Assembly: GCA_000320545.1 (NCBI GenBank)
Contig: ADNK01001857.1
Coordinates: 1 to 64,000, forward strand
DNA length: 64,000 nt
Direction: 5' to 3'
Source: Bigelowiella natans CCMP2755
Lineage: Eukaryota; Protista; Cercozoa
Below the pieces are notes generated by a model that was not told the DNA's origin, did not search any database, and was given only the letters and a program-made list of their open reading frames with translations. Below, piece by piece: positions 1-64,000 of the stretch (the stretch's first letter is position 1; the number at the start of each line of letters is the position of its first letter). The translations under genes and the position numbers were made by a program.

Positions 1-546
1 GGATAGCAGCTTCTTCAGTATGGAGGACCCGCACACTTCACCAGAGGAGGAGGAAGGAGGAGCTTGGTTGTGCCATGTGTGGTATCCTTCTCTCTCCCTT
101 TTCGATGAGGGCAAGTAGGGTAATCGTGTGTGAGGATTGGTGTGTGTGGGGGGGGGGGGGGGGTAAGTTCTTGTCCACGTGTCGTCGTCGTCGTCGTCGT
201 AGTTTGGCGTTGTGGGCGATGCTGGTGGTGGTGGACAGAGAGTATGAAGAAGAAGAAATAGGTCGTAGGACAATAAATCAAGGCCTTTTTCACCCTACGG
301 TAAACCTAAATACATTGTCGTACGTACATATGTACCTAGCAATGTTAATGATAGTTTGTCATCGAACAATCAATCAAACGAGGGACGGCGGAACAAGAGG
401 GGGAGGAGCAAATACTACTAGCATCATCAATATCTCCATTTTCTGATCATCAAATATGGTAGCAAGGGAGGAGGATTAGCAGAGGGAGGAGAAACAAGAA
501 TCCATTCTTTATCAAAGAAGTGGGAGAACGACGGGAGGAGCCCACA

Positions 547-1018
547 ATGACGTCCTTCTCGTCCTCCTCCTCCCATCTCACGGAGGATCTTCGAGACACT
601 TTCTCCATCAAGATCATCCTAGCACCCTTAGGACTACCTGATGCTAGGACAAATTGCAAACCTTACATCGATCTTATTAAACGACGGCTGGTATGCTCCG
701 ATCCTCCTCCTCCTCCTTAATGATCGCATGACTGATCATAATCAGGATGATGGTGATAGTTGTGGTAGTGGTGGTGATGATGATGATGATGGTGGTGATG
801 ATGATGATGATGGTGGTGATGATGATGATGATGATGGTGGTGATGATGATGATGATGATGCTAATGGCCAAAAGAGTTGTGTACACACACACACACACAC
901 ACATCATAATCATCAACCACCTAATACCTTTTTCATCATCATCATCATCATCATCATTATCATCATGACAGTTACTCGAGGGTAGCGGGCTACATTTCAA
1001 GCCAACACAGGTTGTTCA

Positions 1019-1051
<33 letters not shown>

Positions 1052-1076
1052 TAGTAGTAAGTGTGTCGTGTGTCGC

Positions 1077-1119
<43 letters not shown>

Positions 1120-2966
1120 TGAGTGTGTGTTGTTTACACCATCAACATTCACGGCGTTAAGGTTAGCAGGTACTTCGAGCTTTGGTAATGATGGGTGATG
1201 ACGAAGATGATAATGATGATGACTACTACTACTTTGATCACGATCATGACGATGACCATCACATCTAGGATTCACCGTTCCGGAACTGGTCTATGCTGCG
1301 GGATAGAGTAACAACCTACCTGCTGCTTGTGTTGATGCATTTATTACATCATTTGTTTATAAGAGACACTCAGTGAGGGAATGAGCAGCATACGTACTAC
1401 ACCTTCTAAATTTATAATTTTGACATGTTAGTCACCACAAGTATACCTACCTCTTCCTCCTCACTTCTTCGTGTTATCATATCTTGCTACTAAAAATACT
1501 ATCACAACTGCTATAACAACTGCTGCTACCAGCAACAAACAACACGTAGTTGATATTAGACAACACTATGTTTTTCTTCCCTATAATAGGTTCACATCCG
1601 CTTCTGTGACGCAGTTGATTTTTCAAGGTTGAAATCATGCATGATACCCCATACAATATAATAATATCGTAGCGGTGCTAATGATAATGAGGACATGCTC
1701 ACAATTATTATTATTATTGTTGTTGTTGTTGCTACTGCTATTGTATTTGAAATGGGTTTTACCACTGTCTTGTAGTTCTGATTGGGAGGAGCTTCATGTC
1801 CACAGGAAGGTTAGTCATCATGTAATCATGTGAACGAGGAAGGAGAGGGAGGAGGAGGAGGAGGAGGAGGAGGAGGAGGAGGAGGCCAATAGAACAGACG
1901 ACATCAATGCATAATGTAAATAGTGATCATATTATCAAAATTTAGCCCCCTCCTCCCTCTTCCTTATTCTCCCTCCACATAATGATTCTGTAGGCTTTTG
2001 CAGTGATTGGTGTTGTCCATTGCCCTTCTTCGTCGTCAAGTAGTGCCAATATGGAAGAAGTCTACCAACAATTTGAACAACTTAAGCTTAACCCAAACCT
2101 CAAAAATGCGTTAAGGTGGTGCTGTTGTTACAACTTACTGCTGTGATCCATCAACCATGTTATCACTTACTTCCTCTTCCTTGTTGATAAGAATCAATCG
2201 CTCACTATTTTGTAAGGTTTCAAATATATGCGTTTGAGCCCGGGCAGGGTGAAGAGAATAACATAGATCTACTACGGAAAGAAGAAGTGATATTGTTTCC
2301 GAACCAGGTGGTGAGTGATGGTGGTGGAACCACCTGTAGCAATGACTAACTAACATCAATTATTATCACGCTACTACTGCTACTACTACTGCTACCACTT
2401 GGTAGCACATATTCTTTGGTTGTGTGGATGCATGAAGATGCACATATTGTTTAATTGTGTGGATGCGTGAAGATGGTAGTGGTAGGGAGAGGAGGAGGAG
2501 GAGGAGGAGGAGGAGCAACCATGGTAACGGTGGTGCTTCTTCTTCTTCTAATTATTATTGCCCTGATAATTGTTCTCCTCCTCCTCTTTTTGTGAATGGA
2601 TATTATTGTCAGGACCAAGAACACACAACGTTTTACATTACTACGATTCTGTCTGATCTTGTAAGTAGAGGAGGAGGAGGCGGAGGAAAAGAGAATTGGA
2701 AGGGCTTCAAAATACCACTTATTCATCATCTGCTGCTGCTGCTGCTACTGTTATGAAAATGATTAGTAGTATGTAGTAGTAAAAATAAAAAATAATCATG
2801 GAGAAGATGATAATGATGATGATGTGAAATTTTGGTGATGTATCACTTTTGGAAAACGACGATAGTAGCGACCACATACCAGACGACCATAATAGCATAC
2901 TAAACGACGATCTGATAGTAGCGACCGCATGCTTTTCTTCCCACCTTACGAAGAGAGTATACTACT

Positions 2967-3012
<46 letters not shown>

Positions 3013-3175
3013 CGGTGATCAAAATCATCATCATGATCCTTCTATTGCTGCTTCTTCGTTCTCCTTCACTCTCTCTCTCTTCTGTTGTCCAGGTATCATT
3101 ACTTCTAAGGGACCTTGAGGATGTAACAAAGAGAATGCTTAAATCAAGACAAGTAGTAGTTGAAGAATAGTATTG

Positions 3176-3213
<38 letters not shown>

Positions 3214-3727
3214 ATATCACCTCCTCATATGATTATTACAATTATAACTATTATTGTCTATCGTATCAATGAATATCAAAATTAGGTGATCCTACTCACA
3301 CCTGCAGATAGGGTAGATACTCATGCGGAAATTGTCAAGGTGCTGCTGTACGATAATGATGATGATGATGACGATGATGTTGGTTGCTTATTTGAATTGA
3401 TCGTTGTTGACTACCTGCTCTAATAGACTAATGCAGTTATTATAACAACACTATTAATCAATTCATATCAGAACAAGAAATTGATGATGGCTAGACGACA
3501 AAAATACGTCGCTGATTTTTGTATATTGGTACTATATAATAAGGAGCATAATTAGCAGTGAGAAGGAGGAGAAGTGTTATCATCATCTGTATTATTGTGT
3601 TGTTCGTATGTTCATGCTCGTTGTAATATGGCAGCAGCAGCAGCAGGGAAGAAGAAGAAGAAGAAGAAGAAGAAGAAGAAGAAAATGATGATGATAACTG
3701 ATCGATAATAGACGATAATGCCTGTAC

Positions 3728-3763
<36 letters not shown>

Positions 3764-3792
3764 ATTGCCATTCATGCGTACCTGAATGTATA

Positions 3793-3829
<37 letters not shown>

Positions 3830-4144
3830 CAGGCTGGTGCTGCAATAGATGCTAGAAAATATTACAAGGAGGTAGCGTTTGAGTAATGATGGTCATGGTG
3901 ATGATGATGATGATAATTATCATGCCGACTCACCAATTCAGAGTAGATGATAACTTATGATATATTATTACTGAAAGGATGATGATGAGAGCAATATAAT
4001 AATAATATCTGGCAGTTGATGATAATGACCACTACTACTTACTACTATTATTACATTATATATCGGTATGGAAGGCTCTGGACTTGGCGCGACAAGCAAG
4101 TGATTTTATCTGGGTAACTTGTTATCATCATTTAATTACAATAT

Positions 4145-4176
<32 letters not shown>

Positions 4177-4932
4177 GATCCTGATAATTACAAAGGCTGG
4201 TGCGGCTTTAGAGGGTCTTGCAGCCTGCAGCCTTTTATTGGATGATGATAAAAACAATGATGCTGAGAAGGTGCTCTAGTAGTAGTAGTAGTAGTAGTAG
4301 TTGTTGTTGTTGTTGTTGTAGTTGTTGCGGTGATGATCATGGTCTTAATGATGATATGATGTGATGATGATGGTTGTTTTTACTACTACTACTACTACTC
4401 TGTGGTAGAATGCTATGGGATATATCAGAGAAGCACTTTCATGCTATCAAAGACTGTCAAAGTACTACTACAACTACTACTACTACTACTACTACTACTA
4501 TGATCATCATGTAAAGGGACTTTATAGTAAACCATCATCGTTTGAAACAAATAATGATCAACAAGACGGACGTTGGGTGCCACCACCACGACGATGATGA
4601 CAACAAACGAATAGTATTAGTATTAGTAGTAGTAGTACTACCTAGTATGATGTATTGTTTTCGATGCTCTTACTTCATGGAAGAAGCTTCTTTTCTACTC
4701 ACCATCCATATCACAGCAGTAGCAGTCAGCAGCACAATTCGGCATATCATTACATATGGCACGAAAAGTGCTTGTTTGATGATGATGATGATGATGATGA
4801 TGCTGATGATTCTTCAGTTGGTCTTTTATCATTGTATTTTTGGTCAACAATATCGTGATTCATCGTTGCAGCATATATTCCATAAAAATGGATTGGGAAA
4901 TAATAGTACCCACCAACCGTGCTTCTCTCTTT

Positions 4933-4964
<32 letters not shown>

Positions 4965-5670
4965 AACATTTAGAAGAGTAACATATATGCTCAGAATATC
5001 GGCAGCATTCAAGGTACAGCAGTGCGAGATATTACTACTACTACTACAAGAATAAAAATAATAATAAGTAGTAATAATAAGAAGACGATGCAAATCAAAT
5101 AATAATAATGATAAGAGTTCAGCAAACAATATAATAATAGTAATATGAGAGTTTTGCAAATAATAATATAATGCGCCGTCGGCTAAGACAGCAACGTTTT
5201 GACTGCTGCTGTCTCTCTTCCGCTTTCAAATTGTTGTTGTTACTAGATGATGATCATGATGATGACAAACTGAGAATATTGAAAGAAGAGAGGAGATACT
5301 TTGTAGATTGATGAACCATGCCCATACAATGATTGCAGCTTGCAAGAATATCTCTCTCACTTTATTTGAATGGAGATAAATCTTTGAGACATAAGGTAGT
5401 ATGTGATGTTGTTACCTGCTGCAGCTGTATCAATCTATTGACTTTTTTGCGTGTTTTTGTTTTGAGTAAAGTGAAATATAATAATATCAATAATACGTCA
5501 TTCAAAAGCAGTTTAAACTCTTTGAATACAACAAATTGTTTTGATTATATTAAAAACAACGATGGACCAACATGATGATAGCTTTTTCTTCTTGTTCTTC
5601 CTTGTTCTCATATTCCAGACTTGTGAGCACATAAGAGCAATCATGGGTATATCTGTGGAGGCTTCATTGA

Positions 5671-5706
<36 letters not shown>

Positions 5707-5725
5707 GAGAAAGATAAAGGGAGAG

Positions 5726-5769
<44 letters not shown>

Positions 5770-6231
5770 ATTGAGTAGATTCAAAGCAATGTAGTGTCGT
5801 GGTAAGTTAAAGTAATGGGAGAATTGTGATGATAAATATGTGTCAAATGGATCTGAACAACCCATTGATAAAAACAATGATAATATTAATAATAATGGTA
5901 TCTGTGATGTCACACTCGTGGTGACTAATTTTATTAGAGAGAAAAGAGCCTTTTCCTTCTTCCTTTTTGTTCTTTTTCTCTCTCTTCTCTTCTTTTCCTA
6001 CTACTACATATATGTAGTGAGTTATATATGATATCCTGCTGCTACTGCTGCTGCTGCTACTACAAGGAGCGAGTGGGGGTATGTGTAGAGGCTGCATGCA
6101 TAGCTTCGTCCCTCGGTAATAAATAATAACAATAAGAAGAAGATTGTAACAACAAACATAACTACGACTACTACTACTACCACTATGTGGTCAATGAGAG
6201 AGATATCTTCTTTTTCTTCTTTTTCTTCTTA

Positions 6232-6273
<42 letters not shown>

Positions 6274-6895
6274 AATTACTCTCGTTGTTTATTATCATTA
6301 TTATTATTTAGGCTACTTTCGAACAGCGACAATGTACATCCATCGGGTAAGTTGTTATATTCTATTGAGTAGCATACACATACACATTTATTCATTTATT
6401 GTGTATCTTTTCATTGATAGGTGGTGGTGGTAGTTGTTAAGGCATCAATGATGATGATGATGATGATAATGATGATGACTCTGAGATATTAAGAACGATA
6501 TGAACATTAACACAATAGGCGAGTCTTGTGTGTGCAAAGCTTGGATCTTATGAGCACGGTAGTAGTAGTAGTTACAGCAGCAGCAGCAGTAGTTGTATCT
6601 ATTAATAATAGTGAGGATAATGATGAGGACCATCATCATCATCATTATCATTATTTTTGTTTTTGTTACACGCAATTCATGATCAGTAGTAGATTGAAAA
6701 GCAACATGAGAATCCTCTCCTCCTCATCATCACCATCACCATCACCATCACCATTTATTTAGATATATCATTACCATTTATCTCCCTAATTTTACTCCTC
6801 TCCTCCTCCTCCTCCTCCTCCTCCTCCTGATGATGATGATGATGAGAATGTCAAATATGCTGCTGATGATGATAATGAGGATTACAACTGCCTTT

Positions 6896-6937
<42 letters not shown>

Positions 6938-7173
6938 TTTGTTTCTTTCCTTTGTTTACTTGATTCTGTCTGCTTGTCTTTCATCAGCGACAACTCTACT
7001 CCGCATAGCGATTGCTGAGTATAACATTGTTATGGTAGTAGTAGTAGCAGTAGTAGTAACGATGCTTCTCCTCGTCCTCTTCCCCTTCTTTAATCACACA
7101 TCACCACTTCAAATAAACCAATGATGGAAAAGAACAACAAGATCGTTATAAATGCAAACACACACACACACAC

Positions 7174-7251
<78 letters not shown>

Positions 7252-7323
7252 TTATTCCAGTTTGAGCATTAATCTCCAAATTTTGGTTGTTCCTCCACTT
7301 GAAAATGCATACATGATGCAGGA

Positions 7324-7359
<36 letters not shown>

Positions 7360-8338
7360 TGGGAGCCTACTACTTCCCCGTGGATGGATATGGCCAGATG
7401 GAAATAAAAGTCATCAGGATTGGACGTCCTATCGAAGAAGTAGGAGGTGAGTTGTCACTTCCTCAACTTATAACATCATCTCTCTTCTCACTTTGTTACT
7501 ACCCATTGTAGTAGCCTTCTTGTTCTTCTTCTCATTCTCCTTCTCTCTCCTCCTCACTACCATGTACTTCATCACGTAGAAACGATGAGGAAAAGCAAGA
7601 GGACTATCAGATACCCAAATACACCTCCTTTTTCCCGGCAAAGCTCAGAGAGCAAGGATACTCTGATGTATTACCACTGTGTGCGAGGATGATGATGATA
7701 ATGATGATGATGATGATGATGGTGATGCTGTATTCTTGTGGTGATGCTGCTGATGCTGCTGCTTTTACTGGTCTACTATATATGATGATGATGATGATGA
7801 TTATTATTATTACTATTCTTATCACTCTAATAATACAATTGTAGCTGTACTGGAATGCCCTCCATCAATCACTTTTGGGTACAGCATGTCATGCACACTT
7901 ATAACATATACACATTGATCTTGGACAGCATACATACGTACATTATTGAAAGATGATGATGACTAATCTCATAATCTACAACAACAGATAACACACACAT
8001 ATGATCAAGCACCCTACCCACTACTAACATTGCCTAATAATACCAAACTATTATCACGTTCTTCAAGATAATGACCCCTTGTCATCATATATTGTTATCG
8101 TCGGTTGTTGTTGTTGTTGTTGTTGTTGCATGGAACCAATCATAGGACTATCAGTAGCAGCAGCAGCAGCAGCAAAGCCAGATCGGAAAGCTAATTATCA
8201 CCATCACCACCAGCAGCATCATCATCATCACCAGAAGAAGCACAAACAACGAAGAAGAAAGGGCAACACAATTGATCCTAATGACGATGCCAACGATAAT
8301 AAGGATGATGAAAAGAAGGATGATCATCATGATAATTG

Positions 8339-8373
<35 letters not shown>

Positions 8374-9310
8374 GTGCTGACAGCAAAAGCAGGTTGGATC
8401 ATCATGATGAAAATGAGGTAGTAGGTGATAACCATGGTTGTAATGATATACGATTTATGTGGCTTTACATATATATATATATATATATATATACATTGTA
8501 AGTACTACTTTTACTAATGTAGCTGCTGTGCTATCTCGATAGGATTAAAATAATAATAATTATCATTATTATAATTATTATTCTCATAACTGTGGGTTAT
8601 CTTTGTTGATGATTATTGGTTCATTGGTTGATTGATTGATTGATGATAGTAGTACACACTTCTCCTTCTCCTCCTCCTCCATCATCATATCGTCATCATC
8701 ATATCATACCACTTCTACTACAGGAGGTGGTAGCAAAGGCAGCCTTCATCCAACTGTGTTGCGGTACTGCTACTTGTAGTACTTGTACTTGTAGTAGTAG
8801 TAGTGTGATGGTGGTGGTGATGATGATGGTGGAGGGTGGTAGTAGTGTATAAATAATAATTAAAACCCTAATGATTATCTTGATTTGTTTAGATGATGAT
8901 GATCATCTTTATACTACATTCAGCACCAATTTATCCATCCATCCATCCATCCATCCATCCATCCATCACTACATTTACATTTCTTCTTCTTCTTCTTCTT
9001 CTTCTTCTTCTTCTTCTTCTTCTTCTTCCTAGGACTGATGCTGCGACATCATCATCATCATCATCACCACCTTATGTTTGGAACTGCTGTTGGCTATAAT
9101 CATAATGATGACGGTGTCATTCGAAGGCTGATGGCTAGGTAATGAGAAGAAGAGCAACTGCGCAATAACAATAATAATAATAATGAGTAATAATAATAAT
9201 AATAATTGTGCTACGACGACTGCCATTAGCACTGCTACTACTGCTGCTGCTATTACTAATATCGTTGCGTGCGAAGATACAATGACAAAAGAGAAGTGAC
9301 AATGATGATG

Positions 9311-9345
<35 letters not shown>

Positions 9346-9741
9346 ACTTCTGTATTATTCATGCTGCCCTTTATTCTCGAAGTGTGGTGTTTGGACACAC
9401 ACAGCACTTAAAAGAGAGATTGACTTGATGATGTTATTGTTGTTTTCCTTCTTAGCAGCTGCTCCGACTAAACAATGCATGATGGCAACAATGTGTATAT
9501 AGTAGTATTTATGATAATTATCATTACTACGAACATTTTTTGATTTGTTTATTTGTATACATTACCACCATTAGATTGACCAGCTTGAACCAAACGGTGT
9601 ATTTCTCTCCAAATCTTCCAAAGACGGGATTGCTGCAAGTATGTAACATGACAATGATAATGATGTTGTTGTCCATTATGGATGAGAAGGAGTAGAACTG
9701 CCTTGTTATTGATATATTCATGTTCTTTGTCTTAGAGATGT

Positions 9742-9777
<36 letters not shown>

Positions 9778-10656
9778 GTCCTCATTCTTACATCTCTCAT
9801 CAGGTTATTCAGGTGATTCCTTGTCCATTGAGCACAGATTTACAAGCTTATGAAGTCGAAGAAGCTAAAACAGCCGATAATGTAAGTGTGGTGGTGGTAG
9901 TAGTAATGAGACGATGACAACGACGATGACGATGATGATGATGTGTAGTGATAAGAATGATCATGATAGTTGATGGTGCTAGATAAGACAGATTGGTGGT
10001 AATATCACGATGACTTGAGCAGAATTGTTGTTGTTTGTGTACATTATTATTAGTAGTAATAATGTTATTATTATTTGTTATCATAATCGTCGTCAAGGGA
10101 TTATTTGTCTTCAAACCTCAATCAAAGCAATCAAAATTCCAGAAGGTATTATGATGAACGTTGTTTCTAATCCAGCAGTAGCAGTAGCAGAGAGATCGTT
10201 AAAATAACAATGATAATGAGATGAAGAAGAAGGAAGCTGTGTAGTAGCACATGACTGTGGTTGTTGTTGGATGTTCTGTAATAAGTATTCGTTGTGTTTC
10301 GTAGGTTTCAACTGTGCAGTATGTTGCTGGAGAGGCAGTTGATGTGAAGATTCGGTATTACTAGTATCATTTACTGTCACTACTACTACTTCGACTACGA
10401 CTGCTAGCTACTACAACCTCATTTTCATTGTTGTTGTTGTTGTTGTTGGGCGCTGATGTTGTTTGTGTTTTGAAAAAAATATTGAAGTTCATTTTTTGTT
10501 TGCTACTACTACTACTACTACTACTACTACTATTACTTGTGTGTGTGTGTGTGTGTGTGTGTGTTGTACATCTAAATCAGGATTCACAACTGTTTGGGAA
10601 TCCCTGTGGTAAGCAAATAACTACTAATACCTGTCTTAGTTATTACTGCAAACAAC

Positions 10657-10688
<32 letters not shown>

Positions 10689-11062
10689 CGATGGTGTGTT
10701 GTTAATTTGTCATTACTTCAGATGATTGAATCAGTCAGCTTTGTCACGGCAAACAAAGAAGGAGAAAAGTAGTAGCGTATTGTGTACATATAATCTTGAT
10801 TCGTTGTTTTGGTCGTTGAGTCGTCGTGAAGAAACTGATCATACTACTACTACTACTACTACTGCTCATAAAAGTAAGTAACAGTACCCTTCTTCTTATT
10901 ATTATTATTATCTTATGGTGTAAAACTATTCAGTTGTTTCCTCACACATCCTGCAAAAGGACTTGTACCCGGTCTCACTATCACTGCTTTATAATTTATG
11001 CTCTTTCTACTGTTTTTGTAGTTTTCTTCTGGTGATCATCGTGTTTCAGAATTGGTTGTGAT

Positions 11063-11093
<31 letters not shown>

Positions 11094-11593
11094 TTTAGTC
11101 GTCTAGTATTTGTTCATCATCATCTATATCCCGAATACTACTACATATGCATGCACAGGAGGCACATCTCCTTCTTCATCATCTTCTTCATCTTGGAAGT
11201 CCCCAAACACGCATGATTTTGTCGTAAGTGCGGTTCCAAGATCAGCAGGACTAATTACCATTAGGGGTAGAGAAGGAGGAGGAGGAAGAAGAATAGCAAA
11301 ACATAAGAATAACATGGAAAACACACCTTTACAACACCACTCATAAACTAATTGATTCATGGTTACTGTGCAGCTTCTTCACACAACTGTAGTACTATTA
11401 ATACCACTACCAGCTTGCTCTCTTAGAACCACAACATATCTGTCTTTCCTAATCCCCCCAATAATCATCATCACATCATCATCATTATCATCATTATCAT
11501 AATGATATCATTGCTAATGATGGTTTACCGTATTGATAGTTGTAGTTTTTCCTTCTCCTGAATGATAACACAGTAGAACCAACAATAAACAAT

Positions 11594-11626
<33 letters not shown>

Positions 11627-11698
11627 AACCATAATTAGGGGTAAAACTAGGAGTGCTTGGAGGCCACGTTGTACATCAAGTAAATAATTGTAAAACAC

Positions 11699-11732
<34 letters not shown>

Positions 11733-12010
11733 GTATGATAAAGATATTGACTACTATTTTAATGTTGATGATAATTCTCGACCAACATCATCAATAGTTA
11801 CCATCATCATAATCATCAATCATCACCATAGTCATGATAAATCATAAAACTAACACTGTTATTGTTAACTATCTTCTGTTTGTTGTTGTTGTTGTTGTTC
11901 TCATTGTATATTGCTACTACTACAGGTAGATTCTAATGGATTTGGACCTATCACCATCTCACAAGCGGTGTGTTGTGTATTTTTATGACTATTATTCTTA
12001 TTCTTATTAC

Positions 12011-12041
<31 letters not shown>

Positions 12042-12161
12042 GTTATATGAGTAGGTATTTATTTACATATCTACATCATAATCATCCACGTTAGTAGCTA
12101 CTCTTTCCTCTCCCCCTCCATTCATCATCCTGGTTGGTTGGTTGGTTGGATGGTTTTTGCT

Positions 12162-12206
<45 letters not shown>

Positions 12207-12578
12207 AGGAGAAGCGTCGTAGTACAGCAGCTACTGAGAGGACTTGTGTGGCCAACATTAAAGTCATGCCTCCTCTTCCAAAGGCTCGGCTAGAAGGTAG
12301 TTGGTAGTGTTGTAATTGACCATTAAAATAATGGTTGGTTAGATGGATGGATGGATGGGTGGATGATAATGTACATTGTGCTGTTTGGTAATGACCTGGA
12401 GAAGAAGCAAACATTACTACTACTACTACTACTACTACTACTACGACTACTATGATTCTGATGAATTTGAAGGATAAAACCGATAATAGTGCGGAACGAG
12501 CGAAAAAGGGACAGAAAATGTTATTGCAGAGCCCCTCCTCCTCCTCCCTCAGAGAAGGAAGGAAGGATGGATTGATGG

Positions 12579-12610
<32 letters not shown>

Positions 12611-12765
12611 TTTGTATTATTGTCAGAATGCCCTCCTCTCACTCCTCCACCTTAATTGTGTTTTATGTCTTTCTTCTTTTTCTTCTTTTTACTATTACTT
12701 TTTCCTTTAGTAATCAATTCGATCCCAAGTGCAGAATTATATGTCGGAGAGCAAAGAACAATTTG

Positions 12766-12802
<37 letters not shown>

Positions 12803-13120
12803 TGGAAGTAGTAATAAAAGTGTTGTTAATTTTGCTTGAGAAGAAGAAGAAGAAGAAGAAGAAGAAGAAGAGGAAGAATGTTGTCCTTTACAACAACAAC
12901 GACGTTATAAAATATTGTCAGAAATGGCCTTGGTCAATGAATAATAATACTGCAACTTTGAGAGGAGGAATCAACACCTATTGGTGCTGCCTGATTGCTA
13001 ATTGAAATGATGTACACACACTTGAAGGATATCGATACGTAATGTGAGCACTAATGGAAAACAAATACAGAAAGCAAAGCTCACTGTAGAAATGGTAAAT
13101 AGCACTTGTAGCAGTAGTAA

Positions 13121-13152
<32 letters not shown>

Positions 13153-13694
13153 TTTGCATGATGATGAGGATGATGATAATGGTGATTTTGAAGAGAAAAT
13201 GATAAAAATAGTTGCAGAAGAGATGCAGCAGGAAGAGAAGAAACGAATAGGAAAATATGTTTCTCATTGCATTATCGTTGTTATTTTTGAAGTTGTTTAT
13301 TGTTGTCATTGCATCGTTGTTATTCTTGAAGTTGTTTATTGTTTGTATCAATATGTGTTCACTGACTCTGCTAAAGCGATTTAATGCAAATAGCGAAGAG
13401 GCGCAGAACATGTAATAGTATTAGTAGTGGTAGTATATCACCAGTACTCTCTAGTACAATGATTGTGATATACTGATGATAATGATCAACTGATGATATT
13501 ATTAGTATTATTCTTATTATGAGCAGACTACCTTTACTGACCACTCTCTCCTGATATCATCCTATTATCTATATTGATTATGGCATTGGTATTTACGTTT
13601 CACACCCCCTCCTCTATCTAGATACTATGGGAAGTCCAGAATAGTACCTAGTACCACAAACATGAAGAGAAGGAGGAGGAGGAGGAGGAGGAGC

Positions 13695-13738
<44 letters not shown>

Positions 13739-14287
13739 GATCTACTATACTAGTGGTGGTGGTGATGATGATGATGATGATGGAGACGGTGATAATGATG
13801 TCTTGTCGTTGGTATCATGGGACGATGATCAGGTGTTGTACGTGCAAGACGCACAATTGCACTTTATAAAGTAGATTAATAATTATTTTACCCTGCTGGT
13901 AATGTTGATTCCTATTGTAATCTCCTCCTCCTCCTCCTCCTCCTCCTCCTCCTCCTCCCGTACTGATACAATAACATAAAGTGCTACTACTACTAATTCT
14001 GTTCTTCTTCTTAGCTACAGAAGGCTTTGCCTCTCAAAGTAAATGATGAAATTAAGGTCATGACGGTGGTGCTGGTGGTGCTGGTGGTGGATATGATAGA
14101 ACAAGTATAAACTTATTTGGCACTAGCACAAGAGATTTGGTTAAATGCTGTAGAACTTACACAGCTGCAGCAGCAGTACTATGATGATGATAGTGATGAT
14201 TGATGACGATGAGGATAAGCATGATGACATAAGATCATAGTAGAGATTATTATCATCACCAGCATATGTTAGCCACTGAATAAGTAG

Positions 14288-14325
<38 letters not shown>

Positions 14326-14539
14326 ATTATGATTAGATTCCCCTGAAGTTGGTTGGGCATTTGGCTTGTTGTGGGTATGAAAAGAACAACCAAACAACAT
14401 GATCTTTTTACTGTGTTATTATTCCCATCATTTCCACAGAAACCCTTCAACAAAGATCCATACCAACATGCATGTGTTACATACTTAGCGTCGATATAAC
14501 GCTACGCTACTACCACGAGTCTAAGTGTAGCTATTCTCC

Positions 14540-14574
<35 letters not shown>

Positions 14575-16803
14575 ACTTTCGAAAAGTGATCAAAAAGGTA
14601 TTATGAGTAGTAGTAGCAGCAGTAATAGTAGTAGTAGTAGTAGTAATAGGAGGTGGTACTTAGCTATAGCCTTCCATCGTTTCAAATACATTATATCATA
14701 TATCAACACCAATTATAGTACTAATAGCAGAAATAGTAGTAATAGAAGAAAAGGAGAAAGATGAGGAAAAAGAAGCAGCAAATAATCACGCCGCTACTAA
14801 GACATCTTCTGAATTGGAATTTGTAGTTAGGCTGACAGCATCCTAGCAGTAGACTGTATTCATCATCATCATCATTATCATCATCATTAGGTTTCATGGA
14901 AAGTTACATCATGTGTGGCAATCAAACATGCCCAATTTATGATCAATGCAGCAGTAACAAGGGCTTATTTGCTCTCTGCAGCTAGAAAAGAGGGCAATGT
15001 GAAAAAGAAGGAGAAGACCAACAAAAAGATACATACCAAACTAACTGCAAAGTAGTAATTCAATGTCGTCTCAATTAAACTTAATTTTAATGATGATGAG
15101 GATGATGATTATGATGATGATGATGATGATGATATATGATTGTGATGGTTGCAGTAGGTATAGGGTTTATAGAAGTAGTCTTGATGTACGTGAGGAGGAG
15201 GATCAAGCTGCTGCTGCTGCTGCTACTGCTACTGCCGTTTTGCCTCCTTCAAGAAGAGTAGAACATGAAGGCAAGCAGCAAGAAGAACAACAACAAAGAA
15301 AATTTATAATGAAGGAAAAACAAAAAAAACACAAGGAAAACAAGGAAGGAAAACAAGCAACTGCAATTAATGACGATGAACCCAAAAGCTGCATCAACAC
15401 CGATGCTAGAAAGAAGAAGTTGATCATCAACAACTTTTTGAGTCAAAGGATGCACAAATATACGTACATCGTCATCAAGCTGGAAAACAAAAGTAGTAGT
15501 AGTAGTAGTAGTATTTCATTTGTGAATCATCAGTCCAACCATTATCGTTCGAATTATGATTATATCAACCCCTCCTCTATACTACTTCTACTACAACTTA
15601 TATTTGTTGTTGTTGTTGTTGTTGATGATGATGATAATGATGTTATTGTTATCAGCTGAAAATGATTTGGTGATCAACTTGCAAGCACCTCACCGAAGAA
15701 GAAGAAGAAGAAGAAGAAGAAGAAGAAAAGGCCAGAATGGAACACAACGACAACCTCAAGAGAAAATTAAGGAGGGGGGGGAGAGGGAGGAGAAGATAGA
15801 AGAAGATGAAGAAGAAGAAGATGTTATGGAAAAGAAGAACAAAATGCACGATGGTAGTAAAGAAAAATCGTTGGGATTTATCAATCAAGATGTGGATGAT
15901 GACGATAATAGCAATTGTGCTGCTGCTGATGATGATGACGATGATAGTAGTACTTGCAGCAACATGATGTTATTAAGAAAGAAAACAACAAGTTGCGCTG
16001 TTTTCGAGCTACCAAGGTCAGTGTTAGTAGCATACACCCAGTACTACATAGCGATATACCTTGGTAACGCTGCTAGCTAATATAATGATGATGATGAGAG
16101 CGTGGTGGTTAGTTGGTTGATGGATGATTGTTGTTCTTAGAATTAGTTTTGGTACCGAAAGAGACCTCAATATACTGCTGCAATGGGGAAGAAGAAGAGG
16201 AGGAGGAGGAGGACAACAGGTTACACACACGAGGACATGTGTACTGCTACTTCTATCTAGTATCATCATATACTAGACATTAGAAACATCATTTCGAGGA
16301 GGAGGATGATGGGTGAACCATCAATATCTCTTGCTTCTTCTCAACATTCTCCTTCCTCTCCTCCTTCTCAACCATCAATATCTCTTGCTTCTACTCAACA
16401 TTCTCCTTCCTCTCCTCCTTCTCAACCATCAATATCTCTTGCTTCTTCTCAACATTCTCCTTCCTCTCCTCCTTCTCTTCCTCTTTATCCTCCTCCCTTA
16501 CTACCCTTTCATCTATCACCACTCGAATATACGTGCAGCAGAATCAGGAGGAGGAGGAGAAGGGCAAGCCAAAGTCAATGATGATGATGATGAAGGAATT
16601 TGATGAGTGCTTAGCAAGATTTCTAAAAAGACACAGACTGGCCTGGTATGTAGTGTCATTGCTGATCTTTAATAATAATAATGATGATGATGATGATGAT
16701 GATGATGAGGATAATACGAATAAGAGTGTTATCCAAACAGTATTCAATATGACTACTACTTCTACAACAATTAAACACATGTTGTTATTTCTTCTCAACT
16801 ATG

Positions 16804-16836
<33 letters not shown>

Positions 16837-17416
16837 AAGAGGAGGAGGAAATATGGTTAGGAACAAGAGCCTTATGATGATGACGACGATGATGGTAGTA
16901 ATGATTGGTGGTAATTGGTGACGACTAATGTACTACTATCACTAAATTATTTCCTAGGAAAATTCTGATCAACCACAAAAAGACTAATACGGAGAAGGAG
17001 GAGGATGGGGGTGGAAGAACAGAGGAGGAGGAGGAGGAGGAGGAGGAGGAGGAGGGAGGGACACTTTCTTCCTCTTCTTCTTCTTCTTCTTCTTCTTCTT
17101 CTTCTTCTTCTGCTTTTCTCTCTCGGATTGGAAATATCAATCTTCTGGATGGTTTAAGAAGGATAAATATCCACCGTCAACAAGACGAGATATCATCAAC
17201 GGACACAGCAGCACCAACAGCAGCAGCCAAAATGAAGAAGAAGAAGAATATAATTAAGCAGAAAGAAACTAGTAAGTAGCAGAACCATTTGAACTACTAA
17301 AGCCTATCATCATCATCATCATCATCATCATCAAACCACACACAAAATTGCAATTCCCTCCTCCTTCTACCCTATTACTGATAGGATTTAGTAGTCTCGC
17401 ACAATCATCTTAAGAG

Positions 17417-17465
<49 letters not shown>

Positions 17466-19100
17466 AATCATGATTTTGAAGAAATGCATGGTCAAGTCAA
17501 TATGACGTCATCGACGTCGTCCTCCCCTCCATCAATCTTCTCGAGAAGTCCCTCAATTCTGCGCCACATTCTGAAACCGTAATAATGATAATAAGAAGAA
17601 CAATAACAACAATAACTACAACAAACGATGATGATTATAACAACACAGTAGTCGTAAGAGAAATAAAAAATAGTAATAATAGTCAACGCACAATGCTAAA
17701 TATAGACATATAGGAAGAGAGAGAGAGAGAGAGATACCAAATCACACCGCCATTATTATAATATATTAAGCAGTAGTCTCCTCTCTCTCCCTCTTTCTCT
17801 CTCTTGAGAATTCTAATAATAATAGGCTGGTTGTGGTCTCCGTACACGCTAGTAAGCACTTAAGAAAGAATAATGACGTTGCAGCTGTGCAAAAAGGAGG
17901 TGATAATGAAAAGGATATCTTAGAGAAGAAGAAGAACAACAACAACATGATGAGAATGTGTCAGAGTAATGGTAATAACAATAACACTAAGAATATCCAC
18001 TCTTATTCCTTGGAGCCTAGTAGTTAAATTCTTATTTGACGTTATCATTCTAACTGTTATAATCATTATTATAATTATCATCAGCAACATCATCATCACT
18101 ACCGCCGTCGTTGTGTAGTACAAGGAAGTGGACATGTGAAATGGGTACAGTGCTAAGATTCTGTATAAAGGCAAAGTCGATGTTACTGCTGTCATCAAGC
18201 ACCACCACAACATGTGCTCAAGGACGTGCTGCCAGCAGTAGTAGTTCTTCTTCCTCTTCTTCCAGTTATGTTCTCTCAGTAGTACCGCAGCGAAAGCAGC
18301 ACCAATGGAATGATGATGAGCACAGTAGTAGTAATGCCATAGAAATGGAGGAGAATAGGAAACTAGGACGATGCCACCTGGACTGCAACAACAACAACAA
18401 CTACTACTACGACTACTACTATGGCAGTGATCGCTACAACAGAAACAGCAGCAGCAGCAGAAGGACCTGTCATACTACTTCTACTACTACTCCTATTGAT
18501 AATTATGACAACGACAACAACACTGCTTCTTTCATACCAATAGGCCATGTACAATCACACATTCCATACAACGCTGAAACAGCATCTCATTGCAGAGAAG
18601 TAGATCATAATCATCATCATGCTGAGGACGGTGACAAATCACTGCAAACTTCAGATGTAGTACCATTAGCTCTGGATAACGATGATGGCTCTATTTCTTC
18701 TCCTTCCCAGCAGCAATTTGAGCACACCCAATCGGTGAAGTAGTAGCAGTAGTAGTAGTAGTAGTAGCAGCAGCAGCAGCGATATCCTAAATATTATATA
18801 TGATTAATATTTGCAATCTGTCTTGATTAACTGATGATGATGATGGTGATGATGATGATGATGTGTATGTGTGTGTGTGTGTGTGTGTTTCACATCAGAT
18901 ATTATTCCTCAAGACGGGTGAATTTCATTTCAAAGCTAAATGTTCATTTGTTAGTCCACAGCAACCACATTTGGTAAACATCAAATAATTGTGCACGTAA
19001 ATTTGTGATGATCAACTCGATATATCCATTTTCTTTAAAGGTTCTTGCTGAAGAGTCGTTTGTCGTAGAAGTAATTCCTCCCGCTGGAGAAAGAGAATGA
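547..19100 (+). CDS. TRS120: TRAPP II subunit Trs120/TRAPPC9, ~18.5 kb with dozens of small exons
   Basis: Stitched exons: MTSF...SIKIILAPLG (547-690); DSPFRNW; VHIRF; SDWEELHVHRK|AFAVIGVVHCPS; FQIYAFEPG..EVILFPNQ|DQEHTTFYITTILSDL; ARRQKYVADFCIL|AGAAIDARKYYKE|ALDLARQASDFIW|AGAALEGLAAC; C-terminal ILFLKTGEFHF..VLAEESFVVEVIPPAGERE*. These are colinear with recalled plant TRS120 and human TRAPPC9 motifs (WEDFQSNRKILAVIG..HCPS; GDY.LLAG; D..W.AGALEG). Middle exons are not all resolved. Confidence 0.92.
740..18890. repeat. Dense microsatellite field: (GAT)n, (GTA)n, (GAA)n, (GGA)n, (CA)n, (CT)n, (TA)n in introns and some exons
   Basis: Directly visible. The same pattern occurs at about 30000-41800, 46900-48700 and 54400-57750, and explains the homopolymer ORFs in the track. 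Confidence 0.97.
16316..16477. repeat. 54-bp tandem repeat x3 in a TRS120 intron
   Basis: Unit aaccatcaatatctcttgcttct(t/a)ctcaacattctccttcctctcctccttctc starts at 16316, 16370 and 16424. Confidence 0.93.
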
Positions 19101-19149
19101 TATCTTAGATTGGACGGATGGAGAAATAGAATGAGCATATCTTAAGTTG

Positions 19150-19247
19150 GATCGATGCTTGCATGCACAATGTTTTAGGTTAACTCTGATGCCAATGTAT
19201 CTCGAAATGGCTCGATGTAGCGCTCTAGTTGCCCACATGTTGCACAG

Positions 19248-19278
<31 letters not shown>

Positions 19279-19777
19279 CGTCCATGCGATGCGTGCAATG
19301 AAATAAGCCGTACGCAAGTAAACAGGTGAAGCGTGCTGTGTCACTGTTTTTTGCACATGTTGCATCTTGGCGAAATGTGTTGCCGACTACGATCCGATCC
19401 TGCATGCTCACCCGTTCACATCAAAATGCAGTTGTGAAGAAAGTCACAGCACACGTGACAACAAACGCCACACACCGCCATCGGCTTTCGTGTCGTTGCA
19501 CTTCTAGATTTGCTCGTGATGACTAGATGATGCACACCACCGAGCAATCATCGCTAGTGAAGTCATGCGTGTAGATGCCGATGTGGCTAACTAGCACACT
19601 GCTGTTGCGTTCATTTGACGATCAAATCAACACTGCATGTGCGTATGTTGCGGTGCATGTAGCTACCTAACCGACTCGATGACATCGTAACCGATCACAG
19701 TCTAGCAGTAGCGCATGCAGCATTCGTATGTCTAGATGTTTAGCATAGCATTCGTGTGTCTAGATGTTTAGCACACC

Positions 19778-19813
<36 letters not shown>

Positions 19814-19830
19814 ATGGCAATGAGTGCTCC
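19150..19830. other. TpA-depleted convergent (tail-to-tail) spacer between TRS120 and PNUTS-like
   Basis: Manual count for 19321-19640: 7 TA dinucleotides, all in CTA or TAG context. Rich in TGCA/CATG/CACA, CpG retained. Confidence 0.85.
19720..19775. repeat. 28-bp tandem duplication with two TpA-linked transition differences
   Basis: gcattcgTAtgtctagatgtttagcaTA (19720-19747) versus gcattcgTGtgtctagatgtttagcaCA (19748-19775). Confidence 0.95.
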
Positions 19831-19966
19831 GCACAAAACGTGACGTGGAATCGAATTATTATGTTCTTTAGTTTGATATTGTACAACCAAAGCAATCATT
19901 ATTTCGGATTCTGATGACTTGGGTAATTACCATCGACGACCACACACGCTAGCATGTGCATTTGAG

Positions 19967-20917
19967 TTATATTCTCTGAGTGTGAAGGAGCATCGGATTG
20001 AGCATTGGATTTCGTCCATTATCATTCTGTCTGTTTACAGGCTTTACTCGAATTTCATCATTCATAATCTTAACATTAATAGATCCTTTTCGTTGGCCAG
20101 CATCTCTCCAACGATGTATACTGTTTCCTGTTCTGCACCATCCCCTGCTGCTGCTGCTGCTACTACTACTACTACTACTACTACTAATATCTTGATGTGA
20201 TCCACGGTAAAAATACTGCTGCCTGCTACGATTTTCAAGCCGCTGCCGTGATGATGACGATGATGAAGACAACGAGTCTGTGCAGATTAGCATATATATA
20301 TAATCTCTTCTTACGAACAACAGATAAAGCATTCTTGCTGTGCAGGTACTTGATACTACAACTCATAACTACTACTACTACTACTACTACTACCTGTTGC
20401 GAGGAGTGTGAGAGATGGATGAGTATTCATATCGACTATCTCTTCCCCTCCTCCTCCTCGTCTCCCTGTCCTTCTCCAGCCACCACCATTTCCTCGTCCT
20501 CTTCCTCCCCCCCCTCCCCCTCTTCCTCCTCCTCCACCATGGGGTAATGCTCGCAATCGTTTTGCTTGCGGTTGTACAGCCTATATAAAGTTGAAGTAGC
20601 ACACAACAATAGTCAAGGATATAATGATGGTACTAATGATGAGAGACATATCATGATAAATAGAAGATTTGCACCCCTTTCAATACTGCATTTATTTCTC
20701 TAAAAATGCTAATCTTATACCCTTTTGCTGCCCCCCCTGCTGCCGAAGTTAGGTCTTCTCTTCTGGAAACACAAAATACCAAATCATCATCATCATCATC
20801 ATCAGCATCATCATCACAACCACCATTATTGCAAACTTCTGATCATCTTTTTTTTAACTCAGTAGGCACAACAACTTGATTATTTATATTTATACACAAT
20901 TAACTCATGCTTTATGG

Positions 20918-20952
<35 letters not shown>

Positions 20953-21337
20953 CACAATGAAATATGAAACAACCCTCGTCCTCTACTACTAGTAGCTACT
21001 ACAAACGACCCTGCTTTTAATCATTGGGACTTTGGGGACTTCTGATTCGTTGTATGATGGGGGGCCTTGAGGAGGATTGTTAGCCATTGTTGCTGCTGCT
21101 GCAGAAGCAGTGCAGCTCGTAGTAGATTCTCGGATTTTCTGTTGACCTGCCTCGCCGCTTTCCAGACCTCGATGAAATTTAGCTAAAGGATGCTCGATCC
21201 ATGCTTTGTTGTCCAGTAGAAATATAACATGCGAAAGAATACATAAATCAACAACTCAATGAGGTAGCAGCATGGTTTTATCTGAATGAAACCGCAGCTC
21301 TCTTTTGTACATCATAGCTATATTTGCCTCCTCTTTT

Positions 21338-21369
<32 letters not shown>

Positions 21370-22527
21370 ACGAAGTGGTTTTCGCCATAGAGTCAAAGGC
21401 CCGTCGTTGTTGCTTCTTACATTGCTCTTCTTCCTTCGGATATTTTGGTAGTGACGAGTGGTGCGAGACACCACATCTCCCCCACCTGCTGCCATAGGTG
21501 AAGATGGAGAACATGTTGAGGAAGCTTTGCCTTGAAAGCGGCGGCTCGATTTACTTGCTTCTTCAGGACGATGATAATTCGGAGGATCCATGATTTTAAA
21601 ATATCTTACATTTTCTAAGTTTAAGGCCCATCTAAGCTTTTCCTTTGCCTTCCTAGATTACAAGGGAGGAAGGATAGACAAGTAGTAACGATGTGTGTTG
21701 TTGTATTGTTGCACAGTACTGACTACTAAGTATAGCAGAATTCTATGAATTAAAGGCGGGACTAAGTTTTCTGGTGTAAAGAGAAGATGGTGCGAGGAAC
21801 CATTTCTTATCAATTTCTGTGGCGAAGTCACTAAATCCATCATTTGTATGTGAACATAAGCAACAGCTCGAAAAATGCTGGTGATAAAAAATAAATTATT
21901 ACTTTTTTGCTGGGTAATTTTGTGCCGATTTCCTAGTTATCGAAGAAGTGGCAGGACCAGGATCGCGTCCATAAATGGTCATGATTCTTTGGGAAAGTAC
22001 CATAAGACCCTTGTCGGGGGTATATGGCCTGGCTAGACTCTTGGCGCGTTGAAGCAACCCCGAATCTTGCATCTTGCTCACAGGAAACTTTAGTCTCATC
22101 TTGATGATCGCACGAAAGACACTTCGTGTTACTTCAGTACCTTCTGAAGTTTTGATCCATTGGTAGAGAATTTCCAATCCCTTACATTCTGCGAAGCTAA
22201 AAACAATTCGGCATTATCAAGTTCGGAGCAAATGAAAGGACACTTTGCCTGCATTCACCTGTTTATTGAGGACCGATCACGAGATAGCTTCGGGATTGCA
22301 GTCCTTAAGATGTGCATACGTTCGGATTCGTTCTGTGATCTTTTCAGCAGGTCAACGAACTTGGGGACTCTAGAAGAATGCATTGGCGCCTTTGGGTTTG
22401 ATCCGGACAATGCCTTGATTGCTGTTATTAATTCTGACTGGAAACCCCTCCGGGTGGGTGCATCTGAAAGAAGTTCTCCCGTGGGACCATGGATGAGCCC
22501 TTCATCCCGACCCGGTCGATATGCCAT
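19967..22527 (-). CDS. PNUTS/PPP1R10-like PP1 nuclear regulatory subunit (TFIIS-N-like domain, RVxF-type motif, RGG-rich tail)
   Basis: Phase-consistent exons: ..KFVDLLKRSQNESERMHILRT..N|SFAECKGLEILYQWIK..VFRAIIKMRL..MQDSGLLQRAKSLAR..LMVLSQRIM (TFIIS-N/LW-like). After intron 21653-21902: KKAKEKLRWALNLENVRYFKIMDPP (PP1 docking KLRW plus VRYF). Later GGGGRGGGGGRGRG. Confidence 0.68.
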
Positions 22528-22981
22528 CGGCAGGCAACTGCGGCGTGGAGTTCTGTCTGCTAGAACGATACGAGGCTCTAAAACCCGCCGGGACTTGATG
22601 ATTTAGTCCTAAATAGAGGGGAATTACATGCTACGTCATCTCACAAGAAATGCGACTACAATACAAATTCGACACTCCCAGAACGACAAGAGTTTGAAGA
22701 GAAAAAGCATATCATCACAGATAAGCAGAAATATACTGCATATTTACATGACGTACGCATAAAACCATTGCTGTTTGACGGAAAACTGAAAGAGCAACAC
22801 ATCGATTTCCAGCGGGTTAAATCTTAACTGTAATCATAGCAGCCATCAGCCTCCTTCGTCGGTATGGATGGAAGGGGGAAGAATTCTTTTTCTTTTGCAG
22901 TGGATCCACATTACGAACAATAATAAAAAGTCTCACTTCGGAAGGTAGACAGGAGGAAATCAGCTTTTCAGAGTATCTGAA

Positions 22982-24085
22982 ATGGAGAGGAAGGATGAAT
23001 TCACCGATCAGGACGCGAAGGGATCCTTCATGGACTCAAATAACATTTTGGTCTTGAAGCATCACACTTCAGACCCACTTGTTTATCGTTCAGCAGGGAT
23101 GCCAAGAATGAAACAACTAGTATTTTCTCAACATTCTTCTTTGGGGAGATCTTTAACACCTACAGGTGTTGGAAAAGCTGAGGATCCTAGGATGATATTC
23201 ACTCCAGCCTCGTCATCTTCTTCTGTTCCTCCTCTTCCGGAGGAAGTTAATGGAAAAACACTTATTCATTTCGATGCTCTACCAGCAAATGTTATCATGA
23301 AGAAACTTCGAAGGGAGCTCGATAAACTAGATTGTGAGTATTCCTCGGCAAAAAATAAGGTGTGTATCTTTAAGATTACTCTACTAGTGTCCGTGCCGTG
23401 ACTAAGTCTGTTCTTCTTCCAATTGAAAACTTAGATTGAAGGCAAGATAATCCAAGGTACCGAATTGTACCAATTTTGTGCCAGCCTTTATACCCTGGAC
23501 CCCAAGGAAGGCGGAAAAGTGAGACGCTTGGGTTTAGATATGCAGCTCCTTCAAGGCGAGAGAACTCCTTGGTTCAGATTTCTCGCAAGGCTTACCGAGG
23601 TTCTTGAGGGGAAAATTGATCACGATGTACGCGAATTTGTGGAAGGATACTTTGATCTCCCTGACCTCGAAAGCTTCTCAGGACAAAGTGTCGCACCTGA
23701 TAGGGAATACCTCAAGTCATGTACTGCAATGGTAGAGTCATGTTTTTTAGAAAACCAAGTGAGCGGGCTGAAGGGGATCAAGGAAATATTAGACATCTGT
23801 TCTAGAGGAGATATTCTGGCAATGAATCTAGCATTACCAGTTATTGAGACAATAACTAAGGCATTAGAGTCCAAGGACTTGACGGTTTTCCGTGTTGCTT
23901 CTGACCTTCTCTCCAGGGTTTTAATTTTACATCAAGACGATGCCAAAATCTGCGATCCACTTCAAGCAGTATTTAAAAAAATGGATATTTTTATAGCTGA
24001 GCAGCAAAAGGAAGGATTTGAGCTTCGATACATTAAGAAGAAAATAAGACAATGTCGTTCACTGTTGAAACTAGATGAATCATAG
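22982..24085 (+). CDS. Hypothetical protein with KA1-like domain and C-terminal ARM-like helices
   Basis: Two exons joined in phase by intron 23360-23434 (GT..AG). IMKKLRRELDKLDCEY..FCASLY..LDMQLLQGERTPWFRFLARLTEVL resembles the kinase-associated-1 fold. No kinase motifs seen. Confidence 0.7.
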
Positions 24086-24099
24086 AAAATAATAGAAAT

Positions 24100-25030
24100 G
24101 ATAAACTTTTAACCATGCCGTGATTATTCCAGAAGCTTCATGTGTGACGCAATGTACGCGTAACCTCTTGTGTGAGCGTGAACACATGTCACGACGGAAC
24201 AGCATCATCAAACATGAATAATTCATTGCAACATGCGTTACCACAGCCAGAGCTGACATGTCAACCGTCATGGTAGGCAGGCTATTATGAGGCGCATTGT
24301 TGTTCATATGTGCCTACTACTCTAGTACTGCGGGCATCAACATGTGTAGATCTGTTCCTAATTGCTAGATTGCTGCTGTGTGCATCTATGACTCTAGGAT
24401 TTGTTAGACAGATTGTTGTCAGCACACGAGCTATAGCTAGTGACATGGAAAATTACATTCAGCTATTGAGCTTGTGCTAGCTATATAGCTAGGCACATGT
24501 GTGTGGCTCGATCGCCGCGCCTGCTCGCACATTTGCGATTGCTGGATGTAAGCTTGCATCTTGTGTGCTTGTGCGTGGCTGCTATTTATTGGATGTGCCT
24601 CGTGCTTGTTCACATGCACCACATCATGATTGCACTTCATGAGCTCGCTTGTGCTGCGCGTGAGTGTCGTACTAGCTTGTGCATGTGTCATCGTGTCACG
24701 TCGATCGTGTGATGTCCCATAATGACGTGTGGCACGGATGCACATGTGGGTTGTGCACACGGTCCTACGCCATGCACGTGCTGGCGGTCACCATGCAGAC
24801 ACATGAATAGACACAAGAGCGCACAGATTAGAGATTGCGAAAAGATTCGTTGTACTGTCTGCTGAGTGTGTGGTGCGGCATGCAAAACACGAGATTCTTT
24901 TGTTGATCATTGTTGCCGAGAAGATGCGATGTTCTCCGAACCTACATCTGCTCGCTTCTCAAGCTGCTCTTTGATGCACAAAATGTTTCAAAACTGCTTT
25001 TGTGTTGCATGTTTTTGAAAATGTTGTAGT
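24100..25030. other. TpA-depleted convergent spacer between KA1-like gene and GAR1
   Basis: Only about 5 TA outside CTA/TAG context in 24490-25030 (manual count); TG/CA-rich, no microsatellites. Confidence 0.8.
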
Positions 25031-25032
25031 GT

Positions 25033-25953
25033 TTACCATCGACGTCCCCTTCCTCTACCACCCCCCCCTCTTCCCCTTCCACGACCTCCACCTCTGCCTC
25101 CCCTTCCTCGTCCACCTCCCCTTCCCCCTCGTCCACCACGGCCACGGCCACCTCGGCCACCTCGTCCACCTCGACCTCGGCCACCTCGACCTCGGCCACG
25201 TCCGCCAGATTTTTTAGGATTTGTGAATCGCGACATTGGGAGCAGTTTCATTGGATCGATAAAGAATGAATTTTTCTGTATGGAAATGTGCTATCAGCAA
25301 CAGCAAAATTTTTTGTTTTTATGAAAAGTTGTTTCTCCTCACCTCTTCGAACGAGTTTGAATTTATTCCAGGATCCAACTTTACCGTAAAAAAAGTCTCG
25401 TTGATGGGACCCAAAACCTAGATAAATATCACGGCTCAGCAGATTGAAACATAATATGTGGAAGCGATAGCAATATATCAGTGTGCACAGATGGTTGACC
25501 TCTTCAATTTTTCCTATTTTTTGCTTATTTTGGAGATATATTGGAGCGTTGAAATATGGGATCTGATGAAAGTAAATGAGTAACCGCTTTGATCCACTCT
25601 TTTTTCCAATCTAAAATTTCGTACCTTCTCGTTTGTAAGCTTACAAAGCATCTCAGACTCGCATGGGTGGATGAAGGTTCCAACTTCTATTAATATACCA
25701 AAAAAAATGCAAGCAACATTGACCCACCATAGTAATTGAGTAGGTGCGCTTATACTTTCTTTTGCGTGTTTGTGTTCATGTGTTTTCGTGTGTGTGTGTG
25801 TGTGTGTGTGTGTATGTTTGTGTGCGTTGTCTCACCGACTACAGTCGCGGGGGGTCCTGCATCGTAACCTCTGCCCCTGCCCCTTCCTCTTCCTCCTCTA
25901 CCCCTGCCTCTCCCTCTTCCTCGCGGACTTCTTCCGCCTCTGTTGAATCCCAT
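25033..25953 (-). CDS. GAR1: H/ACA snoRNP subunit 1 (Gar1)
   Basis: RGG-rich N- and C-termini flank the core GPPATVV|EVGTFIHPCESEMLCKLTNEK|IPYFNAPIYLQNKQKIGKIEE|VLGPINETFFTVKLDPGI..|FFIDPMKLLPMSRF. Confidence 0.96.
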
Positions 25954-26496
25954 TAGATGGATGTGTTCGGTGCGACGTCTTATTACTGAGTAGGATTGCC
26001 CCCCCCTGTTCTTGATTAGGCACCTGAGCTTGTTCGCTTGCTTGTATGTAGCTCCGTGGCAATTTCCCGTAATGGCTTGAGTTTATCATCTGCGACAAGT
26101 GAAAACATACCCCTTCTTTTCATATTCGAGTCTTACATTTTCTTGGCTCTTCAGTTGCATCATTTTAGTGTTGCGAGATTGTTTTGTCTGGTCTAGATCT
26201 AATGTCTTAAAAATCCAAAAACGAAAGTCAAATGTGATTTTTTTCACAACTGTACATGTAGTATTCTACCCCTAAAATAAAATCTGAAAATCAGAAGCTC
26301 AAGCAGCCACAAAGGGGAAAAAAAAAGTAACAAATTAAATTCAACGATGGTTAAAATCTCGATGATTTATTTGAAGTAATCGCATATTTGAATGATATGT
26401 CTTATTATTAGATGTACTGAACAAATCTATTGAAAATACCCACCAGAATTCAACCGCAAGGAGGAAGCGAAGCGTAGGAAGAGGACCTACCTCATT

Positions 26497-26668
26497 ATGG
26501 CGGTAACTAGAGACAGTAACTACCCAATATTAGTACGGACACAGTAATTTTCTCCCTATCTTCTCTTTAGGATTTAACGAAGTACGTGGACGCAGCTAAA
26601 GTCACAGCCCTAAACTACGGTGACACCTATGGAGAAGCTTAGAATTGGAAAGAAGAACATACAAAATA

Positions 26669-26713
<45 letters not shown>

Positions 26714-26714
26714 A

Positions 26715-26753
<39 letters not shown>

Positions 26754-27412
26754 AATATTACATACATATGTAATGTGACATTGTCCAGATAAATCCACAA
26801 AGCCGGAAAGTATATTTGGAGGGCAGGGACTTATCAAGAGTGATACAGATGAGCAACTACTCATAGTAGTTCCATTCACTGAGGTCTCCACTCTAATAAG
26901 TTGGCGTTTGCCAAATAACTCAGAATACTTACTCACCAGTGATATGTATTCTTTATAGGAGGTGAAAATTCGTCATATATCATTTTCTGCAGAGGGAAAG
27001 GAGGGTAATCAAAATATTTTTGGAATTAATAAATATCCATAATCTCTTTACACCACTCATTCAGGTATTGACTCGGCACCAAAGATAGTTAAAATCTTTA
27101 AAAATGCCGAAAGTATGGAATTTGAAGAGGCGGAAGATACAGAACCAACTGCACAGCTTGACCTTTCCGCTGACGACTTGAAAAATGCCGAGAAGCTCAA
27201 ACTTAAATTCACGAAATTTCAAGACGTTAATTCTATCACGATTTTCGTAGAATCCAATCAAGGTGATGAGGACGTGTCATTCTTGAGCAACGTGACATTC
27301 TATGGGCAGTCGAAGCCAGGTATATAGAAGGCTGGGGTTATTGTTTGTTTCTAAAAACTGAGGGGCGTGCTTTTTAGGAACTAATATGAAGGAGTTAAAG
27401 AAAGCTGGATGA
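26497..27412 (+). CDS. Stand-alone PITH-domain protein (TXNL1 C-terminal/PITHD1 family)
   Basis: MA|DLTKYVDAAKVTALNY|..LIKSDTDEQLLIVVPFTE|EVKIRHISF..|SAPKIVKIFKN..MEFEEAE..LKFTKFQDVNSITIFVESNQGDEDVS..FYG..|TNMKELKKAG*. The first coding exon is 6 nt (ATGGCG). Confidence 0.9.
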
Positions 27413-28215
27413 GGTTAATTGCGCCCAAGACTACGTGCTACGTGTTCTTTAGTTAATACAATTTAAAGGACATAGAAGCTCACCTTGTGCGCAAACCTTA
27501 AGTACGAAATGTACAATCAATGTGGTACTTACACTTCGGCCCTGTGAAGATGCAAAGCAAAAAGCCAACCAGCTTTGTGTTGGAGGATATCATACGGTGT
27601 TCGTTGATAATTTATAATTTCATGAATTGCAATTATCACCATGAACGATTTAAGAGGTAAAATATATACTACTAGCTTCCGTACCATCATCTTTCATTTT
27701 TATATATTCATTTGTGAACACTCACATGTGGAATGAGCTCGCAGATTTATAGAATTTAGTACTTAATATAATCTGTAAGTTATTCTGATAAGTCATGCAT
27801 GCCTTCTAGCCTTGTTGGCCTGCTTAGCTTGGCAGCACAGATGTGAGTATGATGAGCTGTAGAGCGTAGAGCAGTTGCTCAACATTTACGATCGCTGCCC
27901 AAATAAAACTAACGCTGTAGCTGCGCAGCCTTCGTGATCGCACTCGCTGCACACACGTGTCGATGTCACGGTAATCATATTTAATACTCCGCCTGCGTTA
28001 TATGTTGTCATAGAGCGTAGCGGAATGCGCACCGCTATGTCAGATGTAGCATTCGTAAGCACATCTAGCTATGCCTTATTCATATATTGTACCTGACACG
28101 GCGCGATTTACGTATCGTTTAATACACCACTACATTGCAAAACCATATGTTGCGCATGCTAGCTAATACTGGCGATACTCACGATAAGATTCACATTGCT
28201 TCATGAATCGTGCCT

Positions 28216-29703
28216 TCATGTCTGCCTTAATGGTTGAACTAAAGTGTAAGATGCATCTCGCTGGGGCAATGATGATGACGAGGAGGAGCCTGTGTTGTAC
28301 AGTACGTCGTCAAACATAGGTCCAGATGGTGAATCGATTACTGATGTTGAGAGAGCAATCGGAATTCTTCGTAAAGAAACTCCATCTTCGTTGCTATCAT
28401 TATTTTTTGTTGGTGGACCGAAGATGAGGTGTGGACGTTCACGCCGGTAGAACGAGTAATTCTTCCCATTAGCGAAAGGTACATTGATGCGTGGATATGC
28501 ACAACCCCCGAGATCCTCTGGCGGTAGCAATGGCGCAACTCTCCACGTTCCTGCTAATCCCGATCTTGAATAGTAATGACGCCCACAGTCTCCAGATGCA
28601 TTGGTTTTATAGTGAGCACCACGATCTCCGTTATGAGATAGAATATGATATATACCCCTACACATTAAAAAAATATTGTGCGCATTTTAATGATTTTTTG
28701 CGATTTTTTCTTGTTAGATACGTAAGTTTGCGATTTTAAGGCAGAATAGATGTGAGTTGATTTCATTAAACCTGGAATCGATCCACATGCTTGGATCTTC
28801 TCCTTCCCAAGGGGTCGGAGGATCAGTATTGAAATCAGGCGCTTGCCCAATGTCCTCGTACTTAATTGGATCTCTCCAATCATCTGACCGCCATATATCC
28901 CACCTCGTCCATGCCAGAAGAGTTCCATTAGGCAGTATCACTGGAGCGAGATTGAGGTCGATCTGAGGACTTAGCCGTGGATGATTAGCTTGCTCACATG
29001 TCCCGTTTCCAAACCCTGAAACCTGGGTCGCACAGAGCGATTGAAGCGGTGACCAAGGTCCGTAGGGACTCTTTGATGTCGTAAAATAGCTGAACATTGT
29101 CTTGTTTACGCCACAGCCGCACTCGACGTTGCATGATGATCCACCGCTAGCTGAAGTACCATCTGAGCATGTGCAAGTTGGACAGTCAGCCACGGATCCA
29201 TTTGGATAGAAGGTCACAAACAAAGCAAGTGTCCCATCCGGAGCTTCTGTAACTATGGGTTCGTGCGAGAATATTGGCAATACAGGATCTCCAACTTTTT
29301 CAAAGCGCCAATCATCCTTCTCTCCTTTGGAGACAGCATGTACAACGAAAGAATTCGTCGTCCACCGATGGATACCACAGCTTTGTGATATTTCTGAGGC
29401 AAACATGTGATACATGCCTGTTTCATTTTTGTAAATCACTGAGCCTCCCCATGTACTCGTCGGCTTTCCATTGGGAGGTCGATGGAGGAGATTAAAACCC
29501 GATCCATTTGAGGCAGGAAGGAGATCAAGCTGATGGCAGTATACACCCGTCCATCCGGTGAAACAATCGCATCCCCCATCCGTACAAGCCCCGTTGAAGG
29601 AACAGTCTTCGTCCTTCCGACAAGAAGGGGATGACAAAGACAATGGTAGTGCCGTTATCATCCAAATCCCAAGCAAATGCACAGGCCCTGGAAACAGTAG
29701 CAT
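28216..29703 (-). CDS. Secreted EGF-like plus five-bladed beta-propeller glycoside hydrolase (GH43/clan F-like)
   Basis: Hydrophobic N-terminus; CSFNGAC..CDCFTGWTGVYC (EGF-like); STWGGSVI, YHMFASE, SHEP, EDPSMWID|RGIYHILSH, RRERPHLIF, SYTLVQP. One in-phase intron at 28658-28771. Confidence 0.78.
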
Positions 29704-30179
29704 TCGATGCTCCTCGATTCAGTAGTAGTAAGTTGCAGTAGGTCAGATATGATAGATAGATGCCGGGTCGTTGCTCGTACGAGGGGTTGTTTGTTTCTAG
29801 ATGGTGGTTGGGGTTGATGATGGTAATACGAAATGATCAATGATAATCATGATAATGATGTCGCACAAACAAAATCCAATGCATTTCGTGTTGTTTCAGT
29901 AAGGGATATGTCGCACGATAAGTATTGCCTACATTTAATGGTTTATTCCTGCTTAACAGGAGAGCGCAACATCATCATCGGATGTTTTAAGAACAACAAC
30001 TACTCAGTAATAATTAATATGCCCTACCCACGCTACTGCTGCTGTACGAGTAGCAGTAGTAGACAGATAGCTGCTGCTGCTATGTGGTGGTGGTGGTAGT
30101 GGTGGTGGTAGTGGTGGTAGTGTGGTGGTGGAACATCCGCACTTGAGTCCTGCTCTCTACGAAAGGAGGAAGAAAGAGA

Positions 30180-31968
30180 ATGGGTGAAGAACCAGAAGTA
30201 AGGGGAAAGCGCATACTCTCCGATCCCACCGCTCTGGTTTCTCACATCATGCAGCAGCAGCGTGGTGATACTACTGCTACTGCTGGATCAGATCATCATA
30301 ATAATAATACACGCAGATGCAGCATCGACGGATACTTTCACACGCCAACGCTGAGGCCACGAAGGCACGGGGGATTTGACGGAAGGATTTTGACGACTCC
30401 TATCCTAGAAGGGGGGACTTCGAGAAGAACCTCTCTGTCCTCCCTCACAGACTATTTCGATCTCAGAACCTCAAATTTAGACTTAGGAGAACCTTCAGGA
30501 AGAAGAGAAGGGGGGGGGGGCTCCCTTCTTCATCAGTCAAAATCCGAGGAAGAACTCACCTACGGGAACAGCAGAGGACACAAACCAACTACGGCTGATC
30601 TTAAAGCCTCGAATGTTCGAGCAGTCTTTGCCATCATGTGTATAGGTGCTGATCAAGAGACTTTTTTGGAAACATATTACGCATTGAACATAGAAGTAGT
30701 AGTAGTGGTGGTGGTGGTGATGGTGGTAGTAGGGTAACAGCATATACGATGATGCCCACTACAAATCTTATTGCAATTAATGCTTTCATGCTGCAGGTTT
30801 TACTGTAGAATTCTTCTGGGCCGTTGGAGAGGTTGACAGGCTATTTGTTTGTGCATGATTGAATGTGATTTCTTATTTGAGAAATCATGTGTCGTCAACA
30901 TCGTTGTCTCTCTCCTCACAGGTGGTAATAATGCCCTTACTGGAGTTGCAGGGAGCAAGCTTGTCTGGTATATATCATCAAGCAGCTGAAATATTAGAAA
31001 CATTCAAAACTACTACTATATTAATAATGATGATGCTAACAACACATGACAACGACAAAAATGGTGTATCCATCCATCCTGTAAAGGGAATAATAACGTC
31101 TCCATTTTCCTGATGATATTCGCTCGGGATCCTTTGTTGAACGCATCATCACTGCCTTGATCGCCGTAGTCATGAGGATAGCGAGAGATGTCGTATTGCA
31201 TGATGATCATGATGAAAACTGATATCATCATCCTTCTTTATTTTGCTGCTGTTAGTCAGCCAATTCTCTTCAATTCATGTCATCGTCGTCACAGCCATTT
31301 CATCACATTTCAATTATTATAAACAGAGGCATCTGGCGTGATGTTACTGTGTCCGGTGTTGACTCTTATACTACACCCCCTAATCGGATCATGGTACGTT
31401 GTATACTGTTTTATGATTATCATGTGTTTCATAATGGTGGTGCTGGTGGTGGTGCCGACGATGGTCTCACATAATGCCCTCCCCCTCCCTCTCTATAGGT
31501 CTGATAGAATGGGAAGGAAAATTCCAATGGTTACAGCTGCTCTCTTTGGTAGTTGTTATGAAGTCTGAGAGATATTAATGCCTAGGTTCCTTCTCTCTTG
31601 TATTCTTCATACATATTGTTGTGTCCTCCTTCCTACCTTCCTTCCTTCCTTCTCATGAAGATGATGATGATGATAATGATGATGATGATGTGTGGAAAAC
31701 AACAGGCAGCTTGTCCCTATTCTGCCTCCTGTTTCAAGATACACTTTTCTCATCAAGCTACAGTAATAGTCATTCTTTCTCTCAACAGAAGTTCTAGTAG
31801 TAGTAGACAATTTCATCATTCTTTCTCTCAACAGAAGTTCTAGTAGTAGTAGACAATTTCATCATTCTTTCTCTCAACAGAAGTTCTAGTAGTAGTAGAC
31901 AATTTCATCGAGTAGTGGTGCGCTTGGATTGTTTCCCCCCTACTGAACGTCGTGGTGGTGGTGGTGTT

Positions 31969-32003
<35 letters not shown>

Positions 32004-33386
32004 CACAATTGATTAATTATTCGTTGAATGATCATCAGGCTACTATTTCACAATCATTGCTTATGGAGTGTCTGAGACGGTTGTTTGCTATACTAGTGTA
32101 GTAATTAGTAGTAGTAGTAGTAACTATTGAGAGCGAAACGACGACAGGATGAATGTAGTACAACTACTTCTCTCAAGAGTTATTAGTTTACGATGATCTC
32201 ATGATGTATCGTACGTGATTTTGCCGCTGCTTCTTGCTTGCAGAAGTAATATTTGCAGTGTGTCATTATCATGAATATCATCTAATCATCTATTTTTAAT
32301 ACTACCATTATTGTAGGCACACGATCTGCTTTACACTCTTGGACGAGCACTAACACATGACCATGCCGCTGACCTTGAAGGGGGGCTACAACAAATTACC
32401 AGTGAATTCTCAGCGGTTATGAAGTGCGGACGGTTGTTAGGTGATGATAAGGCGACTAAACATAAATGATATTATGTAAGCTTAATCGGATTTTGATGGA
32501 AATATTATCCGGGCAAATTATATGTACAGTTATAATATATGTATACATATTTATATTTCTGATCTGTTACCCAAACCTCGCTGCTCCTTCCTCTTGTCAT
32601 AACTTTGCTGCTGCTAATCGAGTAGGATTTTTGATAAGCGTTTTTCATGTTGAAGCTATTCTGCTACAATGGAACAAAGATGACGATCATGATCATGATA
32701 CTGAGCAACGAGTTATACCAGCAAACTTAGAGCAACTTGGCTGCGGGGATCAATTAGATGATAATCTGTAATTATCCACATACACGTCGTTCACTTTCTT
32801 TTTCTTCCTATTCTTCTTTTTGTGACGATTTCCTCCACCTCACTTCTACTCTCTTTCTATTACAGAATCGATACAGCCCTTCATTCAAAGATTCTCTTCG
32901 GTGTCGTGTTTTTCTTTTGGTAAGAATATAGCTGTTTGGATAGATGCAAGATGATACTGTACATTGTTAGGTTGTTCCTGTATATTGACTAATTGGGTTG
33001 CCTGTAATCGTTGTTCAATGATGCAATTCTTATGATGCTTGTTATCGTTGTTCTCCTCCTCCTCCTCCTACTCCTCCTCCTCATCATCATCGTCATCATC
33101 GTCATCATCATCATCATCATCATCATATCATGAACAAATGTTGCTAAAATCAGGACTGCTTCCACAATAGGAGTGATGTTGTTTGTCACCGACAAAAAGC
33201 AGCACCAACAACAACAACCTGAGAAGTTAAAAGAAATACGGAACGTATGCGATGATGATAATAGTAATGTTGGCGATGATAATCATCATCATCGTCATCA
33301 GCATCATCATTCTCATCATCATCATCATCAACAACAACAACAACAACATCCCTCTGCAGCTTTGGATAGTATCAATAACCACATTC

Positions 33387-33432
<46 letters not shown>

Positions 33433-33583
33433 GCGTCCACATGATAGTAAGAGGACAACGAGGAAGAACAGAAATATTAATGATGATGATGATAATGATG
33501 ATGAGGATGATAAGAGGAGGAGGACCAACTATGGAGCACTTTCTTCTTCTTCTTGTTGTTCCGATAATAAATCACCACCTTCG

Positions 33584-33621
<38 letters not shown>

Positions 33622-34103
33622 GAGGGATCAGCAGCAGCAGCAGCAGCAGCAACAACAACAACAGCGACAAAGCACAACGGCACCTCGAAAACTAGTGGAA
33701 AATAGTAGTATGGGGCCATCATCATCATCATCACCATCATCATCATTTCTGCCTTTAGAGCGCATTGAACCATCACCATCTTTAGGAGAAAAGAGGTGGG
33801 TAGGTAGGTAGTTAGCAATAGCTCATATTAACATTATTAGATACTAATTGCTACATGATGTTATTGTGTGGTGGTATTTGTATTTGTCCATGAGCAGACG
33901 AGTGATATCTGTGGTTGTTCTCTGCCTTATTGAGTATGGAAACTGGGTGAACAGAGAGACAGACAGAGAGAGAGAGAGAGAGAGAGAGAGTGAGAGACCT
34001 ACTTTCTTTTTCTTACATACTACTAACATCATGCTGCTGCTGCTGCTGCTTACTCACACATTTTCATATAATATACCTATATACGCATGCCACAAGCGCA
34101 CAC

Positions 34104-34181
<78 letters not shown>

Positions 34182-34419
34182 GGATACTACAGCTTGACCA
34201 ACAATACAGCTGCCACACCAAATACAAGAACTTTTACTACTTAATATACGTTCTTTATACTGGGAATATGTGTACTTCTTCTTCTTCTTGTTGTTCTTAA
34301 CTGCTGTGATCATCATCTCATTTATTGATTTGATGGAACACGTCACTTCTTGTTGTTCTCTTTGCTCTACATACTTGCTGTCTTGATTGTTTGATTATTT
34401 TTATTTTTATATTGTTATT

Positions 34420-34451
<32 letters not shown>

Positions 34452-34730
34452 GCTAAACAGATTATGGACACGGTCTTCTGCTTCTATTTTGTAATAATCA
34501 TAGGAGAGACGAAGTAAGAGAGAATCAACAAATAACCATCCTCCTAACACACCATTACGACTTCCATGCATAGCCAATGATCACGAGCATGGCTGTAGTA
34601 ACGTACCATCCATCGATTTAAGTGCTTGTCGTGAGAACAACGATCATATGTGCTGTGTGCCTTAACAACAACATATTGAGAATTCAGGACTATCAATATT
34701 GTCATCATCATCATCATCATTACTGTCATT

Positions 34731-34763
<33 letters not shown>

Positions 34764-35172
34764 TATTAGAACATTTTCGGGTACCCACTTAAGAGTAGGG
34801 TCCTCATGCCTCACTGCACAGTCTCTTATTGCATTGGTAATATTTCATCTTCATATCACGATATTACCAGTAGTAGCTATAATCTACGCCGTATGTTGAT
34901 ATATACATATTACATGTTTCTTTTCCTCATTACTCCTTGCCTCAAGGTATTTTCTTTACTACTTCCCCGCATCAATGCGTATGCTGGTTCAAAGGTGCTT
35001 CTCCTACTCCTCCTCCTCCTCCTCCTCATGATGATGATGATGATGGTGATGATTTGTGGAGAGAACGATGATATTATTACACATTAAAGACAACGGCTCT
35101 CTCTTGTGCGTCGTATGACGTATATAGTCATTCATTAGCAGCATTATGGTTTTTCGCAATCAAAAGTAGAAT

Positions 35173-35204
<32 letters not shown>

Positions 35205-35394
35205 CTGCATACAGTACAAACGTAATGATGCTCTTGATGATCAGTTTATATGGTACCTTGGAAACATGTCCTTTTGCATCCTTTGCATGATCATCCCATT
35301 CTACAGCAACCAGGTGCTATGATGTTAGTATTTCCTCCAACGATAACATATCATCACAATAGCAGCAAGGAATTAGGAAGTGACAGCAAAGCTC

Positions 35395-35428
<34 letters not shown>

Positions 35429-35550
35429 CACAATGTGTGTGCATGTGTGTGTTCTAGTCTATTTAATCATCATCATCATCATCATCATGACCATTATTAT
35501 TATCTTACATGCGGCACACACGCTGCAACAACATATGCAAATACAACTTA

Positions 35551-35583
<33 letters not shown>

Positions 35584-36545
35584 AACTCATGTTATATATC
35601 CAGGTATGGCCGATGGTGGTGCTTGCTACAGCGACAGGATTTAGTGAGGTGTTCTTACTAAAGCTTCTTCTTCTTCTTCCTTATCTGTTTATTGTCTCGT
35701 TACGTCCTTGGACCTCCTCCCCCTCCTCCTTATCAGTCACCTGTACGTAGTAGTAGTAGTAGTAGTAGTAGTAGTGTTTTGGTAGAAGTAATAGTTGAAG
35801 TAGTAGTTGTTGTAGCGACTAAGGCTACTCTGAATAATAATAACTTGTAATGTTGGTGTTGCTGCTGCTAAGGCCACCCGTGATAATAACGTCTATATCA
35901 TCATGGAGAAACTTACTCCTAAAGGAAATGAGGTGTATCATCACTACTGATAGACGACGACATACCAGTTCATCATGTCGTGCAACCACCTCTCACAACA
36001 ATCACAACAACCGCCATCTTCCATGTTACAACAACCATTGCCATGATATTCTTTATAATCACATTGATTCTGATTCATGTCATAATGGAAGATTCAATCT
36101 AGTCCTCTACTTTTGTATTTTTTACTTGTTCTTAGGGTTACTATGTTGCGCTCATTTCTAATGCAATGGCCGCGGCACAGGTGATTGAGTAGTAGTAGTG
36201 GTAGTAGTAGTAGTGGTAGTAGTAGTAGGAGAGACTATAACGCAGTTGGTAGCATGCTCCTTGCGTTTTCTTTAATAGTTTATTGTTTCACCTCTAATTA
36301 ACAGACAGCCCATAAATCATCATTACTATTATTATTATTGTTATCATTATGCACAGGTGACTATTGGAATCTTCTTTGGAAGAATCACAGAAAGATACCT
36401 AGATAATGACATCAATAATGGCTTCTTTTATGCCTCGGTATTATTTATGCTACTGGTCTCTTTGCTACTACATGTTTCTAATTCAATTGCATGTACCAAC
36501 AACAATAAATTTAGGTTGTTTCGTGTGTATGGATCTCTCTGGTAA
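30180..36545 (+). CDS. MFS transporter, SLC45/SUT-like sugar:H+ symporter family
   Basis: Exons AVFAIMCIG|FTVEFFWAVGE|VVIMPLLELQG; SDRMGRKIPMV (MFS motif A); AHDLLYTLGRALTHD..FSAVMKCGRLLG; long low-complexity central loop (33173-33800); final TM exon 36357-36545. Substrate is inferred. Confidence 0.78.
31771..31908. repeat. 46-bp perfect tandem repeat x3 (intronic)
   Basis: cattctttctctcaacagaagttctagtagtagtagacaatttcat starts at 31771, 31817 and 31863. Confidence 0.95.
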
Positions 36546-37615
36546 CACTATTAGAGATGAGTATGGGTTATATTCCCGAGATATATTCTTCTGATGATTA
36601 GTAAGTACTACACCACATGGAGAATGATGTTCATCTGATTCAACTTTGAGTGGTGGATGAAGCAGCATCACGCCATCGTCGATGATCGTACATAAGTTAG
36701 TCTGTTGAAGCATATGAGCTATATCTCACGTTCTTTAAGCTGCCCCGAAATTATTGGACAAACTGAGTAGAAGAAGCAGAATTCATTGTTTTCTTGTTTA
36801 AAAAAGGCAGAAACCTGACACTTGCATCGGTTGTCTACATTAATATAAATTCAATCAGCTTTGCGCAAGTCATTATGGTCACCAAAATAAGCGTTTACCA
36901 ACAATCTTGGGCATCATACGATGCAGTGTAAATGCTAGTATTGCGTTCGTAGTCGTGTCGATGCAAAAAAAACGAAGCAGTGCGTATCGATCATGATTAT
37001 TACGAGCACGTAGAAAATTCTTACACCTTAACGCAGTAGAAAGAAGTCGCAGCAAATCCAAGATCGCAACAATAAGTGTTAATTGCATGCGAAGAGTAGC
37101 AATAATCGATGCTGTCTGCACACTGCAGCTAGCTACATGCATCATCATTGTGTGCCTGCCTAGCAACCTTGGCGACGGCATGGCCTAATATTGTTCGTTT
37201 CTCAAGTTGCTATTACGGCCGCCTAACAAGACGTCAACCGCCATCATGCTACATTTATCATATATGACACATCATAGCGCTTGCTAGTTTGTGCTAGCTA
37301 CGACTAGGCTCCAAGTTTTCTAGTAACATGGTCGATGTGTGCTACTACACTGCTGCCATGCGCATTTAAGCTAAATCAACATGCTACAAATAAAATAGGC
37401 ATCATTTAGACGGTTACATGTCTCTTTGTAACAGTGAATAGCATATTTGTACATGTATGTTGAATCTTTCGCCTCTCGCATCGAAAAATTCAATAATCTT
37501 ATCAAAATCACGAGGTATACAACAGTGATTATCATTGACTGGCCTCTCATGCGATGTAAGTAAGTGTCATGCAACAACAGATTCACTATGACTGCTAGCA
37601 AGAATAAAGAAACTT

Positions 37616-37872
37616 CTACTCGTGTTTCTGTCGCTTTAAATCATCACCACTTGGAGTGAACAGCAGGCTGCTTTCACGTATACTACGACAAATAGTCTTT
37701 GAGAAACATCCTGATATGTAGACGTATATCCAGTCCTCGATCTAGGTAGACACATATTATTCAAAGGATGATTCCCAAATTTGTTTTGAGAATATTGCAA
37801 TGATGCAATTACATGTTATACAGATGCAATAAATTGTATCATAGCCACGAGTATTTCACCAAAAGCCGTGTG

Positions 37873-37910
<38 letters not shown>

Positions 37911-38221
37911 ACTTCTTCATTACCAGAAGACGGAAGATAAGATACCCAACGGACATAATTAAAATGTATCTGATACAATACATTGAATACAATCTGTCGT
38001 AAATGCAATATTTACAAAATAGATTGGAACGTGTGTAAACGAAATCGTCGTCGTGTTCATCATCAGCATATTTCATCACACTATGATTATCAATCATCAT
38101 CACCTAGAAACAAGATTCTGAGGAGCACCATCTCCTGCTATGGGAGGTGATCCTGTGACAATCGCCTTCAAACTTTCAAGAACACCAGAGTAGACTACTT
38201 GTATTTGCCCCTCCCCCTCAA

Positions 38222-38256
<35 letters not shown>

Positions 38257-40422
38257 TTTTGGACAGCTCGCCATCCAAAAATCCTGATTTATGAGCGATA
38301 CTCTTCTTCAGATATGCGGGTCATATATTTATGCTACTGCTGCTGCTGCTGCTATTCTATTTTTAAATAGGAAAACAATGATGATGGTGATGATGATTTG
38401 ATAATTTGATGATTTGATGATGATTATGATGATTATGATGAAGATTGTGCTGCATGCAAGTTATGCATGTATGTATGTAGGTATTTATAGTTCTACACAT
38501 GATTGATGCTAGACGAAGAATAACGGGGGGGGGGGGACTGACATTAGATGTGTAAAAGCAGCCGCTATTCCCATTAAAGCACCTCCCAAATGACAGCTAT
38601 GATCTGATGCTCCAACTGAATATCCTAAGTTATAATAATGATAATCCATAACACCGACAACGACAAAACAGCAGCAGCATCGAGGACGAAGATGAGTACC
38701 AGTATTTCGCAACAACGCATGGAACGATGATCTATTGCGTGATAATAATGACTTGTATTGAAGTGCATTCTCACTTATTCCAGCAAGAAGAAGTCGACCA
38801 CTACTAGTGATATTAATACTAATATATTCATTCAAATTGTTCGTTGTCCTCATATCATCATCATCATCATCATCATCATCATCGTCGTCGTCATATGATA
38901 TAAGTAAAAGTGATCATAATTCATAGGAGGAGATTATTTTTGTTATGATGCCTACTAACATGCTACTTGATACAACCAAGTGCTAGGCTATCAAATGCTT
39001 TGAGGAATGCGGTCTTTATCAGATACATGTACATCCTAGTGTGTCGTTAACGACGTAGGGAAAGGGAAAAGGAGAGGAGGAGGAGGAGGAGGAGGAGGAA
39101 GAAGAAGAAGAAGAAGAAGAAGAGGAGGACAGAAAAAGTACTCTGTGATGGTATGTACAAGCTCATTGGATTTATATGTGATATACATGTAGTAAATATA
39201 TAGTAATAGTAGTAGTAGTAGTGCAATTTGAAGAGCAGCACCAGTCAGTGTTGCTCAATCCTGATGATGAGAAATTAGCCTGTAGTAGAGGTAGTACCCC
39301 TACCATCAGTATCGTTGACATCTGAATACCAAATGGAATTATCATTATCGAAACAACAACCCATAACCGATCATGATGATGATGATGATAATTGTGCATT
39401 TGGGTCCTCACATCAAGAAAAATGATAATGATGACAATTACAGTATTTAGAGTATCATTGTCATTCAACTATGCACAGCTTATCACATCACCAGGAATGG
39501 TCTTTTTATCGGTTTCTTGCGGGCAGATGCAGGATTTGAGGCAGCAGCATGAGTTTTTTTATCATCATCATGATCTTGAGCTGTTGGTGTTGCCCTTTTC
39601 TTCTTCTTCTTCTTCTCTGTTCCTTTGGAATGCACTTCTTTTGTTGTTTTTGTGCAGAGAGAATGAAGCAGGGAAGATGATGGAATACTTGCCACAACAT
39701 CCAAAATGCCATATCTATTGAATAATAAGAGTAAGGTAGGAGGAGGAAGGATGGGTACTGATGATATATACCTCGAATTTAAAGCAACAGGTAGCAACCA
39801 AACAAGCCACTGCCACACCTGTACAAATAGACGTGCTTTTTTTAATAACGATGTCATTCGTTGATAGAGGAGAAGCATTAACAGCAGCAGCAGCAGGAGG
39901 AGGAGGAGGAGGAGGAGGAGGAGGAGGAGGAAGAAGTAATAGTAGGTGATAGCACCCATGCTGGTATTCCGGCAGAATCTGCAACTCTGCCATTGCGACA
40001 TTAAGAAGTAGCAGCAGTCGTCATCGTATTTATCCACCAAAGTCACGAGAGTCAAAATAAATCATAATTTCAATACAAAAGTATCGTTCAAGAATCTGTG
40101 CACTACGACTATCATAATTGATTCTAAATATCAAATTGCATTCTTACTATCATTTCAGCATCATCATCATCATTTTAACCGCTGTATGTTGTCATTGCCA
40201 ACTTCGGTTTTCCTCTCATTCATTAATCACCATCACCACCACCACCACCACCATCATCACCATCAGCAGCAGCATCAGCTAGTATTACTCACTCTATGGT
40301 ACTATCGATTCTCCCCATTTGCCCACCTTCATCATCGTACTACGCTCTACTCTGCTGCTGCTGCTGCTGCTGGTGGTGGTGGTGGTACTACTACTACTAC
40401 TACTACTACTACCACTACTACG

Positions 40423-40456
<34 letters not shown>

Positions 40457-41465
40457 ACCTGTGATTGGGATATGCAGCAGCTGCGAAGAACATTATACCG
40501 TATGTGGATGGGCTCGAGCCACACGTGCTCATAAACTTGGTGGCTGTGAGAAGAAGTACGTTGGAGGACCGCTCATAAATAAAACAGAGATCACCCAAAA
40601 CAGAAATCTTATGCTGCTAAATTTGCTTACCCACATTCCAAAGTTCGGGGTTGAGGTTGTAGTTACGTCGATAAGTCATCATAAAACCCGCTGCCCCAGT
40701 GAGGAAATATCTAAAATATTCATCCCAATATAACCATATGACATCGGGGCAGAAATTTCATATTGGTTCAGTAAAATTACATGAGATAAAGAAGAGCAAC
40801 TGTCCTTGCGAGAGGTAATCCTGCGTTTCCTCCTCCCTCTCCCTGCCCTCCTTCTCCTCCTCCTGCATCATGTTGTGTTAAGAGACTCTCCAGCCCACCC
40901 ATCACTGGTATCATCATTATCATATTGTTCACCTTCCACAACATACGATGGTACTACTCAATAATCTTATGATGATGATACTTTCTTTAAGATATGTTCT
41001 TCACCCATCGTGCCGATGATGGTGTGTTACTTTTTTTTATCAATTTGGGGGGTTAAATTGATATTTGAGTGAAAAATGGTGGAGCAAATTAGATTTCTGG
41101 TTACTTCTTACCAGATGAGAGATGCTTCCATGTGCTAGACCGGCTGTTACGAAGACCTTGTAGATGTGGTCAGCAGTGGATGTGTGCAATTTGGGATCAA
41201 ATCATGGGATCAAATCATCATTCAGTGAATGTACATCATAACAACAATAACACTAGTAGCAGGAGGAGGAGGCTAAAATTGTGCTCGCTACCCATGCTTT
41301 CCCGCTCTCCACTGCATCGCCAGAAAAGTGGATGTTTCCTGAATTCATTCTTTTCAAAAGGGGCAACGCAGAGACAAGCGTGGCTTTGTGTTGTTGCTTA
41401 TTTGCCTCCATGAGGAAATAAGTGAGGAAATTGAGGAGGGCAAGTGGCAGCCAGGTTGCACAGCT
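37616..41465 (-). CDS. Rhomboid-family intramembrane protease; true start unresolved, probably a further exon at ~41680-41820
   Basis: Phase-consistent exons: WLPLALLNFLTYFLM..GKAW|VFVTAGLAHGSISHL|VNNMIMMIPVMGGLESLL..LYLI|YFLTGAAGF..|STCGSSPSTYGIMFFAAAAYPNH..GIPAW|VWQWLVW....SDHSCHLGGALMG, then a C-terminal extension ending KRQKHE*. Confidence 0.85.
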
Positions 41466-42125
41466 ATGATGATGATGTTGTTGTTGATGATGATGAAAAT
41501 GGTGATCATGATCTCCAGCAGCAGCTGCAGCAGCCGCACCATCATGATATTGGAGCATGATGATGCTGACCAGGCAGAAGGAGGCAGCTGTGAGTGAGAT
41601 CATGATCATCATAATCAATAATGCCGTTAATTTATTCATATTTTCATCTATGTTTATCTCATATTTCAAAAAAAGCCCTGCTTTACTTCTACTATCGGTG
41701 CGACAAGTATAGATTGGTTGTCGTTCCTATCATTAGCAGTCGTATAATAACAACAACAACAACAAAGCAGAAGACAACACAAATCCATCCATCCATAGAG
41801 GGTTGGAAGAAAGAACCATCTTGTGCGCAAACCCACTCCTTCCCCGCACTACATCTCTCTCTTTCTCTTTTCTCTTTCACTCTCCTTCATCAAATAAGTC
41901 AATTTTTTCCAGCGATAAATTTTATGGCATAAAATTGCGGAGCAGTGGAGAATAGCAATCCAACGCCGCTGGGAAAACACCGCCAACAATTTCAACTACG
42001 TCACAACTAGCAGTTCAAAGGAGCAAAGCTACAACTACGAACGGTGGTGCATATCGCTATAGTGCCATTCCTGCAACACCATTTTCCACATTCCTGGATA
42101 AAAAACATTGAAGAATACAGCAACA

Positions 42126-42960
42126 ATGTCATCAAGAGCTAACACGAACACGAAGCAACCTATCCAAGACGATCGTTCCAACTCTTCATCAGAGTATCGT
42201 TCGGATGATGATTATGCATGGATTCCTTGGTACTGCTCTTTGGAGGGGAATGAGTTTTTTGCAGAAGTGGATGATCAATACGTCCAGGATGGATTTAATC
42301 TCACAGGATTGGGCCAGCAGGTGTGGAGAGACGGGGGGGGGATAAGATGAAGAACATATATAAAAATTAAATGAACGATATATATGGAAACAATGTGTGA
42401 TATTATCAACCAACTGACTTCCAGTTGCTATGTTCCAGGTTGTTTTCTACGATTGTGCCCTTGACATGATTCTCGATGTGGAGTCCTCTGATAATATTCT
42501 CGAAGATGAGCAGCAAGAAATGGTAGAAAATGATGCTGAGACACTCTATGGTCTTATTCATGCCCGCTATATTTTAACAAATCGTGGTTTACACGCGATG
42601 CTTCAAAAATATCATAACTGCGACTTTGGAATATGTCCACGAGTACTTTGCAAAGGCCACCCTTTGCTTCCAAAAGGGATCTCAGATACTTTAAATGAAG
42701 AGTCGGTCAAGCTCTATTGTGCCAAATGCGGAAATATCTATAATTCAAAATATAGTCGTCATGATCATGTCGACGGGGCCTTCTTTGGTACCACTTTTCC
42801 AAGCCTTTTCTTCCTTACGTTCCCTGAGTTAATGCCTCAGGGAAGTAAGGACAAGTTTCAACCAAAAGTTTTTGGGTTTAAAGTCAGTAAGAATGCGTAC
42901 AGCAAATCTTTGGAAGCTAAAAAGAAGCAAACTGCATCTTCGTATGAACGCAAAAAGTAA
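42126..42960 (+). CDS. CSNK2B: Casein kinase II regulatory beta subunit
   Basis: [31 protein letters not shown]..|[56 protein letters not shown]. Intron 42321-42438. Confidence 0.98.
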
Positions 42961-42989
42961 ACATGAAAATATAATCATATCTATCCGGC

Positions 42990-44120
42990 ACCCCTCCACA
43001 TCCATCTGACCATTGACCACACATGCACAATGTGCGTGTGGTGCACTGAGCGAGATGGACGCACTGCATGATGGTTCATATTTTTTCGTTGCACGATGCC
43101 ATGCTGGCATGATTGCGATGCCTCTGACACATGGTGCTCGCGATGATCATGGCAATGGCAAGCAACAATCGCTACAAATAGACACAACTCGGATGGCGGC
43201 AACCATGTGATCGACACAATCGACATCTCTAGATCTAGACTAGCGCATGCAGCTGTCATTGTCTCAAATGTCGATCATGCATGAATTAGTCTGGTGGTCT
43301 GAAGGTGAGCAAAATTCAGAATGACAATCATCAGATCGCATGCGAACAAAATGCAGGTGACAGCATCGATCTTCAGATCTTTTGCTGACAACTAGACAAG
43401 CAGCAGTTTGCGCAAGCAAGCTAGCAAGGCATGGAAATGGACAGGCGGGCACATGTTGTCATTGTTTGCACTCATTTGACCCCTGTCTAGATCTCAGCAG
43501 CAGCGACTAGCAATGCTGGCAGATGCGAATGACCAAATGAGCATGTGTTCCGGCCTCACCTTCAGGACCTCACTAGCTAGCTAGTCGCGTGCTAAGTGCT
43601 AGAGTGCCCAGTTCAAGTTCTGGTGTTCTGGTCTGTCATGTGTGACGCTTGAAACTGACGTTGTTGCGTTGCATCGTCGCATCGTGAGAAATGAATCTTT
43701 CCAAGGTGCAGTCCACACACACTGCTACTGGCACAGGATGTGGATGCAACTGCCCAGTTTCCTTCTGATCCCAACGACCAGACGAGCAAGCTGGCAAGAT
43801 GCAAATCGTGGCGAATCAAAGGAACAAGTGAAATGAGTGCAAGTGGGAGCAAGTTTCAGAGCAGGATGGAGAAGTTCGAGGGTTCCTTTGAGGAACGAAC
43901 AAACGAATGAGTGACGAAAGGAGTGATTTCGTTGGAGGTTGGAACGATCGTGGGATCGTGGGACACGCAGTCTAGCAGTGTTCGTCCATGTCCTCCTGAT
44001 CAACTGCATCACCAAGAAGAAAGACAAATGTTCAAGGGTCAAGATTCGAGATTCGTGTTCATTCGACTTTCCAACAAGATGTGCTACTAGCACTGTTCAA
44101 GAACTTGTCGCACAATGAGT
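42990..44120. other. Most extreme TpA-depleted spacer, downstream of CK2beta
   Basis: Manual count for 43261-44100 (840 bp): 14 TA, of which 10 CTAG, 2 CTAC, 1 CTAA, 1 TTAG. None outside CTA/TAG context. Confidence 0.9.
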
Positions 44121-44580
44121 GAAGTCTACGTCAAAAAAAGAAGCAGCAAATTCCTAAAGAAAATAAAGATGTTATCCCAGTTTCCTAAGAGGAGAACGTA
44201 AGAATCATGCTAAGAGGTATAACTATTGATCTAGAACAAAATATTTAGATATTTATTCGATATGTGTATTACATGCACATCATTACCTGCCAAGAAGAAA
44301 AAGAAGAAACCGGCTTTGATTCAATCGCGACACGCAAACAGAACGTCGCTCCATGCAAACCTGCAGAGATGTGATCTCCGATCGTTTGAGTGACGACGAC
44401 GAGTTTCTTGCGCTACTTTCTGGTGAAAATCCCGTGCATTTATTGAACAGTTTCAACACCCCGGCGATATTGGAAGAAGACCAGTAGCAAAGTGTTCCGA
44501 TACACCGATATTATTTAGATCCAAAGAGACAAGACGAAGTCCATAGAAGAGAGTTTGGATTGCTAAAGAGTTGTCTCATG
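44120..44580 (-). other. Possible spliced minus-strand transcript (lncRNA or decayed gene)
   Basis: Canonical-looking intron on the minus strand, CAG|GTAATG...TTCTCCTCTTAG|G at 44286-44185. No recognisable protein. Confidence 0.3.
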
Positions 44581-44746
44581 GTACTAAATTTGAGGTATTT
44601 GGTAGTTGTAAGAGAGAGAACGTTTGACCTTGAAGAGAAAACAGCACACCTCTTCTGAGCACATTCCTACCAGAGTTGCTTACCCCCTCTGGATCCGCAT
44701 TAAAACTACTTCCTTTTGAACGACACACCGCCAACTACAACCAACG

Positions 44747-46042
44747 ATGCCTGGAGCGAGTGGACGCAAAAAGCGTGAAGATTTGATGGGACCTGAAGAG
44801 GATGAGGGGATGGATGATGGCTTCGACGGTCCTTCCATTTTTGCAATCGTAGAAGACGGAATGATTCTAAAATTTATCTGTATTAGCCCCATTGACCATG
44901 AAGGAACAAATTGAACACAAAAGACAGGACATCCAAGATGATCTTGACGATACAAAAGATATGATTAACGAAGCGCAGGTATTTAAATTGCGTTATGCAT
45001 GCAATTTTGGATTTTGAGCTTGCATCTGTGGAACAGTCGGTGGGAGCGGCTACCAATAAGAAACTCGCAATGCAAAATGAGCAGCTTCGAAAAGCAAATG
45101 ATGATCTGGATGAAATCGACGGTAACAAATCTTGCTCTTCAGCAAAAACTACTTAGCCTTACAACACTGTTTCTAATCAGAGAATATGGATCAAGCCGAT
45201 CATTCGCTGTCCAGAATGGAAATGTGCTGTCTATTTGCACTATGCTGCTGCTGTTGCCACCCGTAAGTGACTTTTATCCAATATTTTACCCATAGATATC
45301 AACTGTATCTCTGATTTTGAATTTTCAGTGCTGGTCCTACCAAGAAGCAAAGGAAGGACGATCTCCCTGCGAGGGTATCATTATTATTGTTATTATTATT
45401 ATCATTATTTCCAACTGTGCATCTTCCCTCCTCTACTACTCGTGACACTCTTCCCCCTATCTCTTGCACTACTCGCATTTCGGTGCATACAAATAATTGA
45501 GAATTGAGGATTAATTTATGTGCTTTCATTTGTAATTAAAGCATGGACAAGTCGTGAAAACTAGGCAGCCGGGGAACAGACTTGATGAGAATGTATTATT
45601 AAAGCATTTATCTGGATGATGGGCACAAACTAATAACTTTGCAATTTTACAGGAGGAAGGACTTGATGACGAAGAACGTCATGAACGGAGAGTAGCGAAT
45701 AAACTCGATGATATCTCTGAAGGGCTCGATGTACTTAACGATCTTGCGAAGGTAAACACGTACAAAATGATCTAGAAAATTGCTCAGGTAGATAATTTTC
45801 AATTTCCAGGAACAAAACGAGCAGCTCAAAGAAACTAAGGAAATCAACGAAAAGCTCAGCGAGAAGATTGATGCCCAAAGGTATAATTCTAAAATAGGTC
45901 AGCGATATGTAGTATCCTGCAGTGAGTTCATTTTAAAAAAATCTTCCGAAATTTCCATGTAAGTGCTTCGATGTAATAAAATTCAATTTTTAGGGGAAGG
46001 ATCAAAGCCTCTGATAAACGTGGTAAACAGCTCCTCCGTTAA
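44747..46042 (+). CDS. SNAP-25 family (Qb,c) SNARE
   Basis: Two SNARE helices (DDLDDTKDMINEAQ|SVGAATNKKLAMQNEQLRKANDDLDEID|ENMDQADHSLSRM and LDDISEGLDVLNDLAK|EQNEQLKETKEINEKLSEKID..RIKASDKRGKQLLR*) linked by a Cys cluster CCLFALCCCCC. No TM anchor. Confidence 0.9.
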
Positions 46043-46933
46043 GAAATAGCAGTTCGAAGTTGCGAAATGATACCGGACAATACTTGGGATGAGACTAAGA
46101 AAGTTTGAAGCAACTAATTCATCCGGTTCTTATTTACAACATAAGACATGTTACGTCCTTCCGCGTAAGCGTTGGGTTGCGACAATGTTCACCTTGACGG
46201 TATTATCATGTAACTATAGCCCAGGCAGATGTTTTGCATAGCACTGTCCATCACGTGAATACGATACGTGCATCACTTTGACGTTCTTGCAATGTGATGC
46301 TTTGCATGCGTGTGTGTTTGTGTGTCTCGCGTCTAGTTATCGGTTTGTGCGCACTACACATATCGATAGCTAGCTACGAATACGCGCATAGAGCTAAAGA
46401 CGCTTGTCTCTATGCGTAGCAGCCAACAGCGCTATAATACAAGCGTTTGCTGTAGCCGTTACAGTATTGCAGTTAACGCAGCTACTTTTATTAGGATGAT
46501 ATGTGCAATTGAAAGAATTGAAACTTCGATCATCAGCACGCTCCTAGCTATATAGTATCTGTACGTACGTACGTCTAGAGCTAATCACGATCTCTAAAAC
46601 TTCGTGTATAATATGTTGTGCCTTATGGATCGAACTAGTTGCATGATGCGTCGTATTGCTACGAATCATCACAGCAGTGATGACTCATGCAGGTATAATA
46701 TGGATCATTCGATCATAGAACTAGCGTAGCTATTATCGTGTACACTGCGGCTTTGGTCACCTTAATAGTGTTTACTCTATATTTCTTTCTTGTCCCACCT
46801 AATTTTGCATTGCATCATATCGTCACATTTTTTATGATGGGCTCTTACCGCGTCATGGCAATGGATTGAAAAACATAGAATAAGGAGCAGAAGCCACAAA
46901 CATAATGTTGTACTTGTACTACTACTACTACTA

Positions 46934-47251
46934 CTACCATGGGCTCGTCAGAGAGTAGGCTCCTATTGCTCCGATGCCACTGCCAAAACTAGTCAAGAGA
47001 ATCAAAGTCTCGTAACTCAAGAAACCTGCGCTCAAACCTAAAGCATAAAAGAGTTATATCAGCATCTTTTGAGATAGTATTGTGGAGAAAATAAAAAGTA
47101 GTAACAACTCGTTTCGCCACACTTCGACAATACAAAATATAATAATAATCATCATCATTATCATCATCATTCCCACCATACCCAGAGGGAGTCTATATAA
47201 GTATCTAGGAAATGAGCAATAACCTCTTATTGTTGAGATGCTTCATGGACC

Positions 47252-47297
<46 letters not shown>

Positions 47298-47912
47298 TCT
47301 CTCAAATTGTACATTACCAATACATTACAAGACGAATATTGTTATTTTTACCGAGTTTCAGAAGAATTCCTGCAGCTGCGAATCCACTGAAAACGACACC
47401 ATAGTTCTGACCAACATACTTTGTCCCGAAGATCTCTGCGGTTGCAGTGGGATAGAGGGGGAAGTTCGCACCTGCAGAGGGAGTAGTTGTAGTAGAAGAA
47501 ATAGATCAAATAATAGGAACATAAATTGATTGAGAAAGTTAGAAGAAAACGAATTAATCCAATGAATGGCAAGTAACTTCATGCAACCTAAATAAGCTGA
47601 GCATACTTGCTGTTACCATCATCGTTGTATTATTACCATAATTTGCAATAGTTCCGCACACTACTAAGCAGTAGAGAATTGGGGATATTGTACTTGGGAC
47701 GAAGAACAAGACCATAAGTGCCTAATGAACGGTGATGAATTACAATAATAAGAGTGTGCAGCAAGAGTATAAGCACGATATTGCATCATAAAACTGAAAC
47801 TGTATGATCAAGACACACATGCAGCACAAGGTTTTATAGCGCTTTTCTTTGTAAATTATATATGTTGAACTTGATTCGTTTATATAAATGTATAGCCTTC
47901 ACTACCAACACA

Positions 47913-47966
<54 letters not shown>

Positions 47967-48565
47967 GGGGGAAGGGGGGTATGAGAGAGGATGTGAGAGA
48001 GAACATCAAATGATGATATAGTGACCTGCAGTGAAAAGCAAGCCACCATACTCATTTTAAATCCAATAGTGTCAGCTAAAGCTCCATAGAACAATCGTCC
48101 TGCTCCGTTAACAACTAGGGTAATACTGCCGATTATGGTCAAAGTGCGGTCAGTGAATCCGTGCTGATTTCCATATGTCTTGTAAGTTCCAATCACCAAA
48201 ATGCCAGCCTAAGAACATACAACATTTATCAATACAATGTATAATAATCAAACTCCTGTATTATACAATGTGTAAGTTACAGATGAAGATTTTGAATTTC
48301 CTTGGGCTACTACAACTACAACAACACCATTGCTGCTATTGCTTAGTATTAATTTTAGATACTAATATTCCCAGATACAGTGTGGTAGTGTACCATTGTC
48401 GTGGCAGTCATCATAGCCCATAAAAGATATCCTCTTCCATCACAGAGAAAACCAGCAAGATCAACATCTTTGGACAGAGAAGGGTGCGGTTTCTGACGAC
48501 GGCAACAAGTACGATGTAAATATCATCAATCATCTTTTGTAAAGGTGTGCGCCCATCATCATCAC

Positions 48566-48598
<33 letters not shown>

Positions 48599-48633
48599 TT
48601 TTGCTTTCGCTGCGTCGTATGATACCACCACCG

Positions 48634-48667
<34 letters not shown>

Positions 48668-50073
48668 CGGCTTGATAGGTGTCCTCTCTTCCAAATCTTG
48701 AGATTTTGACTCCGAGGCGTGAAGCTATATAACAAGGAGGAATAGCGACGACGACAAGGGATATGCAGGAAGCAATTGAGATCAAAGGAGGTGCGGGGCA
48801 CACACAAGTTGTTCTTACTAACAACAACAGCATGGTGTCATCTTTCGAGCAAACGCCCATTTTAGCTAATGATATTGAATTACAAGTTGCAGCTCCTCCT
48901 CTGTAGGATCTCTAAGAAGAAGAGCACTGAGGGTAATCATCACGAAATATGCTGCTCCCAATACCTACATTATTGACGTATCACTGTTGTGAGAAAATGG
49001 GGGAGAAGAGACAGACAACATGGGATTCATGCTGCTGTTTCAGAAGCACTAGTAGGTAGCTTACCATGAACATTAATGGAACTCGATCAGCAACATCTTC
49101 GTCAAAAAATGGATCAGGTTGCTTGTTTTCAGGGTTACAAATGTATGCTCCAAGCACATTGAAGAATGCCCCCCCCAATCCAAATCCTGCTACGACAATT
49201 CCCGAGATTACACCTGTTTGAACATACAACAATGTTCATGGTTGAACTGTCGTGTGTAGTAGTAGTAACTAACTAACTACTCTGTGTTTTCATCACCTTT
49301 TCGGTCAGGAAGCCATTTCATCCCACAGGTGATAGGATTCATGTATACAATTCCCATACCAACACCAAATGTGAAGGCGTATGTAATCAACTGTATATCA
49401 ATATGAATATAATATGAATGGATGATATGAGTGGATTATTTTAATGAATGATTACCAATTGTCTTATGGTCGTCGCATAGGCTGAAAATGCTACACCCGC
49501 AGCAAAAATCACGCCTCCGATTAGTGCCGTGATTCGAGGGCCAATCTTCTTTTCGATCATCCCACTTACAGGCATTGCCATTGCTTGCGCAGCCTATTGA
49601 TTATTTTGTCAATCGAACGATTTTTCATTGAACTTATAACTTAGAAAAAGAAGTCCTTTGTACCGGGGTGAGCATAAATACTATAATGGTGTCGCTATAC
49701 TGCAGAGTCGGGTCGAACTTGCGGAGGTAAGACGTGATATACGGCGTGAGTGCACCCCAGCAATACTGAATAATATCATGATGGAGTTGAGGAAATTGTA
49801 GAGGTAGTACTCAATATTTGAACACTTGATAACTTACTTATAAAAAAATGTTTAATTAATTAATTCATACCAGAGTCCCCAGGCAGAGGTGCATAAAAAA
49901 CCTATCGTCGATCACCACAGGGGGGTATTATGATTCGAAGCCGTATGATATGATGATTATTGTAATGACAATGGCGATGACGATTATAAGTTATGTAATG
50001 ATAATGAACTTCTAAGACAAAAGCTAAGTTACCCCGAGAGAGCCACCACCCATCCGTAATTAAATACTGCCAT
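46934..50073 (-). CDS. MFS transporter, oxalate/formate antiporter (OFA)/monocarboxylate-like
   Basis: FFMHLCLGTL|YCWGALTPYITSYLR; SGMIEKKIGPR; FGVGMGIVYMNPITCGMKWLPDRK|GVISGIVVAGFGLGG; NGAGRLFYGALADTIGFK. Confidence 0.9.
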
Positions 50074-50535
50074 AGTAGTTCGTTAGCCGAGTAGACCTTC
50101 CTAACACACGATCGAGAAAGACTGCTCAGTGGTAATCACTACTTTTCTTTACCAAAGCAACCAAATTGTGAGAACAAGGGTGGCGACGGTAAAAATAAAA
50201 ATTTTCAGGAAAAATGAGAAAAGGCGGGGGGGGGGGGGGGGGTCCTACCTCTCTACGCAGAGTTTATTCTCAGTATGTGTATTTTCCCGTCAGGAGGGTA
50301 TTATGATGGTGGGTCTGTCTGCAGGCCGTTGCTCGGCAATCAACGATTAAATTGGAGAAATAAGATAAAAATACATGCCATTTTTAAAATGCTAATGTTA
50401 AGACTAGTATTTATCCCCAAATCACCCCAATCCGAAGGAAAGCAATGCAAAGGTGAGTGTGGTCGAGAGCAGAAGGCAAAAATCGTAGTTAACGGCCTAA
50501 AATAAATTGCATTGTTTTTGGATGTGGAAGTCGTA

Positions 50536-51630
50536 ATGTCTGAACCGACTCCAAAAAAAAAAAAAAGAAGAAGCGGTTGCAGCAAAAAAAATAGTCAGGT
50601 GGGGTACTGGGAAACTACTAGTAGACAACTATTTTCTACGACTGTGCACAACAACAAACAGAACACATAGATCAGCATAGAAGATGGATGGTCGAAGAAC
50701 ATCTGAGGAAGAAGTTCCTGGATCTACTACTACTACGTACTCGAACGACGAACTTTAAGACAAGAGAATTAGCAGTAGATCTAATATCTTGCATGATCTA
50801 GTGTGAGCGACAATGGGTTAAGTATTGTCGCACGTATCATCACTCTGGTCAATCTACGGTTGGTTTCACTGCGTTATTTGTTATAGTTATACGACGACGA
50901 CTTCTCCTGTTATATATTACTATCTGCTTACTGCTACGAGCACGACAACCACCACCAGATTATTCTTTTGATATTAGATCATTACGAGATCCAGGATCAT
51001 CGCTGCAGCATTGCACAATGCAACACCTATCTTCTATAGAGATAAAGCAGAAAGCAGAACAACCCCTGTCTGCGATGGAGATCAAGCAGAAAGCAGAACA
51101 TAAGGGAGTCGTTGATATCGTGAAGGTATTGATTGCCCGTTTACAGATCCTCCCAGCACGCAGTCCATCTAACATATGTTTTGAAACAGAAAATCAAGGG
51201 AAAATTTCCCGGAGTACTTCCAGTCGAGGAGGCGCTGAAAGTCACCCAACAGTTATTTCAAAAGCACGGATTCACACCAAAGGTTGTGGAGTGGACAAAT
51301 ATGTTAAAAATGATCTTTATTATTAAAGCCTTTATCACTCTTTTGCAAATTGTCAGTCTTGTCTTCTGGCTGCTTCCACGTGTTCCGACGAAATAAATCG
51401 AGTTGTGGATCGATTTTCAGACGTATGGGTATATTATCATCCATACCGAATTCTCTAATGGTTTTATCTTCAATGAAAAGAAGTATGCTCAATGCCTGCT
51501 TTTCGCATTTTGCACGTGCCACGCTGAACAAATTTAGGGAGAGTGTTTCAATCTCGGAGGCCTCGCAGGGCTACCGTTCACAGGAAAATCAGGATTTAAT
51601 GCACTAAGCCATCACATTCCGGTCAAATAA

Positions 51631-51665
<35 letters not shown>

Positions 51666-52675
51666 TTGAGTGTCATTTACGGATATAACTAGGATAATGG
51701 GCAGCTTCTAATTTTATTTGCCCCTCACATTGGAGTAACCAAGACGGTCAGTGATGACTGAATCGAAATTACTGCTGACTGAACACCGTCGTTGATTTAC
51801 AAGAAGCTTATCCCTATTATTTCAAAAAGGGAGAAGTTGGAATGATAATGCGTCGAGGCATGAAAGAAAGCACAACAGCTTGCGGGTATCGAAAGATTTT
51901 CATCGTCACCATTTTTTTTATGTTAAAAGAACAAACTAAGTTATGATTACAATGCAGTTCGTGTATGGCTGCCTATGAAGCTGCAATTTCAAGATCAGTA
52001 ATAACAAAGGATGATCCTGGTAAGAGGGAGATACAAAATAGAATTGAACAGAATGTACATCATATACTAATACTATCTTTCGCTTAGATGAGCTAATCGG
52101 CGACAGGCAGCAAACTATTATAAACAAAATAGTCAAATCCTTCTTGCCCAGAATCGAGAAGGTTAATAGGGTTACACTGTGTGAATGAAGAGAACATGTC
52201 ATGTATGTGATGTTTTATGATTTAAATGTAGGAGAGGGAGGACGCTCTGGTGTGTGTTGCAAATATGATGTACGAGACAATTAAAAAAGAAATCTTAAAG
52301 ATTATTCCAAACGACTTCAAGGTAAATGTTCTTTCTCAAGATCATTGAAGATACTCATCATCATTTTTTACTGCCGTTATTGTTGTTTTCAGTATTCGGT
52401 CGGTCTCATCGGAGGAATTCATGTAAACACGGATCATGGAGATAATGAAAATACTACATCAGATTTTTTCGTAATTAAAGACCTCATGCTTCGAAAAGGA
52501 TCATCGGTAAGTGTGAAGTAATATCAATCAAAATGAAAGATTATGATGATGATGAGGATATGCATGTAAGTTTTAATCCTTGTTAAAACCTCAGAAGTCC
52601 CCGAGGTTTCGAGAACTGGGAACATATATAGAGACACATATAAAGGATACTTACGACGCCAGTGATCGAAACTAA
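50536..52675 (+). CDS. LCIB/LCIC-family (theta-class) carbonic anhydrase; start may be 50536, 50684 or 51018
   Basis: FPGVLP..HGFTPK|SCLLAASTCSDEINR..W|GECFNLGGLAGLPFTGKSGFNALSHHIP|DNGQLLILFAPHIGV..|G.VG...RRGM..STTACG|S..; DRQQ; LIGGIHVNT. The Zn-ligand Cys/His/Cys pattern is intact. Confidence 0.92.
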
Positions 52676-53861
52676 ATCGTCGTCGTCATGAAAAGGGGAT
52701 CGTCGTGCATTTCACGATGAAAAGAAATGTAGTTCTTTCAATTACATTTTAGCCTTTTCTATCTACTTTATGGGCACAATTAATGCAAATCTTGTGATAA
52801 CAATTTTAATAATTGAATTAGTAGATATTCTAAACTAAATCAATTCAGAATATAATTATTTGAGGCTAGATATTGGATGTAAACTCACTATGAGAATGGT
52901 GAAAAATGTAATTCATACTTATTTATTCTTTAACGTAAATTTTAATTCATGTAAATATAAACTCTAAAAATCGCACGATATGTCAAATTGTGTCGGTGGT
53001 CTCTCGTATCCCATTCTTTACTTTGGAAACTTTTTCTCTCACAAATACGATTTCTAACTGCAATGCTGCTGCATTTTTCTATAAGGTGATTATACTTAGC
53101 AGGCTAGTCTTTCAATTCATCTCGCCATTGTCTTTGTTGGTTAATATTGTTGCTGAGCGACGTGTTAATCCAACACTAATTAATGCTACCTCACTGCCAC
53201 GAAGTTCGACTACTTCGATTTAGCTATTCCATGTGTCGCATTAAACGTAATTAATCGGAGTAACACAGCGTCTGGCAAGCAACACGCCACCATTCGATAA
53301 AACTGCTCATGTGCGCAAATATCGATGCTTTTATGTGCCATGCATTATGCCTAGCTATTAGTTCGTTCTGCAAGAACATACGTGGCTTACAAGGCTGCAC
53401 GTATGTATGTAGCCATCTTAACACTACACATTCTCGCATGCCTGGGGAACATGGGAACATATAATGATCTCACGTTTGAGGCACGCATCCCGTACGACAT
53501 TCTCATGAAGTTTTTAGCATTATCACTATCTACCTCACATCTTTCCACACCTACAACAAAGCCGATAGTAGCCAGATATGCTTTCCTTTACTTGAAGTAA
53601 AGCGCGAAACATGGTAACTGTGCAAGGTCTGATACGCTTTTATTCGGCCTACTTCAAGCAATGCTAGTAATAAGCTAGTATTCTATACTAACCAATTAGC
53701 ATGGTCATTGAAAACAAATCGATAGACTAATAATGAATATTGCGTGAGATACACGGAGTAATATACACATTGTACGGCATCAATTCTACAAAGGGCTATA
53801 ATGACTTGGTTGAGCAGCCGTTCAGAGCTCACTCACTCTTCTCCCTTAGCTACAGTCAGAA

Positions 53862-54457
53862 TTATGATTTTGGCGACGCTGGTGAAACGGTAGCAGCATG
53901 TTTCCTCACGAATCTATCCAGTGGAGGTTGAAGGAACTCTAGAAGAAGTCTAACAATGATTGCAATTTCATTGCATGAGGTGTTCAGAATCTTCGTATTA
54001 CATCACAAACAGATCACTGATTCTTTAACTAAGATCCATTTCAAGCACAGGCCAAGAGGAGGAGTATTTAAGTAATGATCTTGATGTCACGTTTATTCCC
54101 CAAGAAAACAAGCAGAAAAGCTGTGTTGCTACTTCTACTAGTAGTACCTCCACGTCTGCATATCATTAGCCTCAGGAGCTTCTGAGTATCCCCCAAGTTT
54201 CAAATTTGACCACCTTCGGCAAAGATTCTATGCTCAATTGAAGGTCATCAATCAAAACAACGAACGCTGAGATAAAGTCGTCTACTTCTAATATGGTGCT
54301 TTCACTTCGCTCTCGTATATTTTAGGGTAGTACTACTACCTTTTGTTTCGCTGTTGTGAAGTAATATTCTTCCATTCATCTTGATGAAGAATAACATTGT
54401 CCACAAACTCTACCTGCACCACACATAGAGAACTATAAATGTCTAATGTTATGGATG

Positions 54458-54534
<77 letters not shown>

Positions 54535-54763
54535 TGCTGCACAATCATACTTCAGGTCCTTCCATGTAATGAAATGTAATGGAGTTTGCAGAACAGCAAT
54601 CACGACCCTGGTGATTTCAACAACAAAACACACACACACACACACACGCACAGTCGATGTCTGTGTATCTGTATATCTCGCCCTCATACATACACATATA
54701 CATAAAGTTAGTATGAGTGCGTCATCATCCTCATTTAGCACCTATACATACTATATATACTAC

Positions 54764-54807
<44 letters not shown>

Positions 54808-55450
54808 CATATATTGATATGCATGTATATCGTAGAAATACTACTAGCAACGCACTAATACTAACCTTATGTATAGGTTCATTGATGAGGGCGGAATATT
54901 CAGATACCCAACCATCGACTGTGCCTTTCACTGTGCGTGTGGGATTGTAGATATGGAATCTTTGTCTTTGAAAAAGAAGGAGAAGAAGAAGAGGAAGATG
55001 AGGAGAGAAGAGGAAGAACAACCACAAGAAGAAGAAAACGAAGGAAGAGGAGGAGGAGGAGGAGAAAAAGAGCAGAAGCAGCAACAAGATAGAGAAAAGA
55101 TATTATCATCCATAAAGCGCCCAGCATTTGCAGTCTTCATTATCATATCAACAATCATCATCATCAAGAGTAGTCTACTCGCTGCTCACGAAATCCATGA
55201 TTACCTTCCAAGGTTATCGGTAGATTTGTTAGCCTCCATTCCTTCACACCAACAATGATGAGGATGATGATGATGATGGCGACGATATAGTACAAGAGGA
55301 CAAGGAGAAGAAGAAGAAGAATACGGTGATAAATTGAAATTAAAAACAACGACAGTGAAAATGTAGTAAAAGTTACAGAACCTGCTGAAAGGAAGCATGT
55401 TGTTACTCCAACGTCTCTAGCATTCATAAGCCATTCATTGTCCTATGTAT

Positions 55451-55519
<69 letters not shown>

Positions 55520-55921
55520 CGTGTGTGTGATTTTTCAGGAAAATAAGATCTGCATCATCATCATCATCATTATTCATCATTATATTTCGAGAAATAATGT
55601 CAAGAACAATCCTGATTATCAAAATGAGCAGGCAAAAGATCGCAGCAACCTTATTTGCTTTAAGGCAGTTGTCCCAATTCTTCAAATATCTTCATGATCA
55701 CAGCATTTCAATAATACACTCTATTACCACCATACTTATCCTCGCATTAATAAGGTGTTTGGACAATGAAGCTGGTGGTCTAGATAGTGATGCTGATGAT
55801 GCTGATGCTGATGATTGACCTTTCGCATGCTCCACCGCTCATAACCCACCCTGCCCCCCTACATCGATCATACAACAATTGATGTTTGTGAGTGGTATCG
55901 ATGTGTAATAATAAATCCGTC

Positions 55922-55955
<34 letters not shown>

Positions 55956-56186
55956 ATCTTGTACTGTGTACGTACAGTACAGTACATCATTGATTCAAAT
56001 ACGCTGCGAGGTGCTTTGTATAGAATTGTTGGTTGCACGCATGTTCGCACACTACAGCCTTTAGATAGTGTGAATGATGATTGTATGGCACGAACCCACT
56101 CATGAACATCTCTGTGTCGCTAATACGCAACCGACGGCCCTATAGAAAGAAAGTAACGTATCAATCAATCAACCAATCTACACCGG

Positions 56187-56223
<37 letters not shown>

Positions 56224-57505
56224 GTCACAAGTCGTCAGAAATGTGATGAACGAGAGTTTGTAAGTTCCATTATATAATGATGATAGCCCTCCTATACGAA
56301 TATCTAGGCATGGATGTTGTACTCTAATGGTGTTTATTGCTGACCAGGACATGGGGGTATATCGGGTTCATTGTGCTTATGTAGGAAAGAAGATTTTCCA
56401 ACATCACGTATGTTATAGTATCAACCTGTACCATGCTTCATTCAGTGGTGAAACTTGATGATTATGATGATGATGATGGTGATGATAATGATGAAGCGTA
56501 GAAGACATATTCAATGATAATCGTTATCATTGGTGACAATATCATTAGATTTCATAAAATGAGATGCATACAATGGGTACAACGGCATACGATAAATCAT
56601 ACATACATCCACACACAAACACGACCTTAACAACCCAAGTCTTGTTCATGTCGCTTACTGAATCAATACATAGGAGAAGAAGATATGCAGCTTTATGCGA
56701 TGATACAATTTGGCACAATAGCTCTTCATAGCAGATAATTATTTCAATTACTATTCAATTGTTGCCTTATGATTCATAATCATCTCTACAAATGCTTCAT
56801 CATTTCCTTCTTCTTCATCAACATTATCATCACATTGTCATTATCGCCTTATGATTAACTAAGTATCACCTTGATCACGAATTTTGGTAAGAGCCCATGC
56901 AAATTGGGTTACAGGAACTTCGTTATCTACAGGCAGCATTTTTGACAATTAGTTTCCAAAGAATAGCATGCACACCTCCACATATACTACTACTTTAACG
57001 TCGTGGTGCACGTTTACGATTACGACAACAAGGGATTGGCTGCTCCATCATCATCTCAATGATTTGTGAATTAACCTGGGGTCCATAAATGCACATGCTT
57101 CGGTAAGGTAGTCGCATTTGCGATTGGCGTGGTCTTGTCGTCATAGTTGTAATACAAAAAAGATCAGTCACTTCGACGAGGAGTCCGACGCAAATTTCTG
57201 TCATTTTTTTACCGTTTGCTTCCCATGCTTTGTAACAATGTCCAGGATGATTCGGAAGTCTCTTTTCCCCTAAATGAGAGCGATATCATTGGATTTCTGA
57301 GTAATGAAAGTGGGTAATACTTAATTAAGTACATATTGGCACCTTGGCATCGGAAACGAGAGGTGCTTTCCCCCATGTATTCAGTACGGCCTAAGCGAAT
57401 CAAGTAGGATTCATGCATACAAACCTATCTCTGAACTTCTGCATAAATATAATACTACCTTTATCCGTTCCGGATGTCTCTCTCTGTCAACGCTTTTAGA
57501 ATATA

Positions 57506-57539
<34 letters not shown>

Positions 57540-58055
57540 AATATTATATGTTGGGAGGAGGAGGAGGAGGCATCATAACGAACAACATCAAGGTAGCACC
57601 AGTTAAAAAAGATATTTTCCACCTTGTCGGAAAAATCAGAAAAACAACTTCGATTATCTCGCGAGGTTGCTCTTCCTGTCGTAGCCAGTGTGCGGATAAA
57701 AATGATGACGATGATGATGATGATGATACTGCAGATTGCGCTGAATAATCCCAAGTCGAGAGATACATAAGAGTTGCGCAAATCCCGAAGATGGTCAGTA
57801 TGGCGAAAGCCCCCACATTCTTTCTGTTGTACATCTGCCAAGTTACATTGAAGTAGTAAAAATAGATTCGAGGAGACATGCGTGAACCATGCCTATGACA
57901 ACCTGTTTCCTGAGGTGCTGGTAACCGATGTGTAAAATGGAGTGCGGTTTTTTTTTGCCATATTTGATGAAATCGCCACCGGTGGATGCAACATCGTCTC
58001 CTGTCTGGCAGTTGCGCTGTTGTTGAGAAAGGGGATCATCATCGTCGTCTTTCAT
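53862..58055 (-). CDS. C1GALT1/Fringe-like GT31 beta-1,3-glycosyltransferase (type II membrane protein)
   Basis: N-terminal TM (VGAFAILTIFGICATLMYL); RIK|AVLNTWG; WVVK|VDTITYVMLENL; GRRL..FMSG|GAGWVMS; RDVGVTTC; GR|QRFH; DCCSANSITFHYM. Confidence 0.88.
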
Positions 58056-58469
58056 GATGGCTACTGCTCTCCTTGCGCTTACTGTATTTATCCCTCTACG
58101 ACAAAGAAAATGGTGAAATATGTAAACATTTCCCCATCAAACTAGCACTGCGACAACCGTAGATTCTTAACTCGTATCGATACGAAAAATCGACCTTGAT
58201 CTTGTCTCTTGGCGTACTTGGCCACGGATGATGATGAATTTAGCGTTTACCGCTTAATCAACCTGCCATTTCCTGTCTACGGCAATAAAATGTACACTCA
58301 TCTCTACGCCTCTCCACAAATGCGGGAAGCTATTTGCAATCTTCGATGGGACACGTGTTTTTATGTGCCAATTGCAACCGAGCGACAATCAGAAATCTAT
58401 GTCCGACTGGAAAATGACCTGCATCTTTCCTTTGCGTGCTTACCATCCGAACAATCGAAGAAGGTAGCA

Positions 58470-60804
58470 ATGGGGAAAAGGATCAGATGGACTCAAGAGG
58501 AGGAGGCCGCTCTCGTCAGGGGGGTGAAGGATTACGGTGCTGGAAGCTGGGCCAGAATTCTATCGGCTCACAGGAAAACATTCCAGTATTACTCCACCAT
58601 GAATTCGTAGCAGCTCAGACCGATATGACATTAATTATGCTGCAACAAGGTGGATTCGATCTCAAATAATCACCTACTCCTCCATTCTTTGTTCTACTTA
58701 GTCCAGTTCGAACGGGTATTCACTTGAAGGACAAGTGGAGAAACCTGAAGAATAGAGGGTTGGTATCTGGGACAAAGTTGATCAAGCCATCTCCGAGTCT
58801 GGAAGAGGTAGACATCAGATTGTCAGCATCACAAGCAGCTTTAATCCAACTTTACACAATCTGCGACCATGGTTCAATTGTCATTCACTTAACCTTAGAA
58901 CTAAGATACAGATTTGAACGCACAATACTAAGATGAATAGAAAAATGAGTAAGAGGGCACATAAATGCCATGTGGATTATGGAGCAGGAGGAGGTCACGA
59001 ACTACTATGAAATTCTGGGAGTGAGTCCACACTCATGCACAACCTTCGATATCAAGAACGCGTGGGAAGAATATCATCAGCACAACTGTCCAGATATTCA
59101 TACCTCGGAGGAGAATAAGGCAAAATATTTCGATGTGCAAAGAGCTGTTGATATGCTCTCCAATCCAACATCAAAGGTCGCGTACGATCAAAGGTAGATT
59201 CTTTTTTATGACCGTAGTCGTAGCGGAAACAAAACTTCATCACCGTCATAATCAACATAATCATAATCACTACCGCAACCATTATCAATGAGAACGATGC
59301 ACAGAACTGAAAATGAATTAATTGGTACGTGATACTTTGTCAGACTGTTGAGACATTTCCGTAAGCGCGGCAAATCCTGGATAGATAAAGATGGAAATGA
59401 TGAGCGCGGAAGAAAATATCCAAAATTGAGTATGAAGGGTGAGAGAAAAACCGTTGACTTGAAGGATGAGGCCACAGGGGAGGAGGAAAAAAAGAGACTA
59501 AGAGACAAGCCAACCAGCCAAACGCCTCCAAAGTCGCAATCTTCCCAAGTCAGTGACCTTTAACACCAGCCTGTAGACATTGGCACATGAATGTGCACTG
59601 CCACTACGGATGAGAGTCACGTACGACTTACACTGTCTCATTATCATCATATTTCATACTGCAATTCAGGAAGCAAAAGCCGCAACAATCGCATCAGCAG
59701 GTAGTAGTCGCATCATCCTAATATTATTGCTTCGAGTTAATAATACATTGATTTTAGGTGAACGCTCTGCTCAGAGCCCTACATGGACGAAGAAGTTGAC
59801 GAAAAGCAATAATGAGGAGGACTTGATTGATGACAGCCTCCCTCGAGAGATCGGGAGCACTCTTTTTGTAATATATTATTATCTGTAATTCTAGAAATCA
59901 TCATCCTCAAAACGATGTCACCCCAACCTCAAATAATTGGAGACACATGTAGTACATAACCATATATGTACATCTGAAACAGGACGAAGTACAGAACAGT
60001 GAGGAGGAAGACCACGTAGATGAATTACAGGACGAAGAGGAAGAGGAAGACCTCGTAGACGAAGTGCAGCATAGTCAAGAGCAAAGAGATATCGTCAGCG
60101 ATTATTCTGTAGAAAGAAATCAGGAGGATGAGGATGAGGAAAGGGAATTTGAAGAGGATGAAGTCTCGGGGGATATTAGCCCAAATGAGGAAGTAAGCGG
60201 TCCTCACACGTGGACCAAGACAAAGCTAAGGTTGTTGGTGCTCATCATCATCAAAATAATCATATTGTGAATACACAATAAAAACTACTACATTCTGAGC
60301 ATGATTGTGGTACCAGGTCATCTCATTCCTGTGGTTTGGTTGTCCTCGTCCTTTTACTTTGCATTTGTTAGAAACTATCTTAAGAGAATGGGATGCTACT
60401 CTACGGATGAATTGCCCTCGTCGCGACGGGAGTTGGTCATCTACGCAGAGAGGTTCTCCATATCATAATTCTTGGTGTAACTAAACCTACTCACCGTCCC
60501 CTCTTTTCTCTCCTTTTTGACATTCTCACTTATTCTATCTTTAGAATAGGTCATTCATGTATACTGAACTAATTTATATCCATTGCCAAAAACACTATAT
60601 GGAAGTCTCTGGTACTCTGACGATGAAGAGGACGACGAAGAAAAGAGCAGCAGCCTCTCAAACTTCGATGATGAAATTCTTTTTGAAAGCATGTTGAAAG
60701 CGTTCCAGAAACAGCGGTCAAAGCATCTCACACGAAAGCAAAAAGCCCTCACGAAAGACTTCTGGGATCTACTCGTTGAGAAGCAGCTTATTAATTTTGA
60801 CTGA
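58470..60804 (+). CDS. Telobox (TRF-like) Myb-domain protein fused to a degenerate DnaJ domain, acidic C-terminal region
   Basis: RIRWTQEEEAALVRGVKDYGAGSWARIL..|RTGIHLKDKWRNL; then NYYEILGVS..DIKNAW...NCPD..YFDVQRAVDMLSNPTSKVAYD. The 3' end is uncertain by about 100 bp. Confidence 0.85.
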
Positions 60805-61609
60805 TAGGGTACTCACTTGATAACTTCACAATCATCCTTAGCATTTGAGACGTCCATCATCAATGATCGAAGGAACCCTTTAATTACTGCTTAAAACTTC
60901 CCTTAAATTCGAATCTGTAGTATAAGCTTAAATGTGTGTAGCATATATATTGCATAAATGTCTTTGACGGAGTATCTAAAATTTGTCGATTGTCATCCTT
61001 TTAGCATATGTATATATGTATATAATCTGCAAGGCATGCCGTACTTATTATTTGTAACGCTGGTGCTGGTCCTCGTGCACAAAGTCTGTTTGGTGCTGCG
61101 TGTATTTTTGCCATAGTTGTAGAGCGGCTTAGCTTTGTTACGCATTCTGCATTGTGTGGTCTTGCTAGCTTGGACCATGACAGTTTATTGTTTTGTAAAC
61201 AACTATAGTCATGATTAATGATAGGACCAGAGGAGACAGGAAAGCTTCATATGAATTCTCATGCGCGCGAGCTAGACATGCATGCATGCACATCTAGATG
61301 TGGCAACACACTGCACTCACAGCTGGTGATTTACGCTGACTCGTACGCGTCTACGTACGGGCGTCACCTGCTGGCTTGATGCCCCGCCGGTGTATGTCAC
61401 ATGGATCGATGTAGCACATATGCAAAGCGCGTATAGCATTGCATGCTCCACAGTTGCAATACATCGTATCCAGCAGCCTACTGTGTGCACAGCATGCGCA
61501 TATAGCCTTATTGCGAATAGAAGAGAGTATATCATGTCAAAGCAATGCTTGAGGATGATCGAGACACGGTATATACTGTACAAAATCTCGCAGGCATGTA
61601 CGTGCAACG

Positions 61610-62798
61610 CTAATTTTTTTTTCCCTTTATTTTTCCAGTGGAAAACTCCTTTCGAGACATTCCATACCTACAAAGAGTTGATAAAGAAAGTAGCATTTTT
61701 TTTATAAAAGAGCTTTCTGACCAAATTGTTCCAACATACCAAGCACTGCCGACCAGAGATAACATTATTCCGGTGATCTCACCCTGAAATTGTAACCTCA
61801 AGTATATCAGATTATATACAAAGACGCTCAATTTTGAAGCTTACCGTGGAAGGGAAACTCTCAATCCCACATATAAAACTGAGAGCTATGATGATGAACT
61901 TGTGCAGCAACAACACAGCAAATTTCAGTGAATGAAGGTTGAAGTGTAATGAGCATTGAAATCACCTTTTGAATAACTGCTGCTATTCCTTGTACTATAA
62001 CCGCTATCACTCACCACAACAACAACTACTTTTTCTACTACTATCTACATCTACTTCTACTACTCTACTAATATTGCTCCTACTACCACGACTACTATCA
62101 CAAACTGCTGTCTTTACCTTGTTCGAATTCCTCACAACGCTGAACGAAGTTGAAGAGATTAGGGTTTGCAGTCTGATAGCTGTTGTGCTAATAAAGAAAC
62201 CACCCACCATGGTGGCTGCCAAACATGCTTTCTCTAAAACAGGGAGGGCCATCAACTTTCTATACGGCTCCTCCTTTGTAGCTAATTCTCCATTTAAAGT
62301 AGCCATGTACAGAAGGACGGGGCTACTGAGAATACTAAATAATATGTATAGTACGATACGATAGAACAATCGGTTTGATGAAGGAGCACGTAGCGAGGGT
62401 AATAAATAAGTACCAGTGGTAAAATTGCTGTCCATGCATTGATAGCGGCCAGTTCTAAGGGAGAATCATAAAACCACTAATTGAATGTTTTGCGAACAGG
62501 CAATGGAATGACGTTAGGGTCATCAATGGAACTTCTAATTCCCTACCTTGACTAAATGCCGTACCCAAAGGTCGTACAATATATTGCAGGCCAAGTGTAT
62601 CAAAGTCCATATATGAGCAGCTAAGTGTAGCAATTTCTTTCTCAGTTCAGTCTTCAATTTCGTAGTTAAAATTCATTTATTTCGTGCGTCTAACGCACCT
62701 ACTTACTCACTCACCTCTTCCCGCATGTGATAAAACACTGCTCAAACTTCGATAGTAAACCAAAGAGCCGACAAAAATTACTATCAAGGCCCCCACAG

Positions 62799-62833
<35 letters not shown>

Positions 62834-63872
62834 TGCTTATCGACAGCTGCAGCAAATAGAGTAGTAGTTCAGAGAGGGATAATACTTACTACTTCTGTCG
62901 CAAATATTACTGGTGCTGGTGCTGCTACTACTACTGCTACTACCACTATCATATGTTCTGCTCGGGATTATTACCTTTGAAAGCACTGTACGCTGCAGAA
63001 TATGTACTTCGATCACAGCAAAGATCAGCGAGCTCATGTTCCGAAATACGATGAGAGTAGCCAATCCCGCAAATTTCATCGCTGCGAGCACATCCACGGG
63101 GACATTTTTATTCAAAGTAAATTCAAGCATAAAATGAATTTCATCATCATTGCTTCGTCGTCGTCATCATTATCATCATCATCATAATTTCATCCTCATC
63201 ATCCATCATTTTACCTTGCAAGTTAGATGAAAGATTGAACACGAACAAGAGAGTCGCTATAGACCAGCGCACGACGATTCGAGAATCAAATATTGAGTAC
63301 TGTTCAAGGATGTTCCATTCAGTAAAGAAGCACACCATTTCGAAACAACTTCGCCTTTCTATCGACAACGATGCAGAAGGTTACAAAAAATTAAAATATG
63401 CGTGAATTACTTTCAGCTTTTTCTTCTTTTCCTTTGTTCGTATCAAGTAATCATATCCGATTGATGATACAAAATTGAAAGCAAAGGAACACTGAAGGAG
63501 GAGGTTTGGATACCTACACAAAGAAGGAGAATAAGCACTGCCACGGGCATTTCGTCGAAATGTCTTTACTTACCCCCAAGTGTGGACAGCAACTTTGTTC
63601 AGTAGTGTGAGAATGATGGAAAATAAGGCGTAGGCAGTGCACCATGACGCAACCAGTACAGTGGAAGTCGTTGGTGCTGTGCAATGGGAGGAGCCCTCCT
63701 TCATGCCAAACTTGGGGGGGGATGACTTGTCAGCATCCTCATTGTCGTCATCAACTGCTGTTTCCGCATCATCTATTGCAATGGAACTTCGCGTCGATCT
63801 TAAATCTTTCACTCCATTTCTCGTTGAGTTCTCAGGGGCGCCTGGAGGCCTCTTGCGTTTGAGCAAGGGCAT
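61610..63872 (-). CDS. Nucleotide-sugar transporter (GONST/SLC35 GDP-sugar type)
   Basis: AYALFSIILTLLNKVAV; LLFVFNLSSNLQ|AMKFAGLATLIVFRNMSSLIFAVIEV; GFFISTTAIRLQTLISSTSFSVVRNSNK; GIMLSLVGSAWY. Confidence 0.88.
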
Positions 63873-64000
63873 CGTCGTTGGTCAGGACACGTAACTGCTC
63901 GTGGTTGCAGCCATTCGAAAGCAACCACGAACTGATGGTTTATTTAGATATTATTTTATACTATAAATATCTAAATATTCTACATTCCTTTTTCACCGTT

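Follow-up and report, generated by a model that had tools for sequence, protein, structure and literature searches.

A TpA-erased island in a head-to-tail spacer of Bigelowiella natans and its relation to TpA hypermutation

Why does a spacer of about 1.1 kb in Bigelowiella natans lack almost every TpA dinucleotide, and does the answer lie in the ends of the neighbouring genes or in the segment itself? We considered both questions for one locus in a 64-kb stretch of DNA (hereafter the window), for which the first-pass annotation had proposed an enzyme acting on T or A at convergent gene ends and leaving T:A to C:G transitions behind. The assembly comprises 91.4 Mb in 3736 contigs, of which the sampled DNA covered the window, 200 kb of contig C3597 and short loci.

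Composition and limits of the island

Between positions 43261 and 44100, a recount found 14 TpA against 55.8 expected from base composition (observed/expected, o/e, 0.25). All 14 of the 14 lay in CTA and/or TAG, and the motif [AGT]TA[ACT] (D-TA-H) was counted zero times, in agreement with the first-pass annotation on each of these points. The CpG o/e of the same interval was 0.70, compared to 0.69 over the entire window, which bears out the earlier statement that CpG is not depleted. The uninterrupted D-TA-H-free run (43080-44163, 1085 bp) was the longest within the window, where D-TA-H sites are spaced 21 bp apart on average and the second-longest free run measured 325 bp.

The island itself was placed at 42984-44096 (1113 bp, no strand assigned, 49% G+C, non-coding). 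It contains 20 TpA where ~72 (71.9) were expected: 13 in CTAG, six in half-sites (preceded by C or followed by G), and position 43079 has the only D-TA-H, against ~35 D-TA-H expected at its composition (Poisson P ~3e-14). The 600 bp on either side hold 29 and 21 D-TA-H, so that the left boundary is sharply defined (within 25 bp). The value of rho(TpA) was 0.28 for both the island and the 1-kb interval 43001-44000, and rho(CpA+TpG) was 1.63 and 1.66, respectively, so that the abundance of TG and CA remarked on earlier was also recovered. CA and TG were balanced in the island (115:111), and they were balanced in all other islands too. The tetranucleotide CTAG was 5.6-fold enriched relative to the rest of the window, meaning that it is more than spared, and GATC, CATG and GCA-type words were likewise raised.

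TAA is nearly absent from the island (one per strand), and because of this the 122-codon minus-strand ORF inside it, like the other long island ORFs, is expected. Pfam searches returned no domain in the ORFs of the island (no transposase, reverse transcriptase or viral domain) and no match for 10 ORFs inside other islands. An Rfam search with permissive thresholds over 40000-47000 gave neither a match nor a structure signal in the island, and terminal inverted repeats or a target-site duplication were sought at the island and not found. At the nucleotide level the island is single-copy in the genome apart from its right end, where ~60 bp are repeated, and a transition-blind BLAST search with purine/pyrimidine-coded sequences revealed nothing besides this repeat (R1, see below) above the level of reversed controls. 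The CpG count per kb of the island corresponded to the 83rd percentile of background 1-kb windows, and those of nine islands on C3597 to the 70th-100th percentiles. Since TpA mutation cannot alter CpG density, this high density argues that the ancestors of the islands were not typical AT-rich spacer.

Elsewhere in the window, a second TpA-poor spacer (19319-19644) contains a D-TA-H-free run of 325 bp with four CTAG, and (GTT)n and (GCT)n tracts border it. Judging from long ORFs at 18111-18743 on the plus strand and at 19967-20332 on the minus strand, the arrangement around this spacer may be convergent; Pfam lent it no support.

Mutation at TpA and the effect of neighbouring bases

A TpA mutator has already been published for B. 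natans (Mettrop et al., bioRxiv 2026, 10.64898/2026.01.13.699255), and in the literature collection that we searched no further paper dealt with it. That work observed the hypermutation appearing de novo in mutation-accumulation lines. Of 302 nuclear single-nucleotide mutations, 231 were located in two inserts, one from an NCLDV (186 kb) and one from a virophage (25 kb); A to G or T to C changes at TpA made up nearly all of the 231, at ~1000x the background rate. Within the viral insert, the rates for exons, introns and intergenic DNA were 3.3, 5.7 and 4.7 x 10^-7, respectively (Table S1, 10.64898/2026.01.13.699255). The preprint, whose focus is on the viral inserts and transposon-like coding sequences, also gives a genome-wide map of TpA-poor, CpA+TpG-rich 1-kb windows (cut-offs: rho TpA <= 0.43, rho CpA+TpG >= 1.52), with 124 clusters of at least three consecutive windows (10.64898/2026.01.13.699255).

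The published window scan would flag the island studied here, as the interval 43001-44000 passes both cut-offs (0.28 and 1.66). Just this one 1-kb window qualifies, its neighbours having rho above 0.5, and the stretch accordingly falls outside the clusters of three. Among 264 1-kb windows that we sampled, ~2.7% lay under the rho(TpA) cut-off of 0.43 and 6.8% over the rho(CpA+TpG) cut-off of 1.52. The genome contains a single NCLDV major-capsid locus, whose surroundings showed a TA o/e of 0.50 compared to the 0.45 reported (10.64898/2026.01.13.699255).

Over the 200 kb of C3597, D-TA-H-free islands of 400-2350 bp occurred about once per 20 kb. Islands of the window, of C3597 and of the R1 loci, 19 kb in total, were pooled to compare losses with gains: D-TA-H had fallen by 42 per kb, and D-CA-H and D-TG-H had risen by 2 x 20.4 per kb. 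This one-for-one replacement of TA by its transition products points to mutation and not to selection, and the balance of CA and TG indicates that the adenines of both strands have been mutated equally. A direct example comes from the second TpA-poor spacer of the window, where two adjacent 28-bp copies at 19713-19768 differ from each other solely by TA versus TG and TA versus CA. With a TA deficit equal to the CA/TG gain and with the de novo events in the laboratory lines, the part of the first-pass annotation that postulated a TpA-specific T:A to C:G mutator is well founded.

The bases around the target modulate its fate. Across the 19 kb of islands, D-TA-H was retained 0.02-fold (a value set by the definition of the islands), the half-sites CTAH and DTAG 0.22-fold, and CTAG 3.0-fold; half-sites had given rise to either possible product, CTGH and CCAH. 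We re-tallied by hand the 211 de novo events on scaffold 10 in Table S2 of the preprint (10.64898/2026.01.13.699255). TpA accounted for 206 of the 211, distributed as TAA 32, TAC 22, TAG 3, TAT 34, ATA 33, CTA 17, GTA 30 and TTA 35, with five others. Read on the edited strand, a G lay 3' of the edited A in 20 of the 206 events, whereas such sites make up 21-22% of TpA sites (background sample and capsid locus), corresponding to a relative de novo rate of ~0.4 (P ~1e-5). Editing is slower where a C stands two bases 5' of the edited A, and likewise where a G follows on its 3' side; in CTAG, both strands bear both impediments. Were the 5' C to act with comparable strength, the expected half-site retention would roughly equal the observed one.

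The main text of the preprint speaks of 'TpA' only and mentions neither flanking-base effects nor CTAG nor position relative to genes (10.64898/2026.01.13.699255). The flank rule is thus supported by the published de novo table yet unstated in the accompanying text, and it constrains the enzyme, arguing against an ADAR-like preference for a 3' G.

A separate feature of the scaffold 10 table is a strand asymmetry: read on the scaffold strand, A to G changes at TAG numbered 3 and the equivalent T to C changes at CTA 17 (P 0.003), possibly an effect of strand or gene orientation. This asymmetry is not discussed in the preprint (10.64898/2026.01.13.699255).

Slow editing does not account for the whole composition. 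In unbiased islands, the C-YR-G class was 2.5-fold and CTAG 3.3-fold enriched, and as TpA transitions neither create nor destroy C-YR-G, this excess exceeds what escape from mutation explains. These words may have been frequent in the ancestral DNA already, or else some other factor keeps them there.

Repeat modules and the origin of the segment

A copy of a dispersed ~55-bp repeat, R1 (44033-44095, plus strand), closes the island on its right side; the repeat has a conserved core of ~50 bp and a short GTGCT...AGCAC inverted repeat at its end. At least 13 other loci in the genome carry R1, and a search with a 33-mer gave seven with no more than 3 mismatches. R1 lay in TA-erased DNA at each of the ten other loci that were read, with a TA o/e of 0.09-0.27 around it in L003-L010, and the 300 bp upstream of R1 contained 0-2 D-TA-H in 8/8 scored loci. 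Two interpretations of R1 were dropped: it is not a constant 3' edge of islands, as the island stops at R1 in just 3/8 scored loci (the island at 42984-44096 included), and a Helitron-like reading of its end, suggested by a hairpin and CTAG in two copies, failed since the copy at 44033-44095 is without the terminal motif.

Immediately beyond R1 begins a duplicated 187-bp segment (44097-44286, plus strand) with normal TpA content, 95% identical to a copy on contig C644 (L002:1501-1687, G000:C644). Since it starts exactly where R1 ends, the island in fact extends no further to the right than 44096. Three of the approximately nine differences between the two copies of this segment are TA versus CA/TG.

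Other modules of 50-100 bp are common to independent islands, compared to 0 matches in 5 draws of length-matched non-island controls. A second module of 80-97 bp, with an identity that reaches 99% for two of the loci, was found at L015:8813-8906 (G000:C3597:48813-48906) and in L009, L005, L008 and L003; the sharing of this module by several islands suggests that islands draw part of their sequence from a shared stock of repeats. The first-pass annotation had named as an alternative that the spacers are copies of one TA-poor repeat family. This holds in part, insofar as islands share short repeat modules; most of the island is single-copy.

A Ty3-type LTR retrotransposon is located inside a TpA-erased island on C3597 (G000:C3597:69682-75398; L017:9682-10000 and L018:1-5398). 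It has a 1659-codon ORF with reverse transcriptase and RNase H and 327-bp LTRs that are 100% identical, and the element itself is unmutated. That such a young element remains unmutated within an island implies that islands are old and that hypermutation does not set in immediately after an insertion. The element may prefer TpA-erased DNA.

Taken with the composition, these observations make it probable that the island is a discrete repeat-derived segment that was hypermutated to saturation by the known TpA process. R1 at the edge, the shared modules, the high CpG and the sharp left edge are the grounds for favouring this account, which agrees with the interpretation of the targets as foreign DNA in the preprint (10.64898/2026.01.13.699255). 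A segment of ~1.1 kb would have been struck on both strands until the freely editable TpA, those in D-TA-H, were gone; slower editing at sites with C before T or G after A would have left a few half-sites, and CTAG, protected on both strands, would have survived. The segment would most likely derive from a repeat or mobile element rather than from ordinary host spacer, and adenine deamination would be the leading candidate for the chemistry. Counting against a mobile or foreign origin, the island is single-copy apart from R1 and has neither a domain nor terminal repeats. The enrichment of CTAG and C-YR-G counts against this account as a full explanation, since escape from TpA mutation cannot produce it.

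Flanking genes, rival explanations and comparison with known systems

The gene upstream of the island encodes casein kinase II beta (CK2-beta). Its last coding ORF (42430-42960, plus strand) matched the Pfam family CK_II_beta (E 3.6e-55, 187 bits) and ends in a stop codon (42958-42960); further upstream is an exon ORF at 42108-42350, with an ATG at 42126. The island begins 23 bp past this stop codon, a distance at which it must include the CK2-beta 3' UTR, and ends ~650 bp ahead of the start codon of the next gene. That gene (44747-45960, plus strand, ATG at 44747) is SNAP-25-like (a Qb/Qc SNARE), as judged from ORF segments with SNARE heptads, separated on the plus strand by AT-rich gaps bounded by GT..AG (44978-45018, from 45122 on, and 45753-45809). 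The SNARE exons were searched individually: single exons gave no match in Pfam, two exons gave none by phmmer against PDB sequences, and language-model look-ups yielded sub-threshold leads to V-SNARE_C and SNAP-25 clusters. The minus strand downstream of the island has no ORFs comparable to the plus-strand SNARE segments. Gene strands were called from long ORFs, Pfam and splice-site reading, as a codon-usage score and k-mer strand asymmetry were too noisy. Between the island and the SNARE start codon there is also a 55-codon acidic ORF (44320-44484, plus strand), which might represent an upstream ORF or a first exon, or have no significance.

The spacer that carries the island is therefore head-to-tail between CK2-beta and the SNAP-25-like gene, both on the plus strand. 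The convergent gene ends proposed in the first-pass annotation do not exist here, and the island is a clean counter-example to the idea that islands mark convergent termination zones.

We then considered the relation of islands to gene ends in an unbiased sample of ten. Seven had at least one well-supported flanking gene, and each of these (7/7) borders a gene 3' end on one flank or both. Chance alone would give 75%, and the excess falls short of significance (P ~0.13). Demonstrated convergent spacers were none among the ten. At least four islands lie in tandem spacers (42984-44096, C3597:87272, C3597:137024 and C3597:155954). One island lies 79 bp upstream of the ORF of a gene with an N6-adenineMlase domain, and another lies 320 bp upstream of an Acyl_transf_3 gene. 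A divergent context for the island at C3597:35105-35867 was not upheld by the codon-score filter. Surviving islands may be biased towards 3' flanks. As for the claim that the process is tied to gene 3' ends or termination zones, it is contradicted by these tandem-spacer islands and by the viral insert, whose exons, introns and intergenic DNA mutate alike (10.64898/2026.01.13.699255).

A milder form of the same idea is that the TpA mutator is aimed by position or transcription, for example through 3' flank read-through, antisense or double-stranded RNA, or termination chromatin, and rewrites host spacer. We regard this as unlikely, although it fares best among the rivals. The start of the island 23 bp past the CK2-beta stop would be odd for a simple insertion and is compatible with a position-dependent trigger; the 7/7 islands that adjoin a gene 3' end point in the same direction, and the authors of the preprint suggested RNA guidance of the mutator (10.64898/2026.01.13.699255). 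However, that proportion is close to the chance level given above, the tandem-spacer islands lie as near the start of the next gene as the stop of the previous one, and better tolerance of insertions in 3' flanks would yield the same bias. The absence of any CA/TG strand skew between two plus-strand genes speaks against a transcription-strand-coupled process at a terminator. R1 and the other repeat modules, moreover, are confined to islands, and the similar rates in all three classes of sequence within the viral insert do not suggest a positional target.

Islands might instead be CTAG-rich, repeat-seeded spacers of ~1 kb, mostly downstream of genes, that serve as a programmed target of the mutator via small RNA or chromatin, with CTAG actively protected (e.g., by CTAG-specific methylation) and with a boundary or termination role. 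The sole hints in this direction are the 2.5-3.3-fold C-YR-G/CTAG excess and the restriction of R1 to islands, and we consider it improbable.

More doubtful still appears the model in which convergent Pol II termination zones bear a thymine modification akin to base J or of the TET/JBP type, or some other DNA mark, and the transitions arise as a side effect. The sequence specificity of the process and the sparing of palindromic CTAG would suit a modification enzyme, and the model could draw on the CTAG excess left over by the escape account. The locus, however, is not convergent, and the products CA and TG are symmetric. The de novo mutations occurred across a silent viral insert of 186 kb and not at termination zones (10.64898/2026.01.13.699255). 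A search of the 91 Mb genome for Tet_JBP (PF12851) gave no match, a weak argument because control genomes were equally silent. The thymine oxidation by a TET/JBP-type enzyme that the first-pass annotation had listed as a candidate thus gained no support from this search, with the same reservation about the controls.

The weakest rival is selection, by which a long UTR or non-coding RNA would have shed UA-rich motifs that act in polyadenylation or decay or are sensitive to nucleases; foreign DNA that was TA-poor from the outset belongs to the same rival. UA is an RNA-decay target and a component of many poly(A) signals, and the island must contain the CK2-beta 3' UTR. Selection is nevertheless hardly credible, as the TA loss is matched one-for-one by CA and TG, D-TA-H fell from ~35 expected to 1 while TAG and CTA remain, both strands are equal, no Rfam family or structure signal was found, and in laboratory lines the process has been seen to occur as mutation (10.64898/2026.01.13.699255).

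The hypermutated repeat-derived segment therefore remains our preferred account, and its T:A to C:G process at TpA probably operates by adenine deamination. This was one of the two chemistries listed in the first-pass annotation, and it is kept as the leading candidate, the CA and TG products being equal. The preprint likewise proposed adenine deamination and favoured an ADAT2 homologue among five predicted adenosine deaminases (10.64898/2026.01.13.699255). Our search identified six CDA-fold deaminase loci in the genome. A further candidate, put forward from its sequence, is the sole A_deamin (ADAR/ADAT1-type) locus in the genome (G000:C2414:14438-15741, plus strand), which is split over three matches and could encode an adenine deaminase behind the hypermutation. 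R1, as a small repeat family confined to islands, could help to find the target of the mutator.

Among known systems, base J of the kinetoplastid convergent Pol II termination regions resembles the island only as a thymine-directed mark near gene ends. The spacer here is non-convergent with both flanking genes on the plus strand, so the analogy drawn in the first-pass annotation does not carry over, and what is seen here is a fixed sequence change where base J is a modification.

Adenosine deamination by ADAR/ADAT enzymes is closer in its A-to-G outcome and in the preference for T/U 5' of the edited A. The substrate in B. natans is genomic DNA, by contrast, and both strands are struck. ADARs prefer a 3' G, whereas in B. 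natans a 3' G is disfavoured (~0.4-fold) and TAG/CTA are the surviving contexts.

Fungal RIP shares with the islands dinucleotide-context transitions that saturate discrete, sharply bounded and often repeat-derived segments and leave a strong dinucleotide skew. Its direction is the opposite one, as the first-pass annotation had noted: RIP converts CpA to TpA and enriches TpA, while the island has lost TpA and gained CpA and TpG. The B. natans process likely involves adenine and not cytosine deamination, the island is mostly single-copy (~60 bp repeated), and there is no known link to a sexual cycle. The B. natans process is a TpA-specific A:T to G:C hypermutation in a eukaryote, possibly a form of genome defence.

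Compared to the hypermutated clusters of the preprint, the island has the same dinucleotide target and the same products, and differs in being a single 1.1-kb non-coding stretch. To the known process it adds a non-convergent counter-example, a quantitative flank rule and the island-confined repeat family R1.
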